From positions 62,001-126,000 of the forward strand of contig QPMI01000709.1 in assembly GCA_004431415.1 (NCBI GenBank): a DNA stretch of 64,000 nt, given 5' to 3'. Source of the DNA: Cyanophora paradoxa CCMP329 (Eukaryota > Plantae > Glaucophyta). The notes beneath the pieces were generated by a model, which saw only the letters and a list, made by a program, of their open reading frames with translations, did not search any database and had not been told where the DNA came from. Made by a program: the position numbers and the translations under genes. Below are positions 1 to 64,000 of the stretch, piece by piece. Each line of letters begins with the position of its first letter. Position 1 is the stretch's first letter.

Positions 1-1418
1 CGCCCTCCTCCCGCGCCAGCCGCTCCCGCCGCCCCAGCGCCTCCCGCGACGGGCGCCGCCCCTCGGTCTCGCCGGAGCGCCGCCCGTCCGTCTCGGGGGC
101 GAGGGCGCCCCGCCCCGCTCCCGCCGCGGCTCGGCCTCCTCCTCCCCGACGCCCGCTCCCGCATCCCTCGCTGCTGCCGCCGGGGCTCGAGGGGGAGGCG
201 GCGGGGGCGGGCGCCCCGCCGCCCCTCACCGACGAGGAGGCCGCCGAGGCGCTCTTCCGGCGCGCCGTGGCGGCCGCCGAGGCGGCCCTCCAGCCCTTCC
301 TCTCCCGCGTCTCCCGTGCCCTCGCCGCCGGCGGCCCGGGCCTCCGCCTCGTCGCCACGCCCGACGCCCGCCTCGCGGCGCTGCCCCTCGAGGCCCTCGG
401 CCCCTCCGCCTCGTGCGCGCCGTCTCCCGCGACCTCGCCCCGGGCGCCCTCCTCCAGCGCCTCGCCGCCGCCGCCCCCGCCCCGGGCCGCCCCGCCTTCC
501 GCCGCCAGGCCGTCGCCTACGTCGTGGACCCGCGGCAGGAGGACAGCATGCCGCCGGCGCGGGACCCGCCGCTGCGCACGGCGCCGCTGCTCGCGCGGGC
601 CTTCTCGCACGAGCTCCCCGCCAAGTTCCCCTTCGCGAAGGAGTGGCAGGGCCTGGTGGGGCAGAGCGAGCAGGCCCCCGCAGCGGGCGACGTGCAGCGG
701 CTCATGGCCGGCGCCGGCGGCCTCTTCCTCTTCGCAGGCCTCGGCGCCTTCGCCGCCTACTACGGGGCGCGCCACGCGGCGGGGCTCGACCTCTCGCGCG
801 CCGCGGCGCTGCTGCTGGCGGACCGCGCGGAGAACGAGGGCCAGCGGCGCGCGCAGGCGCTCCTCGACCAGCGCCGCTCCGACGTCGAGCGCGCCGCCGA
901 CGCCCCGCGCCCCACCGCGGCCCTCCTCTCGGCCCGGGGCGCCCCCGCCGTCCTCCTCAACTCCTTCGCCACCGTCCCGGACGCGAACCAGGCCCTCCTC
1001 GAGGGCCTCTTCGCGCACCTTGCCGCCGGCTACCCCCTCGCCGACGCCGCCCGGGCCGCCCTCCTGAGCCCCGCCTCGCCGCCCACGCCCTACGCCCAAC
1101 TTGTCGCCAACGCCCTCGCGGCGGCCGCCGCCGCGAAGAAGGCGGCGCAGGAGAAGGAGAAGGCCGCGCAGGCCCCGCCGCCGGCGCCAAGGGCGCCAAG
1201 CTCCCCGCCGCCGCCCCGCCGCCGGCGCCAAGGGCGGCCCCGCCGGCGCGGCCGCCGCGCGCCGGCCGAGCGCCGACGTGGGGGCCGCGGCCGCCGCGGC
1301 GCCGCCCCCGGAGCCGCCGAAGCCGCCGGCGGAGGAGGAGCCGGAGCCGGCCCCGCTGGGCCGCTCCTCCGCCTACTGCGCCGTCGTGTACGGCCTGCCC
1401 CACGTGCAGATGGACTAG
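1..1418 (+). CDS. CFAP46: 3' part of cilia- and flagella-associated protein 46-like (C-terminal CHAT/separase-like domain); 5' end outside window
   Basis: Peptides LAALPLEAL, VRAVSRDL, YVVDP, LFLFAGLG, AALLLADR and terminal AVVYGLPHVQMD* (TAG 1416-1418) resemble the CFAP46 C-terminus. The frame jumps at about 400 and about 1175-1215 in C-runs (likely assembly indels). Confidence 0.6.
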
Positions 1419-1520
1419 GGCCCCGCAGCCGCCCAGCTAGCTAGCCAGCGTCCCGCTTAGTTCGTTTCTTAGCATTAGACGAAAAGAATCAGCCGCTTGT
1501 TGCGCCGATCCGCGCGGGCG

Positions 1521-4500
1521 CTACATGCCGGCGAGGACGAGCCAGGCGGCGTCTGGGTTGGCGTCGGCGATGTGCCGCACCGCGTGCCGCAGCGCCGGCT
1601 GCAGCGCCGCGCTCCGTATGCTCCCGATCTCCGCCAGCAGCGCCTGCGGGGGAGGGGGTTACGCCGGTTCGGGCGGGGCAGGGGCTAAGGCCGCGCGCGG
1701 CGGGGCGCGCCATGTTGGACTTGATGAGGGCGGGCTGCACGCGGGCGACCGTCGCGCAGAGGCAGAGGGCCGCCTCGAGCACGCGCTCGCACTGCTGGTC
1801 CGTCCACCGCTCCTCGCGACCGGCGGCGGCGGCGCCGGGGGGCCCCTTGGGGCGGTCGAGGCGGAGGTCGAGGGAGGCGGGGGCGGCGGGGTGGGCGGCG
1901 AGGGCGCGGGCGATGAGGGGCACGAGGGCGGGGAGCAGCTGCCGCCGCATGCGGTCGGCGAGGAAGTCGCCGCAGCAGACCGCCATCCCCTCCAGCGTCT
2001 CCAGCGCCGCCTCCACCACCCCGGGCCGCCCGTCCTGCAGCCGCGCCAGCACCGCCGGCCACGCGCGCGCCGCGAGGGGCAGCAGGAGCGGGGCCGGGGG
2101 TGGGCGGCGGGGGGAAGCGGGCGGCGAGGGTGCGGGTGGCGAGGGCGAGGCAGGCGAGGGCGAGGCGCGCCACGTCGCGCTGCGCGTGCCCGCACAGCTC
2201 CACCATCCGCTCCGCGATCGTCCCCACCAGCTGCCGCCCCCTCAGCCGCAGGCCCCGGGGCGGGGGCCGGGGCGGGGCGGGGAGGGCGCGCCTTGAGGAG
2301 CGGGGGATCTCCTCGGGCCCTCGTCCTCGGCGGCGGCGGCGGCGGCGGCTCGGGCTCCGCATCCTCGGGCACTACCCCCGGCTCCTCGCGCCGGCTGCGG
2401 GCCGTCAGGGTCCGGACAGACGGCTCGCCACCGGGGGCGGGCGCACGGGGCGGGGTCGCGGCGCGGGGGCCGCAGGAAGTCGAGCTCGGCGACGAGGGAG
2501 CGCTTCCAGTCGGCGAGGGTCGCCGGGGCGGGGCCGCCGCCCGAGCGGGGCGGCTCCGGGGGCAGCGGGGGCGGCGCGGCGTCGCGGTGGAGGGCGAGGA
2601 GGAAGGCGTGGAGCGGGGCCATGTGCGCGCGCAGGAGCTCGGGCGAGGCGGCGGCCGCCCCGTCCACGCAGTCCAGCGAGAGGTCGGCGAGCTCCTCCGA
2701 GGCAGCGTCGAGCGCCGCGTCGGCCCCGGGGCGCCAGACGGAGAGGAAGTAGCGGAGGACGGGGAGGGCGGCGGGGGGCGTCGCGGGGAAGCGCTGGAGG
2801 GCGGAGGCGAGGTGGTCCACGAGGTAGTCGGCGTTGGAGCGGACGAGCAGCTCGACGCCCCCGGGGCCGGCCGCCCGCTGCGCCGCCCGGCTCGCCGCGT
2901 CGGCGACGGCCGGCACCGGGCTGCACGCCTTCTCCATGAGGAGCGGGAGGGCGGCGTAGTGGATGGCGGCGCCCTCGCGGGCCGCCAGCGCCCCCAGCAG
3001 CTCCAGCGCAATCGCAGTCTCCCCGGGCCCCTGCCCCTGCGTCGGCGGCGGAGGGGGGCCGGGCGGGGCGCGGGGCGGGGCGCGGGGCGCGGACGTGGGC
3101 GCCGGCGGAGAGGAGGGCGAGGACCTCGTCGCGGAGGGCGGCGTGGCCCGCCCAGCCGGCCCCCTGCTCCTCCAGCAGCCAGAGGAGCGCCAGGCCGGCC
3201 GCCCCGCCAGCGGCGACTCCCGCGCCCGGAAGACGGGGAGGAGGAGGTCGAGGAGGGACGGCCAGAGCCCCGCCGCCGCCAGGTCGGCGAGGAGGCCCCG
3301 CAGCGCCCCCGCGATCCGCTCGTCCGCGAAGTGCCGGAAGCGGCGCGGCGGGGCCGCCCCCGCCGTCGCCGCCGCCAGCTGCGGCCCCGGTGAGGCCCGG
3401 CGCGGCGCGGGGAGGGGCCGGCCGGCGCGCCTGGAGGCTGCTGGCGGTGGGCCGCACGTCCACGCCGGCGAGCGGCGCGGCGAGGGCGGCGACGGGCGCG
3501 GTGGCCGGCTGCAGCTCCGCGGCCTGCAGCAGCGCGGAGACCACGCGGTCGAGCTGCGCCGCCGCCGCCAGCTGCGCCGCGCCCCCGCGCCGCGACAGCT
3601 CGAGGTACCTGCGCGGGGCGCTCGAGGCCGGGGGGGCGGGAGGGGAAAGGGGGCGAGGGCACCCGCGGAGGGCGAGGAGGGCCTGGAGCTTAGTGCGGTC
3701 GTCGACGGCGGTGCGGAAGGTGCGCGTGACGGCCACCACCGCCGACGCGAGGCCCTCCTCCACCGCCGCCCCCGCCGGCCCCGCCAGCGCCTCCGGGCCC
3801 AGCGCCTCCCGCGCCGCCCCGCGCACATCCTCCTCCTGCCGCGGCGCTGGGCACGGGGGGGCGAGCAAAGAGACGCGCGCGCGCGCGGGCACCTCGTGGG
3901 CGAGGAGGGATGCGAGGACGTGGACGAGGGCGGGGAGAGCCTCGGCGAGGGCCCGCGGGCAAGTCTCCAGCAGCCGCCCCGCGCACCCCGCCGCCGCCTT
4001 CCGCACCTGCGCCGCCGGTCGGCCCGCGGCCGCGCGGTGCGGGGCGGGGGCGGCGCGGAGCGGGGCGAGCGCGCCTCTGGCCGCTCGTGGGCGGCGGCGG
4101 CCTTGAGGGCGCGCTCGAGGAGGGGCCGGAGGCTCGCGGCCGAGGCCCGCAGCCAGTCCTCCGTGACATCGACCGCCGGCAGGGGCGCCTCCGCGGCCTC
4201 CGGGGGCGGCGCGGGGCCGGCGCGGGGCGCGTCGTCGCGGAAGAGGAAGGCGACGAGGTCGGCGAGGACGGAGAGGGCGAGGGCGACCGCCGAGGCGCCG
4301 TGCTTGAAGTCCCCCGCCGCCGCCCGGCACAGCGCGCTCGCCACCCCTGCCGCCTGCGCTCAGTTCCGGGCCGGGGGCGGGCCCCGGGGACGCCCCCTTA
4401 ATCACCTGGGAACATGGGTGCGATGGCGGGCGGGGAGCCGAGGGCTTCCTTGACCGCATCGATCACGTGAAGGGCGGTCCGCACGCGTTCCGCGTCCTTC

Positions 4501-5145
4501 CCGAAAGCGTTCTCGGCCCGCACCACCGATACCGCGGCGGAGAGGAGCGATCCGAGGAGCGGGCGGGCCGCGGGCGCCCTGCAAGGTATCTCAGCGTGCG
4601 GCGCGGGCCGAGACGTTCATCGGGCTACTCACGACAGCTCGGATGCCAGCGCAGGGTGGAAGCGGGCCGCGCAGAGGGTTGCGAGCACGGCGCGCAGGGC
4701 GGCGCCCTGCACGTCCTCGGAGCACAGCTTCTGAACGGGGCTCTGGACCAGGGCCGACGCGCGCATCAGGAACTCGCGAAGGACTTCGGCGCCTCGCACG
4801 GCGCTGCTGCAGGATGCGTTAGCCTCCGTGCAGCGCGCTTCCGGATGCCTCGGGTGCTCACCCGCCGTCCTGCAGGGAGCGCGCGATGAGCGCCAGGCAC
4901 TCCAAGCTCGCCGCGACCGCCTCGGCCGACGAGCTCGTGAAGTCGAGCACTGCTAGCAGCGGGAAGGACGCATACTCCGCGGCGCTGGCGAGCTCGTCCG
5001 GGGACAGCGCCCGTGCAGCGGATTGAACGGCGTCGATGGCGTCGCACAGCGGCGTTTGTGAACGGCCCTGCAGAACGCTCACGACGCCGACGCACGGCCG
5101 CTGGAGCGCGGCGAACGCGCGCCGCGCTGCCTCGCTCGCCCCCAT
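1521..5145 (-). CDS. TTI1: TELO2-interacting protein 1 homolog (TTT complex), multi-exon
   Basis: N-term MGASEAARRAFAALQRPCV..YASFPLL, internal MFPGVASAL, LLVRSNADYLVDHL and CGDFLADRM, and C-term NPDAAWLVLAGM* (TAG 1523-1521) match the HEAT-repeat TTI1 pattern. About 10 introns; one apparent 1-nt indel near 4428. Confidence 0.75.
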
Positions 5146-5218
5146 GCTGCTATCCTAGCATTGTGCGCATGTGAACGAAACGCGAGCGGGTCATCCTAGC
5201 TGCCTTGCCAGCTGCTAG

Positions 5219-8136
<2,918 letters not shown>

Positions 8137-8415
8137 TTGCAGCAGTCATGTTGTTTTTGGAAAGGAATCTCTGCTTGCCATCGTGCGCCACTTCATTTGG
8201 ACACGAACTAAATCACAACGTCCATGCCCTAGTTATAAGCTTAATTATAGAAGTGCGAAATGTATACAACGGCGCCGTTGTCAGTCCATCAGCAAGTCGT
8301 CGATCGGGCCCTGTGTTGCACTCGCAGGACCAAATTGTCGTTTTTGTCCTCGTATCCTCGTGAAAGCATCTTTGACATGTATACTGGATACAGCCGCTTT
8401 GACTAGGCAGCTCAT

Positions 8416-9075
8416 TCACTTGGTCTTGTTCCGCATCCGCCGCCGCAGCTTCCGGTGCTTGTGTTTCCTCATCTTCTTCCGGCGCTTCTTCACGACAGAT
8501 GACATGTTCAGCACAGCCTCCTCCACGCCTTCTGGCAGCGACGGCTGCAGGAGCTGCGTGCCTGCAGGAGAAAGAGCTGGGCTCAGCTGCGACGACGAGT
8601 CCTACGACGACGGATGCGCACCCTCGGCCAATTCGTCGCTCGTGCGCTCAGGCGCCGCGCTGTCCTCTACGTCGCCGACGATGATCGGGGGAGGAAAAAG
8701 AGCCCCGAGGGCACGGTCGAGCGGCGAAGGGGTCGGGTGGCTGGTCGACGGGCTCGGCAGATCGGCAACGTGCACGGCCCACGCCGATGCACGATCCTCA
8801 AACGCCGCCAGGGCGCCGCGGGCCAGCGCAAACGCGGCCAAGCCTGCCGATGCCGCCGCAGAGTCATCGAAGTGACGTGCTCTGCGCCGGAGCGTCGTTG
8901 CCGTTCAGCCAGCAAGGAAACAGAAGGTGCGCGCGCAGGCCACGGGGCGTGGGACGCACAGGCTCGCGTGGGATGCTGGCATCGCTGCAGCCGCCGCCAG
9001 GCGCCTCACGCCGGCCGCGGCTGCGCCGGCCGCTGCCTGGCGGGCCACGGTCGGGAGCCGCAGCAGCGCTAGCAT
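8416..9075 (-). CDS. Mitochondrial small ribosomal subunit protein mS38 (AURKAIP1/COX24 family, DUF1713), 3 exons; missed by the ORF track
   Basis: ATG 9075 gives MLALLRLPTVARQAAAG (presequence-like). After two GT-AG introns it ends LNMSSVVKKRRKKMRKHKHRKLRRRMRNKTK* (TGA 8418-8416), the family signature. Confidence 0.8.
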
Positions 9076-9369
9076 CGCTGGAGGCGCCCGGATGCTGGTG
9101 GGCCGGCCGCCGGCCTAGCTCTGGGGTACAGTCACAAATTCCTTTCGCACGAAGTTCGGCGTTTTCCGAGGCCCTGTGTGCCCACCGAGCAATCAGAATA
9201 CAGTGCACGACCGGGAAAGTTTCGAATAGCATAGCAGCGAGTGCCCGCATCCCCGAGTCCGTGCACCGCATCTTTGCTCCCAGCCCCGCAGCTCGGCCCA
9301 GGACAGCCTCGACCCGCGTGCGCTAGGGTCGGTGAGCCGGCGCGCGACGCGCCTGGCATCGGCTGCGCC

Positions 9370-12300
9370 ATGGGGGACCAGCATATCACATTTCACGGCC
9401 TCGGCGGGACGAAGTACAAGCTTCTTGCCGATGAGCTCTCGCAACTTTTCTCCGAGAAGCAGCTCGCGAACCTCGAGCTCAAGGGAGGAGTTTCGGTCCG
9501 CCCCCTGCGAGCGCACGCCACGTACACGCCCGTTGATCGGCGCTTCAGGGCATCGCTTCGGCGCTGAACGTGAACCCGGAAGCTGGTCTTGCGGCCGACG
9601 AGGGTGATCTTCAGCGACGCCGCGACTGCTACGGCCCCAACAAGCTGCCAGAGCCTCCGCAGACCAGCATACTAACGCTTATATGGGGCGCGTTGCAAGA
9701 CAGAACGCTCATCGTTCTCATCATTGCCGCTGTCGTTTCGACTGTGTTAGAGTGTACTTTTCAGGACCCAAAAACCGGCTGGATCGACGGCACCGCCATC
9801 ATCTTCGCCGTCGTGGTTGTCGTTTCAGGTCTGCCTAGCTAGCCGGGCCCTTCGGCGTGAGCTAATCTTTCTTTTATCAGTTACTGCCATCAACGATTAC
9901 CAGAAGGAGAAGCAGGTTCGCCAGCCTCTCCCTGGCCGGGCCTCTTGCCTGCACATCGCCCTGATGCCCTGCAGTTCCGCGCTTTGAATGCAGTGCGGAA
10001 AGACCACCCCACGAAGGTGCTCCGGGATGAGACACACTCACTCATCTCTGTCTTCGATATCGTTGTACGTGTCACACGGTCTCCCACGTCTCACACCTAG
10101 ATGCGAGCATGACCCTCTCCCCCGCAGGTTGGCGACGTGGTCTGTCTCGAGCCGGGCGACGTCATTCCGGCGTGAGCCTCGATGTTTCTGGTACGTACCG
10201 GATTCAGCTGACGTCTGGCGTACAGGGATGGCTTGTTCATCTCGGGACACGACCTACGAATCGACGAGTCCAGCATGACTGGAGAAAGTGATCCGATCGC
10301 TAAGAGCGCACATGATCCGTTTCTTCTCTCGGGAACCACCGTCGTGGAGGTTCGAAAGAGATGAATCTATCATTCTTCTCAAAGCCGAATGCGCCCTTGA
10401 ACAGGGCGATGGGGAGTATCTTGTCTGTGCCGTTGGAATTCACTCTCAAGTTGGCAAGATCCATGGTCTTCTTGACTCCGAGTCCGACCCAACGCCGCTG
10501 CAAGAGAAGCTTGAGAAGGTCGCAGGCAACATCGGCAAGCTCGGTCTTTACGCCGCAGTCCTCACATTCGTCGCTCTTTTTGTCCGTTTCTGGATGGAAT
10601 TTTGGATCTCGCACAAGAAGTGGGAGAACGCAATGATCCCGGAGATGCTCTCGTTCTTCATCACTGCCATTGTGCGAGCCCTGCGGCTGCGACGTTAGTC
10701 TATTATCTCTTACAGTGCTTCAGGTCGTCCTCGTCGTTGCAGTTCCTGAAGGGCTCCCGCTAGCTGTCACCATCTCATTGGCCTACAGCGTCCGGAAGAT
10801 GCTCATTGACAATGTGCGGCCTCTGCGGATTGCATCTCTCGCGGATGCTTATCCTGCATCAGAACCTCGTTCGCCACTTGGACAGTTGTGAGACGATGGG
10901 TGGTGCGACGTCAATCTGTTCGGACAAGGTGATCTCCTCTCCTGTCCCTTTGACCTTCTGTGTATGAACTCAATGAATGGCCTGGTCTCAGACGGGTACT
11001 TTGACAACAAATCGCATGGCTGTTGCGAAGTGCATGATTGGAGGACCGAATTCGGTTTTTGCGGGACCACCTCCGGCTGGTGTCCTCTCCCCTCGCACTG
11101 TGGAAGCGGTTTCTGTCGGCATTGCTGCCAATTCAACTGCCTGCGTGGAGGTCCTTCTCCGTGGCCCAGCTTCCCTTCTGTGTGCTAACGCCCGGTTCCT
11201 TAGATGGGGCGTGGGGGCGTACCAATTTACATCGGCAACAAGACGGAGTGTGCTCTGCTGTCCTACGGGCAGCTAGTTGGTGGATCATCCTATAAGGAGG
11301 TACCTCCTGGTATTCTTGATGTGAATTCTCTGGCAGCTGTATCTCTGAACTCTGCAAATAGATCCGCAAGCAGCTTCCAGTCATCAAGCGCTTTCCCTTC
11401 TCTTCCGCTCGCAAGATGATGGGCAGTGTGGTCTCGGTAATATATTCAGCTGTCATCTATTTTTTTGTAGTAATAATCTCACCGAATTGCAGAGCAAGAC
11501 GAAGGGGGGGCAACCCCTTATCAGCCTTCATGTGAAAGGAGCTGCCGAGATTGTTCTTGGGATGTGCTCTCATTGCACGGAGAAGGATGGCACTGTCGTC
11601 CCCCTCACGGAAGAGCGACGGGCTCACATCCAGGAGCTCATCAAGGTTTGGCACGTTCATTTTGGCATCATTCTGTATTTGAATATATGGCGCAGGCCAT
11701 GGCTCGCGAGTCGCTGCGCTGCATCTGCCTGGCATGGAAAGAGTACGAGAGCGGCACTGCGCCCGATTTCGCGCATGAAGCAGCAGAAATCCCTTCCGGT
11801 CTTGCTGTTCTCGGAGTGTTTGGCATCAAGGTGATTACTTGTGAAACTGTTGTAGCTAATGCGAGTCAAGTTTGCTTATTTTGCAACATAGGATCCGTTG
11901 CGGCCCGAAGTTCCTGGTGCCGTTCAGATGTGCAAGCAGGCGGGTATCACAGTGCGCATGGTGACTGGTGACAATATCGCGACTGCTCGTGCAATTGCTG
12001 CTGAGTGCGGGATTCTCGACACTTCCGCTACTTCTGAGGACCTGGCAATGGAGGGCCCCGAGTTCCGCAGGCTTGTTCAGGGTTCGTGCACCCTTCTCAA
12101 GACCACTCATCGCAGGTCCTCACTATTCATCAGGAACTATTGAGGATGGTAACGGGCAGTATCGTGTGGTGCATTTGTACCTGTGCCTTGAGATGCTTCA
12201 CGTGCTCATACAGGCGATTTTAGGTGAACATCGAGGAGTTCAAGAAAATCGCTCCTCATCTCAAGGTTCTGGCTCGCTCCTCTCCGGATGACAAGGTGCT

Positions 12301-14031
12301 ACGTGCACGCCTCGATGCGCCTGTGCCATTTTCGTGACATCGTGCTTTAGCATACTCTTGTGTGCGGCCTGCGGGAGCTTGGCGAAGTCGTTGCTGTTAC
12401 AGGCGATGGCACCAATGATGGACCAGCACTGCGTCGCGCTGATGTTGGTTTCTCGATGGGCATCACGGGGACAGAGGTGCATTAATCTATTTTTCGGCTC
12501 GTACTTGGTTTCGTTAGCCATGACTTGGCGCTGCCTGTAGGTTGCCAAGGAAGCCTCCGATATCATTTTGATCGATGACAACTTCTCGTCAATCGTGAAG
12601 GCTGTGATGTGGGGGCGTAACGTGTATGACTCCATCCGCAAGTTCCTGCAGTTCCAGCTCACCATCAACCTCGTCGCCATATCCCTGGCATTCATTGGTG
12701 CTTGCATCACGAAGATGTCTCCTCTCTCTGCGGTCCAGATGCTTTGGGTGAACCTCATCATGGACACCTTTGCTAGTCTTGCTCTTGCAACCGAGCCCCC
12801 CACGGAGGAGCTTCTGCAGCGAAAGCCGTATCAGCGTGATCAGTCTCTGATTTCGCGGTTCATGATGCGGTTCATTGCCGGCCACTTCGTGTGGCAGGTT
12901 GGTGTTAGACTCGTGGGCCACTTCATCATGTGGCTGACTTTTTTGGGCAGCTTTTCGTCTTCCTTGTCATCCTGTTTTACGGAGATGTCATCTTTGGTGT
13001 TGAGAGTGGACAAGGGCAGGAGATGTCCCAGCACTACACAATCCTGTTCAATTGTTTCGTCTGGATGCAGCTCTTCAATCAAATCAATGCCCGTAAGCTT
13101 CGCGGTGAGCAGAACGTGTTTGCTGGCATCACCAGGAACAAGATCTTCGTCATGGTTATGGTTATCGAGGTCCTGGGGCAGGTGCGCCGATCAGCAATCG
13201 AGTTCCCTCCCCCCCCCCCCCCCCCCCCTGCAGAGTCAACAGGCTCGCAGCTTCTCATCGTGTGCTCGGGTGGCCAAGCCTTCAAGACAGTGCCCATCTC
13301 GTTTAAGCACTGGCTGTGCTGCATTGCGATTGGCTCCTCAAGGTGGGCTGCTTGTACTAGAATGCCCTTGAATTTCGAACTCACGTACTCGTTTTTGCAG
13401 CTTGGTTGTGTATCAGTTCCTTCGCTTCATCCCTCTCAATCTCTTCCCGAAGCATGGCTATGAAGAGACCACAGAACCTGCATCTGTCCGAGAGCTTGTC
13501 AATTTCGCCCAGGCCTCTATTGCGGTAAACTCGCTCAACGCCCTTCCGTTGCTTTGCTCGGGCTGATTTGCGCGCCCTTTCTCCCCTCCTCATCCCTCTG
13601 GACCTCGTGCTTGTCGTGCACTCGGCCCTTCCTTCTTCCTTCCCTCTTGGCGCAGGCACTGAAGTTCAATTTGAGGCGGATCTCTACTCGAAGCATGATT
13701 CCTGGGCAGCTGTCAAAGCATGCATCTCGCTCTGCTGTCGACGACCACGGCCTTGATGGAAAAGAAAAGGCGAAAGATGACGATAACCTCCAGAGTGCGG
13801 CACTGCTCATCTTCTCCAATGTGTGTTCCTTCCCTAACTGCTTGCAACAGCCATGGAGGAGGGTGTGGGGCAGGACATGGATGGTGGTGTCCTGGGTGGG
13901 GGAAGTCGTCTCCTCGGTGCCAACAACGCCTCTCTTCGGATAGCAAAGAAGGCGAGCTACCAGGTCCGTTGAACTCGTTGTACTGCACGAGTGTTCACCT
14001 CCGACACCGTCTGCAGAGGATACCCCACTAA
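9370..14031 (+). CDS. P-type IIB (PMCA/ACA-type) calcium-transporting ATPase, multi-exon
   Basis: [31 protein letters not shown] (split by an intron), KGAAE, MVTGDN, GDGTND and [10 protein letters not shown]. The last exons (stop 14029-14031) are inferred from splice signals. Confidence 0.93.
13209..13228. repeat. Poly-C tract (C20) inside a PMCA intron
   Basis: Homopolymer run read directly. Confidence 0.9.
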
Positions 14032-14590
14032 CTGTACTTATCCCTTGAACCTGTAATGTTTTATAGACTGTTGTGTTGTTCATTTGAAGACGTGGGCTAG
14101 CCTGCAGCATCGCTACTTTTGCCTTAACATCTGCACACCTCTGTCACTTCTCTTCAAGGGGTTGCAACATTGTGGAATGGAGTGCAAACCGTGAAGGGGG
14201 CTTCCTTCATGGGCTCGGCCAGCATGGTAAACCTCGAAGGTCTAGGGTGAGGGGTTCTCGTTGAGACTCGGAGGTCTCGCCTAGCCTCAAAGGCGGCGAC
14301 TAGGCAAAAAGTACGATCAGCATATACATGTGATGTGCTACGGTATGCTAGCGGCTACCTAGCTGCACCGGTGACCTCCATAGGCTTCACTTGTGAAGGT
14401 GCGGCCCTATATATCCATTGACAAGAAGAAGAAGTGTATGTATAAGACACCGTGGAACGCCCATGCCAAGCCAGCCGTGCACGTGCGGTTATGATCATGA
14501 CGAAAGGCGAAGGACCTGAAGGCAATATAGATCTAGAGTCGTTGGGTGTCCACATGTATGTCGGCCTACTGGCTTTTCATCGGCCTACTG

Positions 14591-14629
14591 CCCCCCCCCC
14601 CCCCCCCACCCCCCCCCACCCCCCCCCCC
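14591..14629. repeat. Interrupted poly-C tract (G-quadruplex-capable on minus strand)
   Basis: Three C-runs separated by single A, intergenic. Confidence 0.85.
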
Positions 14630-15199
14630 TGGGATTCAACGGTTGGTGGCCCAGGGTCCTATCTTCTCCTGGATACGTATACGTATCTACAATATTAATG
14701 CTAGTGGGTCCCTGATTGACCTTGCAAGCTTAAGCTCCATTCGAATTCGGGGCCTCTAGATCTGCGGTCTTGTCATACCGTAATACCCAGTCTTGCCAGG
14801 TTGCTGGCATGGATCAACCACTCTATCTCTTTCTCGTCCACGTCACGGGGCGCCAATGTCTAAGATCAAAGCCCCTCTCAGAGTCTCGGTGTTGACTGGT
14901 CGAGTCGGATCAATTGCAAAGCCCCTCACCGAGTCAGTTACCGTAGTACGGCCCGGTGGCATTTCATACTCAAAGATAATTGAATGGAGGCACTATTGCC
15001 ATTTCATCTCAAGCATGGGACATCAAGGGGATCAAGGTTGTACTCTTCGGCAAGCTCGTCATTGTGCTTTACTTTTTTGAGGAGCTCTTCCTTATTTAAT
15101 TTTTGGGCAGATTAAATAGTCGCTGATGGCAGGATTGCCTTGCGAGTCACGCATAACCAGTTTGTCGTAGATCTAGAAGCGGTAATAATAATCGAATGC

Positions 15200-15566
15200 G
15201 CAAAAAGCGTCATAGTTATGCTGCAGTGCAGTCGTCATTACTTCCAAAAGATCATTACTCTGAAGCAACACATCGTTCAAAAATAAGATCATATCGAATG
15301 TTGTCGAATGCGAAGAGCTCAGCGGCTGCGCGACGAACCTGTTAATATGTTAACCTCAGTCCATGCAAACGAACCACGGATTCGAACCAGTGCGGCAGAA
15401 TGGAGGAGCAATTGCGCAGGTTCGCAGCGATTAAAAGCGAAGGAATCGATCTCTCGAGCGGAGACGTGTCCACGGCCGTGCTGTTCCAGTAAACGAAAGA
15501 AATGACCAGCTGCAGGGCGACGATTGCGTAGAGGGCGCGGCGTGCACTAAAAAAAAGAAGCCGCAT
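15200..15566 (-). pseudogene. Possible degenerate type II membrane glycosyltransferase fragment (CAP59/GT69-like N-terminus)
   Basis: MRLLFFSARRALYAIVALQLVISFVYW (signal anchor) then LLIAANLRNCSSILPHW, resembling the CAP59-family IAANLxNxxxILPxW motif. I could not find a convincing open continuation. Confidence 0.3.
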
Positions 15567-15794
15567 GTGCGAGAGTGCGCGAGGGCGCTAGCACGGAGGG
15601 CGCTTATGCGCGAAGCACTAAGCAATCGTATCGCGAGTACGCGAGGACGCTGGCGGCTGGGATCGCGAAGCGCCGCGGCGGCCTGGCGGCCCTGGCCGAT
15701 TTGGTGGGTACCACAGAATTTCAAGCGGCGCAGATCGAGTCGGCGCGGATCGAGAGGCCTCCTGCAGGCCTAGGCCGCGCGTGCATCGAGAGCC

Positions 15795-16346
15795 ATGCTC
15801 GCCCCGGCATCTGACGAGGATGTCGCCTCGTTCGTGTCGTCGCTGGAAGACTACACTCCGTTGGTATGCCAAGCAGACAGCACTCTCGTGTTGCCAGAGC
15901 TGAATTAGCGCATTAGATTCCGGACGAGCTGGCCGAGTTCTACCTTCAGAAGACCGGGTTCTCGTCCGCAGACGTTCGAGTGTGCGTCACACGCGCGGTC
16001 TCTTCCTTGCTCCAGCCCGCAGCCCGTGACCCTAGAGCGCAGGAAGCGGCTCGTCGCCCTAGCTGCGCAGAAGTTCATCGCAGACGTAGCAAGCGACTCG
16101 CTGCAGTACTGCAAGTTGCGACAGCAGGCATCAAAAAGCAAGGGCAAGGTATGTTTTAGAGTGGCTCGTGCTATGCGACGTGCTTTCTATTCGCTAAGCG
16201 ACTTCTCACCGCAGGAAAAGCGCCTAGTCCTCACCATGGATGATCTGACACCCGCTTTGCGATCATGCGGTGTCACCGTGCGGAAACCGGCGTATTTCGC
16301 GGACCCGGCGAGCGCGCAGCCAGCTGTGAAGGGTCCTGGCGAATGA
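15795..16346 (+). CDS. TAF10: Transcription initiation factor TFIID subunit 10, 4 exons
   Basis: Spliced: LEDYTPLIPDELAEFYLQKTGFSSADVRVKRLVALAAQKFIADVASDSLQYCK..LVLTMDDLTPALRSCGVTVRKPAYF. Confidence 0.93.
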
Positions 16347-16699
16347 GGCGGCAGCCTGTTTCTTTCTTGTACAGAACACTAGGCGCTAGGCAGATGCGCA
16401 GATGTAGGAGTTGTTGTTTAAACGTAACTGCAGATTCGAATATTTGACCGGCCCTATAGCTTGGCGCCCGGCCTGTAGCTTCTCCGGATCCTCTTTCCCA
16501 TCAGATGGAGCGCCCCTCCACTCGAAGTTCCCCACGGGTAACGCTCTCCTCCCCCACAGGCACAGGTCTCTAGATCTTGTTCAAGTGCGGCTCCGGTTCA
16601 CCGAGGTCTGTGTATATATGTTGTGTAGAAAAAGCAGTTTCGAGTCTTTGCAACCATCGAGGTAAAATATGTACTACAAAAATCTCACATATAGTAGCC

Positions 16700-19600
16700 C
16701 TACTCGTCTAAGTTGGACAATAATGCGACACCTCTCCTAATCCAGTGATCTGGGTGCATGCGTGATGGCAGCTCTACTGTCGTGACGAAGTTCGTTGAAT
16801 GACCAGTTGTTGATAATGTGCCAGCACTGCGACAGGCACATGTAAGAAACAAGTGAAGTTGACAGGAGGCGTTAGAGAAGAGTTATTCGCTCACCGCGTT
16901 GAAATCTTGTAAACTGGGCACGTGTACATGTTGGGTGTCTTGGGGGCATCGAGGGGAACCGGCTCCATCCACATGACTGGCATCGGTGTGAAGAGCTCCC
17001 CAGGCTGGGACTCGTTGATGCAACGCCCGATCTTGTCCCACCTCGCGCCCTCCATGTAGAGACCGTAAATGTAAGTCCCGTTCTCAGGCTGGGAGGTAAC
17101 ACCGTCCCATGGGAAGTCCGTGACCTCAGCCCTGAACGTGAGGGAGTCGATTGGAATCTTTGTCTTCCGAGCATATGTCTGCAATGCTCCGGTCATGAAG
17201 CCCTGCGACCAAGTGTGAAAAACAAGCCCCTGTCAGAACCTGTGTGCTCAGGTACCTGTGGGAAGAAGAAGCCCGAGATCCAGAATGCATTGGGAGGCCC
17301 GTCCTTGAGCCACTTCCGCAAGAACTCAACACGCTCCAGCAGGTCAGAGACCCAAGCTCCCAACGGTTTCAATGAAGGATAGGCGACATTGCTCCACTGG
17401 TGCGGGACCTTCTGGTAGAGCATGTTGTTGAACATCATCTCGAGATCGGCGGACATGACCACAAGCCCCTTGATAGCCCGCTTCAGCTCATCCAGCGATT
17501 TGTCCATCGTTGCAAGCAGCCTGTTGAATTTGGCCATCTCGATAGACAAGAAGGTGCCAAGCGAGTTCATGGCCCCATCACCATCGAGCTCGAATGTCTT
17601 CTCGTGCACGTCCTCCCGGCTCAGCTTTGCCGGCAGTTTGGAGTGGATCTCCTGTGCAAGGTCGGCAACAATCTCGTCTGCAAAGTTCGTGCATCAGCAC
17701 TAAGTGTGCAGCTGACAAGTCAAGCAAGTGGCGCCGACCTGGGCTCTTCCCGCCTGCCGCCTTGCCGGAGACTCGCGGTTGGAGCATGATGATCGTGTTC
17801 ATGGAAGCATGAGTCTCCTTCTTCTGGAAATTGATGTCGGCATTGCGATGGAGTCCGAAGATTTCAGGGTTGTCTGTCATGGGCAGGCCTGCAATGAAGT
17901 CACGGAAAGACTTCAAATCGCCCTCCGGTGGAGCCCTGCTTATGCAGGTTACACAAAGAAGCTGAAAAAAGCAGAGCAGGAGCACGCACCTATAGATGCC
18001 GTCATCTGTGAAGGCATAAGAGTCCGTCAGGATGTCCTCACAGTAGTAGTTGGCGAGAATCGACTTGGCACAGCGCTGGTCCCACATATCGGTGATGCGT
18101 CCTCCGTAGTTCACCTCAGCTGTCACGTAGTTGAGGGTCACGTACGGTACCTCAGCCTGCTCCTCCAGATACATCTTGAGCATCTGGATGGAAACCTGGA
18201 GGTCTGACTGCGTCCACTCGTACGGGATGTTCCAGCCAACTGCCCCGAACTTTCTCCTCTCCATGATGCAGGCATGATAGAACGCCAAACCGAAGAGGAG
18301 CTTTTTCCACTCGCGAGGTTTCGAGCAGGACTCGAAAACAGACTCATCCATATCCAAGAATGTTCGCTGCAAGTTCGCCTTCAGACCCTTGGGGGGCTCG
18401 TTGGTGAGCTTGATGCCGTTCTGGAGAACAGTGACAGGGAACGCTGAACTTGGCATGGACGTCAACCAGAGGCGGAAATCGTCATGAACATCCATCTGCT
18501 GCATCTGCTCAAGCAGCCGGTCCAGTGCTGGCATCCATGAAGCGGCAAGGTGGCAGTTCTGCAGGCAGACCCAGTCCCCATTCTACAAATAGAGTTAGAA
18601 ATGTACAAGGGAATAAAAATTGCAAAAGCAGACCTTGCGCGCGGCTTCGATGAGAGCCTCTGCAATAGGCCCCTGGCCCTGGCCTAGCGATATAATCTTC
18701 AGCCGGTCTCCGTAGGAGCGCTTGGTGGCCAGGTTCAGCAGATAGGTGGTGGGATCTGCGCCAGAGGACAGGACAAAGATGATGGGGGTGCGGTTTGCAG
18801 ATGCATTGTACGACGTCTCCAGATCGAAGGGCGGAAATTCGATGAAGCTTGCACCAAGTGCCCTGCTGACAAAGAGAGGAAGCCCGAAGACCAATTTCTC
18901 TTCCCGCATAACCTTCACAATTTCTCAGGCACATGGCTTGAGAAATATTCGGTTGGAATAGTACCTTCAAGATCAGCAGCTTGGCAAAATCGGAGAGCTT
19001 CTCGTTCCACTGCCCAGGCAACAGGTCTTGGTGCGGAGTGTCACTCTCGTAAAGTGACCGCCACATCTCGTTGTCGTTAATGATGGAGTCAACGAGACCC
19101 CTACGAGAAAATGGGTGAAAAAAACGCTGGGACAATGCATTGAATGAAGCACACTTGAACGAGGGCAGCGTTGACAGGTTCTGAAGCTCTGCCCATACCT
19201 TCGAGGGCAGCCACTTCTCGGATGGATTCGGCCCATGGCTGTGTGCATCAAGGAGGCCCTGCCCCCCTCGAAGGAAGAACGACCACTCATCCGCAGCGAT
19301 GTTTCCAGCTTGCCTGTGAATTTGGACAGCGATCATGAACGAGAACAGCATCTTGTCCTTCTCGAAAAGGCCCCGGCAAATGTTTGCAAAGATGTAATCT
19401 GACAGAATATCAAGAAACGATCTTGGGCAGCAAAAGCGACAACCAGACCTGTCATGAAACTGATCAGGTTTGCCAGACGAGTCTGCAGATCTGTTGATCG
19501 CTCTGCTTTCTCGAGGCACTGATTGAAGAGTTGGGTGAAGTACTGGAGTGAGTACTGGTACATCGGGTCCACAACAGCGAAATCCGCAACAACGAAGTAT

Positions 19601-22600
19601 AGAATGGACCCACGAATGGCAACAGACCTACGGCACAACAATATGAGCATGAGAGAGGAAGTTCGGAGTGAGCAAAACTGACCTGTATCCTTCACGGGCA
19701 ATGTCAATCTCCTTTGCAGTCTTCTCGGCAGCTTCAACTTGCTGGTTGATCTCGGTGGACTTCACCTTGGAGTCTGACAGAGTGTTGATGAGATTGTCAT
19801 CGTCCAGAATATCATCCCCAGCAGCAGCCAGCAGCTGCAAGATCTTATCCTCAATCTCCTTAAGCTGCTTCTGCCCTGATGCAATCTGGACCACAAGCTT
19901 GTCCTTTAATTCTTCCAGATCTGGCCGCTCAGCCTGGATAGAATGAGTGAGAGAGGGATGAAAACCAAATCCAATTGGGCGAAAAAGCAGACCTTGACGA
20001 CATCAACGAGCAACTGATCCTCAAGACCCTTCAGAATGACAGTGAAGTTCACGATTGTTACTTTCACGCAGATTTCCGGAGGGTAGTGAGGGTTCGCGAG
20101 CTTTGTGGTGATGTAGAAGCGGAAGTCAGGGCTGTAATCTACATCTGAATCGCCAAGGCGAATGAGCAGACGCCCAGCCTGCTTGAAGACCTGCTTGAGC
20201 AGGATTGGCTCCAGAGCAGGGTCAAGATGCTCCCCAACGTTCTCCAACAGAATTGGGGTGCCAACTCGGACACAATTCTCAATGGTGCGCATGTAAGTCG
20301 AATCGCTCAGCTTGATGACCTGCAGATTGTTTGCACGCTCCATGTTCTTGATCCAGCGGTTGGCCTGGCCTTGAGGGTCAATCATCAGTGGCCAGCGCCG
20401 GCCACGGGTCACAAAGATGGCGTTCTCAACCGACAGCGAGTCAGCTGGCAAGCCCTGGATGTTCCAGTCACGAATCTGAACAGGTTCTCCCAGAGTGCGC
20501 TCCACTGTGAAGTTCGGGTCAACAGGGATTCCGAGCTTGTTGCACTCCGCTTTCCACTGCTCCTCCAGCTGCTTCCGGAATGTTGCTGTGAAGGGCCCAA
20601 CGTATGCCACACAGCCGGCTGCAAGCAAAATGTTGCCCACAAGATTGTCACGGTCCTGCAAAAAAGTATTATGAACTCTGCAATCACATGGAGAATGGAT
20701 AGGCGGACCGTCTCATAAGCGATTGCAGTCGATGTCCACCGAGCCTCCTCTCCCCCAAGCCCAGAGATGAGCTTTTCAGCCCGCTCCAATCGAAGTACTG
20801 TGAGCTGCTTCTGGTGCTCCAGTTCATCACGTTTCTTGAGCGACCTTTCGTACTTCTCCTGCAGCATTGCCACTTTCGCCTCGACATCTGCAAGCTTCTG
20901 TCGCTTCTCTTCGAGAAGTTGCTGCATCTGCTTGAGACTGGATTCCGCCTGGGCGAGCTTGGCCCGTTTCGGTTCAACCGACTTGGCCACCCTTGCATAG
21001 GTGTTCATTGCAAGAACCCACTGGCAAAGAGATTTGGCCGCCTTCGACACCTTCTCTACCGTCTGCACCACATGTCAGAAAAGTTGACCTCGAAAGAATA
21101 GGATTACAACACGTACAGCTGGCTGGAACTCGGGGTTTGTGACATATTTCTTCAGCTTCTGGACAATCGCCTCTGAAATGTTGTCCTTGTCGTAATTCTC
21201 AAGCGACTGGAGGAAATTCGTGTCAGAGAGCAGCTTCTTGGACTCGTCCCATGTAGGCTTGACGCCCTTCAAGATGCAGACGGCCTCCATGACAGTCATG
21301 ACGAGAGGTGGTGGCTTTGCGAACGACTTCACTTCTGTAATGTCGTTCTTGTTGAGCGACTTGAGGGCTTTGACAGCTGAATAGAATGCTGGCAGGGCCT
21401 CATCGAGATCCGCTTGTGCATCTGACCGAATGGCTTCCGCCTCTTCAGTAGCTGCTGCGACCTTGACAGTCTCTTCTTCCACATTCGCCTTCACTTCGTC
21501 AGCCGCCTTCTGATCGGCTGCCACCTCCACAAGCAGATTTGCAGTTGCCTGAGCAGACTCCTCCAGAACGGGCTGAAGCTCCTTGAGCTCCTCTCGCAGC
21601 CGGTCGACGATGATCTTTGCTTTGGCAATCTTATCCAAGCCACCCCGCAGCCGCACAATCTTGCCAGCAAGGACCCCCCGCTGCTCTTGTAGCATCTGAA
21701 CATAGAGGTTGATGAGCTCTAGGTAACTTGTGGGCGTCGTGTAGTTGTGACGGCGCAGCTCCTCGTAAAACCGCCGAGAGGCTTCTTTCACAGAGAAGTG
21801 GATCATGACACACAGCCTGCACACTTTGTCCGTCACCTGTGCTGGGTTTAGGGAAGGATTATGTCAGGACTCCTCAGGCACAGGATATTCACCTCAGCGC
21901 CACCCAGGTCAACAGTTCCAAGGAACCGCATTGCAACGGAGTACAAGGCCTCCTCAGGCCAGGCACTGAACCAGTCGATTGTGCAGCAGTTCACTAGTGA
22001 TGGGAACATACGAAGACGGTTCCGGAACTTGTCTCCAATGGGGCTCATAGTCAGAACGACATGCAGATTCTCGCGGACCAGCTGGACAAAGTGGGCATAG
22101 ACTACATCTTTCGCCTCCGATTTCCCTGCAGCCTTGGCGAGTGGCCTAACCATGTTGATGATCCGGTCCATCTCATCACGGGGGAAGAGATTCGGAACTT
22201 CGCCAGCATTGAGAACATTGTTGATGTCCTCCAAGAATGACTCCTTCACGATCTGGGTGTCGGAGAAGAGGAACACAACCTAACAGATTGATGTTTTCAG
22301 ATCAGGGCAAGATGTGCAAGATTGTGGGTCGGACCTGTTTGTTCTCGGCCCCAGACATAAACAACACCTTCTTCAGGTCTTCCCGAAACTCGTTCATTCC
22401 GTAGTGGCGGGTCAGCTCGATCTGGAAACACTTGTAGTCCGACATATGAGCAGCAAGCCGTGTCAAAGACTGGCGTCCAGATCCTCCAACGCCAACCAGC
22501 AAAGCATTGCCTCTCGGTTGCCGAATTATACGGGAGATGCGAGAAATGTGCTCAATGGCATCGCGGAAAAAGACAAGATTCATGGTCTTGTTGTATGTGA

Positions 22601-25600
22601 CAGTGTAATCCTGTGACGGGGTTGGTTTGCAAGCAAAATGACATTTGAATTGACAGAGTCACACCTCGAGATACTCTGCGAGAAGTTTGGACAATGCCTC
22701 AATGTCTGTCACCATCTTGTACTCCTTCTCTTCTCGTGTGAGGTAGTCACCAAACAGGAGACCTTGGAAAGACATGACATCCCACTCAAGCTGCATCCCC
22801 AAGTCAAACGAAGAGCCCATCTTGTCAACAAGAAGACGAACCTCGAAGTTCTGCTGGAGAAGTTCCTTAATGAGGTTGTCAAACCAGCTCTTATCCGTGT
22901 CATCAATGAGACGGTCCTGGAAGACACGTGCACACTCATGACACCAGAGCTTAACGAGGGTTGTCCCCTCGTCAATGTTCTTTGGCATAACCTGAAGGAT
23001 ACCCTGGAATACTTTGGAGAGGTCACGGAGATTGAAGGTGTAGTGCGACTTCGAGGGCGTTGGGAGCAGCTCCGAAGCGATACGGCAATAAACAGCAACC
23101 GAAGCATCAACAATGGGCTTCCCGTACTTCATCAGCTCAGAGGAAAATCCATCAGACAGGAATCCACTGATGATGCACTCAAAGATGCGCTTCATGGATG
23201 CCACTGAGAGATCGGGCATGTTGATGAGGTGGAAATGCCTCACAAGCCGAGGGGTGAGGTTGTTGCGGCCTCCACCAGGCGGAGCACATCCAGCAAGGAA
23301 CTGCGTGTCTGCGATGTTCTTGAAGAAGAGTTTCTTGCGATCATAGAAGCCACCATGCCCGATCGCCTGCCGCAAAAGCTCGATGGGAGGCTGCGCCCCA
23401 TATTTCTGCCGAGAAAAACGTTAGGGTACAACCCTTCAGATGCAGACAAAGCCAGCACCTCCAAGAGAGGCATGTTCAGGTCATCCAGGAAGAAGACCAT
23501 GCGTTTGCCAGAGATTGGGCCAAGTAAATTCTTTCTCCTCTTTTCGAGCTTATCCTCCATGAAGTCTTGTATGTTCCTGGGCCATTGTCAGTCGACAAAG
23601 AAATTGGAGGACAACAATCAGGCAGAAGCACTTGGAGCTGGTCTGAGCACTCAAGGTCGTCTGTGCAAACACCCATGACTCCTTGGACAGGCCGTTCAAG
23701 AAGTCCTGGAGCACGACAGTCTTGCCAACTCCGGAGGAACCCGTGATGAGTGCATTGAATCCCCCCGAGACCAGCTTGGACACAACATAAGCAACCCGGG
23801 TGGTGTCCTCCGTGTGCACAAGCATGTTGAAGTAGGGTGTGCCAGATTCATACTTGAAATCAGGGACCCGAGTTGCCCACGGAATGAACTTCTTGGTCTC
23901 CATGTCGACACAGTAGTCATACACCGAGCCTTCCTCGGGGAAGTCTGACGTCAGGGCTGATGGAGGATTTGTTAGTGATGCCAAAAACGAAGCGACACAC
24001 AAAACGAACACACCATTGATGAGTGGACGAGCAAAGCGGTCAAATTTCTCGCGGCTGACATCATGAACGTTTGCTCCAATTGACCAGATGTACGCAAAAA
24101 CGAAGTACAGCTTCAAGGTGCTCGTGAGCTCCATCATAGCTCCAGGTGAGTTGTCCCGAACTTGCTGCTTTTCACCCCCAACCATCTCAGTAATGGTTGG
24201 GACCGAGACACCAAGCTCAGGCCGCAGCAGCACATCCAGGAGGTTGCAGAAGCCAACAACTAACGAGATGTCCATGGAGGGGATGTTCTCCCGGCACTCG
24301 TGACGAATAAAAGCAATCGATGGGTCCACCACTGTTTCAAGCCACTTCAGCAACTGTGTCGAGACGCCCTGAAGTCGAGGCTCGATGATGGTGTCACCCC
24401 ACGTCTTGGCCAAGGCCCTCCAAGGAAGATGCACAGGCTCCATGTACACCATACCACATCTGCTCACAGTTGCAGGGCTCGCAACTGCTAAGTCATTCAC
24501 CTCAAACAACATTGAGACGGTCTTTGGCAGCTGCAAGGACCAGTGAGGCAGGAAGGGCAACTTTGAGTCAAACCAAGGGCACCTTGATACGTTCACCATT
24601 TGCCAGACAAAGAGTCTTGTTGTCATCGAGCACAGTGTTCATGTTCTCGATCCAAAGCGCATCCACTGGACCATCAAAGACAACCCACTTCTTGTCAGGA
24701 AGCTCATCCGCAACACATTGTCGAACGAGGCTAGCAATGAGACCATCAGTCCACTCGTTTGAGACGAGATTGAATTCACCTAAAGAAAAAAATCAGCATG
24801 CAAAATCAATGATGTTTTGGGGGAGATGTACCATACAACTCCCCCATGGTGATCGACTTGGGGTTCAAAGTATACCTGTGAACAGCTTGGTGATTGGCAT
24901 CTGAGCTGCCATCCTTGCAGAGTTGCGTCATGGCATCAGCCAATGTGGTCACAACCGTTGACTTGCCAGTGGACGTCACGCCGACCATCATGACTCCGTG
25001 CCTGACCTGCATTGTCTCGTACAGCTGGATAGTCTTTGTGACGATCGACTTCTCCACCTGCAACTTCTTCTTCGACAGCTGATTCTCGATGGCGTGCTGG
25101 AGATCTCCGTAATCGATGTTGGGAATGGTGACTCCAGGAAACAGGTCACGAATGATGGCGAAGAAGAGAGGCACGTCATCAGCAAGGAATTTCGGAACAT
25201 TGGAGTCCCGAAGTGCCCGGATGAGCACAATATCCTCACTTGTGTCGGGGAAAGATCGCTTGAGGGATCCCGCCATAACCAGGACAGACTTCACAGCACG
25301 CATGCCGAAGTCATAATGGTCTTGAGAAGAGAGCTGCTCTGAAGAAAGCTGCACACGGCGTTCAGGAGCAGGCAGCTGCTTTAGGAACACTGATATGCAC
25401 ACACCTTGTAGAGCTGCGTCATCTTTCGGGCGAGGTTCTTTGCATCCGTGAAACCCTCGGAGAACAACATAATCTCCGCAATCAGGGCGTAGTCAGGAAC
25501 CATCATAGCCACAGGTCGGAACAGGGCCTTCAAATTGTCTGGCAGCTCTGTGCGCCCAGCATAGCCAGGGTTCATGGTGATGAAGCAGCCATAATTCGGG

Positions 25601-28600
25601 TTCAGAGAAATCTCGCGGCCCTCGAAAATGAACCTGCAAAGTGTGAATATTCTTGATGACATAATCATTTTGAAAACGCTCACCTCTCTGCATGGGCGAC
25701 AAGCGCCTGCTGGATGCACAGGCACTGCTGGGCAATGACAGAGAGCACCTCGATGTCAATCCGATTGAACTCGTCAAAGCACGCCCAAGCACCAGCTTGA
25801 GACAGTCCAGCAAAGAAGCGACCCATCATTTTGTAGTCCAAGCCATCCGAGCAGTTGAAGACAACACATTGACGTGCCAAGGCCTTCCCCAGGTCCTTTG
25901 TTGTCTCAGTCTTGCCTGTTCCAGCAGGACCAGCAGGTGCACCTCCAAGCATGACGTGCAGGGCACCAGTAAGTGTCATGTAGCACTTGTCAGTCAGAGG
26001 AGTAATGACAAGACGAGGCTGGTTCCCAAGGTACTCATAGCCATAGAGGAAGCTTGCGTTTGTCTGGCGGACGACACAGTTATCGACATCCTCTTCCCAG
26101 TAGTACCTGCAAAATCATCATCAAATTCAGAGAGGTAGAGAGAAATAAGATAGCCACAGCAGCAAGATACTGACCGGAGCTGCCTAATCCAGTCAAAGTC
26201 AGTGACAGCCTCACAGTTGGCCTTGATCAGGATGTCCAACACATCACGGGCATGCACATCAATGACAATGAGGGAGCCCATGCACGAACGCTCAAGAGGC
26301 GTCAGTTGCCCTCGGACCAGAGCCACCATACGCTCAAGCTGCAACCAAGATGAGGGGCAGCAAACACCAATCCAGAAAACATTCGGCTCACCTGAGAGAT
26401 GCAGAATTTCTTGTACTCGTGCATGGCCATCTTGTTCGAGGCCGACTGGATCTGCTCGAGCGCAACCTCCACATTGTGCGTCCAAACAATTTGGTCCACT
26501 GTGAGGACCATTTGTGATGGCCAATCAAAGAACCACTGCTCGCGAGTCTCCTCCGAGTAAGTCTGCAGTTCGCAAGAGAAAGTCAAAAACCAAAGCAAGG
26601 ACAATTCGGACAGGCGGGGTATAAAAAGAACCTTGAGGGCAGCCTTGGTCTTGTCATAGAGCGTTGATTTCATCATTGCCTCGATTTCCAGCAGCCAGTT
26701 TTCGACAGGGCCCCGTGGATACACGACATTGCTGAATTCAACACGCTCCTTCTCCGCAGAGTACATCGCTGTGATCTTTGCCGAATTTCGATTAAGGAAA
26801 AGCTGAGGAGCAACTTCCAAAAAAATGGCTTACTTCGACCTCGTCTCCACCCTCCTCAAAGTCGAGCATGAGAATATTGTCGAAGCACTTGCGCAGATGT
26901 GGCTGGACTGCCTTTGGCTCGCGCGTCTGAGAGAGGATCTCCAGAAGCTCATCGTTCGAGAGGAAATAGAAACGTGGGAAAGCAACACGCTTCGTCTCAA
27001 GATACTCCTCAAGTGACTTCTGGACTTCCTCCAAAAGACGGTTGCTCTCCACAAGATTGTCGAGTACACCCTGCACTTCTTTCAGGGGACTCCATTCAAA
27101 AAGCATGGAAAAGTGTACTCACGGGCGAGCACGAGATGTTAATGACGTTGGGATTGTCATGGGTCTTCCTCATGAGCTCCTTCCAGAAATTATCCACCTG
27201 TATAACAATAAATTCGCAGTTGACTGAGAAACAATTTCCGTGATATTCACGAGAAATACCTTCATGAACTTCGCAGTTTCTGCTGGCAACTGCTTCTGAA
27301 TGTCAGGCTGGCCAAAGATGCTCTCCAAGTACATCCAGTTGCGCTGGCACTGAAGCCATTCATCCAGGCACTCAGATAGGGTGGAAAGCTTCTTATCCCA
27401 CGTGTCTAGTGGCGTGTTAGCTGGTTTACAAGGCAAGAAATGCAGAGCACACCGATCTCCTCACGGATGCCAACAACGAAGCGGGAAGCCATCATGGTCT
27501 GAAGTGTCACCTGGTTGTCCTCAAGAAGCGTGGAAACCTCGTCGACGCCACCCAAGATGAAGACGTCCTTGGAGTCACGATGGCCCAGAGTTGTAAACTC
27601 CATCGTCGCCCAGGCTGTCTTAATCTTCTCCAACGTGATTTCAAGACCGTATTCGCCAGATGCAACACCAGAAATCTCCGAGATAAGTTCGCGGTGATCA
27701 AAGATGTTGTACCTAATGAGCTGATCCAGTGTGAACGACATTCCCTGGAAGTAGGTTTGGCCAAGCACGCGGAAGATCTTCTCCCAATGCCGAGACTTCA
27801 AAGCCTTGTTGCCCAGCTCCAGAACCATGGGCATCCAGGCCTTCCAAACCTCGACTGAATCCTGTTCTTGGACTCAGTGCATGACACACACAAACAAAAT
27901 AGTGGTTGACCTTGAGCCGCTTCGCGACTTCGTCATCCTCTTTTCTCTTCCACATGCGGAAGGCATTCTTGTAACATGTTTGGACCTCGGTGCTCATTTC
28001 ATCGACATTCAGCTTGGAAAAGTCAGATGACCGCCACGTCCTGTCCATGCCCTCCCACCTCTGGATGGTCTCCCACAGCTCCTTCCGTGCATCGAACTGT
28101 TGCAGAGTAGTGTGCAGGTTGCCAAACTCGTACGCAGAGAGCTGCAGAGGAATCAGACTTGCTGTCAGACAGCAGCAAAACAACAAGGATCACATTGAAG
28201 AGCTTCTGATAATTCTGGAATGTGTTGCCCTTCTCTGCCATCTGGTCGATTGAGTCTTTGAGCTGAGCCAGCTTCTCGAGCACAATCTCAGCATCCGCAT
28301 TCCCATCGACATACTGGAAAAGAGAATGAGAACTGTTCTGTTTCAACCCAAACAACAAAATGCTGCAACGCACGTCGCCAGAATGGAGCTGAGCAAGAGT
28401 CGCCAGGAGGTCATTGTTGAGAGCCTCAATGCCCTTATCAAGAGCCATTGCCATCGACGGCATCTTGCTGTCAACCTGCTGCTGCGCTTGCTCAAGGGCA
28501 TCCTTGAACGCGTCATCTTGCTCGTGCATCGAGTCACGCTTGACTTGATCCTGGCTCGGAACCTTGACTTCGTACTTGGAGAGTAGATCGTACATATCAT

Positions 28601-31506
28601 TGACAGTCTGTGCTCTCGCTTGGAGCAGCTTGCCATCCTCCTTCATCTGATTGGACGTGCTAACGAAGTCTGCGAACTCTCGGAGTGTTCGAGGCTTGTC
28701 TTGGAGTTGCTGCGCGTTGAAAGACACATTAGGAATTACCAAACGCACACATTCGCTCTCCATACAGACCTTGATACGGTTCTGGAAGTCTTGTGTGACC
28801 TCTATGCACTTGTCCCGGGCCGTCTGCAAGAGCAGCTGTTTCATTGACTCCAAGGCCTTGCTCGTGATAGGAACAAGCTGATTTTTGAGGCGCTTGCTGT
28901 CGACATGCAAGACTCCCAAAACGTTGGAAAGCTTCATCTTCTCGAGGTCACCCTGCAATGCCGCCATTAGATGGTTCATTTCCACATGCAACAGCTGACA
29001 CAGACCTGCCAGCGCTTCATTCGATCCATGTCGCTCTTGAACTCCTTGACAGTGTGTGGCGCTTTCTCATACTCCTCGTAGTTCCATGTCTCCCCAAACG
29101 TGTAGATCTGGCGGTACTCTGCCAGGGGCGGTAGTCAAGCGCTTGGACCACGAGTCCACTAAGAGAGGCAGACCCTCGAAAGTCTTTGAGTAGTCGACAG
29201 CTTGGCTGAAGTCCCGGGCAATGACCTCGTCGCACTTTTGCTTGATGTCGATGAACTTCTCGCTCTGACGGATCATGGAACCGACGTGGGGGCCCACAAC
29301 ACTTGCTCCATTGAAGTATGGCTTGAATGGGCGCTGAACTCCGATGTCAGAAAGCATGCACACGTTTTCATGCAACCACAGAGAACCAACCATGTACAGT
29401 AGACGAGGCACCAGGTTGACTGTGTTGATCATGCCCTCCTCCATGTTGTTGATCAGCTGGGCGATGTCATCGTGTCCTGGAGTGAAGACCATTCCACTCG
29501 TTCCGTAACCTACAGTGGTGAAAAACAGGCCTGTCTTGCGGGGGACCTCGAGGATGTTCAGGAACTTGTCCATTGTCGTGAGTGTGAGGAGCGACAGGCT
29601 CTCGACAGACATGTAATCGGCAAGTCGAACGACTGTACACGGCATCAGACAAGGCAGCAGAAGGACCACCAAAAAATTCCTGCCAACGCACAGTCTCCAA
29701 GCATCTGTGCCTCTGCAATGGCCTGCTTGAGCGCCTTCATGCGCGCAGCCTGCTCCTGCTTGACCGCCACCATCGACTTGCTCTTCTCTCCCCGAGTTTG
29801 CCGGGTTGAGGGATTGCCATCCCCACTAGCGTCGGCCTCCCCACTGGCACCCAGCAGCAGATCGTCTGAAGTCCTGGCCCGCGCATTGACGTCCTCACAG
29901 ACTTTCTCGAGAAGAGCCTGCATGGCGCAAGTATTGGGAAGTCCGTGAAGTGAAGATAAAGAAATTTTCGAACCTGCAACTTGTCGACGACTTGTTCAAA
30001 CTTCTTGGAGGCCTGATTGCGTTGCTGGACTTGCTGCTCGTTGAACTCGTCCGGCTGATAAATGCGCTTCGAAGAGATGTGCATGAGATCCACTTCACGT
30101 ATGTCGACGCAAAGGCGATTGATCTCGAGCAGGGTCGAGCAGAACGAGGGCTTCGCCAAGAACAGGCGCTTTGTAAGCTTGCTGCGCTGCTGGCAGTAGA
30201 GCTTGAACCTCACATCTGAGCGGCACTTGAATGAGAAATAGCTCAGCCGAGTTACCAAAATATTTGCGTACTGCTGCGCCAGAGCCGGAAGCTCTTCGCA
30301 ATCAGATAGTACTTGAAGTACGGTATGCTCGTCAGCACGTTGAACATGGTTGCCTGCCTCACCCATTCTCCGAGAGGGATGAACTCTGGACGCTATCTCA
30401 GGGCCAACTCAATCATCACACACTTGAGAGCGCATTGGTTTACCGGATGGCTCGCCGGGGCGGATGTGCACGACGCCCGAAGCGGACATGGTGAAGTGCT
30501 CAGGCTCAACCTGCTCGAATGCGTCAACCTCAATTAAGCTAGAGGGGGCAAGCGGCACCCACCTCTTCACGTGAGACAATGATAAGATCGTATGGACGGA
30601 AATTATCGCCTGTTCTTGCACGGTTCATGTACACGAACTTCACAGGGCCTTCGCGCAAAGCGCGCGGTTAGGACCTCCAACAGTGCGTGCGCTCTAGGGT
30701 AACGCACTGTTCTGGCCGTATCGGGCAAAGAATGCGATAGCGTCGTTTCCCGTCTTCAGCTCTTCGGATTCTTCCGAGTCCTCATGACCGGGGGCAACGG
30801 ATCCCCCCTGCGACCCCTATGAACATGGTGCGAAAACACCCTCAACAAACACTCCACAGCGAGAAGAACGGCGAACCAGCTGGGTAGCAGGGTGGCCGTT
30901 CTCCACCGGCGCCGCGCGGTCCATCATGAAAGCGTCCCTAATGAGCGGCAGAGTGACGATCGACGGGGGAGACTGCTGCTTGTCCTGCCGGGAAACCAGG
31001 CTGCTCTTTGGGACACTCCGGGCCCGCTTCGGGCTCAGCCCGCCCTCCCGCGACGCCTCCAGCGTCACAGGAGATGAGCGCCCGTACGAGCGGAAACGCG
31101 GGCTCATGTGCGTCAGCGCCCGGGAGCTAGCATGCGCCCCCAAGTTCAAGTCATACTTGTAGACCTCCTCCACGCTGAAGTCGAAAAGCTGCGCAAGGGC
31201 CGGTCGGTACATCACGGCAGCCGCTACGTGATGAATTCGCAGCGGGGAGTAGCCGAGAACGCTGGGGCCAACGCACGTTCCGGTCTGTCCTGTTCGAATC
31301 CGCAGAGCGGGTGAGGCGCTGTGGGGGCGCCGTCTCTGTAGCGAACGGTGCCTCCAGAGAGCTGCCCGTGTCCCCATTCTGCAGCCTGGGCTCAGAGCGA
31401 GCAGGCAGGGCTGCAGACAAAACGGAGACCCGCTCACCGCGCGGGCGCGCTTCCCGCTCGAGCTTTTTCCCGGCTGGATTGGTGGGAGGCTAAAGCTAGG
31501 ATCCAT
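16700..31506 (-). CDS. DNAH6: Axonemal (single-headed inner-arm) dynein heavy chain, DNAH6-like, dozens of short introns
   Basis: P-loops [24 protein letters not shown] and GVGGSGRQ; [30 protein letters not shown], stalk and C-domain ending [10 protein letters not shown] (TAG 16702-16700). The N-terminal [10 protein letters not shown] segment suggests the DNAH6 class; the start codon is tentative. Confidence 0.88.
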
Positions 31507-31899
31507 GCCTGCCTGCCTGAGCGACGGCGCTGGACGCGCCTGCGCCGCCGAGGCGGCAACTCAAAGTACGACGGCTACACGGCTACGACGGCACTCGCAT
31601 ACAAGCTAGTCTGTGAGCTCGCCCGCTGGTCTGTGGACTCGTCTGTGAGGGCAGCTAAGTTAGAAAGACAGGCGTACCCAAGAAACCCCCATCCCCCTTC
31701 ACACCCTCCCCCCACTCTCCTTCCCCCTCCAAAACAAAAAGACGTCGTAGCCCCCTGCTTCCTGAGGCTCGTGCATCTTCAAGCTTTCAGCTCCAGCCCC
31801 CAATAGCGCACGAGACACGTGAGGTGGTTCTTTGAAGCTCATACAGGGAGTTTAAGCAGCTCCCCCCGCTACAACCCAGCTCTAGCGAGTGCAGTGATC

Positions 31900-34800
31900 A
31901 TGAAAGGCAAGAACAAGAAGAAGGCGGCGCCGCTCGTACGCGCGCAACACCCTGCGAAGAAGCAACGCCGCCGTTCTGGCGACGATCGCGGCGGCGGCGC
32001 CTCTCAGCCGGAAGCGCTCGAGAAGCCCGACGAAGGCATGGAGACCGAGGAAGGCGCGCGCCGGCCTGCTTGGACGGCGCGATCGCTTTTGATGCAGCGC
32101 GCGTGCAGGTGCGGTGCTGTTCGAGGGCGACGAGCAGGAAGGGGACGGCAGGAAGAAGAAGGTCAAGTCGGGTGGATTCCAATCCATGGGTTCGCGGGCT
32201 TCTGCTCGCGCGTACGCGCTAGCTTTAGCATCTCATAGTTAGGTTCTTCGGATTTACTTGCTGAGCATACCTGCAGGGCTGTCCCCTCCGATCTTCCAGG
32301 CGATCCTGAAGAAGGGGTGGGTTTGCGCTCGTGCCCCGGACAGATCGCGCAGGCCCAGTGACGTCTCGTCGCAGCTATCGCATGCCCACCCCCATCCAGC
32401 GCAAGAGTATCCCTGTTGGGATCCGGGGGGATGACCTTGTGGCAATGGCAAGGACGGGGTCAGGAAAGACGGCAGCTTTCCTCATACCTGTCCTCGAACG
32501 TCTGCAAACCCACTCCCAAACTGTGCGTCCTTCTCCAAACAACCATATGCCTTTGACGCGATTCCTGTGCCATCAGTTCGGTGCCAGGGCGGTCATTCTG
32601 GAGCCAACCCGCGAGCTTGCGCTCCAAACGTTAAAATTCGCGAAGGAGCTAGCGAAATTCACCGATCTCCGGATGTGCTTGCTGGTCGGTGGGGACAACA
32701 TGGAGGACCAGTTCGCGGACCTTGCAAATTACCCTGACATGTGCGCTAGTTGAGAAAGTCTGCACTGGGAGGAGAACTGATTGCCCTCTTCAGTATCATC
32801 GCTACGCCAGGGCGGCTGATGCATCACCTCATCGAAGTTGGAATGTCGTTGAAGTCGGTCGTGCAGATCGTTTTTGATGAGGCTGACCGGTATATAGCTC
32901 TCTGGTATCCAGCCATCCTGCTGCCACTCAACTTGCGGCAGGCTGTTCGAGATGGGCTTTGCGCAACAGCTGCACGAGATTTTGCATGCCTTATCAGAGT
33001 CCAGGCAGACATTGCTGTTCTCAGCAACCATGCCGTCCCAGCTTGCCGAATTCGCAAGGGCTGGTCTGAGAAATCCTACGGTGATCCGCCTGGACACAGA
33101 AATGAAGCTTAGTGAAAATCTGAAGGTGGCCTCTTAATAATCATAATTGTTTTTCCTGGCTTACGGTGCTTTCTTTTTCGCGCCCAGACGGCCTATTTTA
33201 CTCTCAGGGCAGAGGAAAAGCCAGCCGCTCTTCTCTATGTCCTTCGTGAGCTCGTCGGGCCAGAACAGCAGTCCGTAGTCTTCACTTCCACACGGTGCAG
33301 CCGAACTCTTGTCTCTCGCATTTGAGTTTTCATTTCTAGACAGCCACCACGTCGAGTTCCTCGGAGATATCCTAAAGGCGTCTGGAATCGATGCTTCACT
33401 GGTGTACGGTTCCATGGATCAGACTGCCCGCAAAATCAGCATTGCCAGGTTCCGGAATCGATCATCAAAAGTCCTCATTGTCACAGATATTGCTGCCCGA
33501 GGCATTGGTGTGTCGTATACTTTTTTTGAGTGCAACGAGCTTATGTTTTTCCAGATATCCCTTTGCTGGACAATGTGGTGAACTACGACTTTCCACCAAA
33601 GCCCAAATTGTTTGTGCACCGAGTGGGTCGTGCTGCTCGTGCTGGGCGCTCAGGCACAGCTTTCTCACTTGTCACTGCAGATGAGGTGCGCAGAATTTCA
33701 TGTTCGTTCAATGCGCACGCGCTCCTCTCACGCTTGTTTCAGCTTTCGTATGTCGTTGATCTCCATCTGTACCTGGCACAACCCGTCCGTGTTGCTAAAG
33801 ATCTTGCTGGTGAGGATGGGTCCCATGGCTTCATCGGATGTTTCCCAGATGTGCGTACTCATGTACCGTATTTTTTTTCCTTTGCCCTGTAGTCACATTT
33901 TGCTCGCAGTCTGTCTTGGAGATCGATCTCGACGCTGTTCGTCGGCTTTTGGAGTCAAACCAGGAGCTTGTGTGCACTTCTTGTCAAAGCTGCCAAAGCT
34001 GACAATCTTCTTTTCCTTATTAATCGTGTTTTCCCAGGAAAGCTTGAAGCGTGTTACAGATAATGCTCACAAGCTGTATGTCAAGACTCGTCCACAGCCA
34101 TCTGCTGAGTCTGTCAGACGCGCTAAGAGTGAAATTGGGCAATCACCTCCTCATCCTCTCCTTGGTCTGTGCATATGGTTTGACATAGGCGATAAATGGG
34201 ATCGATTGCTTACATTTTCAGCAGCTGCCCGTCAGGATGGCGGTGCACGCGTGAGGAGCTCATATGTCGCTGCTCTCCGCAATTTCCGCCCACCTCAGAC
34301 AATTCTCGAAATCAAAGAAGCCAAGTGCCTTGGCGGTGCAGACGTGATGAGGAGCAAGCGAGCTTGGTGTGTACTCTATCGTGCATTCTTCTCTATCCTG
34401 ATTTCCTCCGTGACCACTGGCCTAGGCATGGTGTAGCTATCGCCAAAGAGAAGAAGAAAAAAATCGCAACAGCAAATTTGGGCGAGGTCTGGCGGTATCT
34501 TTCTGATGGGCGTAATTGCGGTCACGAACTGTACCAGCAGGATGCGCAGGAGGCAGACATGAGCGATGGCCAGGCTTCATCATCAGGTCAGCTGTTCTGC
34601 ATTTGCTGCTAACTATCTAAGAACATTTCGTACAGAGGGCGCTGTTGCACACACAGTTCATGTAAAACCCAAATCTTCCAAGGATGAAGCATTTTATATT
34701 GCTCCGCAACCAACAAACCGTTATGTGGATTCTGCGTACGTAATCTGGATGTTCTTACACCTTTATTTTTCTCATGCGGAATTCTCAGTCTCTCCATCAA

Positions 34801-35571
34801 GAGTCAGGATGGCACACAGCATCTTCAGGATCTTGTTTTGGATCTTGGTGCTGAAGACAACGAGCAGGTGTGATTTCCTCCCCGCGTCCTGGTACTCTGC
34901 TGACATCTATGCAAAGGTCAAGATGAAACGAAATCAGCTTGTCTGGGACAAGAAGAAGAAGAACTTCGTTCAAGCAGGATCCCTCATGGATGCCGAAACT
35001 AACAATGGTAAAAAGAGGAAAATCCGCACCGAGAGTGGACAGGTGAGAATTGGATCCACGGCAATCCTTTGTGTCGGTTCTCAATTGTGTTCGAAATCAG
35101 GTTATCACAACCTCGTACTCTGCGGGCATGTACGAGGCTTGGGCAAAGAAGCACAAGGTTGCTATTCCAAGGACTGGGGAGCTGGAGGACGCCACCCAGC
35201 AGCGCCCCATGAAGCTCATGGGCCAGCGGTACGTCCAGTCGAGAATGATGATTTTCGGCCTGTTGTCTTATTGGATACCGTCCAGGTGGAAACACACGAA
35301 GGGGATGCCCGGTGCAGAGGCAGGCCAGAAGGCTAAAGGTTTCCACGGCAAGAAGTCGCCCGGTGGCCAGAAGCCCAAGCAGGAGCTCAAGACAATGGAC
35401 AAAATCAAGAAGGAGAGAAAGCAGAAGATGGCGAAGAGGGGTGGCGGTGGCGGCGGTCGTGGTGGTGGCGGTGGTGGCGGTCGGGGCGGTGGCGGCGGCC
35501 GAGGTGGAAGGGGTGGTGGTAGCCGAGGAGCCCGGGGTGGAGGTGGCAGCAGAGGCGGCAAGCGCAAGTAG
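31900..35571 (+). CDS. DDX54: DEAD-box RNA helicase DDX54/DBP10, multi-exon, with C-terminal RGG tail
   Basis: [64 protein letters not shown] and KIRTESG (DBP10CT). Confidence 0.92.
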
Positions 35572-35701
35572 GATTTCGCCATCGAAGTGTAGCCATTTCT
35601 GTACAAGACAGAAAAGATCTAACAGCATTCCGATGCGAGATTGTGTACCGGTTCCGAAAGCGAATTCGAAATTAGAAGCTAGTACACAAAATTTAGTGAG
35701 A

Positions 35702-35739
35702 AGGGGGGCGGGGGGAGGGGGGAAGGGGGGGGGGGGGGG
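35702..35739. repeat. G-rich tract (four G-runs, quadruplex-capable)
   Basis: GGGGGG C GGGGGG A GGGGGG AA followed by a long G run, read directly. Confidence 0.8.
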
Positions 35740-36767
35740 CGGTCGCCCTTTATTTGCGATGACGATAAGAGGCTGGGATTGTAATAATATAATTACGAAT
35801 AGGGGGTCTAGGGGGAAGCGATTGCAATTACGATGGGGGGAGGCGATTTGCGATTCACGATTTACGCCGGTGCCCCCGCAAATCTGACTCTGCTACGCCC
35901 CGCCTGTCTGCCCCCCACCGGCCCCACCGCCCCCCTCCGCCCCCCGACCCTCTATCTCTCCCAGTTCACACCAATGCCCCTGGTGTCGTCGCCCCCTAGA
36001 AGCCCCCACTCTGAACATGGCTGCTTCTCTGACGATTTTGAATTTCTTGCCTCTCCTAACCTCATCCTCGACTATCATCTCGACTATCCTCGGCTTCTCA
36101 CTGCCGCAGTGCGCAGGTTCTGAGGATCGCGACCTCACTCTCAACTAACGCCGGTCCTGCCTACCCCCCCCTGCGCATGCACATGCGTCATAGCCCTGGC
36201 CACGTCGGGGCTGGTGGGGGTATTTGCCTTCGGCAAGCTAGTGTATTTGGCCAGCTAGCTATAGGCAGGTGTTACCAAATATACGAGGGCTTACAGGAAA
36301 AAAAGGGTAGAGTACCGTCGTGCATCAAACTTTTAATACAATATCGATCCGGATCCCTGCCGATATCGATAATCCCCTGTCGATTTGAAGAAATTTAGTC
36401 CTATGTATACATTGTAACTTGAAACAGATATACATAGCTTGAAGCCGCTGAGCTCTCAAACCAAAACATAGTGATCACGCAATGATGAGCTCTCAAACCA
36501 TGATGAGCTTGCAATTAATATTGCCAACTTGCAGATTCGATGCCATCCGTTGCAATTGTTTCTCCAGGGCTCTATATCGTCATATGCGCGGAAGGTACGC
36601 ATACGTTGGACGTGTACATGTACATTTGAACATATGCATCGTCCAATCGACGGTCTAGCCGGGTCACGACACTCTTGCGAAATCGAATCCAGTACCCCGT
36701 TCGCCAGAAGCGTGTAGCAGAGCGCTTCTCGCAGTTCGCCCTAGAAGCAGCGCAGAGTCTTTTCAAC

Positions 36768-38507
36768 ATGGCAGCGCTTCTCGAGGGACCGAAGCGCGAT
36801 GACCCGACGCGCGGCGTCACTAGTGAGCGCCTCCGTTTGGCCGCGCGCGCGGTTCCGAGCCAGCCGCTGCAATATACGCGCTCCGGCCGACGCGAGCACC
36901 CTCTCCTCTTACGACCTTTCTTCGCGCAGCGCCGTTGAGCCTGAGCCGGGAAGTAATCAACAAGGAGAAGTCTGGCAGGCGCGCGCGCCCTCCTCGCGGT
37001 GCTGGACTTCATTTGACCGCTCGCGCAGCTATATGGAGATGTTCAACCAAGACAAGACCGATAACGACTCGCGCAAGGAGATTTACGTGAGCGCCGTCGT
37101 CATCCCCGCGGCCGAGCAGTTGCTAATTTTTGGGGCGCGCAGGACACCATCGCCAAGGTGGGGCTTAGGTTTCGCGTGAGTAACGCGCTCGCGATGACCT
37201 GATTCGCCACCCCGCGCCGCGCTCCGCAGTACTACTACGACCTCGGTCCGTGTCTCGCATCCCCGGGCGTCCCTTCTCCTCTGTAGCTGCGTTTTGACGC
37301 CGGGGTTTCTCAGTGACGGATTTCTTCGAGTTCGGCTGGGGCCAGTCTTTCCATTTCGCGCCCCGCTTCTATGGCGAGTCGTTCGAGATGTCCATAGCGC
37401 GGCACGAGCAGTGGCTCGCTCTGAAGATGGGCCTGAAGCCCGGTATGAAGGTAGATACTGGAATATCTTTCTTCTTCCTCCCTCTTAGCCGCCGGAAACT
37501 GATCTCTTCGAACAGGTTCTGGACGTTGGATGCGGCGTCGGCGGCCCCGCGCGCACCATCGCACGCTTCTCTGGCGCCAACGTTGTCGGCCTCAACCTCA
37601 ACGACTACCAGATCAAGCGCGGACTCAAGCTCGGCGAGTATTACAAGCTCTCGCACCTCGTCAGCTATCAGAAGGGCGACTTCATGAAAATGCCGTTCGA
37701 GGACGGCACTTTCGATGCTGTTTATGAGGTATGTACCCTTCGCTCAGTTTCGGCTTGCTCCGCCATCGCCAACCTCGGTCAGATCGAGGCGACCTGCCAC
37801 GCGCCCGACAAGGTGGGCGTGTACAGTGAGATCTTCCGCGTGCTCAAGCCTGGCGGTATTTTCGGCCAGGTCCGAATCCTTTTTTTCCGGATCAGACTCG
37901 CCGTCTGACCGGCCTCGGCAACAGTACGAGTGGATTATGACGGACAGGTATGACAAGAACAGCAAGCTCCAGCGTGACGTGAAGTACGGTATTGAGATTG
38001 GCGATGGCCTTCCCGGTGCGCGCGTGCTTGTATCTGTTTTATGCGAGCCTAAACTTCCGCAGACATCTGCGGCCCACAGGACGTTCTTGACGGTCTTAAG
38101 GCTGCTGGCTTCGAGCTGATTGATGCCCGTGATCTGGCTCTGGAGTCTCAAGTCCCGTGGTATGAGCCCCTTCAGGGCAAGTTCAGCGTCCAGGTGCGAA
38201 AATGGTGTCCATGCCCTCTACCACTACTCAATTCAATGGCAGGGCTTCTTGAAGACGGGTACTGGCCGCTTCCTCACCCGGCAATTCGTCCGTGTCTTGG
38301 AGCGCGTGGGCGTCGCCCCGAAGGGCTCTGCCCAGGTCCAGGTTTTCCTTGAGACCGCTGCCAAGGCACTTGTCAAGGGTGGCGAGCTCGGTTCGTCCTC
38401 CCACACCGGGCTTCTTTGTGCGCATGATCAGAATTTCTCCAGGTATCTTCTCGCCCATGTTCTACACTCTGGCCCGCAAGCCCGAATCTTCTGGCAAGAA
38501 GAAGTAA
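36768..38507 (+). CDS. SMT1: Sterol 24-C-methyltransferase (SMT1/ERG6), many small exons
   Basis: [57 protein letters not shown] and [14 protein letters not shown]. Confidence 0.94.
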
Positions 38508-39323
38508 GGAAGATTAAAGATCAGATGTTTGCCTTCAGCGTAGACACGCGACGTAGGCTAGCGGCAAGCTAGCTGCATCTGTAACCTACGCCGTATGGGC
38601 TACAATAATGGGCGGGTGCGGCCCTCGCCGTTGCCGGAGGCCTGTTAGATGTTTGTTTTCTTTCTTTCTTCGCGCAGTTATGTAAGTAGTTGTCTCTATT
38701 CTTGAGCATTTGCACACGAACTCGTTCGGCCTACGAGTGTGGAATTTACACTGAGGCGCCGTTGCTGCAGGCCCAGCCCACCAGAGCCGCCCAGGCCCTG
38801 CGTTGCCCTCTATATATAAGGCAATTAATGTGCGTTCCCGCAAACACCAGCTATATATATAGGAGCCCGCACTGCAAGTGCCGCATCAAACGTGAGAGCC
38901 CAACCCCCGTCCCACCGGTACCTCTCAAATCCAAGTCCAAACCCCTTCCGGATCCCCATATGCATCCCCGAGTCCGATGATCCTCACGATCAGTCCAGCC
39001 TCAGCAGTGTAATGTACTAGCTAGGTCCGGACTGCAGCTGGGTCAGCTAGCTGCAGCTGCAGGGCCAGTCAAGTCCGGGCGAGCTGCAGGACTGGCCATG
39101 GCCAGTGGCGCCGGCCCAGTGGGTCCGGGTTGACGTTGTGTCGGGGTGCACGTGGTGGCCCAGTCACTGAGTCGGGGTTAAGCTCGTGCTAATCGGAATC
39201 GTGATTACGGCAGTCATTTCAAAAAAAAGTGTGAATTCGAGGCAGCATGCGAGTTGCACAGCCTTAATTAAATTGCAATTGAACTCAATGCGATCGCAAT
39301 GCAAATATTCATTTTTATCATAG

Positions 39324-39390
39324 TATGTCAACAACAGCTGCAGTGATGCCATGACTCAGGGATAGCTTCAAGCCCGACAGCCTACGGGCC
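39324..39390 (+). repeat. Dispersed repeat copy A (related to 47947-48000)
   Basis: tatgtcaacaac..gtgatgccatga..gatagctt.aagcccgacagcc..cgggcc aligns with copy B apart from two short insertions. Confidence 0.75.
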
Positions 39391-39712
39391 ATAAAGAGGG
39401 CCCAAATTAAACAGCCTAGCCGCTGAGCCTAGCGACAGCCTAATTAATATAAACTTTTTGAAACCTCAAATCGTAATCCGATGATCGCAACTTGGAAACT
39501 TGGCAATGCAAATACTCATTTTTACTAAAAAGTTATGTCAACAACCTAGACAGCCGCTGAGCTTCATGAACAGGGCCTAGCGCTAGCCCTGGGCCCCTCA
39601 GAGCCTATCGATATCATTGCAAGTTTGATGCCTCAGGGCCTAGCCTAGTAGAGCTTGCTTTTGCCATACCCAGTCTTGCTGGCGTGGGCGTGTCTTTTAC
39701 TTGCAAGTTAAC

Positions 39713-39757
39713 GTTGCGATTACGATCGTAATCAGGGTTGCGATTACGATCGTAATC
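39713..39757. repeat. Direct repeat (2 x 21 nt), each containing the perfect 16-bp palindrome GATTACGATCGTAATC
   Basis: GTTGCGATTACGATCGTAATC at 39713-39733 and 39737-39757, 3-nt spacer AGG. Confidence 0.9.
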
Positions 39758-39835
39758 TCGATCATTAATCATTGATTCGTAATCGTTATTATAGTATCGG
39801 ACTGCGGCAATTCCAGGCCGCCGGGCAGCAGCTGC

Positions 39836-42381
39836 TTACATTCGGTACACAGTATCTGTACCAGAGAAGAGGGGATTTCGCTCAAGAACAATGTACGTGG
39901 TCTCTTTTTCCTCTGAAGAAGCTCTAGAGCACTTTTCCACATCGTCCGGGCTGCTGGCAAGTGGCTGGGAGCCTCGCCTCAGTCTTCTCCGTGGTTCATT
40001 GGCGCGACGCTTCATCACAAAGAAAATAGAGGCTGCCAGCAGCAACCCAGCAGCCAGCGCCAGCAAGATCCACCACCACTGAAACACTGAAAGCTGACGG
40101 TCAATTTTCGTGAAACCGAAATGAAATAATTTCCCGCACCCATTTGGTCATTTGCGGAAGGCGTGGCTGGACGGAACAGCACACGAAAATAGATCGGCAG
40201 AAGTGCTGGCAGCTTTACACTTTCAGCAGTCATTGCAAAGAGCCGCTCCTGTTAGAACAGTTTAAATACATAAACAACTTAGGGAATAAAGGACGGCCGA
40301 CCTGAATTTCAAGAGCAGAGTCGGAGCCATCGACTGGCTTTACCTCGAACGTTATCAATGATGCATAGTCTGAGTCTGAGGTAAGCATCCGTGACCGCTT
40401 TAACGAAGTCTCCGATGCAGATATGCCGATGATTCGAAGGCGACCTGGATCTCTTTCCCTGAAATGACCATTCGGGTGCGTACATCAAAGCAAAAGGGAG
40501 TTTGGCAGATGTACTAACCAAGATGGCAAGATAGCTTCTGATATCTGTACTTGAAGAGAGCCCGCAGGGATGCTTCGAAGGGAACTGAGCTGCATGCGAA
40601 GCCTCAACTTCCCCTCCACAACTGAGCAACATGTCAATCTCTGATGGCATACTCGGATTTGAAAAACTGAAATGGTGCAAACCCCATCCTTCTCCCTGGA
40701 CATCTACACAGGAGATGCAGACCCCTCCACCGGCAGATGGTGGAGCAGCTGTTGGCTGGATTTGTGGAAGTGATGGTGACGACAAGGGAGATGGCAAGGG
40801 CGCTGGACTTGAACCAGAAGATGTTGGTGATGGTAAGGAGGTGGTCGGAGTCGGTGATGGCAAGGCAGCAGTCAGAGTTGGTATACGTAGTGGTACCGGT
40901 GATGATGTTGGCGTGACTGATGCATTGACAACAGGCAGCTGAATGTCAGGAGCTGCGATGGGAGATGGGTTGGGGGATAATGGGTCCGGGCTGGGCAAAA
41001 ACAAGACTGCAGGGGTTGGGCTGGGGGAGACTGTTGGGGCTGGGCTGGGAGACGAGAAATTCGCCGAAGATGGGCTAGGGCTGGGAGACGAGGAGAAATT
41101 CGCCGAAGATGGGCTAGGGCTGGGTGAGCTGGGTTGTGGAGTGGGCGAAACAGGAGCGCTAGTTGGCAATGGGATTGGAAAAACGCTTGGAGTTGGCCTG
41201 ATTCCAAAAAGCAAGGGAGGCGATGGGGAAGGGGGCGGTTGTCCCACACATGATATCACAAAGTGCTGCTCTACTATTGCAGGTTTTGACGAGTGCTGTG
41301 AGGAGACATCCCACGAGACAGTTATGTTTTTCTCCGGATCTGAAGAAGATGTGCTTCCACAAGAGGCAACTGCTGAGATAGAGCAGAGAGTCTCACAAGA
41401 CGACCCCTGGACAATCACTTGGCTGCGGACGCCTCTGATGTCAGCCACTGCACTAGATGCAACAGACACAAAAGCACATATTACCCGTCGTGGATGCTGC
41501 AGACAGAGTCCGTGAAATGAAAATTCAGAGATGCCAGTGCGGAACTTCGGAACCGAACCTGCAGACTAGAGAGACTCACTGTCAGGGATGGAAAAACTAA
41601 AAGCGCTAGAAAAAAAAGTACGAACGTGCGAGAGCCGAGAACATGCAAAGCGCCATTGAGCATTCGCCCGTCAGCAACGTAGCTGGTGTCCGACAAGGCG
41701 TTGCCAGGGCTCTCGGGCAACGAGAGTCTCGCCCATGATGTATCTAACGAATTTTAGAAAAGAGATCTTGTTGAATTGTATTATTAGCTCACCGAGGGCC
41801 AGCTCAACTCCACTGTGCCAGCCCTGAAAGAAGTCGGCAGAAAAGATTCCGATCGCAGCGAAAACTGGACCATCACATAGATCCGCCACGTCAATAACGA
41901 TGCCTACTTCGAGCAATGCTCCTGGTGCGACGGAGAAATCCATCGACGCCGTATGCCCCGAGGTCTCTAACGTCCTCAAAGTGGATCCGTACGGCACCTC
42001 CACTCCAGCGATGGGCACTGTCGGATCCCACTGTGCATATGTCACACGCGCTGTTTCGTCTCCGACGTTCTTAAACGTCGCGAGCACGGCCACCTGGGCG
42101 TGGGTCAATTAGAACGAGCGCCGCATTCATCTGGTTGCCGGCGTGCACCCGCGTTGTCAACCCGGGCTGGGCTCTCCTGCCACGGTCCTCGAAGTCCGGC
42201 CAGCTCCAAATCCAGGACTCGAAACTCCCACTCGTGGCGTCTGCCTCCAAGCAGACCAGGGCAGGTTCACCTGTGCAAGATTGAGCGGATGGCAAGGAGG
42301 AGCGCATCAGCGCCATCCACCTCCAACCCGAAACGAAAGGAACAGAAGAGTCACTGCAAATATGGCCGCGCCGAGCTGCAT
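39836..42381 (-). CDS. Uncharacterised type I membrane glycoprotein: signal peptide, Cys-containing ectodomains, Ser/Pro-rich stalk, TM helix, NPLF tail
   Basis: ATG 42381 gives MQLGAAIFAVTLLFLSFRVGG (signal peptide) spliced to EPALVCLEAD. The 40309-41469 ORF has a PSPSP-rich segment. The last exon is WWWILLALAAGLLLAASIFFVMKRR...ERNPLFSG..*. Internal splice points are not all resolved. Confidence 0.65.
41042..41124 (-). repeat. Coding tandem duplication (36/39 nt units) encoding SPSPSSANFSS(S)
   Basis: gggctgggagacga(gga)gaaattcgccgaagatgggcta occurs twice in tandem. Confidence 0.85.
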
Positions 42382-43073
42382 GCGCTCCTTGGCCGCTTAG
42401 GGGTTTGGGCAAGAGCGCTGAACTGGACGAGCTCGAACGATCTATTACTCAGGGTTGGTGCAGTATTTACTGTCTGTCTATAGAGAGCGCTTGCAGAAGC
42501 ACGCCTCCAGCTGCAGCGTGAACAATTTTGGTGGAACGTGAACGTCTCGAGCCACGCAGCGCCGAGGTTTGACACCAAGCTGATATAAAAGACTAGCTCA
42601 GGGCGCACGCGGCTGCAGGCGCGTCGCTATGTGCTGCGAGCGCTGCCGTTGGGAGGCTGCAAGTGCTGCGAGCGCTGCACTTCGGCCGCTGCAGGGGCTG
42701 TGGCGCGGCCAGGGGTGGTATCTACGTCTAACTTTAACAGATAAGCGCTCGGTGCGTTCGGCGCGGCGGCGGAGCGCAAGCGGCATCATGTTGAAAAGTG
42801 GGGGGAGGTATCAATAGGGGGTAGGCGAAAGTGCGTTTTTTGAGCGGGTCGGGGTCAGCTCGCAAACGCGGCCACCGCCCGCCCTCTTGCCGGCAGTCGG
42901 CGCGTGTTACACCCAGCTGAACCAGCCAGCACCTCGTCGGGCGTGTCTTCAGCCAGCTTAGCTCGCCGCCACCCTGGCCGCGGCTGCAGCGCCGCGGGCG
43001 CGTGCTAGAGTGCTCTAGACGTTTCAGACAAAGCTTCCGCAGGACCGGACCTTGTTAGCTAAGCAGGCGCGCA

Positions 43074-46000
43074 ATGTTCGTGTACTTGTCCAAGAAGGTG
43101 CTGAAGTCCTCTGCCGCCCACCGCCCGCCGCTGGAGCGCGTGCTAACGCGGGCTCGAAGATTGCCATTCCGAATGGCGTAAAGCTGCGTTGCGTGTCATG
43201 GAACACGGAGCAGGGGTCCGCCACGCCCCCACCTGCGTCGCCCCAGCAGCTAAAACGTGTGCAGGTGGATCGCATGCGGAGGAGACAATGGCTTGCTCAA
43301 GGTTCTCAAGCTCGAATCCGCCACGGGCAAAGAGGCAAAGGCGAAGGGAGCCGCGGCCAGCAACCTTTCGATGAACCAGACGCTCGAAGGCCACAACGGT
43401 GCTTCTAGTTTAATCGCGTCCCTATATGCACTGACCTGCCTACGCATGCAGGCTCCGTCATGTGTGTGACGTGGAACGAAAACTTCAGGAAGTTAACAAC
43501 GAGTGACCAGTACGGCTTGATCATCGTGTGGATGCTGCACAAGGGAATGTGGTTCGAGGAGATGATCAACAATCGTAATAAGAGCGTTGTTCGCGATATG
43601 AAGTGGACGTCCGATGGCCAGAAAATTTGCATCGTTTATGAAGATGGTCCGGGATAAGTTTTACACTGTGTCTTGCAGGTGATGCCGTGTGTTGAATTCC
43701 GTATTCTACAGGTGCTGTCATTGTCGGCTCGGTTGATGGCAACAGGCTCTGGGGCAAGGAGCTGAAGGTCAATCTCTTTTTGGTGGAATGGTCTCCTGAC
43801 GGCCGGAACATTCTTTTCGTAACCATGGATGGTGAAGTGCATGTTTACGACAATATGGGGAATTTCATTGTGCGCTTTCTTGATACTATCTGTGGTCCTT
43901 GTTTTCACCACTCGCCTTCCAGTCGAGGATAACCTTGTTTCCGGATGACACGAACCAAAAAGGAGGCGCCAAAATCGTTGGGATTGACTGGTATGTGCCC
44001 TTCATTTGCTTCGGATTTGTGTTCTCATTGTAGCAGGTACGATGGCGCTGAGGGCTATGCTGATGCAAGTGCTCCATCAATGGCTGTTTGCTTTGAGAAT
44101 GGAAGAGTTCAGCTGCTCCGGCAGGAAACAGATGACAGTACGTGGGTGCCTCGATTGCTTGTGCTTGTTTTAAAATCCAGTGCAGAACCCGTCATTATCG
44201 ACACGGGAATGCGCACATCGAGAGTCAAATGGAACTCTGCCGGGACTGTGCTTGCTGTCTGTGGCCAACAGACTACCTCGGGTCAGAGTGGCGAGGCGAG
44301 AGATGTCAGTATGGTGCAGTTTTTCTCTCCCATGGGCCAGGTACCATGCTTTTCTCAGCCAGGTGAATTGACACGGAATTTGCATTTGCTAACGTGCCCT
44401 GGTGCCAGCATCTCCGTACCTTGAAGGTGCCTGCACCTGGTGGCAGTGGAATTTCGGCTCTCTCTTGGGAAGGGGGCGGTTTGCGCATTGCCCTTGCTGT
44501 CGATTCATACATCTACTTCGCCAACATACGCCCGGACTACAAGTGGGGCTACTTCAACAAGACCCTTGTTTATGCCTTCAACAAGCCTGATCGGCCAGAG
44601 CACTGCGTCATTTTCTGGGATACGAAGACGGATGAGAGATACGTGAAGTACGTAAAGAAGCTGATTGCTATCCAAGCTGCTGGCGAGCACTGCGTGTTAG
44701 CAACGAAGGCCGATGATGCATCTGGACAGTGCGTCTGTTCTTGCTTTCTTTTAGCTTCGATCCCAATCGTGTCTTGGCCAGGCACATTCTCATCTTGTGC
44801 AACGCAATCGGAAGCCCTGTCGATTCGAAGTACATTGATGTTGAGCCAATCTACATCAGCATGACGCCATACCACGTGACTGTCGCATCGGAGGATACTG
44901 TGTATGTGTGGCAGTACCGCACTGTTCTGTCGAAATTAACCAGCGTAGACAACTCAGTCTCTGGTTCGAGGTTGCTGTCTTGGCTCGCCTGCTTATCCTT
45001 CTTTGACACCTGCTTTTCCAGGTGCGGGTGCTGCATTGAGGCGCAAGGAGGGTCGTGAGAGGGTGTTCCACATTGACGATGTCCCGTCCTCCTCTTCAAC
45101 TGCTGCCCAGTATCGGAAACCCGATGTCCCCACCAATGACCCCATTTGCTGTCTCTCGTCGTCCGACAAGGTGCTGCTTGTAGTTAGAGACTCTGGTGCC
45201 ATGCACAAGTGCGCTCTCGATTAACTGCTGTCGTTCTGAGCATCATAGCACTGAGCTCGTGTTGTCTGAACAGATACACACTCCCTCACATTTCCCTGGA
45301 TTCCAAGAGCTCTCTGAAATGCCGCCCCCAAATGATCTCAGTCAACTGCAATTCTACAAGGATTTCAATCATCGATGTCAATGGCGTTCTCACATTCTTT
45401 GACTTGGAGCCAAATCAAGGTGGTCAGAAGGTACTTTGTTGCTGGAGTACTCATTTTTTTATTGTGCCATAATAGTCTGGGCAGGTGTCAGAGGCTGTTG
45501 CAAGCTTCGAGCGCAAGGATGTGTGGGACATGAAATGGGCCGATGACAATCCAGAGCTCTTTGCCATGATGGAGAAGACTCGCATGTACATTTTCCGTGG
45601 CTTAGAACCTGAGGAGAATGTGTAAGCCCTCCCTTTGCTTTGACTTTGGCTTCGTCCAGTTCAGCGGCATGTGCAGGGTTTCCTCCGCATATCTATGCGG
45701 TTTCAATAACCTCAAAATCAAGACTGTTCTAATGGATGACATCATGCGTGCCCCGGAGCACCCTGAGAAGGACTGTGTGGTGAAGTTCGAAACCAAGTCC
45801 CTTCGTGACACCAGGGGTTTGCAAAATGCACCTGCCATCATTCCGGTTTTCCTGATTCGGTTGCAGAGATGCTGTCGACCATTAACCTGAAGGACGCCTA
45901 CCAGTTCGTGGAGGACAACCCGCACCCCCGCTTGTGGAGGCTTCTTGCCGAAGCAGCCCTGAAGCAGCTGAACTTTGCTATCGCCGATAAGGCGTTTGTT

Positions 46001-47911
46001 CGGTGCCAAGATTATCAGGGCATTCAGTTCGTCAAGCGATTGAGGTTGCTTGACGTGCGTGACACCAATTCTTCACCAGTAAAGTACTTTTCATGCCCTC
46101 TGCAGGACAAGGTGAAGCAGCGTGCAGAGGTGGCAGCCTACTTCAAGCAGTTTGATGAAGCCGAGCAGTTGTATAGGGACATAGACCGCAAAGATCTTGC
46201 GATTGAGCTACGGATGCGACTTGGAGACTGGTTCCGTGTTGTACAGCTCGTTCAAAGTGGAGGTGGCGATGATAGCTTGCTCTTGACGGCCTGGAACAAG
46301 ATTGGCGACTACTATGCAGACCGCCAAAAATGGTTGATATTTCTCTCTGCATCCTTCCAGCTGGTGTATGCATTGCTAACCTATTCCACGTGCAGGAGCA
46401 AGGCAGTCAGCTACTACTCCCAAGCAAAGAATGCAGACAAGCTAATTGAATGCTACTACATTCTTGAGGACTACCAGGGGCTGGAGAAGCTCATCCCCGC
46501 ACTGCCAGAGAATTCACCAATGCTTAATGTAAGTTCTTGATCGTTTTGTGTGTAATCAAGAGCTCACCCCGATTGTCTTTCAGAATGTTGGTGAGAAGTT
46601 CCAGTCGGTGGGCATGTGTGAACAGGCAGTTGCAGCCTTCATGCGAGGTGGAAATGTGAAGGCAGCAATCGATTGCTGCATCCTACTCAACAATGTCTGC
46701 TGTTCTGTTTTATGCTTTTGTGTTGTTTCGCACTAACAAACACGCATCAGTGGGATAAAGGTGTTGAGCTTGCAGAGAAGCACGACTTCGGCCAAATCGA
46801 GGGCCTCCTCACCAAGTATGCGTCTCATTTGCTCGAGAAACAAAAGATAATCCAGGCTGTGGAGCTGTACCGGAAGGCAAACCGTCACATGGATGCTGCC
46901 CGGCTCCTGGTTCAGGTGAGAAACTCTTCTACTCGTCGCCGTGGCCCTACAATTGAAGTCAATGCAGCTGGGCAAGCAAACAGCTTCCACCAAGGTCAAC
47001 CCATTGCGTGCAAAGAAACTTTATGTCCTTGCAGCCATGGAGATGGACCGCTACAAGCGGAAGATGCTCGACAGCCAAATGCAAGATGGCTTTCACACAG
47101 TGCGCGCTGTGGCTTTCTGTGCATTTTCTGCATCCTAATCAGCGCGCAGCAAATGGCTCTCGACTCCTTAATGGCTGTGGACAAAAGCATTGTTGCAGCT
47201 GGCGACAGGCAGCTGGACTCACCGTGGAAGGGTGCAGAGGCGTTGCATTTTTATCTCCTTGCTCAAAGGCAGTTGTATGAAGGATATATTGATGCGGCCA
47301 TGCGAACTGTGCAATCCCGCTCTCTCCTTGGTTTACCTGCCACTCACAAGTCTGCAGGCCCTGCGCCTTCGCGAGTACGAGGACATTCTTGATGCAGTTG
47401 ACATCTATGCTCTCATTGCCATCGCTGCATTCTACAACAAGCACTACGGGCAGTGCTCAAAGGCCTTTATCAAGCTGGAGAACCTTGATGAACTCCCTCA
47501 GGCCCGCAGAAAGCAGTTCGAGGACCTTGCCCTCGCAATCTTCACTAGGTTCACCCGCCTCCTGTTTTTCATTCCAATCAGTTGTACTAAGAAGATACTT
47601 GCAGGTTCCCCCCTCAGGATCCGCGGGCTCGCCTCATGCCTTGCCCTCAGTGCGACAAAGACGTCCCAGACTACACGACAACATGTGACTGTGGTGCCAA
47701 GTTCGACCCCTGTATAGCCACTGGCCGGAGCATAGTTGGAGGGTCAGGTGCCAAGAAAGCAGCAGATGCAAGCAGCCGAATTTTCACATGCAAGGTCTGC
47801 AAGCACAAGGCATACGAACAAGATATGCGCGGCCAAACCTACTGCCCCCTGTGTCACTCACCCTTTTCGTCCCACCCCTTATCGTCATCTGTTGCAGACG
47901 GACTATACTGA
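43074..47911 (+). CDS. WDR35: WD repeat protein 35 / intraflagellar transport protein IFT121, multi-exon
   Basis: MFVYLSKK|[46 protein letters not shown] and a C-terminal CxxC zinc-binding tail CPLCHSPF. Confidence 0.96.
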
Positions 47912-47946
47912 TCTAAAACCGTCCATGCAATGCAAACACTGATCTC

Positions 47947-48000
47947 TATATCAACAACCGTGATGCCATGATAGCTTGGAGCCCGACAGCCCAGCGGGCC
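47947..48000 (+). repeat. Dispersed repeat copy B (related to 39324-39390)
   Basis: tatatcaacaaccgtgatgccatgatagcttggagcccgacagcccagcgggcc, 36 nt downstream of the WDR35 stop. Confidence 0.75.
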
Positions 48001-48638
48001 GAAACGGGAGATTCACCGATTGACTGAGTTGTGTCCAGCATAGACACGCGATGTCCGCTAGCAGCTAGCTAGCTCAGCTGCCCTGCCCTGCCCAGCTGCA
48101 GCCCATCAACCAAAGTAAATTGGGGGGGTGTAACAGTCAAAATCGAAATCAAAGTGCCGTGTCCTGCTGCAGTGCCATGGCCAGTCTGAGTGCAGCGCGC
48201 GGAGTTCGACTTCGCGATGAACTTGCAATTGGGGCCGCGGGCGTGAAACTTGAAATCAGCAACGAAGTCAAAAGCACCATGAGCCCCTGCCAGGCTGAGC
48301 CGCTGATCATGAGCTGCCAGTTCGACTGAGTCACGTGAACTCAGTGAAATCCAAACTTGAAACTGAAATCCCGGAGTCCTATCGTAGTATCGTGATCGCC
48401 CCGGGCCCTAGATTCGATGATCATAGCAAGTTCTATGCAAGGGCTCGCTGAAGAAGTGACTCGGTCACTGTTCACAGTGACTCTTTGACTGCTTGGTGAG
48501 CGAAGGTACCCCAGCCGTCTGGGGGCACTGCGGGTAGCACTCCCTATGGCTTGAAATGTACAAATGTACAACATTTTGCCTAGCAAACATCATGTGTCGA
48601 GAAACGAATGTACAATGAGGACCGTCGGACTGGGATGC

Positions 48639-50326
48639 TCAAAAGAAGAGTTCCATGCACTGAGAGGCTGTTTGTTCCGAAGGGCAGTAACTGCACTTGA
48701 ACCTGGATGTGTTTCCTCGACTGAGCTTCAAAAGTGATTGCTTACAGATCACATGGCCACTGAAAAGGACACGTCAGGTTCTAGATTTGAATCAACTTTT
48801 GATTCTCGAAGGAAAAGCGAACCACGGGAGCATCATTGGAGGATTTTCGGCAGTGCTGTTCTCTCGAGAGACGGGGCATGCAAAGATCTGCGATCTCTCA
48901 GACTCTGAAACAGCAATAAACGAAGGAAGAAAGCTTGCAGAGTGGAAATGGAAGTCCTTTCCAAGCTCGATCTCCACAGGGAGCTGATCTGTAGGAGCCC
49001 ATTCCGCTGCTTTTCCTTGCATGACTGACGCCAATTTCAGAAGAGTCGGCAGAGCAATGCAACCAGCTGTGACACTGTTCGCAACGGTCAGATAAACATG
49101 AACTCGTGAATGAATGCCCGAGGGACGAACCTGAGCAGCAGTGGTGAGTCATGTGAAAGCCCTAGAAGGGCACAGCAGTCCCGAATAAATGCCACTGCTG
49201 CTTCCTCCCATTGATTGTGGTGAGAGCTTATCAGATCCGCGTAGGGCGAGGAATCCATTCGATGCATGAAAAGAAGACTAGCCATGAGTCTCTGGACCTC
49301 TGCGAGATGTATCACAAATAAAAACAGCTGCAGGAATGCACAGGCTTACTCGTCATTTGCGAAGATGCGAAGTCCTTGAAGTGCATTCGAGCATATGCAA
49401 GAGCTGCAATGCCCGGTTTTAGACAGCTAGAGAGCTGTCAGCGTGAAAAAGGAAAAGACCTTCTTGTTTCGACCCCTTCACAACATGGTGAACAAACTGA
49501 AGTCGATGAAGCTTAAACTCGAGATCACTTCCGCGTCGCTGAAGCTGCTCTCGGTGCCGCTTGGCCCATCTACTGGGACTTCAGCACAAGTCAACACAAT
49601 TAAAATCACAAGGGGCACACTGTATCGCGGGTTGAAGGTTGTGATCCCTGATCGCGCTGAGGATCTGGTGCCTGCAATACGCCGCAATTAGAATTTCATG
49701 AATGAGTTGAGCGCACTCTAGCATGTGAAGCACTCGCATTTCGACGAAGGGGCTCTGCTTTTCGTCCGTCAACGATAGGCCAACCTCCTGTGACGCAGGT
49801 GAGCGCAAAATCACCGTTTCCCTCGACCCTTTACCTCAGCGTAGGCTTTCCCGAGCTGGAAGCGCCCCATTCGGAAGAAGTGCTGTGCGATGATGGTGTT
49901 AAGGAGCTGGACATCGAATGTCTGAGGCTTCGACGCTTTTCCGCAGTCTGGGTGAAGAGACTGCGCCAAGCCGATAGATTAGTATGGAACTAACGGCCGC
50001 ACGCGGCGTAGCGCACCTTGTCAATCACTTTTGAGAGCTTGGACGCCGCAGCTTGCGTGTCCTTGGCCTCTTGCAAAGCTGCCGACACGAGCGGCGGCAG
50101 CGATGAGCGAAGCTCACTAAGTACTGCATCTGCGGGCGCGTTGAGCCCCCGTCGTGGAAAAGCGGGTGCGTACGTGCGGACCGCAACTTTCTTGGGTGAC
50201 CGCGTCGCGCGCTCGAGTCAACACTGCAACCACTTCATCTACGATGCTCTCGACCTTGGCCGAGCCCGTTCTTTGCTTCTTCGCGGCCTTCTCGATCTCC
50301 TTCTCGAGGACCTCACCAGTTGACAT
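48639..50326 (-). CDS. RMND5: RMND5/GID2 RING-type E3 ligase subunit of the CTLH/GID complex, multi-exon
   Basis: QLPVEIELGKDFHFHS.IFACPVSRE..NPPMMLPCGHVICKQSL..FKCSYCP..ELFF*; CTLH/CRA segments upstream; ATG 50326. Confidence 0.9.
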
Positions 50327-50393
50327 CGGCAAGGCTCAGCGGGCTGACCGGCGTTGTGGCGTTGTGCGCTGCTGCGCAAGCAACGAAAGCTGA

Positions 50394-51236
50394 TTGCGCT
50401 GCAGACGGTCCCCCTCGAATGCCTCGCCGGCACGCGCCACTACTTGTCTCCGCGCGCGCCGCTCAGCGCAGGCGTCGTACACGTCGCCGCAAGCGCCACT
50501 CGTTTTGAAGTGCGCCGCGCTGCTGACCTCAAAGCGCCGCCGATCAAGCTCAGAGCGCCGCCTTTTTTTTCTTCGGTCTGAGTACAGCGTTCTTTGGCTA
50601 GGGAGTCGAGCTCCGCAAGATCCGGTCAGCCAGCCAGGCACGCTGAAGCTCGTGCGTTCCGTCAGCCAGCTCGGGCGTCTGCTCCACCCTTCGCGCCGCC
50701 TGCTGGGGCTCGACGTCGGGGACCGGCGCCTTGGTCTAAGTGTCAGCAATCGGGAGCGCACGGTCGCGCGTCCGCTGGGCGTGCTTCTTCGCAGTTGGAG
50801 GAGCCACCAGCAGGCGAGCTACGCGCGCGACGAGGAGCGGGTGAGCGTGAAGCGCATCCGCCGCTTGCCGATCTCTCAGTTCCCTCGCGCGCGTACGCAG
50901 GCAATCGGGGCCGTTGCGAAGCTCGCCGTGCAGTACGATGCCCAAGCGCTTGTGGTGGGCCTACCTCTGACGCTCGACGGCGAGCTGGGCGACCAGGCGA
51001 TCAAGACGCAGCTCTTCGTGCGCAAGCTGCAGGTGAAGGGGATCGCGACAGAGTTCCTGTACTATACGGACGAGCGGTTCGTGTCGGAGGACGTGGAGGA
51101 CATGCTGATGGAGGGGATGGGGCGGAGCGGCCGCCTCGACTTCGACAGCGTCAAGGACTTCAAGGACATGTTTGAGGCGCAACATATCCTGCAGACGGTG
51201 CTCGACCAGCTCAATTACAGAGCAGATTCACATTAG
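50394..51236 (+). CDS. yqgF: YqgF/RuvX family RNase H-like nuclease (putative pre-16S rRNA maturation), probably organelle-targeted; start unresolved
   Basis: LLGLDVGDRRLGLSVS, LVVGLPL, TDERFVS and KDMFEAQHILQ, with a basic N-terminal extension. No in-frame ATG was found upstream of the domain. Confidence 0.8.
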   Translation: MRCRRSPSNASPARATTCLRARRSAQASYTSPQAPLVLKCAALLTSKRRRSSSERRLFFLRSEYSVLWLGSRAPQDPVSQPGTLKLVRSVSQLGRLLHPSRRLLGLDVGDRRLGLSVSNRERTVARPLGVLLRSWRSHQQASYARDEERVSVKRIRRLPISQFPRARTQAIGAVAKLAVQYDAQALVVGLPLTLDGELGDQAIKTQLFVRKLQVKGIATEFLYYTDERFVSEDVEDMLMEGMGRSGRLDFDSVKDFKDMFEAQHILQTVLDQLNYRADSH

Positions 51237-51262
51237 AGATTATATATGCACAATTGGAAACT

Positions 51263-54200
51263 CTAGGCGGCCGGGAAAGCCACGTCGACGAAGGAGGACT
51301 CAGCGGCGAGGGATGGCTCGGGCCGGGTGCCGTGCGAGGAAGCTCCCCCGCCCCACGCGTTGCCAGCCCGGTTGCCCTTTTTCCGAGTCAGGAAGTCATT
51401 GAGGAGGGTGTCGACCTGCCGAGTGGCGGGGTGAGCCTCGGGAGGGGCACGTGCGGGCAGAGGCTTCTCGACGGGGCGGCTCGCCTCGTCGGCGGGGGCG
51501 GGGGCCTGCATGGCGCCGAGGCGTTGGAGGCGTGCCTCGTTGCGTCGCTGTATGCCCTCCAAGTCGAAGGAGGCCGCGGTGCCGCCGCGGCTCGCCGCGA
51601 CACCCGGCGGAGTGAGGGGCGCCGCTGGGGCCGGGGCCGGGGCCGTAGCCGGCCAAAACGAATCCCGCGCCAGTAGCGGCGAGTCAATGGCCGCCGCCGG
51701 TCTGGACGCACGCTGCTTCAGCAGCGGGCGGGAGGCGACGCGAACGCGAGGGGCGCACTGCTTCAAGACGGGCGCGAACTGGCCGAGCCTGGAGTGGGAG
51801 TTAGCACGAGCGGCGCGTCACGGAGCCGAAGGGGGGGGGGGGGGGGGGGGGGATATCGATGTGGCTCACGCTGAGACGCGGGCGGCGCCGGGGGTCGCGC
51901 GCCCGTCGGGGTACACGAAGAGGGTTTCGCTGCGGATCGCCGTGCCGCTCATGCGCAGCGGGTCCGCCGTCGGCGGGCTCTTCATGTCGTCGTCCCACAG
52001 GCTCCTGCGCGAAGGCCTCGGCGAAGGGCGCCGCGGGCAGGGCGCGGGGCGGGGCGGCGCGCACGGGACGGGCCCGAGCTTGGAGGGGGGCGGCCCGGCG
52101 AGTAGGGGCCGGCCGGGCGCGGCGCCGAGGAGGCCCGGGACGGCTGCGCGCATGTCGGCGGCGAGGACGGCGGCCCGCGCCCGCATTTGCATCGTCTCGT
52201 TGTCCTCCGTCTGCCTCTCCCGGATCGCTGCGGAAGCGCCCGGGGTTCGGCCGCCGCCGGCTGTGCTGCGCAGGGCGGGGCGTGGGAGGGGGCGGACCCT
52301 CGCGGAGGCGGCGGAGCTCGTTGCGGGCCTCGTCGCGGGCGCGGCTGGCCTCCAGCGTGAGCTCCTTGAGCTGCGAGACCTCGGCGAGCTGACGCGCCAG
52401 CTGGCCCTTCACCGCCGCGTTCTCGTCCCGCAGGTCCCGCCGCAGCGCCACCAGCTCCTCCAGCGCCTCCTTCAGCGCCCGGCTGTTCGCCGCGTCCTCC
52501 GGCCGCGCCGCCGGCGCCGGCCTCTGCCCCGCACGCGACGTCGGACAGAGCGGCAGCGGCGGGGCGGCGGGACGCGCGCAGCAGGACGCACGGGCGCGGC
52601 CGCATCGTCGTCCCAGAGGCTGCGCGCCGGCCGCGCCGCCGGCTTGTCCGCCTCGCCCGCCCGCCCTCTTCGTCCGTGGCGCGGCGGCCGGCGCGCGGCG
52701 GGCGGCGGCGGCGGGCGCGGGCGGCTCCTCCTCCGCCGGCGGCGGGTCGTCGCGGCGGCGGCCGGCGCGGCGGCCGTGCGCGGGGGCCACGATGAAGTTC
52801 TCGGCCTCCTTGGCGGCGCCGCGCTTCTTGGCCGCCTCCTTCTCTTTCTCCTCCGCCTCGCGCCGCGCCAGCTCCTCCCGCTCCCTACCACGCGGTCAGC
52901 GCGCGGGACGGGGTGGGGCGGAGCCAGGGACGGGCGGGCGGCGCGCTTCTGGAGCTTGGCCTCGAGGCGGCGGTCCTCCTCCTCCTGGCGGCGCTTCTCG
53001 GCCTCCTTCTGGCGCTTCTTCTCCTCCATCTGCTCCTGCAGCGCCGCCTGCATGTCCGACTGCGCCTTGGCCTTGCGCCGCATCTCGTCCTGCACCCACG
53101 TCGGCTGCTGCTCGAACTTGAACCGCGAGTGATCTGCCGCCCGCCCGCCCGTGTCGCCCGTCAGCGCAAGGCCCCCGCGGCCCGCGGTCGAGCGCCAGCA
53201 CACCGTCGGGGTTGACGGCAGGCGCGCCACCGCCCGGGGAGGCGGCCTCGTAGCCCGGCGGGGCGCGGCCCGGCGGTGCGGCCCCGTACCCGAACTGGTC
53301 CGGTGCCTGCGGGTAGCCGCTGTAGCCGTATTCCTGTGGCGGCGGCGGCTGCGGGCCCGGCGGGGCGGGGCCGGCTGCGCCAGGCTGCTGGGCCCGGCGG
53401 TTGGCGATGATGTTGCCGGCGGCGTCGCGGATCGGGGCGCCGGCGCCGGCCTTGCCCCACGGGTCGTAGATCTCGGGGGCCTCCTGCTGGGCGCGCAGGG
53501 CCGGGTGGCGGGCGCGCCGCTCGGCCTCCTGCTGCGCCTGCCGCGCCGCCATCTGCTCCTGCAGCTGCCGGGCGTACTCCGCCTTCCGCCGGGCCCCTCG
53601 TCCGCCCGGCCCCCGCCCCGCCGGGCGGCGGGCCCTGGCCGTACCCCGCCGCCCCGTACTGCGGCGCGCCGTACCCCCGTAGCTCGGGGTTGCGGCGGGG
53701 CGTAGGCGGGCGCCCCGTACCCGCCGCCGCCGCCGCCGCCGCCGCCGTAGGGCGAGGGAGGATAGGAGCCCGCGCCGTAGCCGGGCTGCCCGTACGGCTG
53801 CCCGTAGAGCTGGCCGTAGGCGCCGGGGGAGGCCCGCGCGGGTCGGGCCGCGGCGGCGCCGGGGAAGGGGCGACGGCGCGGGGGTTCGGGGGGTACTGGG
53901 CGTCCTGATGGAGGGCGCGGAGGTCCGTGACAGCGTTGCCGGCGGCGTCGCGCAGCGGGGCGCCCGCCCCGCCCCGGCCCCGCCGATGTTCAGGCCCGTC
54001 CCGCGTCGCCCTGCGCCCCGTGTGAGGAGCGCAGCGCGCGAGTGAGGCGGGGAGGGGCGGGGCGCACGCGGTCGGCGGCGCGGGCGCGGTTGCGGGCGTC
54101 TTCGCGCTGCCGGACCTGCTCCTCGAGCTCGCGCCCGTACTCCCGCTTCCGCTCCGCCTCCTGCGAGCGCCGGACCTCCCGCGTGCTCGGCCGCGGGGCC

Positions 54201-55133
54201 TCCAGGCCCCCGCCGCCCCCGCCCTGCCGCGCCCTCCGCCCGTACGCCGGCCCTTCGTCCTCGTAGCCGCCGCCCCGCCCTCCCCGGCGGTCGTAGGGAT
54301 CGGGCGGCGGGGCCCTCCGGTCGTAGGGGTCGGGAGCAGGCCGCCTCGCCTCGTAGGGGTCCGGTGCCGGGGCGCGCCGGTCGTAGGCGTCGGACGCCCG
54401 CCGGTCGTACCCGTCGCGGCCGCCGCGGCGATCCGCGGGCTCCCGCGCCGGCTCCGGCGCCCGCCCCGCGCGGCCGCCGCCGTACGCCGGCTCCGGCGCG
54501 CCGCCGCCGCGGGCGCCGTACGCGTCCGGGGCGGCGCGCGGTTCGGGGGCGGGGGATGTCCTCGCGGAGCGGCGGAGGATGGCGGGGGAGGGGACGGAGG
54601 CCTGGGCGGCGATGACGGGCGCGTAGAAGTCCTTCATCTCGCGCTGCAGCCGCGACTTCCGGTCCAGCGTCGACTCCCGCGCGTCGAACGGGAACGCGCC
54701 GCCCCTCCCGCCCCTGCCGCCCCGCCCGCCCCGCCCGGGGCCCGCCCCGGCCCCGCCGGCTCCGGCCCCGCCGATCGTCCCGGCCCGGGTCACCTCGCCC
54801 CGCCTCCCCGCGCGGCGACGGGCCCCGTTCGTCGCCCCTGCCCGCCCTGCGCAGCGCTCGTCAGCGCGCACTCCGCAAGGTGAAGAGGCGGGGAGGGGCC
54901 ACGGCGCACCGGCCTGCGCGGCCGGGCTCGGGCGTGGGGTCGTCGCCCCCGCCGCGCCCCTGCATGCGCTCGAGGCGCTGCCTCCGCTTGGCCTCCCACA
55001 CCTCGTCCCGCCGGGAGCGGCCGTTCGCGTCCATCGATCCCTCCCGAGTCCCCTCGAGCTCCCCTTGCTCGCCCCCCTCCGGCGGCTCCGGCGATCGCTG
55101 CGGCGGGGGCTCCTCCTCGGGGGCCTCCTCCGC

Positions 55134-55167
<34 letters not shown>

Positions 55168-55981
55168 TGCCTCCGGCGCCTCTCCGCCTCTCTGAGGCGA
55201 AGGCGCTCTTCCCGAAGCGACGGGCCGCGGCCCTCCTCCTGCCGCCCCCGCCGTCATTGGCGCACACGCGGTAAGTGAGCGGCGCCTCGCACCGGTTTGG
55301 GAGGCTCCCACGCGGGCGGCGCCCTAGCCCGCTCCTGCTGTGCTCTGCATCCGCCCGCGCCTTCAGCGCCGGTAAGTCAAAGGCGGGGCAGCGCGCACGG
55401 GAATAGGGCCGCCCTCTGTGGCGGGGGCGACGCCGATCCTGCACGGTCCCTGCCCGGGCGTGCAGGGAAGACCTGTGCTGGTGCCGCTGCTGGGCGGTGC
55501 GCGAGCCGGCTCTCCCGCTCGACAAGTTCTGAGCGGCGCCGCTCGATAATGCGCTGTAGCGAGAGCTGCGCCGGGTCCGCCTCGGGCCCTAGACGGCCTC
55601 CATAGTTCTCAAAGTGCTCGAGAGTTTTCTTCTCCTCCTCGATCTGCTCGTGCGCGTCGCGGCGTCTCCGCTCCCGGACTTGTTTCTCGAGGGCGTCGGT
55701 GAGGGCTGACTGCGCCCTCTGACGCTCCCGCAGCCTGTGATTCGGCAACCATTGAGTGCGTAGCTAAGATTTTCGCTCCCATCGCCACGTAAAGAATCCG
55801 TAGCTATTGCACGCGGCACGCGCTAAGATTCCGTAGCTAAAAGTGCATAGCTAAGATTCCCGCCCCCGGAAGACGCACTGCTGGAGAAGCGGGCGCTCGT
55901 CCGCACCCTCGGCGCCTCGCTCCAGCGCTCTTCGCGCGCCGCCGGCGCAAGCTTCGTGTCTGCGCGCAATCCACGAAGCAT
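51263..55981 (-). CDS. CSPP1: Centrosome and spindle pole-associated protein 1-like (coiled-coil, ciliary tip), multi-exon; start tentative
   Basis: Two copies of the CSPP1 motif (YDPWGKAGAGAPIRDAAGNII; GRGGAGAPLRDAAGNAVTDL), repeated LxxQxxE coiled coils, and C-terminal RRNEARLQRL..LLNDF..SLAAESSFV. Several apparent indels in the ~82% GC stretch. Confidence 0.65.
51831..51852. repeat. Poly-G tract (G22), probably intronic in the CSPP1-like gene
   Basis: Homopolymer read directly. Confidence 0.85.
55137..55163 (-). repeat. (CAG)9 microsatellite encoding polyglutamine
   Basis: (CTG)9 on the plus strand, in the E/Q-rich frame of the CSPP1-like gene. Confidence 0.85.
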
Positions 55982-56187
55982 ATCAGCTTGCGGACTGCTG
56001 GAAAACCGAGGGGCATTGCCGGCAGGCCCACGGGTCCCGGCTTTCGCCCGAACCCGAAGCTTGGCCGAGGGGGTGCTGAGGCTCTGGCATATCGCCCGCG
56101 CGCTAGAGGAAGCTGCCGGGGGCTCACCGTGCTGCTTCCCAAGTTGGGCTCGCTGAAAGGAGTTAGCGTACCCCAGCAGATCGCAGG

Positions 56188-58949
56188 ATGTCCTGCGAGA
56201 ACGGCAGCCCCAGCGCATTCTCGACGGTCGCGGCCTGCATATCCAGCCGGGCGGCGACCCTCTCGCGCGCCCCGCTCGGCTCGATCGTCACAGCTCGCCC
56301 GGCGTCGCTGGCGCGGTTGACGGCGGCGTCGCGGGCCAGCCCGAGCACACGCGTATCGCACCTCGTGCCTTCCCGGCCCGGCTTCCTCGGCCAGCGCTCG
56401 TGGAGCAGCCGCCCGCAGCTCGCGGCGCGTTCCTTCAGCCGCGGCGTGTGGATGTCGCCCCGTAGCTCGAATTCCGGTGCGCATACAGACCCTTCGTAAG
56501 GATCCGCTTCGTCCGACGCGCTCATAGCACCGGTGGCCGTGCGAGCGTCCGCGACGGAAGCGTCGGCATGCCCGGAGGAGTTCATCGCGTTCGCGCACAA
56601 GCTGGCGGACGCGAGCGGGGCCGTGATCCGCAGGTACTTCCGCACGACGGTGCCCGTCGACGACAAGGCGGACGCGTCGCCGGTGACGATCGCGGACCGC
56701 GAGTCTGAGACCGCCATGCGGTGAGCTTCCTTGCGCTCGCCCTCGCGGCCGCCCCTGACGGCGCGCAGGGAGCTGATCGAGGCGACGTACCCGGACCACG
56801 GCATCTTTGGCGAGGAGCACGACAAAGTGCGCATCGACGCCGAGTGGGTCTGGGTGCGCGCCGCCCGCGCCCCGAAGGCCGCGGCGGGGCCGGCGGGGCG
56901 AGCGGGGCGGGGCGCCAGGTGCTGGACCCCATCGACGGCACCAAGTCCTTCATCACGGGCCGCGCCGAGTTCGGCACGCTCATCTCCCTCCTCCACAACG
57001 GCCAGTGCGCCGCCCCGCACCGCCTCCCGTCCGCCCGCCCGCCCGCGGCGGCCGACGCGGCGCGCAGGCCCGTGCTGGGCGTGATCAACCAGCCGATCAC
57101 GAACGAGCGCTGGGTGGGCGCCAACGGGTCGCCCGACGGGACGACGCTGAACGGGAAGCCGGTGCGGGTGCGGGACTGCGGCGAGCTGGGCAAGGCGATC
57201 CTCTACTGCACGACCCCGCACATGTTCGCGGGGGCCGACGCCGAGGCATTCGAGCGCGTCCGCAGGGCCGCCAAGGCGCGCCCGCCCCGCCTGCGCGCGC
57301 CGCGCGCCGCCCCGCCAGCGACGCGCCCCCGCAGGTCGGCCTCTACGGCTGCGACTGCTACGCCTACGCGATGGTCGCCTCGGGCTTTGCCGACCTCGTG
57401 CGCCCCATTCTCTCGATACCTGAGCTCAACTTAGCTTCGAGGCATTGGCCTCGACGCCAAGAGCTTCTCGAGCTCAAGCTAGCTTGCTTTATGGGCTTAG
57501 CCAGGCGTCGCGGCAGGTGGTGGAGGCGGACCTGAAGCCGTACGACTACTGCGCGCTGGAGCCCGTGCTCCGCAACGCCGGCGGGCGCCTGACGGACTGG
57601 TTCGGGAACCCGATCTCGCTCCAGTGCGACGGGCGCGTCGTCGCGGCGGGGTCGGCCCTCGTCCACGCGGAGGCCGTCCGCGTCCTCGCCGCCCAGCCGA
57701 CCGTCTCTCCGCTCGTGCCCCGCGCGCCGGCCCGCGCCGGCCCCGCCCCCAAGCTGCAGAGCATGACGGGCTTCGGGAGCGGCACGGCGACGGTGGACGG
57801 CATCACGGCGCGCGTGGACGTGCGGAGCGTCAACGGCCGCTCCTGCGACGTGATCATGCAGCTCTCGCGCTCCCTCGACCCCAGCTCCGAGCACGCCCTC
57901 CGCTCCACCGTCCGCCGCACCCTCGTGCGCCCGCCCGCCCGCCCGCCCTCCCGCCTCGCGCCCGCCCAGGCCGTTCCGGGCCCCGCTGAGCACGATCGGC
58001 GCTGCAGGGGCGGGGCACGGTGACGATCTCGGGCGGGGTGCAGTCGGCGGGCGCCGGGGTGCTGGGTGTGGAGCAGAGCCCGGAGGTTCTGCGGGAGTAC
58101 CGGAGGAGCCTGGAGGCGATCGCGGCGGCGACGGGGGCGCAGGGCCCCCTGACCCTCGACCACGTCCTCCAGGCGATGCGCATCTGGACGCCGCCCGAGC
58201 CGCCGGCGCGCAACGCGGCGAAGGCGACGCTAGCGGCGGCGGAGGCGGCGCTGCAGGAGGTCGTGCGCCTGCGCGAGGCCGAGGGCGCCGCCCTCGCCCG
58301 CGACCTCGAGCGCTCCCTCGACCGCCTCGCCACCCTCGTCGACGCCCTCGACGCCCGCGCCCGCGACCGCCTCCCCGCCCGTGCGCCCCCGCTCGGCGTC
58401 CGCCCGCCCCGCCCCGCCCCGCCGGGGCTGACTGGGCGGGGGCAGTGCGGGCGAAGCTGGAGGCGTCGGTGCTGGCGGCGGCGGGGACGGTGCAGAGCCT
58501 GGAGCCGGGGCGCCTCGAGCAGGAGGCCGTCCTGCTCGCCGCCCGCGCTGACGTCACCGAGGAGATCGTGCGCCTGCGGAGCCACCTCGCCCTCTTCCGC
58601 TCCGCCCTCGGCTCCGGCTGCCCCGCCGCCGCCGACGGCGAGGGGCCCTCCCCCGGCATCGGCAACAAGCTCAACTTCCTCACCCAGGCGCGCCACCCCG
58701 CCCCCCGCCTGCGCCGCGCCTGTTGCCGCGGCCTCTGAGCGAGCGTTCCTCTCGCAGGAGATGAACCGCGAAGCGAACACGGTCGCCTCCAAGGCGAACG
58801 ACGCCCCCGTGCGCCCCCCGCGCACCTCAAGCTCGCCTGCCCCTCCCTTCCAGCGCTGACCGCGCGGGGCGCGGCAGATGGCGCACACGGTGGTGGAGAT
58901 CAAGGACGAGGTGGAGCGCATGCGGCAGCAGGTCCAGAACCTCCGGTGA
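56188..58949 (+). CDS. Fusion protein: plastid transit peptide + histidinol-phosphate phosphatase (IMPase family, HisN/HISN7-like) + YicC/YloC endoribonuclease
   Basis: Ser/Ala/Arg-rich N-terminus. IMPase motifs SPVTIADR, GEE, WVLDPIDGTKSF, YGCDCYAY and LKPYDYCAL. The same exon (57517-57924) continues without a stop into SMTGFG..RSVNGR; later exons give GRGTV, DVTEEIVRLRSHL, GNKLNFLTQEMNREANTVASK and VERMRQQVQNLR* (TGA 58947-58949). Confidence 0.88.
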
Positions 58950-59307
58950 TACCGACTGCTCCGAATTCGGGCGCGCTAGCGCTCCCGCGCGCCCCCTCAG
59001 CTCCCTGCTCTCCTACCTATAGCTAATCCTTCCCGAATGACCTTCCCCCAAAACCTTCTCCCGAGTCCGCTTGCGCACTCAATATTGTTTAATTTCAAAT
59101 GCATTCGTTTCATGCCAGCGTGGATGCATGATATCGATATCGATGCGCTCTCCGTACGTCTAAAGCTGCAAACTCCGTGAATTTGAAATGAGACGGGTGC
59201 TCTCGGGCGTGGTGTGGAGGGGGCGGGGGATCTCAGGGGAAGACAAAAGAAGGGCTCGCGATCGACCGCCGCGCGGGGGAGGAGAAGAGGGCGGGGTGGG
59301 TCCGGGT

Positions 59308-62109
<2,802 letters not shown>

Positions 62110-62196
62110 ATCGCTGCGGAGGCTGCGGAAGGCGAACCAGCCGCCGGCAGCCGGCACTGGGGGGATACTCAAACTTTCGATTACCCGACCTGCGCG

Positions 62197-63325
62197 ATGG
62201 GCGGGGACGAGGCCGGCCCCTCGCAGAAGCGCGCTGCTGCTCCGAGCGATGCGGGGGACAAGGCACGCATTCGTGCCAAGAAGCGGAAGTACTTCCAGGT
62301 CCGCCCCGCTTCCGCCGCCGCGCGTACGCGCTGTAGGACGCGTGCGCTAGTTTAAAGGAAGCTATGGGAAGCTGGCAGATCGCGGGTGGTTCACCCTAGC
62401 GCGCGCAGGGCATGCAGAAGTGCGACTTGCACTCTGGGCCAGGCCTGAGCGGGGTGCTGATCACGACAGAGCAGAAGCGGGAAAGAGGCGAGTCCGTTCC
62501 GAACCACTGGTCTGGGCTGCAGTCGCTGAGGCTGCGCCCAGATGCCGCCCGCGAAGCAGTGACTGTCTTCTCGGAGCTGCTGGAGGAAGGTGCGCCCGAG
62601 CGCGAGGATGCAGGTGAAGAAGAAGACGTTGCGGGCGCGCTCGAGAGCGAGCTTGCGCAGCTGAAATCCAAGGAGCAGAACCCGGTCACCGCAGTGGACC
62701 TGGAAACCAAGGTGCACCGCCGCAAATCGTGTATCTTGCTCGTCTGCGAGCCCACAGTTGCTCAGGGCATTCTTTTTTTGAGAATCATTAATGCGAATCC
62801 GCTCGATCTCATTAAGAGGCTAATTGACAACGTCAAGTCAACGGGAGTGGCCCCATCCAGGTGCAATGTTTGAGTCGAATCCGGTGCAACTGCTTTTGCC
62901 TGACCTGATCTCAGGCACTGTATAAGATTTATTCCAATCATGGCCACGTGCTATGCAAGTGCAGACGACATCGGAAAGCATGCCCAGCGAGTGCTTCAGC
63001 CTTACCTCCTCGATGAGAGCATACCAATGAAGAAGGTTCAAATGTCGATTGCATAAGACAAAAATTATGTTCTAATCCAGCTCCACCAATACAGTATTGC
63101 ATCTTGTTCTCAAGGAGAAACAACAACACATGCAGCAGGGAGAAGAGCATGGAGGCAATCGAGGCGCACATTGGTGGAAGGCACCTTGTGGATCTACGGG
63201 ATCCCGACATCGTCATCTTCCTGGAAGTTTTCAAGGCAACATGCGCCATCGGAGTGGGGGTCGACTACTTTTCCAGTGCCAAATACAACCTGCGGACCCT
63301 GGCAGAAAGATCGAAGGCCAAGTAG
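62197..63325 (+). CDS. THUMPD1: THUMP domain-containing protein 1 (Tan1; tRNA ac4C adaptor), multi-exon
   Basis: [60 protein letters not shown] and AKYNL. Confidence 0.85.
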
Positions 63326-63396
63326 AAACCCTTGCAAATTGAAACCAGTTTGCGTAGCTTTTGCAAATTCGGGAGCGAAATACTAAACATCCACAT

Positions 63397-63881
63397 CTAT
63401 ATTAAGGCAGTATGCACAAGGATCCACAGCGTCAAAAACGAGGCGTAGGCTGGCATCGCGCCTTCCTGCATGAGCTTCCACCGCCCGCCAAAGTCTTCCT
63501 CATCAATCCCGAGGTACAGCGCGTAGTAGACCAGACCGCTCACAGTGCTGAGCACCCAGAAGCTGCGGCGTAGCCTCGGCGTGAGCGCGGGGACGGGACG
63601 ATGCTGCCGAGCGAGCGGCGCCCACCCAATGTTTCCAAGCGCTCCCTGCACGCCAGCGATGCCGAACGCTATACCGAGGACGACGCCGACGATCTGCCGG
63701 AACCTGCGAACGAGGTTCTCATTGCGGGAAGCCCGCCCATCGCTCCAAACGTGCGCGAGCACACCAGTAGACGACATCGAGAAGCTGCGCGAGTCGATCA
63801 GAACGCGGGCCGGCAGCCAGGCGCGCGTTGGCGGTGCACCTCGTCCTTGCCCCACGTTTGATTCCGTTGCAAAGCCTTCAT
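63397..63881 (-). CDS. RAB5IF: RAB5-interacting factor / OPTI (EMC6-like family) small membrane protein, 4 exons; could extend 5'
   Basis: Spliced: WGKDELLDVVYWFRQIVGVVLG..IDEEDFGGRWKLMQEGAMPAYASFLTLWIL. Confidence 0.85.
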
Positions 63882-64000
63882 GTTAGCTATAACTAAACGC
63901 CAGCGCTCGCGTCGGAGTCGACGTCGGCTCGAATGGCCCGCGTCAGTGGGTACGCGATTTTAGATCAACGCTTGGCATGCACGTGATCATGACTCTCGCC

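Follow-up and report, generated by a model that had tools for sequence, protein, structure and literature searches.

Does a single nuclear gene of the glaucophyte Cyanophora paradoxa encode both an enzyme of histidine synthesis and a bacterial-type endoribonuclease, and what would such a protein do? The question is raised by a 64,000-nucleotide stretch of the strain CCMP329 assembly (contig QPMI01000709.1, positions 62,001 to 126,000; hereafter the window, whose own numbering is used throughout), in which an earlier note, made from the sequence alone, had described one spliced frame running from a transit peptide through a complete histidinol-phosphate phosphatase (HisN) domain and a Pro/Ala linker into a full YicC/YloC domain. 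The gene is organized as follows, all features lying on the plus strand:

56188-58949, plus strand: HisN-YicC fusion gene, Cyanophora paradoxa g23602, 689 aa (contigs, script translation, EukProt identity)
56188-56476, 56528-56720, 56769-56853, 56919-57004, 57068-57275 and 57335-57397, plus strand: exons 1-6
57517-57924, 58008-58380, 58446-58687, 58758-58808 and 58878-58949, plus strand: exons 7-11
56477-56527, plus strand: intron 1, 51 nt, GT-AG (contig joint)
56188-56547, plus strand: predicted transit peptide for the plastid, aa 1 to ~103, with intron 1 inside (composition, pLDDT and the features of PMC4510345)
56558-57693, plus strand: HisN/HISN7-type histidinol-phosphate phosphatase domain, aa ~107-367, with introns 2-6 inside (TIGR02067, Medicago HPP, Foldseek)
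57517-57924, plus strand: junction exon, in which HisN C-terminus, linker and YicC N-terminus share a frame (Pfam, contigs)
57694-57753, plus strand: Pro/Ala linker, aa 368-387 (contigs; pLDDT <50 at aa 370-382)
57754-58946, plus strand: YicC/YloC domain, aa 388-689, Met391 at 57763, with introns 7-10 inside (E. coli YicC alignment, Foldseek, TIGR00255)
58559-58564, plus strand: catalytic Glu607-Glu608 (E. coli E216/E217), intact
58767-58772, plus strand: Arg653-Glu654 (E. coli R251/E252), intact
58926-58928, plus strand: Gln683 (CAG) at the position of catalytic E281 (alignments; runs without a conflicting base)

The open reading frame comprises 11 exons and 10 introns, and translation of the joined exons gives 689 residues with no internal stop. 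The introns, eight GT-AG and two GC-AG (57276-57334 and 58688-58757), are 48-119 nt long, short ones in a region of 73% GC, and an in-frame TAA at 56497-56499 is removed with intron 1. The model is 100% identical to the EukProt protein tig00022075_g23602.t1 of C. paradoxa (search id P0187); the similarity searches used either single exons or this protein, while the joined exons served for translation and the identity check. Two sequencing runs from two studies, X1 and X5, each yielded one spliced contig covering the whole reading frame (56175-59114 or 56184-59102), with lengths of 2248 and 2227 nt that are exactly the spliced lengths predicted from the model; the RNA status of these runs is a software guess and hence probable, yet the contigs are spliced. 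Contig joints list nine of the ten introns, and the contig pieces imply the tenth, 57925-58007, which adjoins a skipped repeat. Neither the RNA nor the DNA runs list a base that differs from the gene.

The junction itself lies within one exon. In both contigs 57517-57917 is continuous, and exon 57517-57924 matches Inositol_P (E 1.6e-6) and YicC-like_N (E 1.7e-10) in the same frame, with Inositol_P found in the exons in front of it and YicC-like_N and _C behind it. The earlier claim of one spliced frame joined inside a single stop-free exon thus holds, and the RNA check across this exon that the note had proposed was borne out by single spliced contigs from two studies. An exon-joining artefact or misassembly was rejected on the unbroken junction exon and on the fusion gene of Porphyra, which is a single, intronless frame. 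A separate yicC transcript starting at Met391 was looked for as well; no contig begins there, although start sites are invisible to contigs. Bacterial contamination was dismissed, and nuclear residence upheld, on the introns in both halves, the eukaryotic neighbours and the orthologues in other algae.

The neighbourhood is compact. A spliced minus-strand transcript at 55400-56150 (introns about 55735-55878 and 55960-56128, seen as CT..AC), of coiled-coil or low-complexity appearance, reaches ~56150, some 25-40 nt from the fusion contig start at 56175, and this very tight head-to-head pair possibly shares a bidirectional promoter. Its intron 55735-55878 contains three short TAGCTAA-containing repeats (55755-55867), and AGCT-rich motifs similar to them occur in intron 57398-57516 of the fusion gene. 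On the other side, a minus-strand gene at 59087-62172 encodes an FtsH-like AAA metalloprotease with Walker A and HEXXH-type motifs and an N-terminal extension that has an M-F start, as glaucophyte transit peptides typically do; the contig at the 3' end of this gene (59087-59308) overlaps that of the fusion gene (to 59114).

The front half is a HisN-type enzyme. It scores 294.9 bits against TIGR02067, above the curated cut-off of 275.15, as opposed to 109.7 bits for the CysQ model and 81.8 for a SuhB-type model, and it matches the Medicago (E 1e-79 for Medicago HPP) and Zymomonas enzymes by both sequence and predicted structure (Foldseek TM 0.89-0.94, target-normalised). We inspected the motifs of histidinol-phosphate phosphatases (HolPases) as defined in PMC5516325, in which HisN is described as a homodimer. 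Motif 1 is present (K143, D145, S147-T150, D153), as are the metal motifs, read as GEE, D-x-I-D-x-T-K and Asp with a non-Gly residue four positions on, in motifs 2 (G175-E177), 3 (D192, I194, D195, T197, K198) and 6 (D318, L322). Motif 4 lacks its Pro (Ala205), and the HolPase-specific motif 5, an Asp with aromatics, is present as D294, Y296 and Y298, as in Medicago HPP. The description of a complete HisN domain with intact metal motifs is supported by the cut-off and by motifs 1, 2, 3, 5 and 6. Among the matches listed, the closest stand-alone HisN proteins are mostly labelled alphaproteobacterial (Rhodospirillales), with 60-66% identity.

The back half is homologous to YicC over its full length, through to the C-terminus, aligning with E. 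coli YicC at E 3e-21. Both YicC_N and YicC_C domains as well as the YicC fold are recovered (Pfam, PDB sequence matches, Foldseek); the top Foldseek matches are 8VER, 8VES and 8HVJ, and only YicC structures gave significant E-values. Against TIGR00255 the Cyanophora half scores 159.3 bits, just under the cut-off of 167.5, which the Galdieria orthologue passes at 191.3. Ten residues of E. coli YicC are known whose loss abolishes cleavage (PMC11417398), and nine of these are retained: the RNA-binding or positioning residues M5, N28, R30, F244, R251 and R280 as M391, N414, R416, F646, R653 and R682, and the catalytic glutamates E216, E217 and E252. The exception is E281, one of three metal-binding glutamates whose loss abolishes cleavage (PMC11417398), which is Gln683 in an ungapped C-terminal helix. 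Glu occupies this position in 120 of 120 bacterial proteins and at 84 of 84 bacterial loci, the scan pattern having accepted either residue, whereas Gln recurs in Gloeochaete and Hildenbrandia. Because this one catalytic test fails, we class the Cyanophora domain as a YicC homologue rather than as an active YicC; the earlier description of a full YicC stands for its length but not for its catalytic set. In E. coli, an E281A exchange, Ala being the substitution tested rather than Gln, leaves no cleavage and makes RNA binding ten-fold tighter (bioRxiv 2026.09.15.751841), and the glaucophyte Glu281-to-Gln change suggests a cleavage-weak RNA clamp.

The red-algal copies look different. Over 45 intact ones, conservation at the ten essential positions is 98.9%, where an average column reaches 56%, and none of 100000 random position sets matched this level; all ten residues are kept in 40 of the 45 and the four catalytic glutamates in 44. 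Since the essential residues are retained, the fused YicC of red algae is likely an active RNase. Decay is also seen: the Porphyridium protein (P0049) carries a tail behind HisN that a profile alignment still matches to YicC (probability 88.6%), the tail of Erythrolobus (P0016) gives no convincing YicC alignment, and three related red sequences (P0040/P0191/P0192) have decayed YicC C-termini, all persisting as tails of 230-280 aa. The RNase is therefore dispensable in some lineages, namely Porphyridiales and one red subclade.

The linker between the halves is variable, spanning 47-122 residues between fixed anchors across the fusion orthologues, and is modelled with low confidence; the monomer model of the whole protein reaches a pTM of 0.51. 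A short G-x-G motif upstream of the YicC start is common to Gloeochaete and red algae. Within the Cyanophora linker, an in-frame 45-nt segment (57715-57759) has GT..AG ends and a C-rich, intron-like composition, yet it is retained in both full-length contigs, so that a hidden intron was discarded. The segment may have originated by exonisation of an intron or may be spliced out on rare occasions, and a minor form lacking it is possible because contigs drop rare variants; the frame would hold in either case.

Plastid targeting is plausible from the composition of the presequence, which matches the cyanelle transit peptide features of PMC4510345. It is Ser/Ala/Arg-rich, with Ser and Thr making up 30% of the first 60 residues and a single acidic residue; Phe11 falls inside residues 1-18 and just outside 1-10, and V-R-A near residue 103 is the likely cleavage site. 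At about 103 residues it is long against a median of 63, and residues 1-104 are predicted to be disordered (pLDDT <50). Full-length red orthologues have N-terminal extensions of 60-120 aa, with an early Phe in most. HisC, the preceding enzyme of the pathway, is present in the cyanelle proteome (PMC4510345 supplement); a search of the same supplement, a small data set with older gene models, by name and one peptide did not find the fusion protein.

How widespread is the fusion? A search of 1.84 billion representatives with the junction exon returned as top matches proteins of 580-870 aa aligned across the junction, in which the order Inositol_P, YicC N, YicC C was confirmed. With the full-length protein, about 50 red-algal clusters carry the architecture among the matches listed; the searches scored 8000 candidates, and lineages beyond that set may be missed. 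Named carriers are Galdieria (four species), Porphyra, Chondrus, Gracilaria, Hildenbrandia and the glaucophyte Gloeochaete wittrockiana, and in Porphyra umbilicalis genomic DNA the fusion is a single intronless frame. In a tree rooted on glaucophytes, the unnamed fusion clusters all fall among red algae, and the tree broadly tracks red-algal groups where names are known. No YicC was carried by green-lineage HISN7 among the matches listed, land-plant and Chara HISN7 terminating at or just past the phosphatase domain. The architecture search that the earlier note had called for thus extends the fusion to a second glaucophyte and to red algae.

The two halves point to different histories. The HisN half is closest to alphaproteobacterial sequences; in HisN trees the glaucophyte, red and green copies each form a supported group on a backbone without resolution, Archaeplastida monophyly is left unresolved, and no pairing is rejected, glaucophyte plus red and the others having p-AU 0.38-0.47. 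An earlier study of histidinol-phosphate phosphatase was likewise inconclusive on its origin (PMC3518814). The nearest bacterial YicCs, 35-42% among the matches listed, are from Bacteroidota, Rhodothermota, Ignavibacteriota and Myxococcota. The separate domain phylogenies proposed in the note single out no YicC donor. YicC is reported to be absent from Cyanobacteriota (bioRxiv 2026.05.21.726821), and a cyanobacterial donor was rejected: the only yicC locus with a Synechococcus label (sp. UW140, contig L011) is separated from a Bacteroidota sequence (L008) by a very short branch in the tree and is probably mis-binned. An operon-derived fusion was also rejected, as hisN-yicC adjacency is absent at the loci examined: among the matches listed, 84 yicC loci had no HisN in the surrounding 5-8 kb, and around 80 metagenomic HisN/IMPase loci no yicC occurred within 3 kb. 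In two Verrucomicrobia (L036:4217-5080 and L070:8136-8642), an IMPase gene lies ~2 kb downstream of yicC and scores well below the HisN cut-off; that of L036 is SuhB-like.

Whether the fused YicC arose once is judged from several trees. Quick unconstrained trees place the Cyanophora YicC apart from the red copies, with GC-rich Myxococcota and Latescibacterota, and of 44 red-specific residues it has only 5, which would speak for separate glaucophyte and red origins or for a swap of the Cyanophora YicC from another bacterium; the split in these trees is, however, probably driven by GC composition. Constraining the fused YicCs to one clade yields a tree that is better by 16.5 lnL (p-AU 0.85), Cyanophora and Gloeochaete YicC group together and share the E281Q change, the domain order is identical, and the bacterial adjacency that would ease repeated fusion was not found, so that we regard separate origins or a swap as decidedly improbable. 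None of the trees made recovers a supported clade of glaucophyte and red YicC. Because the AU test prefers one clade, a single origin is allowed and mildly favoured.

The reading that best joins these observations, and that we hold to be rather probable, is a plastid HisN-YicC protein of one fusion origin with largely independent halves, cutting RNA in red algae and clamping it in glaucophytes. What it starts from is observed directly, namely one transcript, the identity of the domains, their distribution and the residue states. One nuclear gene would give a two-part protein imported into the plastid stroma, its front part acting as the histidinol-phosphate phosphatase of histidine synthesis and its back part as a bacterial-type, putatively hexameric YicC clamp on structured (stem-loop) RNA. 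The fusion would go back to a single event in an ancestor shared by glaucophytes and red algae, in which a yicC of non-cyanobacterial source was put behind hisN and so acquired a promoter and a plastid address. On a flexible tether the two halves would work mostly independently, which is the simplest reading because the linker is variable and of low confidence and because E. coli YicC with an N-terminal SUMO tag remains active. Most red-algal YicC halves would cleave plastid RNA with Mg2+, whereas in glaucophytes the exchange of Glu281 would weaken or abolish cutting while RNA binding is kept, leaving an RNA clamp or protector.

Other readings of the joined domains weigh the same evidence differently. 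HisN dimers might bridge two YicC trimers at the N-terminal alpha/beta latch, three dimers per hexamer, with histidinol-phosphate or histidinol binding opening or shutting the clamp and so tying amino-acid status to plastid RNA turnover. The retention of the fusion across glaucophytes and most red algae, the symmetry of the HisN homodimer (PMC5516325), the location of the YicC trimer-trimer latch in the N-terminal domain, where HisN is tethered, and the shared G-x-G motif are all in line with such coupling; yet it is weakened by the variable, low-confidence linker, the pTM of the monomer model and the stand-alone HISN7 of green plants, and we consider it unlikely. A bolder version is improbable too: an overlooked, non-cyanobacterial plastid RNA-processing enzyme, the first eukaryotic YicC, with its clamp gated by the fused HisN, would represent an ancestral switch from metabolite to RNA turnover, made non-cutting in glaucophytes and lost in green plants. 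Alternatively, YicC might have lost its action on RNA and merely oligomerise or stabilise HisN, as E281Q in both glaucophytes and Hildenbrandia and the persistence of decayed tails in Porphyridium, Erythrolobus and the P0040/P0191/P0192 group could indicate. A pure scaffold would not need its RNA-binding face conserved, however, whereas R30, R251, R280 and the catalytic glutamates are near-invariant in the 45 red copies and Cyanophora itself keeps nine of ten essential residues, so that a scaffold role falls short and is quite improbable.

An opposite reading takes the Cyanophora YicC as an ordinary active RNase, with Gln683 tolerated or offset by a neighbouring acid. All remaining essential residues are kept, and Gln, whether newly acquired or retained, is present in two lineages or more and so may be near-neutral; against this, E281 binds metal and is indispensable for cleavage, and it is Glu in all 204 bacterial sequences examined, which makes unaltered activity doubtful. 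The earlier note had also proposed that the phosphatase works on RNA ends made by YicC. Nucleotide phosphatases such as CysQ do have the IMPase fold, as does SuhB, which is associated with RNA, but the HisN signature lies far above the CysQ and SuhB-type models, the HolPase-specific motif 5 is present, and stand-alone bacterial HisN proteins are 60-66% identical to this half; end trimming is thus scarcely plausible. RNA binding or turnover is the best supported of the three functions that the note had put forward, given how strongly red algae conserve the residues for RNA binding and catalysis.

What appears new is the architecture, both families and the orthologous sequences being already known. 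The YicC RNases were discovered recently and have been described as a bacterial family, with few known substrates. In the freely accessible literature searched, we found no description of a HisN-YicC fusion, of YicC outside bacteria or of the red-algal YicC half, and the YicC papers searched for such terms mention neither eukaryotes nor algae; the ESM Atlas gave no usable match. With the orthologues annotated as phosphatase alone, the claim that the fusion is undescribed held up within the searchable literature. The fusion would define a eukaryotic, probably plastid, branch of YicC whose RNA-binding and catalytic residues are kept across red algae, and adds a candidate of non-cyanobacterial inheritance to plastid RNA metabolism. 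The search for substrates is tractable because the plastid transcriptome is small; Galdieria and Cyanophora are cultivable, and the natural variants (intact, E281Q and decayed) form a ready series for separating cutting from clamping. As a rare character uniting glaucophytes and red algae and absent from the green-lineage matches, the fusion bears on early Archaeplastida history as well as on hitch-hiking as a route by which foreign genes gained plastid targeting.

A comparison with known systems places each half. With plant HISN7/IMPL2 (Medicago 5EQ7) and alphaproteobacterial HisN (Zymomonas 4N81; TIGR02067) the front half shares passage of the equivalog cut-off and the HolPase motifs, and with the plant enzyme also an N-terminal extension; it differs by the 320-aa C-terminal YicC, the phosphatase domain being followed by no more than a few residues in land-plant HISN7 and by no more than about 20 in that of Chara. 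SuhB, a Nus factor, is similarly an IMPase-fold protein linked to RNA metabolism, but the domain here is HisN-type and its link to RNA comes through a separate fused YicC. Bacterial YicC/YloC proteins (E. coli YicC, B. subtilis YloC and C. difficile CD25890; PF03755 plus PF08340, TIGR00255) share full-length homology, the predicted fold (TM about 0.67) and nine of ten essential residues with the Cyanophora half. Those examined are stand-alone and adjoin gmk, rpoZ or relA, whereas the fused YicC belongs to a eukaryotic nuclear gene with introns, a presequence and HisN in front, and in glaucophytes has Gln at the E281 position. The proteins of Chondrus (R7QSR5), Porphyra (A0A1X6P6F7), Galdieria spp. 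and Gloeochaete (EP00276_P011863) are orthologues of identical architecture already in databases, where the red-algal entries are named 'histidinol-phosphatase' or 'IMPL2' after the phosphatase alone; unlike Cyanophora, most red-algal orthologues retain E281.
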